Shown: in pieces, positions 1 to 12,287 of the stretch | Layout of the letters: every line of letters starts with the position of its first letter | Position numbering within the stretch: position 1 is the stretch's first letter | DNA from: Salpingoeca rosetta | Taxonomy: Eukaryota > Protista > Choanoflagellata | DNA: 12,287 nucleotides | Assembly (NCBI GenBank): GCA_033442325.1 | Contig: JAWQFM010000009.1 | Coordinates: 850,438 to 862,724 of the forward strand | Direction: 5' to 3' | Program-made: the position numbers and the translations under genes | Notes under the pieces: model-generated | Told to the model about the DNA's origin: nothing | What the model saw: the letters and a program-made list of their open reading frames with translations, nothing else | Database searches by the model: none

Positions 1-232
1 TGTGTGTACGGGTTCTTCAGTGGAGCTGAGAGCTGTTCAGCTCTGCTGACTCGCATGAGCTTGCCTGGCTTCTTCCACCCCATCGCTATTCTGTTCTTGA
101 GGTCATTGCATCTCGACACAAACACCACAGCCTCTCACCAACTGTCTTCCTCGCTCCATCCCTCCTTCTCTCATGCACACTGGTCGCTCTCTCACGTACA
201 CTCATGCTCTCGTGCTTGTGGGCGTGCGACAG

Positions 233-341
233 GAAGGAAAGCAAGAGGAAGAGGCACTGCTGGGAGAATGCCAGGCGCTTCGACAAGACCTCATCACGGC
301 GCAGGAGAGCTACAACAATGCTGCCAAGGCCCTTAACACAG
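233..341 (+). CDS. Coiled-coil protein (tentatively CCDC122-like), internal exon A: EGKQEEEALLGECQALRQDLITAQESYNNAAKALNT
   Basis: Acceptor gacag| at 228-232 and donor |gtgcgc at 342. Helical E/Q/A/L-rich peptide. Ends in phase 1, matching the next exon. The gene start is probably upstream of the window. Confidence 0.7.
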
Positions 342-523
342 GTGCGCATGTTTTGTTCCCAGACGATCAACAGCCAGATGTGTCGTGGCCACAGTGCTCG
401 TGACTGGTGGGCTGCGATGACTCGGGTGTGGCGTCGTGTGCTGCTTGCACGTATTATGACTGCACGCTTGGTTGCCATAACCACTGAGCTCACACGTGCG
501 TGGCATGCGTTGTGTGTTTCGTG

Positions 524-526
<3 letters not shown>

Positions 527-585
<59 letters not shown>

Positions 586-602
586 GTGCGTGTGTGTGTG
601 TG
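527..602 (+). repeat. (GT)n microsatellite, intronic
   Basis: Read directly. Confidence 0.95.
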
Positions 603-608
603 ACACAG

Positions 609-710
609 CGCTCGCGTACCGGACATCCTTGATCATGGACATTGATTCTGTTGCTGCACAGGAGCGCGAGTGTGTCCAGGCCACGGCTCGTATCAAGCAA
701 CAGTCAACGG
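609..710 (+). CDS. Coiled-coil protein, internal exon B: (A)LAYRTSLIMDIDSVAAQERECVQATARIKQQST
   Basis: Acceptor acacag| directly after the (GT)n tract. Phase-1 entry gives G|CG = Ala in frame with exon A. Donor |gtgtgt at 711. Confidence 0.7.
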
Positions 711-935
711 GTGTGTGTGTAGCTGTGTGTATAGCTGTGTGTAGCTGCGTGTCTGCGTGATGCTGTGTGTATCACGTCATGTCATGCCTGTGTCCTGCCC
801 TGTGTTCTTCTTTGTGCCCTATTCTGCCTTTCGCCCCCCTCCCCCTCGCCTGCATGCCTGGCGTCACACTCACCTCACCACCCCCCCCCACATGTGCTCG
901 TGCTACTGCAACCAAAACACACTCCTGCACCTCAA

Positions 936-937
<2 letters not shown>

Positions 938-1002
<65 letters not shown>

Positions 1003-1064
1003 TGCGTGTGTGTGTGTGTAGTATGTGTGTGTGTGTGTGTGCGTGTGTGTGTGTGTGTGTGTGC
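938..1064 (+). repeat. (GT)n microsatellite, intronic
   Basis: Read directly. Confidence 0.95.
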
Positions 1065-1233
1065 GACGTGCGAGTGTGTGTGTCACTTTACTTTTTTTAT
1101 GAATTCAAATGTTGTGCCAATCCCCAAAGCACACTCCAAGAAGAATACTCTCTACGCTGACGGACTGGCGCACGCTCGTGAAACCACCACGTGTATGTGT
1201 ATAAGAAAAGAGGGAGAGCTCACACAAAAAAAA

Positions 1234-1850
1234 NNNNNNNNNNNNNNNNNNNNNNNNNNNNNNNNNNNNNNNNNNNNNNNNNNNNNNNNNNNNNNNNNNN
1301 NNNNNNNNNNNNNNNNNNNNNNNNNNNNNNNNNNNNNNNNNNNNNNNNNNNNNNNNNNNNNNNNNNNNNNNNNNNNNNNNNNNNNNNNNNNNNNNNNNNN
1401 NNNNNNNNNNNNNNNNNNNNNNNNNNNNNNNNNNNNNNNNNNNNNNNNNNNNNNNNNNNNNNNNNNNNNNNNNNNNNNNNNNNNNNNNNNNNNNNNNNNN
1501 NNNNNNNNNNNNNNNNNNNNNNNNNNNNNNNNNNNNNNNNNNNNNNNNNNNNNNNNNNNNNNNNNNNNNNNNNNNNNNNNNNNNNNNNNNNNNNNNNNNN
1601 NNNNNNNNNNNNNNNNNNNNNNNNNNNNNNNNNNNNNNNNNNNNNNNNNNNNNNNNNNNNNNNNNNNNNNNNNNNNNNNNNNNNNNNNNNNNNNNNNNNN
1701 NNNNNNNNNNNNNNNNNNNNNNNNNNNNNNNNNNNNNNNNNNNNNNNNNNNNNNNNNNNNNNNNNNNNNNNNNNNNNNNNNNNNNNNNNNNNNNNNNNNN
1801 NNNNNNNNNNNNNNNNNNNNNNNNNNNNNNNNNNNNNNNNNNNNNNNNNN
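1234..1850. other. Assembly gap (617 N)
   Basis: Run of N in the sequence. Confidence 1.
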
Positions 1851-1856
1851 CTGCAG

Positions 1857-2114
1857 GTGCAGTGCACACACGCGCGGAAGGAGGTTGCGGAGCTGAGGGC
1901 AGGGGAGGAGCGGCGACGGCAGCAGCTTGAGACGCGGGATCAGGCGCTGCGGGCGATGGCGGAGGAGGTAGAGCGGGTGCAGGGCCCGCACGCGGAGGCG
2001 ACACAGCACCTGCGCAGCACGGAGGAGGCCAAGGCGAAGCTGGACAGGCAGCAGGCAGACAAGGAGGCGTTGCTTGAGCACCGGCTCGCCCTGGTCCAGA
2101 AGAAGCACGACATG
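1857..2114 (+). CDS. Coiled-coil protein, exon C: VQCTHARKEVAELRAGEERRRQQLE...LVQKKHDM
   Basis: Very GC-rich coding-like codon pattern and heptad character. Possible acceptor ctgcag| at 1851-1856, but it abuts the gap so the 5' edge is uncertain. Donor |gtgtgt at 2115 (phase 0). Confidence 0.8.
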
Positions 2115-2439
2115 GTGTGTCATGTGTGTCATGTGTGTATGTCATGTGTGTGTTAACATTTTGTGCAGTTGTGTGCGTGTGCTTGTATCATGTGTGTGTG
2201 TGCTTGTATTGTATCATATGTGCGTGCGTTTTGTATGCACGCATCGTTGTGCACATCATCTTTGCGTGTGGCGCCCTTCACGTTGTTGGGTACAGCGCGT
2301 TTCGGCTGTGTTTGTTTTTCATCCTGCGCGTGCAACCCCATTGCCTCTTCCTGCGCTTCCTTTATTTGTTTATTTGTTTTTTTCACTGACCTTTGCCCCA
2401 CCAACCAACCAACTCACCACCACGACGGCACCACGGCAG

Positions 2440-2994
2440 GTGTCTGGCCACCAGCAGCGGCTGGAGGATGCGCTGGCGCGGCTGCGGCACGACAACGCGT
2501 TTGCGCGGGCGACTGCGCGGGAGGCGACGGAGAACGTGGCGCGGCTGCGGGCGGAACTGCGCGCCATCAGCGCCGCCACCACCCGCGCCGCCACGGGAAG
2601 CGCTCGTGGGCGCGCGGACACGCACACGCGCGTCGAGGGAAGCAGTGGATGCAATAGACACAGCAACAGTAGTGGCGGCAACAAAGACAGCAACGGCAAC
2701 TACGGCAACAGTTACGGCAGTGTAGAGGAGGATGCTGGTGGCTCTTCTGGTCAGGGCACGAAGCGGGGCAGGCCAGCCGTGGCGGCGACAGCGAGCAGCG
2801 CGTTTGACGTTGATGCATCGTCGCTATCGTTTGCGCTGGTGGACGAAGGGCGGGCGGAGATGGCGCGGCGGCAGGCTGCGATTGGCAATCTGCACGCGGC
2901 GTTGCATGCAAGCACGACCGCCATCACCAAGATCAAGGCGCAGCTGGACCGCGTCGTCGCCCGCACAGCAGGCGCAATCGCATCCGCCACTTGA
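2440..2994 (+). CDS. Coiled-coil protein, terminal exon D: VSGHQQRLEDALARLRHDN...AGAIASAT*
   Basis: Acceptor cggcag| at 2434-2439, phase 0 in frame with exon C. Coiled coil, then an S/G/N low-complexity linker, then a C-terminal helix. TGA at 2992-2994. Confidence 0.8.
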   Translation: MSGHQQRLEDALARLRHDNAFARATAREATENVARLRAELRAISAATTRAATGSARGRADTHTRVEGSSGCNRHSNSSGGNKDSNGNYGNSYGSVEEDAGGSSGQGTKRGRPAVAATASSAFDVDASSLSFALVDEGRAEMARRQAAIGNLHAALHASTTAITKIKAQLDRVVARTAGAIASAT

Positions 2995-3010
2995 CTGACC
3001 CTTTCCTGCG

Positions 3011-3013
<3 letters not shown>

Positions 3014-3080
<67 letters not shown>
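3014..3080 (+). repeat. (GT)n microsatellite just after the stop of the coiled-coil gene
   Basis: Read directly. Confidence 0.95.
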
Positions 3081-3083
<3 letters not shown>

Positions 3084-3255
3084 TTTGTTTGTGCACCCTG
3101 CTGTTCGTTTGGCTCCTGCTGTTTTGTTACAATGTCACAAACAATTGACGTCTCCATCTATCATCCTTTGTGCGCTCAAGCAGTCTTTCAGCTGCCTCAA
3201 CGCTTAGTCTTTTGAGCATAATGTGATTGCATGACTGGCATAGGGTTCGATTGCT

Positions 3256-3261
3256 TTTATT
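3256..3261 (-). promoter_or_regulatory. Candidate polyadenylation signal AATAAA for the microprotein transcript
   Basis: tttatt on + at 3256-3261 in a locally AT-richer patch about 310 nt downstream of the TAA. Confidence 0.35.
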
Positions 3262-3568
3262 TCCTTGGCGACTGCCTCATAAACGAGCACAGATGCTTTG
3301 ATGAATGAAAGAAGGCGCCGACAAGCAAGGACGGAGGGGGATATCATCGTTTCAGGAAGAGGATGTGCTCATGACGTGTACATCACGGTCATTCGAGTGA
3401 GCAGGACAAGGTACCCGACAAGACAACGCGTGCGAAACAAAGGCGTGGGGATACATTAGGACGAATGGCAGGCACCGATCGAGGGCACTCGCGAGCAAGT
3501 CCAGGAGACGAGGGATCGTTCTGGCGGGCCAGCGGTAGTCATCACGGTAGTGCTTGCTTTGTGCTTGC

Positions 3569-3706
3569 TTATTGCTTGGCGGCCTTGAGACGCATGGCCA
3601 TCTCGCGGTCTGCCTGTGTCTGCTTGCCGGCAGTCCTTGTGTAGACGAAGAAGATGGTGGCGGCGAGGGCAGCCTGGGCAGCGACACCCTTCATGTTACC
3701 GAACAT
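3569..3706 (-). CDS. Putative 45-aa microprotein MFGNMKGVAAQAALAATIFFVYTRTAGKQTQADREMAMRLKAAKQ (one hydrophobic segment plus basic tail)
   Basis: ATG at 3706-3704 in a caacaATG context, TAA at 3571-3569. Strongly biased codons: all Lys AAG, Phe TTC, Leu CTC, Val GTC, Ile ATC, Tyr TAC, Asn AAC, and 8 of 11 Ala GCC. Downstream AATAAA at 3261-3256. Confidence 0.6.
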   Translation of the reverse strand: MFGNMKGVAAQAALAATIFFVYTRTAGKQTQADREMAMRLKAAKQ

Positions 3707-3830
3707 TGTTGCTGTGCTGTTGTTGTTGTGGTCGACGACAAAGGGGCTTTGGCAGACTGTGTGGGCTTCTGCTTGCGAGGATGGAGGATGGAGGTTGGCT
3801 TGGCTTGGCTTGCTTGCTTAGCTTCTGGCT

Positions 3831-3880
3831 TGCTTGGTTGCTTGGTTGCTTGGTTGCTTGGTTGCTTGGTTGCTTGGTTG
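3831..3880. repeat. 8-bp tandem repeat (TGCTTGGT) x6.25, preceded by degenerate TTGGC/TTGC units from about 3795
   Basis: Read directly from the sequence. Confidence 0.95.
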
Positions 3881-4111
3881 ATGATGGTCGGAGAAAAAAT
3901 GAACGCGGCGTACACACGCACATCACACAGCCAAACAACCCCTTGCTGTCTAGCCGCTTCTCGCAAGCACCGCAGGCTGGCACTGTGATGCGAGGACGTT
4001 GTGTTCTTGCTTCAGTGCCCACCATCGCTCAAGCAAGCACCATCGCCCCTTGCATCAAGCTTCTTGGTGTGTGTCAGTGCTGCGCTTGCCTCATGCTCGG
4101 CTTGTAGAAGT

Positions 4112-4117
4112 TTTATT
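4112..4117 (-). promoter_or_regulatory. Candidate polyadenylation signal AATAAA for the TIR-ARM gene
   Basis: tttatt on + at 4112-4117 in an AT-rich patch about 275 nt downstream of the stop at 4391. Confidence 0.4.
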
Positions 4118-4208
4118 GAAAATATCACATAATTATCGTTGTGTCCGGGTTGGCGGCAGCGTTTGTTTGTGTTTGGGGCAGTGGCGGGCAGCAGTGCAGC
4201 AAAGACGG

Positions 4209-4218
4209 ACACACACAC

Positions 4219-4291
<73 letters not shown>

Positions 4292-4386
4292 CACACACAC
4301 ACACACACACACACACAACAACAACAACACACACACACACATACATACGCACACACACAACAACAACACACACACCACAACACACA
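4209..4386 (+). repeat. Compound (CA)n/(CAA)n microsatellite just after the stop of the TIR-ARM gene
   Basis: Read directly. Confidence 0.95.
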
Positions 4387-4390
4387 TGAA

Positions 4391-5339
4391 TCAGTGGTCT
4401 CCTTGTTCTTCCTCGGCCTTGTGCTTGTCATGGTGCAAAGGGAAGGCCAGCGAGAGCGGGCAAGGTAGGACAAGGCGGCGCAGTAGGTTGACTGCGGCTG
4501 GGCGGAGGAGCTGGCGACATGTCGAGGACACTCTCATCGCCTGGCGTTGGCGGACAAGCAGGCTCTGCACGGCATCGCCCAAGTGCATGGACAACATGCG
4601 CACGCGGGCAGCCGCATCAAAGGAGAGGTTGAACAAGGCACGCAGCACAGCCGCCGTAGCGCACGTGTTGTTCTGGTGTCGGACAAACGCACCCAGCAGT
4701 GCTTGGACGCCACCTTTCGTCGCCACGTGCCTGCGGATGACGTGGCTGCTGCATGTGAGCTGCTCGATGAACACGGCCACTGCAGTCACGAGGCCGCCGT
4801 CGTCATCCAGGCTGTCGTGTGTGCTCAGTGCGCTCAGTGCCAACTCGATGCCGTTCCGGCGCACAATCGAGTGGCGTGCGCCTCCCACCGCAGCCAGCGC
4901 TGCCATGCCCTCGAGTGCGTGTGTTTGCACAGCCATGTCGCCCGGGTGCGCTTGCATTGCTGTGCAGAGCGCCGCAATTGCACCCCCGTCGATCAGCTCG
5001 CGGTACCCGCATGAGGACGACGGCCCTTGCATCTGCATGTCGCACCCACACTCATGTTCGCCAATTAGTGGCACGGCAGCACGTGCGTGTGCCGATGTGT
5101 CCGAAGCGGCGCTTCCGCCGCCATGTGCAACCTGTTGGTGGTTCGCTGCAAGCTCGTTGATGGCGCTCTGGAAGCTAGCGTGTGCGGCCGTGGCCCGTCG
5201 GGTGGCACTCAGCACCAGGTCGCACCCACGGCGCTGGATATGCACGTCGGATGAGCGCTCGGCCATGGCGCGCAGCACTGTTCTGATTGGCATGCCATCA
5301 TGCAGCTGTGATGCCAATGAAGGGCACTCGGGAAACCGC

Positions 5340-5375
<36 letters not shown>

Positions 5376-6664
5376 GTGGGTGATGTGTCCAGCCGATCAC
5401 CACCAGACAAGCACGATTGCGCCAGTGATGGTGGTATGGTCGCTGGCGATGGCGATGGGGACGACGGTGCTGACAGCAGTGGTGACGATGAAGCGTGGGT
5501 GATGCTGGAGGTGCAGAGCCCGTTCAGGCGCTGCTTTCGCAGACCGTGCGTCCTGGGAAGATGGCTGGTATTGTTCGTGCCAAGACTGCTTGTGCTGCTG
5601 GTGTTGCTGATGCTGCTGGTGTGAATGCTGATTCCTGCAAACGTGCCAGTCGTGGACGTGTTTGTGCGGCGTGGCTTGCTGTTCGGCGGAGGGACAGAGG
5701 GGAACAGCCTCGCTGCCTGTGGCTTTGGCAGCTGTGGGCGGCGCGGTTCGGGCGGAGCAGTCGTAACTGGGGGTTGCTTTGCCGTTGTGGTTGCCGGCGC
5801 TGTTGGCGTCATGCGTGTCGCCATGCCCGTGTTGAGACTGTTGGGAGCGAGGCTGCGTACTCGGCGAAGGCCTTGGTGCTCATGTGGGAAGCGTGTGTCC
5901 TCAGACCGCGTGTGGATACGTGGCAGCGTGCCCGTGCTCTGCGCTGCTGGTGAGAGGGTGCGGGGCCGCTGGCGCATGCCCCTCGGATCGCTGACGGTGC
6001 GGCGCGGCGAACGGTGGCCCAGACTTGGCGACCGACTGCTGCGGTGGGAAACAAGCGACGTATCCTTGCCCAGCACGTGCATGAGGGCCAGGATGAGCTT
6101 TTGCGGTGGCCTGTCGCTGCACTCGGCCGTACCCATGTGCCAGTGCACCGTTGCTATCGCCTCGAGCCCGGCAGGAAGGCGGATGCTGCTGCTGCTGCTT
6201 GATGGTGCGACATTGCTGCCTGGCTGCGAGGGAGGGCGTGAGCGACGGCGCTGCACCGGGCTCGCCATGGCCGTCCACAAGTTGACAACGATGCACGGCT
6301 TCTTTGTAGTGATGATGGAGCGAAGGACGGCTGCGGTGCTGTGGCTGTTCCACATGTGTGCCCTCCCTGCACGTGAGGATGCCGCATTGTTGTCTGGACC
6401 CACGGGCTCGTGTATGTCCAGGATGATGATTGCTCTTGCCATCTGTATGAGCTCCAGTAACGCGATGTCTGCCTCATGGGTGGTGGATGAGCCGTGGTGG
6501 TGCTTGCTGAAGAGCGCGCTGGAAGGGAGGCGCACAGACGCGACGTCGTGCATCTCCAGCCATGCCTTGAGCTTGCCTGCAGGCACGATGGCTTGTCGTG
6601 ACCAGTAGATAATGGAGATAACCGGCGTGGCAGCTCGGTCTTGGATCTGCACCTGAGCACACAT
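4391..6664 (-). CDS. 757-aa protein: N-terminal TIR-like domain (about 6625-6068), S/T/P/R-rich disordered linker with polyQ, C-terminal armadillo repeats (about 5293-4505)
   Basis: Long uninterrupted ORF. ARM-type repeats: IRTVLRAMAERSSDVHIQRRGC, GGAIAALCTAMQAHPGDMAVQTHALEGMAALA, NGIELALSALSTH, GGVQALLGAFVRHQNNTCATAAVLRALFNLS. TIR-like elements appear in the expected order (VISIIYW...LIQMARAIIILD...TTKKPCIVVNL...LPAGLEAIATVHW). The true 5' end is uncertain. Confidence 0.85.
5342..5371 (-). repeat. Coding (CAG)10 encoding polyQ
   Basis: (CTG)10 on +, translated as Q10 in the 757-aa ORF. Confidence 0.95.
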
Positions 6665-7047
6665 GGCCCGCTCGTGACGCGTAGTAGCGAAGGGGGAGGG
6701 GGTGTGCTGAAAGAGGGGAGAGCGGGGGCGGCTCGGAAAGCGGATCAGGAAGTTGGTAGAGCGTCAAAGTCTCGCGTTTGACTGGTGGGTGCGGTTTCGG
6801 TCTTGGGTGCTCGCACTGTTGCCGAAAAGGACGGGAAAGGAGGATGAGGATGAGGAGGATGAGGAGGAGGGTGCGTCTGCTCGTCTGGCGGTATCTATGC
6901 GTCTGGCTCACAGGCAGAGGCTGGGCAGATGGGTGTTGTTGTTGTAAGTGCGCTGGTCGGATACGAAGCTGTTCCTCTCCCTCTCGGTGTCCTGTTTGAG
7001 TGTTTGCGTGCCTGAGGGCCTGCTTGAGTGCTTCATGTGTTGGTTAC

Positions 7048-7067
7048 GGGGGGGGGGGGGGGGGGGG
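7048..7067 (+). repeat. G20 homopolymer
   Basis: 20 consecutive G. Confidence 0.95.
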
Positions 7068-7673
7068 CGACCACCAGGGGTTTAGTCGCACACGACCAAC
7101 GATGGCACACTGCTGTGGTGCAGGATCAGAGGAGTGGAATGCTTCTGTCTTTCTGCGCGTGCTGTTCTTGCTGGTGTGTGCACATGCAAGGATGAGTGGT
7201 GGTCGGTGAAAGTGTCAACTTGCCACGGAAGAAATGAATCTGGCTGCTGGTCGGAGACAACCCAACAACCAAGTCTTGCTGGTGGCTTATAGCAATGGCT
7301 GACGTCGAGAACACAAAGCCCACAAACGACAAGCAGCCCTCTTGACGACACAGCCAACATGCGCAATGGTGCGAGGCAGCCTGCCCCCACCATGACCAAC
7401 ACACAACTACACGAACAAGACGCACCAACTAGTTCGTTGGCTTTCCTGGAATTTCGTTTTGAAGCGCGTGCGTGTTGCCTGCGCTTGACTGCTTGGAAAA
7501 CGTCATTGCAACGCGAAAGCGTGGTTGGGTGCAAGGTCTTCCCTTGCGACTCTCCTTTCGACTTCCAGGAACAGACAGACACACTGTGAATAATCTGGCG
7601 TGCTTGCTTGCTGGGTGGTTGCTCATGAAGCTTCGGGAGGGCGTGTCTGCATGCCGTGCGGAATGTAATGTTG

Positions 7674-7705
7674 AGCAAGGCAGCAAGGCAGCAAGGCAGC
7701 AAGGC
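7674..7705. repeat. 8-bp tandem repeat (AGCAAGGC) x4
   Basis: Read directly; lies in the putative 3' UTR or downstream region of the RAVER-like gene. Confidence 0.9.
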
Positions 7706-7942
7706 GGCTTTCTGGCACAAAGCAAAGAAAGAGAGGATGCTGATTTGACATCATGTCATACGACAAGCAAAACAAGCACCGTGGCGGTGGCAACGACAGG
7801 ACACTGTGAACTCCCGCTGCATTCAAAGGTTCAAACTGACAGCAACCATCACACAACAACAGCAAACACATCCAGAGGAGAGAACCAACAGTCAGGGCGA
7901 TAAAGTGTTCAGAAGACGGGGCTGGGCAAGGGTGCTATCGAC

Positions 7943-8107
7943 TCAGCACATGACAAGCCTATCTACAAATTCCCGAGCAAGCTCAAAGGTGGTGTCACCA
8001 AAAGGTTCGGCTTCATCGTCATGGTACGCCATGACAGCGGCCGAGTCAGAAGTCACGTATTCCTCTTCCTCCTCCTCAGCGATCGACAAAGGCAGACGAG
8101 ATGACAG
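7943..8107 (-). CDS. RAVER-like protein, terminal exon: LSSRLPLSIAEEEEEEYVTSDS...FVDRLVMC*
   Basis: Acceptor ttccatatgcag|, phase 0 matching the previous exon. TGA at 7945-7943. Acidic tail. Confidence 0.65.
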   Translation of the reverse strand: MSSRLPLSIAEEEEEEYVTSDSAAVMAYHDDEAEPFGDTTFELAREFVDRLVMC

Positions 8108-8110
8108 CTG

Positions 8111-8144
8111 CATATGGAAACAGAAGTCATATGGAAACAGAAGT
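8111..8144. repeat. Perfect 17-bp tandem duplication (catatggaaacagaagt) x2
   Basis: 8111-8127 is identical to 8128-8144; it duplicates the pyrimidine tract before the last acceptor. Confidence 0.95.
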
Positions 8145-8210
8145 AGCATGACAGGAGGAGCATTTGGGGAAGAGGATGAGGTGTTGGCGCTTCTATATCG
8201 TCAGAAGGCG

Positions 8211-8213
<3 letters not shown>

Positions 8214-8302
<89 letters not shown>

Positions 8303-8348
8303 GCACGCACACACACACACACACAACATACACACACAAAACACACAC
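8214..8348 (+). repeat. (CA)n microsatellite, intronic
   Basis: Read directly. Confidence 0.95.
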
Positions 8349-8500
8349 CTTGGGCGGACCGATGGGGCTGATTGAAAAGTGTTGTGCCTCAAGGGGGCAC
8401 GACGGTGCCTCTTCAAAGCGGTGCGCTGGCGACACAACGACGCCGCCCAAGCTTTCGCGGGTGCGGCACCTAATGCCCACGCTCGGCGAGCACGCGGCAC
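8349..8500 (-). CDS. RAVER-like protein exon: (G)AACSPSVGIRCRTRESLGGVVVSPAHRFEEAPSCPLEAQHFSISPIGPPK
   Basis: Branch-point-like TACTGAC (8539-8533), pyrimidine tract and acceptor gtctag|. Phase 1 in, phase 0 out. Donor |gtgtgt at 8348. Confidence 0.7.
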
Positions 8501-8594
8501 CTAGACAGAACACAGCAACGAGAAGGACAGGCGTCAGTACACAGTGCTCATGACACAAAACAAGGACGCGGCACAAAGAGGCAAGGAAAACGAA

Positions 8595-8748
8595 ACACAC
8601 ACATGCACACGCATGCACACATAAACACATGCACACACATGCACACACACATGCACACATATGCACACACACACATATGCACACACACACACACACACGA
8701 ACACATGCACACACACACATGCACATACACATGCACACACGCGCACAC
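8595..8748 (+). repeat. Degenerate (CA)n/CATG microsatellite, intronic
   Basis: Read directly. Confidence 0.9.
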
Positions 8749-10077
8749 CTTGGTTGGATGAAGTGGTCTGAAACAGCTGAGCCATCTTGCCTGGTGTGAG
8801 CAAGTTCATGTCAAGCACGGGAAAGAACTCATCTGTTCGTTGATTGTGGCGTTGCTGAGGTGTCCGCGCACGTGCACAGGCCCGCACCCGCTGAGAAACG
8901 GGGGTTGTCACCGACGCATCGGCAACAGACACCGTCGGGCAATACGCAGGTGCCTGTCGCCAGCTCTCCAGGTTCGGTTGCGCGGCGTTGCTTGCAGGCA
9001 AGTGTGCTGGAAACACGCCCAGCGCCTGAGAGACAGGTGGCAAGGTCGACACAGACCCGGTCGAGACAGGCTGGAAGGATCCAAGCGGGGCGCCCACCAT
9101 CGCGTGTTCCGATGAACCCGAAGTCTGCGCTGGTGTTGACACGCCCTGCTGGCCACTGCACGCCTGGCCTGCCGCCATCGACAACGCACCGTCGCTCACC
9201 AACGTCATGGGAGACGACGATGATGAAGCTGAAGACGACGACGATGCTGACGACGAAGAAGTTGGCTCCGCCGAGGACACCGCGTGAGCGATAGGGGCAA
9301 AGTGTGTTGCCGACGGCATGGATGGCCACGCGAACTCAGACGCTGATGGCAAATAGGAAGGGAAGGCAGCGCCAGGCAATACGGGCGACGGCAGTGACTC
9401 GGGCGAGGACGAGGACACCGACAGCGTCGACGGCGACACAGATGCTGCAGACGCCAACCGATGTCCATGCTGGGTGCGGTGCTGTTGCTGCTGCTGCCGC
9501 TGGTGGTGGTACTGGGGCATACTGCTCGGATAGAACTCGGGAACAGTATCGGCCGGCTGCTGGTGAACGCGGTGCGATGGCACGGGCATGGTGGATGCAA
9601 ACGAGGCCGTGGCCTCGCAGTGGCTGGCCTTGAATACCTGCTGCTGTGCAGGGAAAGAGGGGTGGGACTCGCGAGAGACGGGGACTGATGAAGGGTGGTA
9701 CAGCATCTGAGACTGCGGCTGCTGTGTGGACATCATGTTGGTTGAACAACCTGCTGAGCCAGGGAGGCCGTGAGGATGGGGTACGTGGTTCTGCTGCTGG
9801 CGTTGTTGATGCGGGTGGTAGTATGCCGGCTGCGAGTGCTGAGAGTGCTGGTGCTGTTGGTGTTGGTGAGGCAGCATGTGCATGGGGTGATGCGGCATGT
9901 TGCCCATGCCATGTGGCAGTCCGTTTCCTGACACCTGCAGCTGAGCCACCGGCCGGTTGCTTGCGGTTGGTGGAGGAGGCAAGGCTGCTCCTCGGGGAAA
10001 CTGGTGGGTCGGTGCGCTACGGCGTGCCACGGGTGGATATGCAAGCCTCTGCTTGCTCGGGTGCAGTTGACGCTCAG
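8749..10077 (-). CDS. RAVER-like protein, large low-complexity (P/Q/H/S) exon
   Basis: Acceptor gtatgcag|CT GAG (phase 1), 1329 nt open, donor |gtgtgc at 8748 followed by a degenerate GT repeat. Confidence 0.8.
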
Positions 10078-10120
10078 CTGCATACAAGCACAGATTACAC
10101 AACCACATCAGCCAGTGTGT

Positions 10121-10124
<4 letters not shown>

Positions 10125-10204
<80 letters not shown>

Positions 10205-10236
10205 GTGTGTGTGCGTGTGTGTGTGTGTGTGCGTGT
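10125..10236 (+). repeat. (GT)n microsatellite, intronic
   Basis: Read directly. Confidence 0.95.
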
Positions 10237-10242
10237 TTGTAC

Positions 10243-10289
10243 TTCGCATATCTGAAGCACGCCATTCGCATATCTGAAGCACACCATTC
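10243..10289. repeat. 22-bp tandem duplication ttcgcatatctgaagcac(g/a)cca x2 plus partial third unit, intronic
   Basis: 10243-10264 versus 10265-10286, one mismatch. Confidence 0.9.
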
Positions 10290-10314
10290 CAACCGAATTG
10301 CAACACCAACCCAC

Positions 10315-10369
10315 CTCTTGCTTTGGCCTTGGCCACCTCCTCCTTTCCATGCATGATGCTTGCACCCGT
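10315..10369 (-). CDS. RAVER-like protein exon: TGASIMHGKEEVAKAKAR
   Basis: Acceptor catcag|, donor |gtgggt. Phase 0 in, phase 1 out. Occupies the position of the post-RRM3 helix of RAVER (PGRSMLAALI in human RAVER1, from memory). Confidence 0.75.
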
Positions 10370-10578
10370 CTGATGACAGTAACGAGAGCACGCCACGAAC
10401 GGCACGTTGTGAGCGTTCAAAGAGGCAACACGCAACCTGCACGTGGACGGGCATGTCTGCCCACCACCCACGTCACACACACGCACAAAAGCGCGCGCGC
10501 ACACTCGCACACACGCACACTCGCACACACACACACCCCCCATCACACATGTACACATGTAGATGTGCGTTTGCCGAC

Positions 10579-10656
10579 CTTTTGAGGGTGTCCAAAGCTC
10601 ACACGAATGGTTGCACCCTCGACCACGGCTCCATTAAACAGCCGGCGTGCGCTCAA
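10579..10656 (-). CDS. RAVER-like protein exon, end of RRM3: [26 protein letters not shown]
   Basis: Acceptor caacag|, donor |gtcggc, phase 0/0. RRM beta4 IRVSF. Confidence 0.85.
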
Positions 10657-10810
10657 CTGTTGCCACATGCAATAGTGCCAAACGTCAGATCGCAAGGAAA
10701 ACGACGTGAGCACCTGGCGTACGCACCTTTGCAACATGCTCGACACGACAGCCCTTGTATGCATGTGTGCGTGGAGTGATAGCAAATGCAGTGAAGTTTT
10801 GCACACTCAC

Positions 10811-10913
10811 CGCGTCGTGGTACGATGCCATGTCCACGAATGCAAACCCTCGACAGACACCATTGGACATGACCAACTGGCAAAAGTCAACCTTGCCAGC
10901 AGACTCGAACATT
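10811..10913 (-). CDS. RAVER-like protein exon, RRM3 core: MFESAGKVDFCQLVMSNGVCRGFAFVDMASYHDA
   Basis: Acceptor ctgcag|, donor |gtgagt. Phase 2 in, phase 0 out. RNP1 RGFAFVDM and the FCQL motif shared with RAVER RRM3. Confidence 0.9.
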
Positions 10914-11074
10914 CTGCAGCGCGTATACATGGGCGTGCACGTGCGTGTATGTGTGCATGTGTGCATGCATATGTGAGCGCGTTTGCGTGGATTGCAGCGT
11001 GTGTGAGGAAGCAAGAGGAGCACACCAAAGCGTGCTGTGCAAGGAGCGTGATGGTTGTGATGTTCTTGACTCAC

Positions 11075-11154
11075 GCTCTGAGCTTGTTGACATTGGTTAG
11101 TGTCTTGGGAAGGCGGTCGATGAAAAGCGTGCGGGAGCGGAAATGAGAGATATC
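11075..11154 (-). CDS. RAVER-like protein exon, start of RRM3: [27 protein letters not shown]
   Basis: Acceptor tcacag|, donor |gtgagt. [10 protein letters not shown] parallels RAVER1 [10 protein letters not shown]. Confidence 0.9.
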
Positions 11155-11311
11155 CTGTGAGGGTTTGGTGTGTTGTGTGAGAGAATTGACGAGCAGGAGT
11201 GCTCTCCAAAGTTCCGAGAACCACACTTTAGCAACCATGAAAGCACAAGCAAACAAAACACAGAACCACACAAGCAAACAAAACACAAAACCACACAAGC
11301 AAGCAAACAAG

Positions 11312-11334
11312 CACACACACACACACACGCACAC

Positions 11335-11375
<41 letters not shown>
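11312..11375 (+). repeat. (CA)n microsatellite, intronic
   Basis: Read directly. Confidence 0.95.
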
Positions 11376-11376
<1 letters not shown>

Positions 11377-11387
11377 GAGGTACGTAC

Positions 11388-11608
11388 GTTGTCCACGGGC
11401 TTCATGAGATCAACGCGAATGGGCCGGTCATCAACAACTCGGGACGCCAAGTCGGCACGTGCTTTAACAGCTGTTGCCTTGTTGACAAACTCCAAGAAGC
11501 CATAGCCCTGGCCCTCGAGAGTTGCCTCGTCGACCATGACAAAGGCGCGGCAGATCTGACCAGACGGGCTACCAAGCTCAATCAGGCGTGCAGGTGTCAT
11601 GCGCTTTG
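11388..11608 (-). CDS. RAVER-like protein exon, RRM2: (S)[73 protein letters not shown]
   Basis: Acceptor gagcag|, donor |gtacgt. RNP1 [16 protein letters not shown] parallels RAVER1 AARAKSDL. Confidence 0.9.
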
Positions 11609-11910
11609 CTGCTCGCGTGGCGCGTGCCGTGTGGATTCAAGGCAGGTGTGTATAGACACATGAGTGAGCGTGTGAGCAATACGTCAGGGAAGCGTCCATG
11701 AGTATGTTTGAATGTGCGCGCGCGTGTGTGTGTGCGAACTTGTATGTGCTCGTGTGTAAGTGCTCGTGTGTACGTGCTCGTGTGTGTGTGTGTGCGTGTG
11801 TGTGTTTGTGTGTGTGCGTGCGCTTGTGACATGCGCTTGGAAGCACGTACCATACGGATTGCGCACAGTCGCAGTCGCATGCACATGCACAATATCAGGC
11901 AGTGACTCAC

Positions 11911-12060
11911 AGAGGTTGCCGAGGAAGAGGAGGCCGTCTGTGCGGGCAGGCGTGGTGGTGATGTGCCTGTCGTTGAACCAGGCACCCTCGATTCGACTGC
12001 GCATTGCGGCGACGTCACAACCGTGTGGAAACAGCACACGCACGGACGGGTCCTTGGTCT
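11911..12060 (-). CDS. RAVER-like protein exon, end of RRM1 and start of RRM2: [49 protein letters not shown]; gene start probably lies beyond the window
   Basis: Acceptor atacag|, donor |gtgagt, phase 1/1. [10 protein letters not shown] parallels RAVER1 [10 protein letters not shown]. Confidence 0.8.
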
Positions 12061-12212
12061 CTGTATGCCATGAAGTGTCGAGGAGTCACAGTGAGTACTG
12101 GAAGACAAGCGGTATGGGCGAGAAGCAAGTCGACAGCAACAGCAATTCCACCGCGCTGTTTACTCGTGTCTGTATGTATGTAAACCCGTCACCGCACCAG
12201 CAACCACTTCCA

Positions 12213-12214
12213 GT

Positions 12215-12270
<56 letters not shown>
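12213..12270 (+). repeat. (GT)n microsatellite, probably intronic in the RAVER-like gene
   Basis: Read directly. Confidence 0.9.
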
Positions 12271-12272
<2 letters not shown>

Positions 12273-12287
12273 CGTCCTCTCTCTCTC

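What the first reader, a model, noticed from the sequence alone, without database searches (positions are those of the whole stretch)
3569..3706. Hidden 45-aa microprotein gene with a highly-expressed-type codon signature
Seen: minus-strand ATG-to-TAA ORF MFGNMKGVAAQAALAATIFFVYTRTAGKQTQADREMAMRLKAAKQ, too short for the ORF track. Codons are strikingly uniform (Lys 4/4 AAG, Phe 3/3 TTC, Leu CTC, Val GTC, Ala 8/11 GCC, Gly GGT/GGC). It has no GCG, CTG, GTG or CGG, which dominate the neighbouring coiled-coil gene. It has a CAA-rich leader ending caacaATG and lies between two minus-strand AATAAA sites (4117-4112 upstream, 3261-3256 downstream), so it looks like its own transcription unit. The peptide has a 15-aa hydrophobic stretch (VAAQAALAATIFFVY) and a basic helical tail. 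Inference: either a small single-pass membrane subunit (for example a mitochondrial respiratory-chain or ATP synthase accessory subunit) or a signal-peptide precursor releasing an ~18-aa peptide. I cannot assign a family.
Basis: partly seen in the sequence, partly recalled or inferred. Interest (0 to 1): 0.75.

Follow-up and report, generated by a model that had tools for sequence, protein, structure and literature searches.

The report
Unannotated conserved membrane microprotein gene
A 45-codon reading frame that gene finders skipped is almost certainly a real, probably strongly expressed gene for a tiny one-helix membrane protein, kept by at least one other marine protist; which membrane machine it belongs to is still unknown.

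Summary
The ORF (window 3569-3706, minus strand, 45 aa) is as described, and every codon count holds. Its codon adaptation index, weighted on EF1A, EF2, actin, RPL3, tubulins and HSP70 of this genome, is 0.51. Neighbouring genes score 0.16-0.22. Of 675 random ATG-ORFs of 35-70 codons (mean 0.154), only two reach it, and both are real exons (HSP70, RPL31e).

One homologue exists: a 49-aa ORF on marine metagenome contigs (58% identity, 78% in the core). It sits in conserved synteny, with aligned start and stop codons and unalignable flanks. In the core, 18 nucleotide changes leave 18/23 residues identical (0/20000 permutations).

AlphaFold2 predicts helix 5-25, a hinge and helix 31-44. The variable residues of the first helix lie on one face (P=0.013).

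No Pfam, PDB-chain, Foldseek or language-model match was found. Canonical OST4, DAPIT/k and subunit e lie elsewhere in the genome, and published SMIM20 is a three-exon gene.

Best reading: an orphan single-pass membrane microprotein that packs into an abundant complex. A mitochondrial location is inferred, not shown. The signal-peptide reading is disfavoured because the hydrophobic helix, not the tail, is conserved. Transcription could not be tested. Moderate interest.

The parts
3569..3706 (-). Complete single-exon CDS of the 45-aa microprotein (ATG 3706-3704, TAA 3571-3569)
   Evidence: The orthologue's start and stop codons align with it. There are no consensus splice donors inside, and the upstream frame is not conserved and is closed by a stop at -114 nt. 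CAI 0.51.
3632..3694 (-). Codons 5-25: predicted transmembrane helix (Ala-rich, MKGVAAQAALAATIFFVYTRT)
   Evidence: AlphaFold2 helix 5-25, block pLDDT up to 88. KD 17-aa window 1.56. 15 of 21 positions are identical in the orthologue, and the variable ones cluster on one helical face, P=0.013.
3623..3637 (-). Codons 24-28: invariant RTAGK juxtamembrane hinge
   Evidence: Identical in both species. Non-helical at residues 26-30 in the model.
3575..3616 (-). Codons 31-44: second, basic helix (tail), weakly conserved
   Evidence: AF2 helix 31-44. In the tail, codons 29-44, 4/16 residues are identical, but the BLOSUM score is above shuffles, P=0.01. Not significantly amphipathic.
3707..3904 (-). 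Inferred 5' UTR (about 195 nt), G-poor and C/A-rich, with a (CAACCAAG)n array at 3793-3880
   Evidence: Its composition and the caacaATG context resemble the EF1A (caacATG) and actin leaders. The extent is an inference.
3897..3904 (-). GTTCATTT initiator-like motif, candidate transcription start
   Evidence: Background is 0.002 per 400 nt. The motif is found 100-220 nt upstream of the ATG of an actin, an alpha-tubulin-like gene, two HSP70 genes and this sORF. The TTCATTTW form occurs twice upstream of the orthologue. The motif was partly defined after seeing the data, and its function is an inference.
3262..3568 (-). Inferred 3' UTR
   Evidence: No alignable similarity to the orthologous contig. 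It ends at the AATAAA.
3256..3261 (-). AATAAA poly(A) signal of the sORF unit
   Evidence: 307 nt after the stop. The orthologue has one 224 nt after its stop.
4112..4117 (-). AATAAA poly(A) signal that probably ends the upstream ARM-repeat gene (ORF 4391-6664, minus strand), separating it from the sORF unit
   Evidence: 273 nt after that gene's stop.

Best explanation
The ORF is a real, free-standing, single-exon gene. By codon usage it is strongly expressed. It encodes a 45-residue single-pass membrane protein with three parts: a 4-7 residue N-terminal stub, an alanine-rich transmembrane helix (about residues 5-25), and an invariant Tyr/Arg/Lys-bearing hinge (VY-x-RTAGK) at the membrane interface followed by a short basic helix. 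Most of the transmembrane helix surface is conserved and only one face varies. The protein therefore most likely works as a tightly packed accessory (supernumerary) subunit or assembly factor of an abundant membrane complex, not as a free peptide. The most likely home is the mitochondrial inner membrane (an oxidative-phosphorylation complex). That rests on three inferences: such complexes hold many proteins of this format, the helix is only moderately hydrophobic, and the ATP-synthase j/6.8PL-type position has no detectable occupant in this genome. Shown here: the ORF, its conservation, protein-level constraint, codon bias, the predicted helices and the absence of paralogues. Inferred: transcription from its own start, membrane insertion, partnership in a complex and the organelle.
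For: 1. Homologue. A full HMMER scan of 1.84 billion proteins gave one true hit, P0003, 49 aa: 22/38 identical.
2. Synteny. P0003 lies on marine metagenome contigs from six samples. The only collinear DNA similarity to the window is the sORF plus two blocks of the convergent coiled-coil gene, and the flanks do not align. The neighbouring protein is only 33% identical, so the sORF is the better conserved of the two.
3. Protein-level constraint. In core codons 6-28 there are 18 nt differences, 7 codons changed synonymously only, and 18/23 residues are identical. 0 of 20000 random placements of the differences reach this. Frame 0 has the highest identity and is one of three frames without a stop in either species.
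4. Codon bias. CAI 0.51 (orthologue 0.40) against 0.16-0.22 for the neighbours. It falls within the top 2 of 675 null ORFs, and both ORFs above it are real exons.
5. Structure. Helix 5-25, hinge, helix 31-44, pLDDT 74. Net charge is +1 on the N side and +4 on the C side. Variable positions lie on one face, P=0.013.
6. Own transcription unit. The leader and start context resemble EF1A and actin. A rare GTTCATTT motif is shared with highly expressed genes. Poly(A) signals lie on both sides.
7. Single copy. There is no paralogue, so it is not a pseudogene fragment.
8. Weak lead to mitochondria. Most of the nearest named language-model clusters are small single-helix mitochondrial proteins (COX6C, MITRAC7, the NDUFB1-type family), at scores of 0.77-0.83 only. 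PF08039 and PF04911 find no significant match in the genome, while e and DAPIT/k are found elsewhere.
Against: - No transcript, ribosome-footprint or peptide evidence could be obtained. The exact-sequence look-up found no record.
- Only one homologous species is known, so the statistics rest on a single pair.
- Whole-length dN/dS is an unimpressive 0.61, and differences are not enriched at third codon positions (16/11/16). Third positions are constrained by shared codon bias, and the tail is diverging.
- The helix is short and only moderately hydrophobic (KD 1.56 over 17 residues), so membrane insertion is not certain.
- No family, PDB chain or fold match was found.
- The language-model scores are in the range that shuffled sequences reach a third of the time.
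- The population comparison of the six metagenome contigs shows no variant in the ORF, but that is not significant (about 2 expected).
Confidence: 0.6

Rival explanations
1. Same real gene and same single-pass architecture, but the protein sits in the ER, Golgi or plasma membrane as a small subunit or regulator there (format of OST4, SERCA-regulator or translocon-accessory proteins) and not in mitochondria.
For: An N-terminal helix followed by a positively charged C-side (+4 against +1) fits an N-out/C-cytosolic signal anchor. There is no presequence. The evidence for mitochondria is only a weak language-model lead.
Against: Canonical OST4 is encoded elsewhere. The alanine-rich, moderately hydrophobic helix is less typical of ER signal anchors; that point is established knowledge, not tested here. 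No profile match to any ER small-subunit family.
Confidence: 0.22
2. It is a secretory precursor. Residues 1-27 are a signal peptide cleaved after the conserved T-A-G, releasing an 18-20 residue basic peptide.
For: It has an n-h-c layout (K6, a hydrophobic stretch, then small residues at -3/-1 in RTAG|K). RTAGK is invariant. The published debate over SMIM20/phoenixin shows such N-terminal helices can be read either way (PMC9004410).
Against: The conservation pattern is inverted: the hydrophobic helix is 15/21 identical, while the putative mature peptide is 4/16 identical and differs in length. The variable helix positions lie on one face, as in packed membrane helices. There are no dibasic sites or amidation motifs in the tail (sequence). 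No signal-peptide predictor was available.
Confidence: 0.08
3. It is not a protein-coding gene: either a conserved RNA or DNA element, or a chance ORF inside a long 3' UTR of the upstream ARM-repeat gene.
For: No expression data. Whole-length dN/dS is 0.61, and other frames of the same island score 0.68-0.89. Only one relative is known.
Against: Start and stop codons are aligned in both species, and the indels are in multiples of three. Seven codons changed synonymously only, with a permutation P below 5e-5. CAI is matched only by true exons of highly expressed genes. No Rfam family covers it. A poly(A) signal lies between it and the ARM gene.
Confidence: 0.06
4. It is one exon of a larger spliced gene.
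For: Genes in this genome are intron-rich. The frame stays open 37 codons upstream of the ATG.
Against: The upstream frame is unrelated between the two species and closed by stops at -114 and -147 nt. No GTRAGT-type donor is present in either ORF. The TAA and its context CAATAAGCA are conserved. Nothing else in the interval aligns.
Confidence: 0.04

Closest known systems
Supernumerary single-helix subunits of mitochondrial ATP synthase (6.8PL/ATP5MJ, fungal j, DAPIT/k, e)
   Same: Size class (45-70 aa), one predicted transmembrane helix, a basic tail and high expression. These subunits diverge so fast that the animal subunits DAPIT and 6.8PL and the fungal subunits j, k and l were reported as not conserved between the two (PMC4422255). 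From memory only, and untested: 6.8PL also has a ...VY... then R-S/T-A-x-K stretch straight after its helix.
   Different: No profile match to PF08039, PF04911, PF05680 or PF14960, and none to any ATP-synthase chain in the PDB. It lacks the roughly 25-residue N-terminal part of 6.8PL. Subunits e and DAPIT/k are encoded elsewhere in this genome. Only the j/6.8PL position is unfilled.
SMIM20 / MITRAC7 / phoenixin precursor
   Same: A short protein with an N-terminal hydrophobic helix that can be read as signal peptide or membrane anchor. It is among the nearest named language-model clusters (0.82).
   Different: No match to the PF15061 profile. The published S. rosetta phoenixin gene has three exons with two phase-1 introns and conserved dibasic sites (PMC9004410). 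This gene is a single exon with no dibasic sites.
Small single-helix OXPHOS subunits such as COX6C and NDUFB1 (MNLL)
   Same: One helix followed by a charged tail. These are the nearest named language-model clusters (0.81-0.83).
   Different: The scores are at noise level for that tool. No Pfam hit and no PDB-chain hit at E<=10. This protein is shorter.
OST4 (oligosaccharyltransferase subunit 4)
   Same: About 37-45 aa, an N-terminal helix, an aromatic residue at the helix end, and routinely missed by annotation.
   Different: No PF10215 match. A canonical 37-aa OST4 (51 bits) is encoded at C12:824399-824500 of this genome.
Mitoregulin, STMP1, UQCC5/UQCC6 mitochondrial microproteins
   Same: The same kind of hidden single-helix microprotein. 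Earlier notes of this scan report such genes elsewhere in this genome (unchecked).
   Different: Those positions are reported as filled by other loci. No sequence relation to this ORF was detected.

Membership tests
Conserved single-pass membrane microprotein (generic kind) | Complete short ORF conserved as an ORF in another species under protein-level constraint | tested here: met
Conserved single-pass membrane microprotein (generic kind) | One predicted transmembrane helix | tested here: met
   AF2 helix 5-25. KD 1.56 over 17 aa, which is moderate. No dedicated topology predictor was available.
Conserved single-pass membrane microprotein (generic kind) | Transcribed and translated | not testable with these tools
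   Only indirect evidence: CAI 0.51, a promoter-like motif and poly(A) signals.
ATP synthase 6.8 kDa proteolipid (PF08039) / fungal subunit j (PF04911) | Match to the family profile or to solved chains | tested here: not met
   0 Pfam families at E<=10. 0 PDB chains at E<=10 with the two-sequence profile.
ATP synthase 6.8 kDa proteolipid (PF08039) / fungal subunit j (PF04911) | No other gene of the genome fills the position | tested here: inconclusive
   PF08039 gives no hit. PF04911 gives only E=2.7, with a stop inside the match. Short, intron-split genes can escape a six-frame search.
ATP synthase 6.8 kDa proteolipid (PF08039) / fungal subunit j (PF04911) | Physical presence in purified ATP synthase | not testable with these tools
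   Needs complexome profiling or purification.
ATP synthase subunit e (PF05680) and DAPIT/k (PF14960) | Profile match; position not filled elsewhere | tested here: not met
   No match. Other loci match: C1:2445816 at 23.3 bits and C1:2540568 at 38.2 bits.
OST4 (PF10215) | Profile match; position not filled elsewhere | tested here: not met
   No match. Canonical OST4 at C12:824399-824500, 51 bits.
SMIM20/MITRAC7/phoenixin (PF15061) | Profile match; three-exon structure with two phase-1 introns; dibasic cleavage sites | tested here: not met
   No match. Single exon. No dibasic site. The family's features are taken from PMC9004410.
Secreted peptide precursor | Cleavable signal peptide, with the mature peptide the conserved part | tested here: not met
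   An n-h-c layout is possible, but conservation is concentrated in the helix and hinge, not the tail. Cleavage itself is not testable here.

The most novel reading that the evidence does not exclude
The microprotein is a supernumerary subunit specific to the choanoflagellate lineage, or diverged beyond recognition, of a mitochondrial OXPHOS complex. Specifically, it may occupy the j/6.8PL position of the ATP-synthase dimer interface, for which this genome shows no detectable gene. If so, that position is filled by fast-evolving proteins that may or may not share ancestry across opisthokonts.
Probability: 0.13. Interest if true: 0.55.

Novelty: new member of a known kind. Interest (0 to 1): 0.4.

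Why it matters
If the earlier notes of this scan are right that this genome is Salpingoeca rosetta, the main laboratory model for animal origins, then its gene catalogue lacks a conserved and apparently abundant membrane protein. Small single-helix proteins are regular, functionally important parts of respiratory complexes, translocons and pumps, and they are systematically missed by annotation. Adding this one lets it be found in proteomics searches and complexome profiles of choanoflagellates. It also gives a concrete candidate for a small-subunit position that has no detectable gene here. More generally, the case shows that codon adaptation plus a single syntenic metagenome contig can validate a 45-codon gene without expression data.

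Tried and rejected
- Pfam scan of the peptide at E<=10: nothing.
- Word-indexed protein search with the peptide, and with the two-sequence profile: only P0003.
- Exact-sequence look-up of the peptide: not on record. The same for the upstream ARM protein, which I tried in order to name the organism: not on record.
- PDB sequence search with the profile at E<=10: nothing.
- Foldseek of the AF2 model against the PDB: nothing. A helix-hinge-helix fold carries little information anyway.
- ESM Atlas: best score 0.80, unnamed clusters. Named clusters score 0.77-0.83, a lead only.
- JGI metagenomes: the search for related loci found none. A back-translated VY-x-RTAGK-xxx-AD pattern gave 5 hits, all chance matches inside unrelated larger proteins.
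- Word search with the orthologue's neighbouring protein, meant to reach more syntenic contigs: nothing scored.
- Paralogue search in the own genome with the peptide and with the profile: only the locus itself.
- Rfam on 2900-4500: only a sub-threshold SCARNA2 hit in the (AC)n tract, taken as spurious.
- Nei-Gojobori dN/dS over the whole ORF: 0.61, not decisive on its own.
- Amphipathicity of the tail helix: not above shuffles, so that description was dropped.
- Polymorphism among the six metagenome contigs: no variant in the ORF, but only about 2 expected, so not significant. The alignment is also partly disturbed by repeats.
- Not done: a formal profile-profile comparison with the 6.8PL/j, COX6C or NDUFB1 families. 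No alignment of those families could be obtained by reference, and I did not type sequences from memory.
- The organism name (Salpingoeca rosetta) comes from earlier notes of this scan and was not verified here.

Full report
**1. What is there**

The window lies at C9:850438-862724 of a 55.4-Mb, 68-contig eukaryotic assembly. Earlier notes of this scan call it Salpingoeca rosetta; I did not verify the name.

The ORF sits in a 1.4-kb interval between two genes:
- the stop of a 757-aa armadillo-repeat ORF (4391-6664, minus strand);
- the stop of a convergent plus-strand coiled-coil gene ending at 2994, whose upstream part is interrupted by an assembly gap of N at 1234-1850.

**2. Is the codon signature more than chance?**

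I took reference genes from the same genome by Pfam search: EF2, EF1A, actin, RPL3, two tubulins and HSP70, 3483 codons in all. I built CAI weights from them.

| Sequence | CAI |
|---|---|
| sORF | 0.51 |
| Reference genes, leave-one-out (first, smaller reference set) | 0.74-0.79 (EF2 0.59, contaminated by an intron) |
| ARM gene, 674-aa ORF, coiled-coil exon | 0.22, 0.18, 0.16 |
| 675 ATG-ORFs of 35-70 codons from 20 random 10-kb stretches | mean 0.154, sd 0.067 |
| 58 ORFs of 250 codons or more in the same sample | max 0.502 |

Only two of the 675 null ORFs reach the sORF. By their sequences, both are real exons: the C-terminus of an HSP70 and ribosomal protein L31e.

**3. Is it conserved?**

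The word-indexed search found nothing. The exhaustive HMMER scan of 1.84 billion representatives gave one genuine hit, P0003, 49 aa. It shares 22/38 residues in a gap-free stretch, with K-G-x-x-AQA-x-LAATIF-x-VY-x-RTAGK conserved. Two long low-complexity proteins above it in the list have no aligned stretch.

P0003 is encoded on six short contigs from marine metagenomes, including Tara Oceans samples. Its ORF is identical in all six, while the contigs differ at 1-2% elsewhere.

The longest contig, L002, is syntenic with the window. A sensitive blastn finds only three collinear islands:
- window 3680-3602 = L002 648-726, the sORF;
- window 2874-2822 = L002 1246-1298, in the convergent coiled-coil gene;
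- window 2576-2446 = L002 1595-1725, in the same gene.

Everything else is unalignable or simple repeat. The coiled-coil proteins are only 33% identical, so the two organisms are distant, and the sORF (58% overall, 78% in the core) is the better conserved gene. Start codons align, the stop and its context (CAATAAGCA) align, and both indels are two codons long.

**4. Protein-level constraint**

Whole-length Nei-Gojobori dN/dS is 0.61, and differences are spread 16/11/16 over the three codon positions. On its own that is weak.

The signal is clearer when the two halves are separated:
- Core, codons 6-28: 18 nucleotide differences, yet 18/23 residues are identical and 7 codons differ only synonymously. 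Random placement of the same differences gives 11.9 identical residues on average and never reaches 18 in 20000 trials.
- Tail, codons 29-44: only 4/16 identical, although its BLOSUM score is above shuffled tails (P=0.01).

Frame 0 has the highest amino-acid identity of the six frames and is one of three frames without a stop in either species.

There are no consensus splice donors in either ORF. The upstream in-frame sequence is unrelated between the species and closed by stops. The ATG-TAA frame is therefore the whole coding sequence. There is no paralogue in the genome, so it is not a decayed copy of a highly expressed gene. No Rfam family covers it.

**5. Its own transcription unit (inferred)**

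- The last 100 nt before the ATG are G-poor and C/A-rich, like the EF1A and actin leaders. The start context caacaATGt resembles EF1A's caacATGt.
- An 8-mer, GTTCATTT, occurs 0.002 times per 400 nt in 200 kb of background. It is found 108-216 nt upstream of the ATG of an actin, a tubulin and two HSP70 genes, and 198 nt upstream of the sORF (3904-3897). The looser TTCATTTW occurs twice upstream of the orthologue. I noticed the motif in a set that included the sORF. The tubulin and HSP70 genes were then an independent check, although the two HSP70 genes are paralogues.
- AATAAA follows the upstream gene's stop by 273 nt, the sORF stop by 307 nt, and the orthologue's stop by 224 nt.
- No tool here gives RNA evidence, so transcription remains unshown.

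**6. What the protein looks like**

AlphaFold2 on the two-sequence alignment gives helix 5-25, a break at 26-30 and helix 31-44 (mean pLDDT 74).

The first helix is alanine-rich and only moderately hydrophobic (Kyte-Doolittle 1.56 over 17 residues). Net charge is +1 before it and +4 after it. Within helix 5-25, the six positions that differ between the species (5, 8, 9, 13, 20, 23) cluster on one helical face. The resultant length is 0.71, with exact P=0.013 over all choices of six positions. A helix conserved on about three-quarters of its surface suggests packing against protein partners, with one lipid-facing side. The second helix is not significantly amphipathic.

**7. Family assignment**

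Nothing matched:
- no Pfam family even at E<=10;
- no PDB chain with the profile at E<=10, although the PDB holds the small subunits of respiratory complexes, ATP synthases, OST and translocons;
- no Foldseek match;
- nothing in JGI metagenomes.

The language-model atlas gave only noise-level neighbours. Among named clusters, most are small single-helix mitochondrial proteins (COX6C, MITRAC7/phoenixin, the NDUFB1-type family), at 0.77-0.83. The tool itself rates scores in that range as a lead only.

I then checked which obvious positions are already filled in this genome:

| Family | Result in this genome |
|---|---|
| OST4 (PF10215) | canonical, 51 bits, C12:824399-824500 |
| ATP synthase subunit e (PF05680) | 23.3 bits, on C1 |
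| DAPIT/k (PF14960) | 38.2 bits, on C1 |
| 6.8-kDa proteolipid (PF08039) | no hit |
| Fungal subunit j (PF04911) | no significant hit |

The published S. rosetta phoenixin/SMIM20 gene has three exons and dibasic sites (PMC9004410), unlike this one. Earlier notes of this scan report mitoregulin-, STMP1- and UQCC5/6-type genes at other loci (unchecked).

The supernumerary ATP-synthase subunits each have one predicted transmembrane helix. The animal subunits DAPIT and 6.8PL and the fungal subunits j, k and l were reported as not conserved between animals and fungi (PMC4422255). Failure to match by sequence therefore does not exclude that role, but nothing positive supports it beyond format and the empty position. 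A resemblance I recall between the post-helix stretch of 6.8PL and VY-x-RTAGK is from memory and was not tested.

**8. Verdict**

- The ORF is very probably a real, independently expressed, conserved gene for a single-pass membrane microprotein (about 0.85-0.9 that it is a coding gene).
- The pattern of conservation favours a packed subunit or assembly factor of an abundant membrane complex over a signal-peptide precursor.
- A mitochondrial home is the leading guess (about 0.4), ER or another membrane next (about 0.2-0.25), and a secreted peptide unlikely (about 0.08).
- It is a new, so far orphan, member of a well-known kind of gene.
- Interest is moderate. It would rise if the protein were shown to be a missing subunit of an OXPHOS complex.

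Noticed in passing
window 3897-3904 (-); L012, L025, L028, L029 upstream regions: The octamer GTTCATTT (looser form TTCATTTW) is very rare in 200 kb of background (0.002-0.003 per 400 nt). It lies 100-220 nt upstream of the start codons of actin, a tubulin, two HSP70 genes and this sORF. It is a candidate initiator or core-promoter motif of highly expressed genes in this organism.
   Followed up: partly
window 1234-1850: A run of N (assembly gap) interrupts the plus-strand coiled-coil gene next to the sORF. It explains the apparent 22% GC dip in the composition profile, and it means that gene's model cannot be completed from this window.
   Followed up: yes
L052 (G000:C12:824399-824500, minus strand): A canonical 37-aa OST4 gene (51 bits to PF10215), preceded by a long (CA)n tract. 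It is another tiny membrane-protein gene of the kind that annotation tends to skip. I did not check whether it is annotated.
   Followed up: partly
L055 (G000:C1:2445816-2445875) and L056 (G000:C1:2540568-2540693): Exon-level matches to ATP synthase subunit e (23.3 bits) and DAPIT/subunit k (38.2 bits). No match in the genome to the 6.8-kDa proteolipid or fungal subunit j profiles.
   Followed up: partly
window 4209-4386 and 3013-3092: Long (AC)n/(CA)n microsatellites lie in the 3' regions of both neighbouring genes. A sub-threshold Rfam SCARNA2 hit (24 bits against a 48-bit gathering score) at 4061-4344 overlaps the first one and is probably spurious.
   Followed up: partly
L002-L007: The orthologous locus was assembled independently from six marine metagenome samples, with 97.7-99.2% identity between contigs. 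The unnamed relative carrying it is therefore widespread in the ocean. Its taxon was not determined.
   Followed up: partly
L022:4339-4377 (-): A GC-rich metagenome contig encodes ...SGVYLRTAGKTPQADRAKAM... inside a much larger protein. This is a chance look-alike of the conserved hinge, not a relative.
   Followed up: yes

What the first reader, a model, noticed from the sequence alone, without database searches (positions are those of the whole stretch)
4391..6664. TIR-like domain + disordered linker + armadillo repeats: a SARM1-like domain pair in reverse order
Seen: residues about 14-199 follow the TIR fold in order: betaA VISIIYW, alphaA AGKLKAWLEMHDV, alphaB LLELIQMA, betaC RAIIILD, alphaC MWNSHSTAAVLRSIITTKK, betaD PCIVVNL, alphaD/betaE LPAGLEAIATVHW, alphaE QKLILALMHVLG, with two low-complexity insertions. 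The C-terminal ~260 aa are ARM repeats. Established: animal SARM1 (ARM-SAM-SAM-TIR) uses its ARM region to autoinhibit and regulate a TIR NADase, and TIR domains act in immune signalling across kingdoms. Inference: this may be a lineage-specific TIR-ARM sensor or adaptor, with no SAM domains evident and inverted domain order, in a probable unicellular holozoan. The TIR is degenerate enough that automated annotation could call it only an ARM or hypothetical protein.
Basis: partly seen in the sequence, partly recalled or inferred. Interest (0 to 1): 0.8.

Follow-up and report, generated by a model that had tools for sequence, protein, structure and literature searches.

The report
Orphan choanoflagellate ARM protein, possible cryptic TIR
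This is a real but weakly expressed Salpingoeca rosetta gene (PTSG_04831) with armadillo repeats at its end and, at its start, an alpha/beta domain that looks TIR-like only to a protein language model, lacks the TIR catalytic glutamate, and belongs to a TIR-plus-armadillo layout already known in choanoflagellates.

Summary
The 757-codon ORF at 4391-6664 (minus strand) is real. It is Salpingoeca rosetta PTSG_04831, annotated "hypothetical protein / Armadillo repeat-containing domain".

**C-terminus.** The armadillo (ARM) reading holds at sub-threshold level: Pfam ARM_ARMC5 scores E 5e-5, and Atlas and Foldseek match beta-catenin, importin-alpha and the SARM1 ARM region.

**N-terminus, residues 14-199.**
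- No profile or pairwise method detects a TIR. I tried Pfam, PADLOC, NCBIfam, PDB sequences, two TIR profiles built here, and hhalign.
- An exhaustive phmmer search of 1.84 billion representative proteins found only the protein itself.
- AlphaFold2 without an alignment failed (pLDDT 36.5).
- The only positive evidence comes from ESM. All 40 nearest embedding clusters are TIR or unnamed, scoring 0.91-0.93. With TIR families excluded the best score drops to 0.84. The Atlas model superposes on TIR models at TM 0.50-0.59.
- The putative alpha-C helix has no acidic residue, so if this is a TIR it is non-enzymatic.

**Context.** TIR+Arm proteins are already reported in choanoflagellates (PMC6040629). 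Earlier unchecked notes of this scan describe about a dozen in this genome on other DNA.

**Verdict.** Most likely a fast-evolving, non-catalytic TIR-like/ARM scaffold (about 50%). It is not a SARM1 analogue. Interest is modest.

The parts
4391..6664 (-). Uninterrupted ORF of 757 codons plus stop. This is the gene PTSG_04831 of Salpingoeca rosetta (annotated product 723 aa).
   Evidence: An independent run's contigs reproduce the DNA at 4376-5330 and 5381-7067 with no letter differences.
6068..6625 (-). N-terminal alpha/beta domain, ORF residues 14-199, a candidate degenerate TIR-like domain. Strands: VISIIYW, SVR, AIIILD, CIVVNL, IATVHW. They alternate with four amphipathic helices; the alpha-D position between the fourth and fifth strands is a low-complexity loop with no helix. 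There are two low-complexity loops.
   Evidence: DSSP element order. ESM Atlas TIR neighbours score 0.91-0.93 against 0.84 without TIR, and TM is 0.50-0.59. No profile hit. No relatives.
6224..6256 (-). 33-nt GT..AG segment that the public annotation removes as an intron. It encodes 11 residues of the loop after the fourth strand.
   Evidence: Removing this and the two other segments reproduces P0001 exactly. No RNA read covers it.
5838..5860 (-). 23-nt GT..AG segment removed by the annotation. It shifts the frame of the linker.
   Evidence: Splicing is unverified, and the length looks too short for a spliceosomal intron (inference).
5369..5414 (-). 46-nt GT..AG segment removed by the annotation. 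It restores the frame just before the poly-Q run.
5330..6067 (-). Disordered linker, ORF residues 200-445, rich in S, P, T and R. It contains a (CAG)11 poly-Q run at 5341-5373. Either reading frame gives low-complexity sequence.
   Evidence: Composition, tandem repeat, ambiguous codon-position GC here.
4460..5329 (-). C-terminal all-helical ARM-like region, ORF residues 446-735. The best-supported core is residues 555-715 (window 4520-5002), roughly four to six repeats.
4209..4386 (.). (AC)n microsatellite starting five bases after the stop codon. Reads cannot be placed on it.

Best explanation
PTSG_04831 is a real, species-restricted Salpingoeca rosetta gene for a three-part cytosolic protein.

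1. An N-terminal doubly wound (beta-alpha)5 domain of about 190 residues. It is most likely a TIR domain diverged beyond the reach of sequence profiles, and it has lost the catalytic glutamate.
2. A disordered linker of about 245 residues, rich in Ser, Thr, Pro and Arg, with a poly-Q run.
3. A C-terminal armadillo solenoid of about four to six repeats.

Inferred mechanism: it acts as a scaffold or adaptor, not an enzyme. The TIR-like domain would dock by TIR-TIR contacts onto some of the many TIR proteins of this organism. The ARM groove would bind an extended peptide of a partner. The linker would be a site for phosphorylation.

Shown here: the gene, its layout, the ARM-like fold, and the absence of relatives. 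Inferred: the TIR identity, the lack of catalysis, and the adaptor role.
For: - **Gene and layout:**
- **ARM region:**
- **Alternating beta/alpha elements** in the order of a TIR.
- **ESM embedding:** all 40 nearest clusters are TIR_2, TIR, ThsB_TIR or unnamed, at 0.91-0.93. With the TIR families excluded the best named cluster scores only 0.84 and is DUF4062.
- **Atlas model:** it superposes on TIR-cluster models at TM 0.50-0.59 by query. A 120-aa TIR model is covered at TM 0.76 by that model.
- **hhalign:** the only alignment to a ThsB-type TIR family is in register for alpha-B, beta-C, alpha-C and beta-D, though not significant.
- **Non-catalytic reading:** no D or E between residues 92 and 135, and W105+4 is Ser. 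TcpC has W-T-Q-Y-E, and the ThsB-like family has an invariant Glu.
- **Prior:** TIR+Arm proteins occur in several choanoflagellates. Earlier unchecked scan notes report about a dozen in this genome, also without the Glu.
- **Transcription:** sense-oriented RNA reads lie on both halves in one run.
Against: - **No profile or pairwise support for TIR:**
  - Pfam, PADLOC and NCBIfam gave no hit at E <= 10.
  - PDB sequences gave no TIR hit.
  - A 16-sequence TcpC-like TIR_2 HMM run without filters reported no domain at all, while 1593 of 2000 shuffles were reported.
  - hhalign gave probabilities of 0.5% and 0.04%.
  - Smith-Waterman z-scores were -1.0 and 0.9.
- **No relative in 1.84 billion representative proteins**, so no conservation supports a folded domain.
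- **AlphaFold2 single-sequence model:** pLDDT 36.5, with meaningless Foldseek hits.
- **Limits of the ESM evidence:**
  - It is a single source.
  - The top hit shares 159 of 256 features. This is below the 170 that 9 in 10 true family members reach.
  - Shuffled proteins reach 0.9 in 4-10% of cases.
  - The Atlas model is weak overall (pTM 0.42, pLDDT 0.57).
  - A nucleoside 2-deoxyribosyltransferase cluster superposes about as well (TM 0.56/0.65).
- **Expression is very low** in the three RNA runs, about 1x.
Confidence: 0.5

Rival explanations
1. The N-terminal domain is a folded flavodoxin-like or Rossmann-like alpha/beta domain that is not a TIR homologue. It could be nucleoside 2-deoxyribosyltransferase-like, or another or novel doubly wound domain. 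The protein would be an ARM-repeat protein with an unrelated small N-domain.
For: - The beta/alpha alternation is generic to this fold class.
- A nucleoside 2-deoxyribosyltransferase cluster matches the Atlas model as well as TIR clusters do, at TM 0.56/0.65.
- All TIR profiles fail.
- The TIR catalytic residue is absent.
Against: - The embedding neighbours are exclusively TIR or unnamed.
- Non-TIR named families drop to 0.84 or below, and the best of them is DUF4062. From memory, untested here, DUF4062 is itself classed as TIR-like.
- No profile of any other family hits either.
Confidence: 0.27
2. The N-terminal 200 residues are not a stable domain, or are not part of the same product as the ARM region. 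On this reading the long ORF is partly a by-product of a GC-rich sequence with few stop codons, and the real protein is an ARM protein with a different start or exon structure.
For: - There are no relatives at all.
- AlphaFold2 confidence is very low.
- Many long ORFs occur in other frames of this GC-rich window.
- The public model already alters the ORF with three tiny introns.
- RNA depth is about 1x, and no read covers 5952-6293.
Against: - The N-terminal part has a coding-type codon-position GC pattern, GC3 0.68-0.82 against GC2 0.42-0.55.
- Both the raw ORF and the annotated model keep the two parts in one protein.
- Sense reads lie on 6294-7205 and on 4698-5267 in the same run.
- The amphipathic beta/alpha pattern is not low complexity.
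Confidence: 0.08
3. One reading: a SARM1-like sensor in which the ARM region autoinhibits an enzymatically active TIR NADase, with the domains in reverse order.
For: - The domain pair is TIR-like plus ARM.
- Foldseek lists the ARM region of SARM1 among weak matches to the C-terminal model, at E 0.12-0.21.
- Catalytic TIRs exist in S. rosetta.
Against: - No acidic residue at or near the catalytic position.
- No SAM oligomerisation domains.
- A disordered linker of about 245 residues lies between the parts.
- No detectable homology to SARM1 in either half.
- TIR-ARM packing could not be modelled.
Confidence: 0.05

Closest known systems
Choanoflagellate cytosolic TIR proteins paired with Arm repeats (Richter et al. 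2018, eLife, PMC6040629). This scan's unchecked notes s1-431395 and s1-433390 describe TIR-ARM genes of S. rosetta.
   Same: Same organism group. Same pair of modules, with the TIR-type domain before the ARM repeats. Per the scan notes, also intronless or nearly so, and also lacking the catalytic Glu.
   Different: Those proteins carry Pfam-detectable TIR domains. Here no profile sees a TIR, and no paralogue is detectable by phmmer or word search. Membership in that gene family is therefore not shown.
Animal SARM1 (ARM-SAM-SAM-TIR NADase)
   Same: It contains an ARM region and a TIR-type domain. The SARM1 ARM region is among the weak structural matches to the C-terminal model.
   Different: The order is reversed. 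There are no SAM domains. There is no catalytic Glu. There is a long disordered linker. No sequence homology is detectable in either half.
Bacterial TIR_2 / ThsB-type TIR domains (TcpC, Thoeris ThsB, MTH538-like)
   Same: They are the nearest ESM-embedding and ESM-structure neighbours. The element order is the same, and a Trp opens the putative alpha-C.
   Different: No significant profile or pairwise score. The catalytic Glu is replaced. There are two long low-complexity loops.
ARM-repeat proteins: ARMC5, beta-catenin/plakoglobin, importin-alpha, ARM_LRRK2/STKLD1-type
   Same: Helical-repeat C-terminus with weak but consistent sequence and structure matches.
   Different: All scores are below family thresholds. 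No orthologue was found.

Membership tests
TIR domain (Pfam TIR, TIR_2, ThsB_TIR, SEFIR) | Significant match to a family profile | tested here: not met
   - No hit at E <= 10 in Pfam, PADLOC or NCBIfam.
- hhalign to the ThsB-like alignment gave Prob 0.5%.
- My own TcpC-like HMM reported no domain, and hhalign to it gave P 0.86.
TIR domain | Flavodoxin-like fold: a five-stranded parallel sheet with alternating helices (betaA-alphaA through betaE-alphaE) | tested here: inconclusive
   - The element order fits, but the AlphaFold2 model is unusable (pLDDT 36.5).
- The ESM Atlas model matches TIR models at TM 0.50-0.59. It also matches nucleoside 2-deoxyribosyltransferase at 0.56.
TIR domain (enzymatic subclass: SARM1, TcpC, ThsB, plant TIRs) | Catalytic glutamate early in alpha-C (W-x-x-x-E in TcpC) | tested here: not met
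   - The query reads W105-N-S-H-S, and there is no D or E from residue 92 to 135.
- TcpC has W-T-Q-Y-E, and the ThsB-like family has an invariant Glu.
- This test depends on an unproven alignment.
TIR domain | Detectable homologues that are TIR proteins | tested here: not met
   Exhaustive phmmer of residues 1-195 against 1.84 billion representatives returned only the protein itself.
TIR domain | Language-model and predicted-structure neighbourhood | tested here: met
   TIR clusters score 0.91-0.93. With TIR families excluded the best score is 0.84. This is a single evidence source, and the shared-feature count of 159 is below the usual 170.
SARM1-like (ARM-SAM-SAM-TIR) | Tandem SAM domains for octamer assembly | tested here: not met
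   No SAM family at E <= 10 on the full protein.
SARM1-like | ARM domain packs on and inhibits the TIR | not testable with these tools
   No alignment was available, both structure-prediction jobs gave low confidence, and no full-length model was made.
Armadillo-repeat proteins | Match to ARM profiles, or a right-handed superhelix of three-helix repeats | tested here: inconclusive
   - ARM_ARMC5 scores E 5e-5, but 23 bits against a cut-off of 79.9.
- Beta-catenin/plakoglobin score E 0.06-0.3.
- Atlas ARM clusters reach TM 0.56-0.62.
- Foldseek gives rmsd 4.5-5 A over about 190 columns to importin-alpha and beta-catenin, but with E above 0.1 on a pLDDT-51 model.
- The evidence is consistent in direction and sub-threshold in every test.
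S. rosetta TIR-ARM paralogue family (scan notes) | Sequence similarity to the other TIR-ARM genes of this genome | not tested
Indirectly negative: searches found no relatives.

The most novel reading that the evidence does not exclude
The N-domain is a true TIR that has drifted beyond all profile detection, yet still signals. It would do so either through a non-glutamate active site or through ARM-gated oligomerisation, making it an independently evolved, reversed-order counterpart of SARM1 regulation in a close relative of animals.
Probability: 0.04. Interest if true: 0.7.

Novelty: new member of a known kind. Interest (0 to 1): 0.3.

Why it matters
If the N-domain is a TIR, this gene shows that the already very large TIR repertoire of Salpingoeca rosetta is under-counted by HMM-based censuses. 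It would also show that some members evolve fast enough to become sequence orphans, which matters when reconstructing pre-animal innate-immunity toolkits.

It would add one more non-catalytic TIR-ARM adaptor candidate, testable by genome editing in S. rosetta.

It does not open a new kind of system. The TIR+Arm layout is published for choanoflagellates, and the SARM1-like enzymatic reading is unlikely.

Tried and rejected
1. **Family scans.** Pfam, PADLOC and NCBIfam scans of residues 1-200, 1-135 and the raw-ORF version gave nothing.
2. **PDB sequence search of the N-domain.** It gave only a chance UbiD-like hit at E 0.5.
3. **Relative searches.**
   - Exhaustive phmmer on the N-domain found the protein itself only.
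   - Word searches on the full protein and on the ARM region found the protein itself only.
   - No alignment could therefore be built for structure prediction.
4. **AlphaFold2 single-sequence runs.** The N-domain reached pLDDT 36.5, and its Foldseek hits were meaningless at TM 0.1-0.2. The ARM part reached pLDDT 51.
5. **TIR profiles built here.**
   - A ThsB-like family seeded from a CFT073 TIR protein was too narrow, at 70-99% identity.
   - A TcpC-like TIR_2 set of 16 sequences came from E. coli and plasmids.
   - Neither profile detects the query.
   - Shuffle-controlled Smith-Waterman was not significant.
6. **Other searches.** tblastn of the N-domain against plasmids found no match. The search for related loci with the TcpC TIR found nothing.
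7. **RNA reads.**
   - Depth is too low to test the three annotated micro-introns.
   - The apparent joint 5609->7047 is rejected as an artefact. The 7047-7067 side is simply the poly-G tract matched by poly-G read tails. The other side is a 23-nt CTGCTGGTG-type repeat.
   - Run X4's gap-free contigs would argue against the introns if that run is RNA, but its nature is unknown.
8. **Steps deliberately skipped.**
   - I did not feed AlphaFold2 an alignment of the query with TIR proteins, because that would force the answer.
   - I did not paste TIR sequences from a paper's supplement or from memory.
9. **Literature.** A search for PTSG_04831 found no paper.
Full report
**1. What is at the coordinates**

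- The window holds an uninterrupted ORF of 757 codons on the minus strand, from ATG at 6664 to TGA at 4391-4393.
- The word search identifies it as hypothetical protein PTSG_04831 of Salpingoeca rosetta. UniRef names it "Armadillo repeat-containing domain".
- The look-up by exact sequence places it on supercontig GL832965.1 of GCA_000188695.1. It lies between a 758-aa gene and a multi-exon 391-aa gene, and no neighbour carries a TIR family.
So was its prediction that automated annotation would see only ARM or "hypothetical".

**2. Gene model**

- The public protein (723 aa) is not the raw ORF.
- Removing three GT..AG segments reproduces it exactly:

| Segment (window) | Length | Effect |
|---|---|---|
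| 6224-6256 | 33 nt | trims 11 residues from a loop of the N-domain |
| 5838-5860 | 23 nt | puts about 140 linker residues into another frame |
| 5369-5414 | 46 nt | restores the frame before the poly-Q run |

- Both readings are low-complexity in the linker, and both keep the N-domain and the ARM part in one protein.
- Codon-position GC is coding-like over the N-domain and the ARM part. It is ambiguous in the linker.
- Introns of 23-46 nt look too short to be real (inference). I could not settle this.
- In three raw-read RNA runs the gene has a depth of only about 1. Reads are in the sense orientation, and in run X19 they lie on both halves. None covers 5952-6293, and there are no junction reads.
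- Contigs of a fourth run match 4376-5330 and 5381-7067 without gaps. This confirms the DNA sequence. It would argue against the micro-introns only if that run is RNA, which is not on record.
- The reported joint 5609->7047 is a poly-G read-tail artefact.

**3. The C-terminal part**

- Pfam gives ARM_ARMC5 at E 5e-5 on the isolated C-terminal construct (its residues 76-216, ORF 555-695), and E 3.3e-4 over ORF 555-694 on the full protein. The score is 23 bits, far below the gathering score of 79.9.
- PDB sequences give plakoglobin and beta-catenin at E 0.06-0.3.
- The ESM Atlas places residues 405-723 among ARM_LRRK2, Arm and ARMC5 clusters at 0.92-0.94. Its model superposes on ARM proteins at TM 0.56-0.62.
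- A single-sequence AlphaFold2 model is all-helical, with pLDDT 51.
- Foldseek aligns about 190 columns of that model to importin-alpha, beta-catenin and plakoglobin at rmsd 4.5-5 A. The E-values are not significant. SARM1's ARM region is also listed.
- Every test points the same way and none passes a threshold. I accept an ARM-type solenoid of about four to six repeats.
- No relative of this part was found among proteins of 0.55-1.75 times the length.

**4. The N-terminal part: tests that failed**

That is the alternation of a doubly wound alpha/beta domain.
- Everything that could have tied it to TIR by sequence failed:
  - Pfam, PADLOC and NCBIfam gave no hit at E <= 10.
  - PDB sequences gave no TIR hit.
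  - hhalign to a ThsB-type TIR alignment gave probability 0.5%.
  - I built a TIR_2 profile from TcpC and 15 diverse plasmid TIRs. Run with all filters off, it reported no domain in the query, while it reported most shuffles. hhalign to it gave P 0.86.
  - Shuffle-controlled pairwise scores were z -1.0 and 0.9.
- The exhaustive phmmer search of 1.84 billion cluster representatives returned the protein itself and nothing else. This was justified because the family scans left the domain open.
- With no relatives there was no alignment. AlphaFold2 gave pLDDT 36.5 and useless Foldseek matches.

**5. The N-terminal part: the one positive line of evidence**

- The ESM Atlas search by language-model features puts residues 1-195 among TIR_2, TIR and ThsB_TIR clusters. 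All 40 nearest hits are TIR or unnamed, at 0.91-0.93.
- As a control I excluded six TIR-type families. The best named cluster then fell to 0.84 and was DUF4062. From memory, untested here, DUF4062 is itself TIR-like. The signal is therefore specific to TIR.
- The Atlas's own model superposes on TIR-cluster models at TM 0.50-0.59 by query. It covers a 120-aa TIR model at 0.76. It matches a nucleoside 2-deoxyribosyltransferase cluster about as well.
- Caveats stated by the tool:
  - The two Atlas searches count as one source.
  - The shared-feature count of 159 is below the 170 typical of true members.
  - Shuffled proteins reach 0.9 in 4-10% of cases.
  - The whole-protein model is weak (pTM 0.42).
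- Two further points weigh in favour:
  - An independent reader named the same family out of thousands.
  - The one hhalign alignment is in register for alpha-B, beta-C, alpha-C and beta-D.
- I put a TIR-like identity at about one half, and some flavodoxin-like fold at about three quarters.

**6. Catalysis**

- TIR enzymes need a glutamate early in alpha-C. SARM1's is cited in PMC6040629.
- TcpC shows the motif W-T-Q-Y-E, and the ThsB-like family has an invariant Glu.
- In the query, the Trp that opens the putative alpha-C is followed by N-S-H-S. There is no Asp or Glu anywhere between residues 92 and 135.
- If the domain is a TIR, it is of the non-enzymatic, adaptor kind.
- Three further points make the SARM1 analogy one of parts, not of mechanism:
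  - No SAM domain.
  - The long disordered linker.
  - The lack of homology to SARM1.

**7. Comparison with what is known**

- Richter et al. 2018 state that Arm and Ank repeats and SH2 domains are found with intracellular TIR domains in multiple choanoflagellate species.
- A 2026 preprint shows catalytic, cADPR-producing TIRs in S. rosetta. The S. rosetta entries visible in its stored supplement tables pair the TIR with TPR, or list no other domain.
- Earlier notes of this scan (AI notes, unchecked by me) describe TIR-ARM genes on other DNA of this genome. They report "roughly a dozen", lacking the glutamate, and a very large TIR repertoire overall.
- So the scan has found this kind of gene before on other DNA.
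- What is particular here is that the putative TIR is invisible to profiles and that the whole protein is a sequence orphan.

**8. Verdict**

The ORF, the layout, the ARM region and the alpha/beta pattern hold. TIR is not shown by any statistical test.
A TIR-like adaptor is plausible. A SARM1-like enzyme is unlikely.
- Novelty: at most a new, highly diverged member of a known kind.
- Interest: 0.3.

Noticed in passing
window 1235-1850: A run of N (an assembly gap). It explains the apparent 22% GC dip in the composition profile. It interrupts the neighbouring plus-strand gene, which has a coiled-coil-like ORF resuming at 1851.
   Followed up: partly
window 6224-6256, 5838-5860, 5369-5414: The public gene model of PTSG_04831 contains three GT..AG 'introns' of only 33, 23 and 46 nt. 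Two of them change the reading frame of a low-complexity linker. They look like gene-caller artefacts, but RNA depth was too low to tell.
   Followed up: partly
window 3900-4127: RNA reads in the same orientation as the gene reach depth 10-22 here, against about 1 inside the coding region. This is just beyond the (AC)n repeat that follows the stop codon. It could be a 3'-biased 3' UTR of this gene or a separate unannotated transcript. An earlier first-reader note puts a 45-aa microprotein ORF at 3569-3706.
   Followed up: no
window 5587-5609 and 7047-7067: Dozens of reads in three RNA runs join a 23-nt CTGCTGGTG-type repeat to the 20-nt poly-G tract. They carry the same 26-nt foreign prefix and poly-G tails. 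This is a short fragment from elsewhere plus a sequencer poly-G artefact, not a splice.
   Followed up: yes
window 4376-5330 and 5381-7067 (run X4): Contigs of one 2024 run cover the gene without gaps at very high word depth (1099 and 573). The depths differ two-fold between the two halves, and the run has only 31 Mb of contigs in all. It may be RNA or a targeted library. If it is RNA, the gene is unspliced and strongly expressed under that condition.
   Followed up: no
window 8534-10558 (minus strand): A 674-codon ORF rich in Q, H, S and P, flanked by CA/TG microsatellites that translate as Cys-Val and His-Thr runs. It lies inside the annotated 758-aa neighbouring gene, which another first-reader note reads as a spliced three-RRM gene.
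   Followed up: no
L002 2764-5301 (E. coli CFT073, NC_004431.1 2202763-2205300): Next to tcpC lie a second, ThsB-type TIR gene of 169 aa on the opposite strand and a macro-domain gene. The 169-aa protein has over 1700 near-identical relatives (70-99% identity) across very different bacterial phyla.
   Followed up: no
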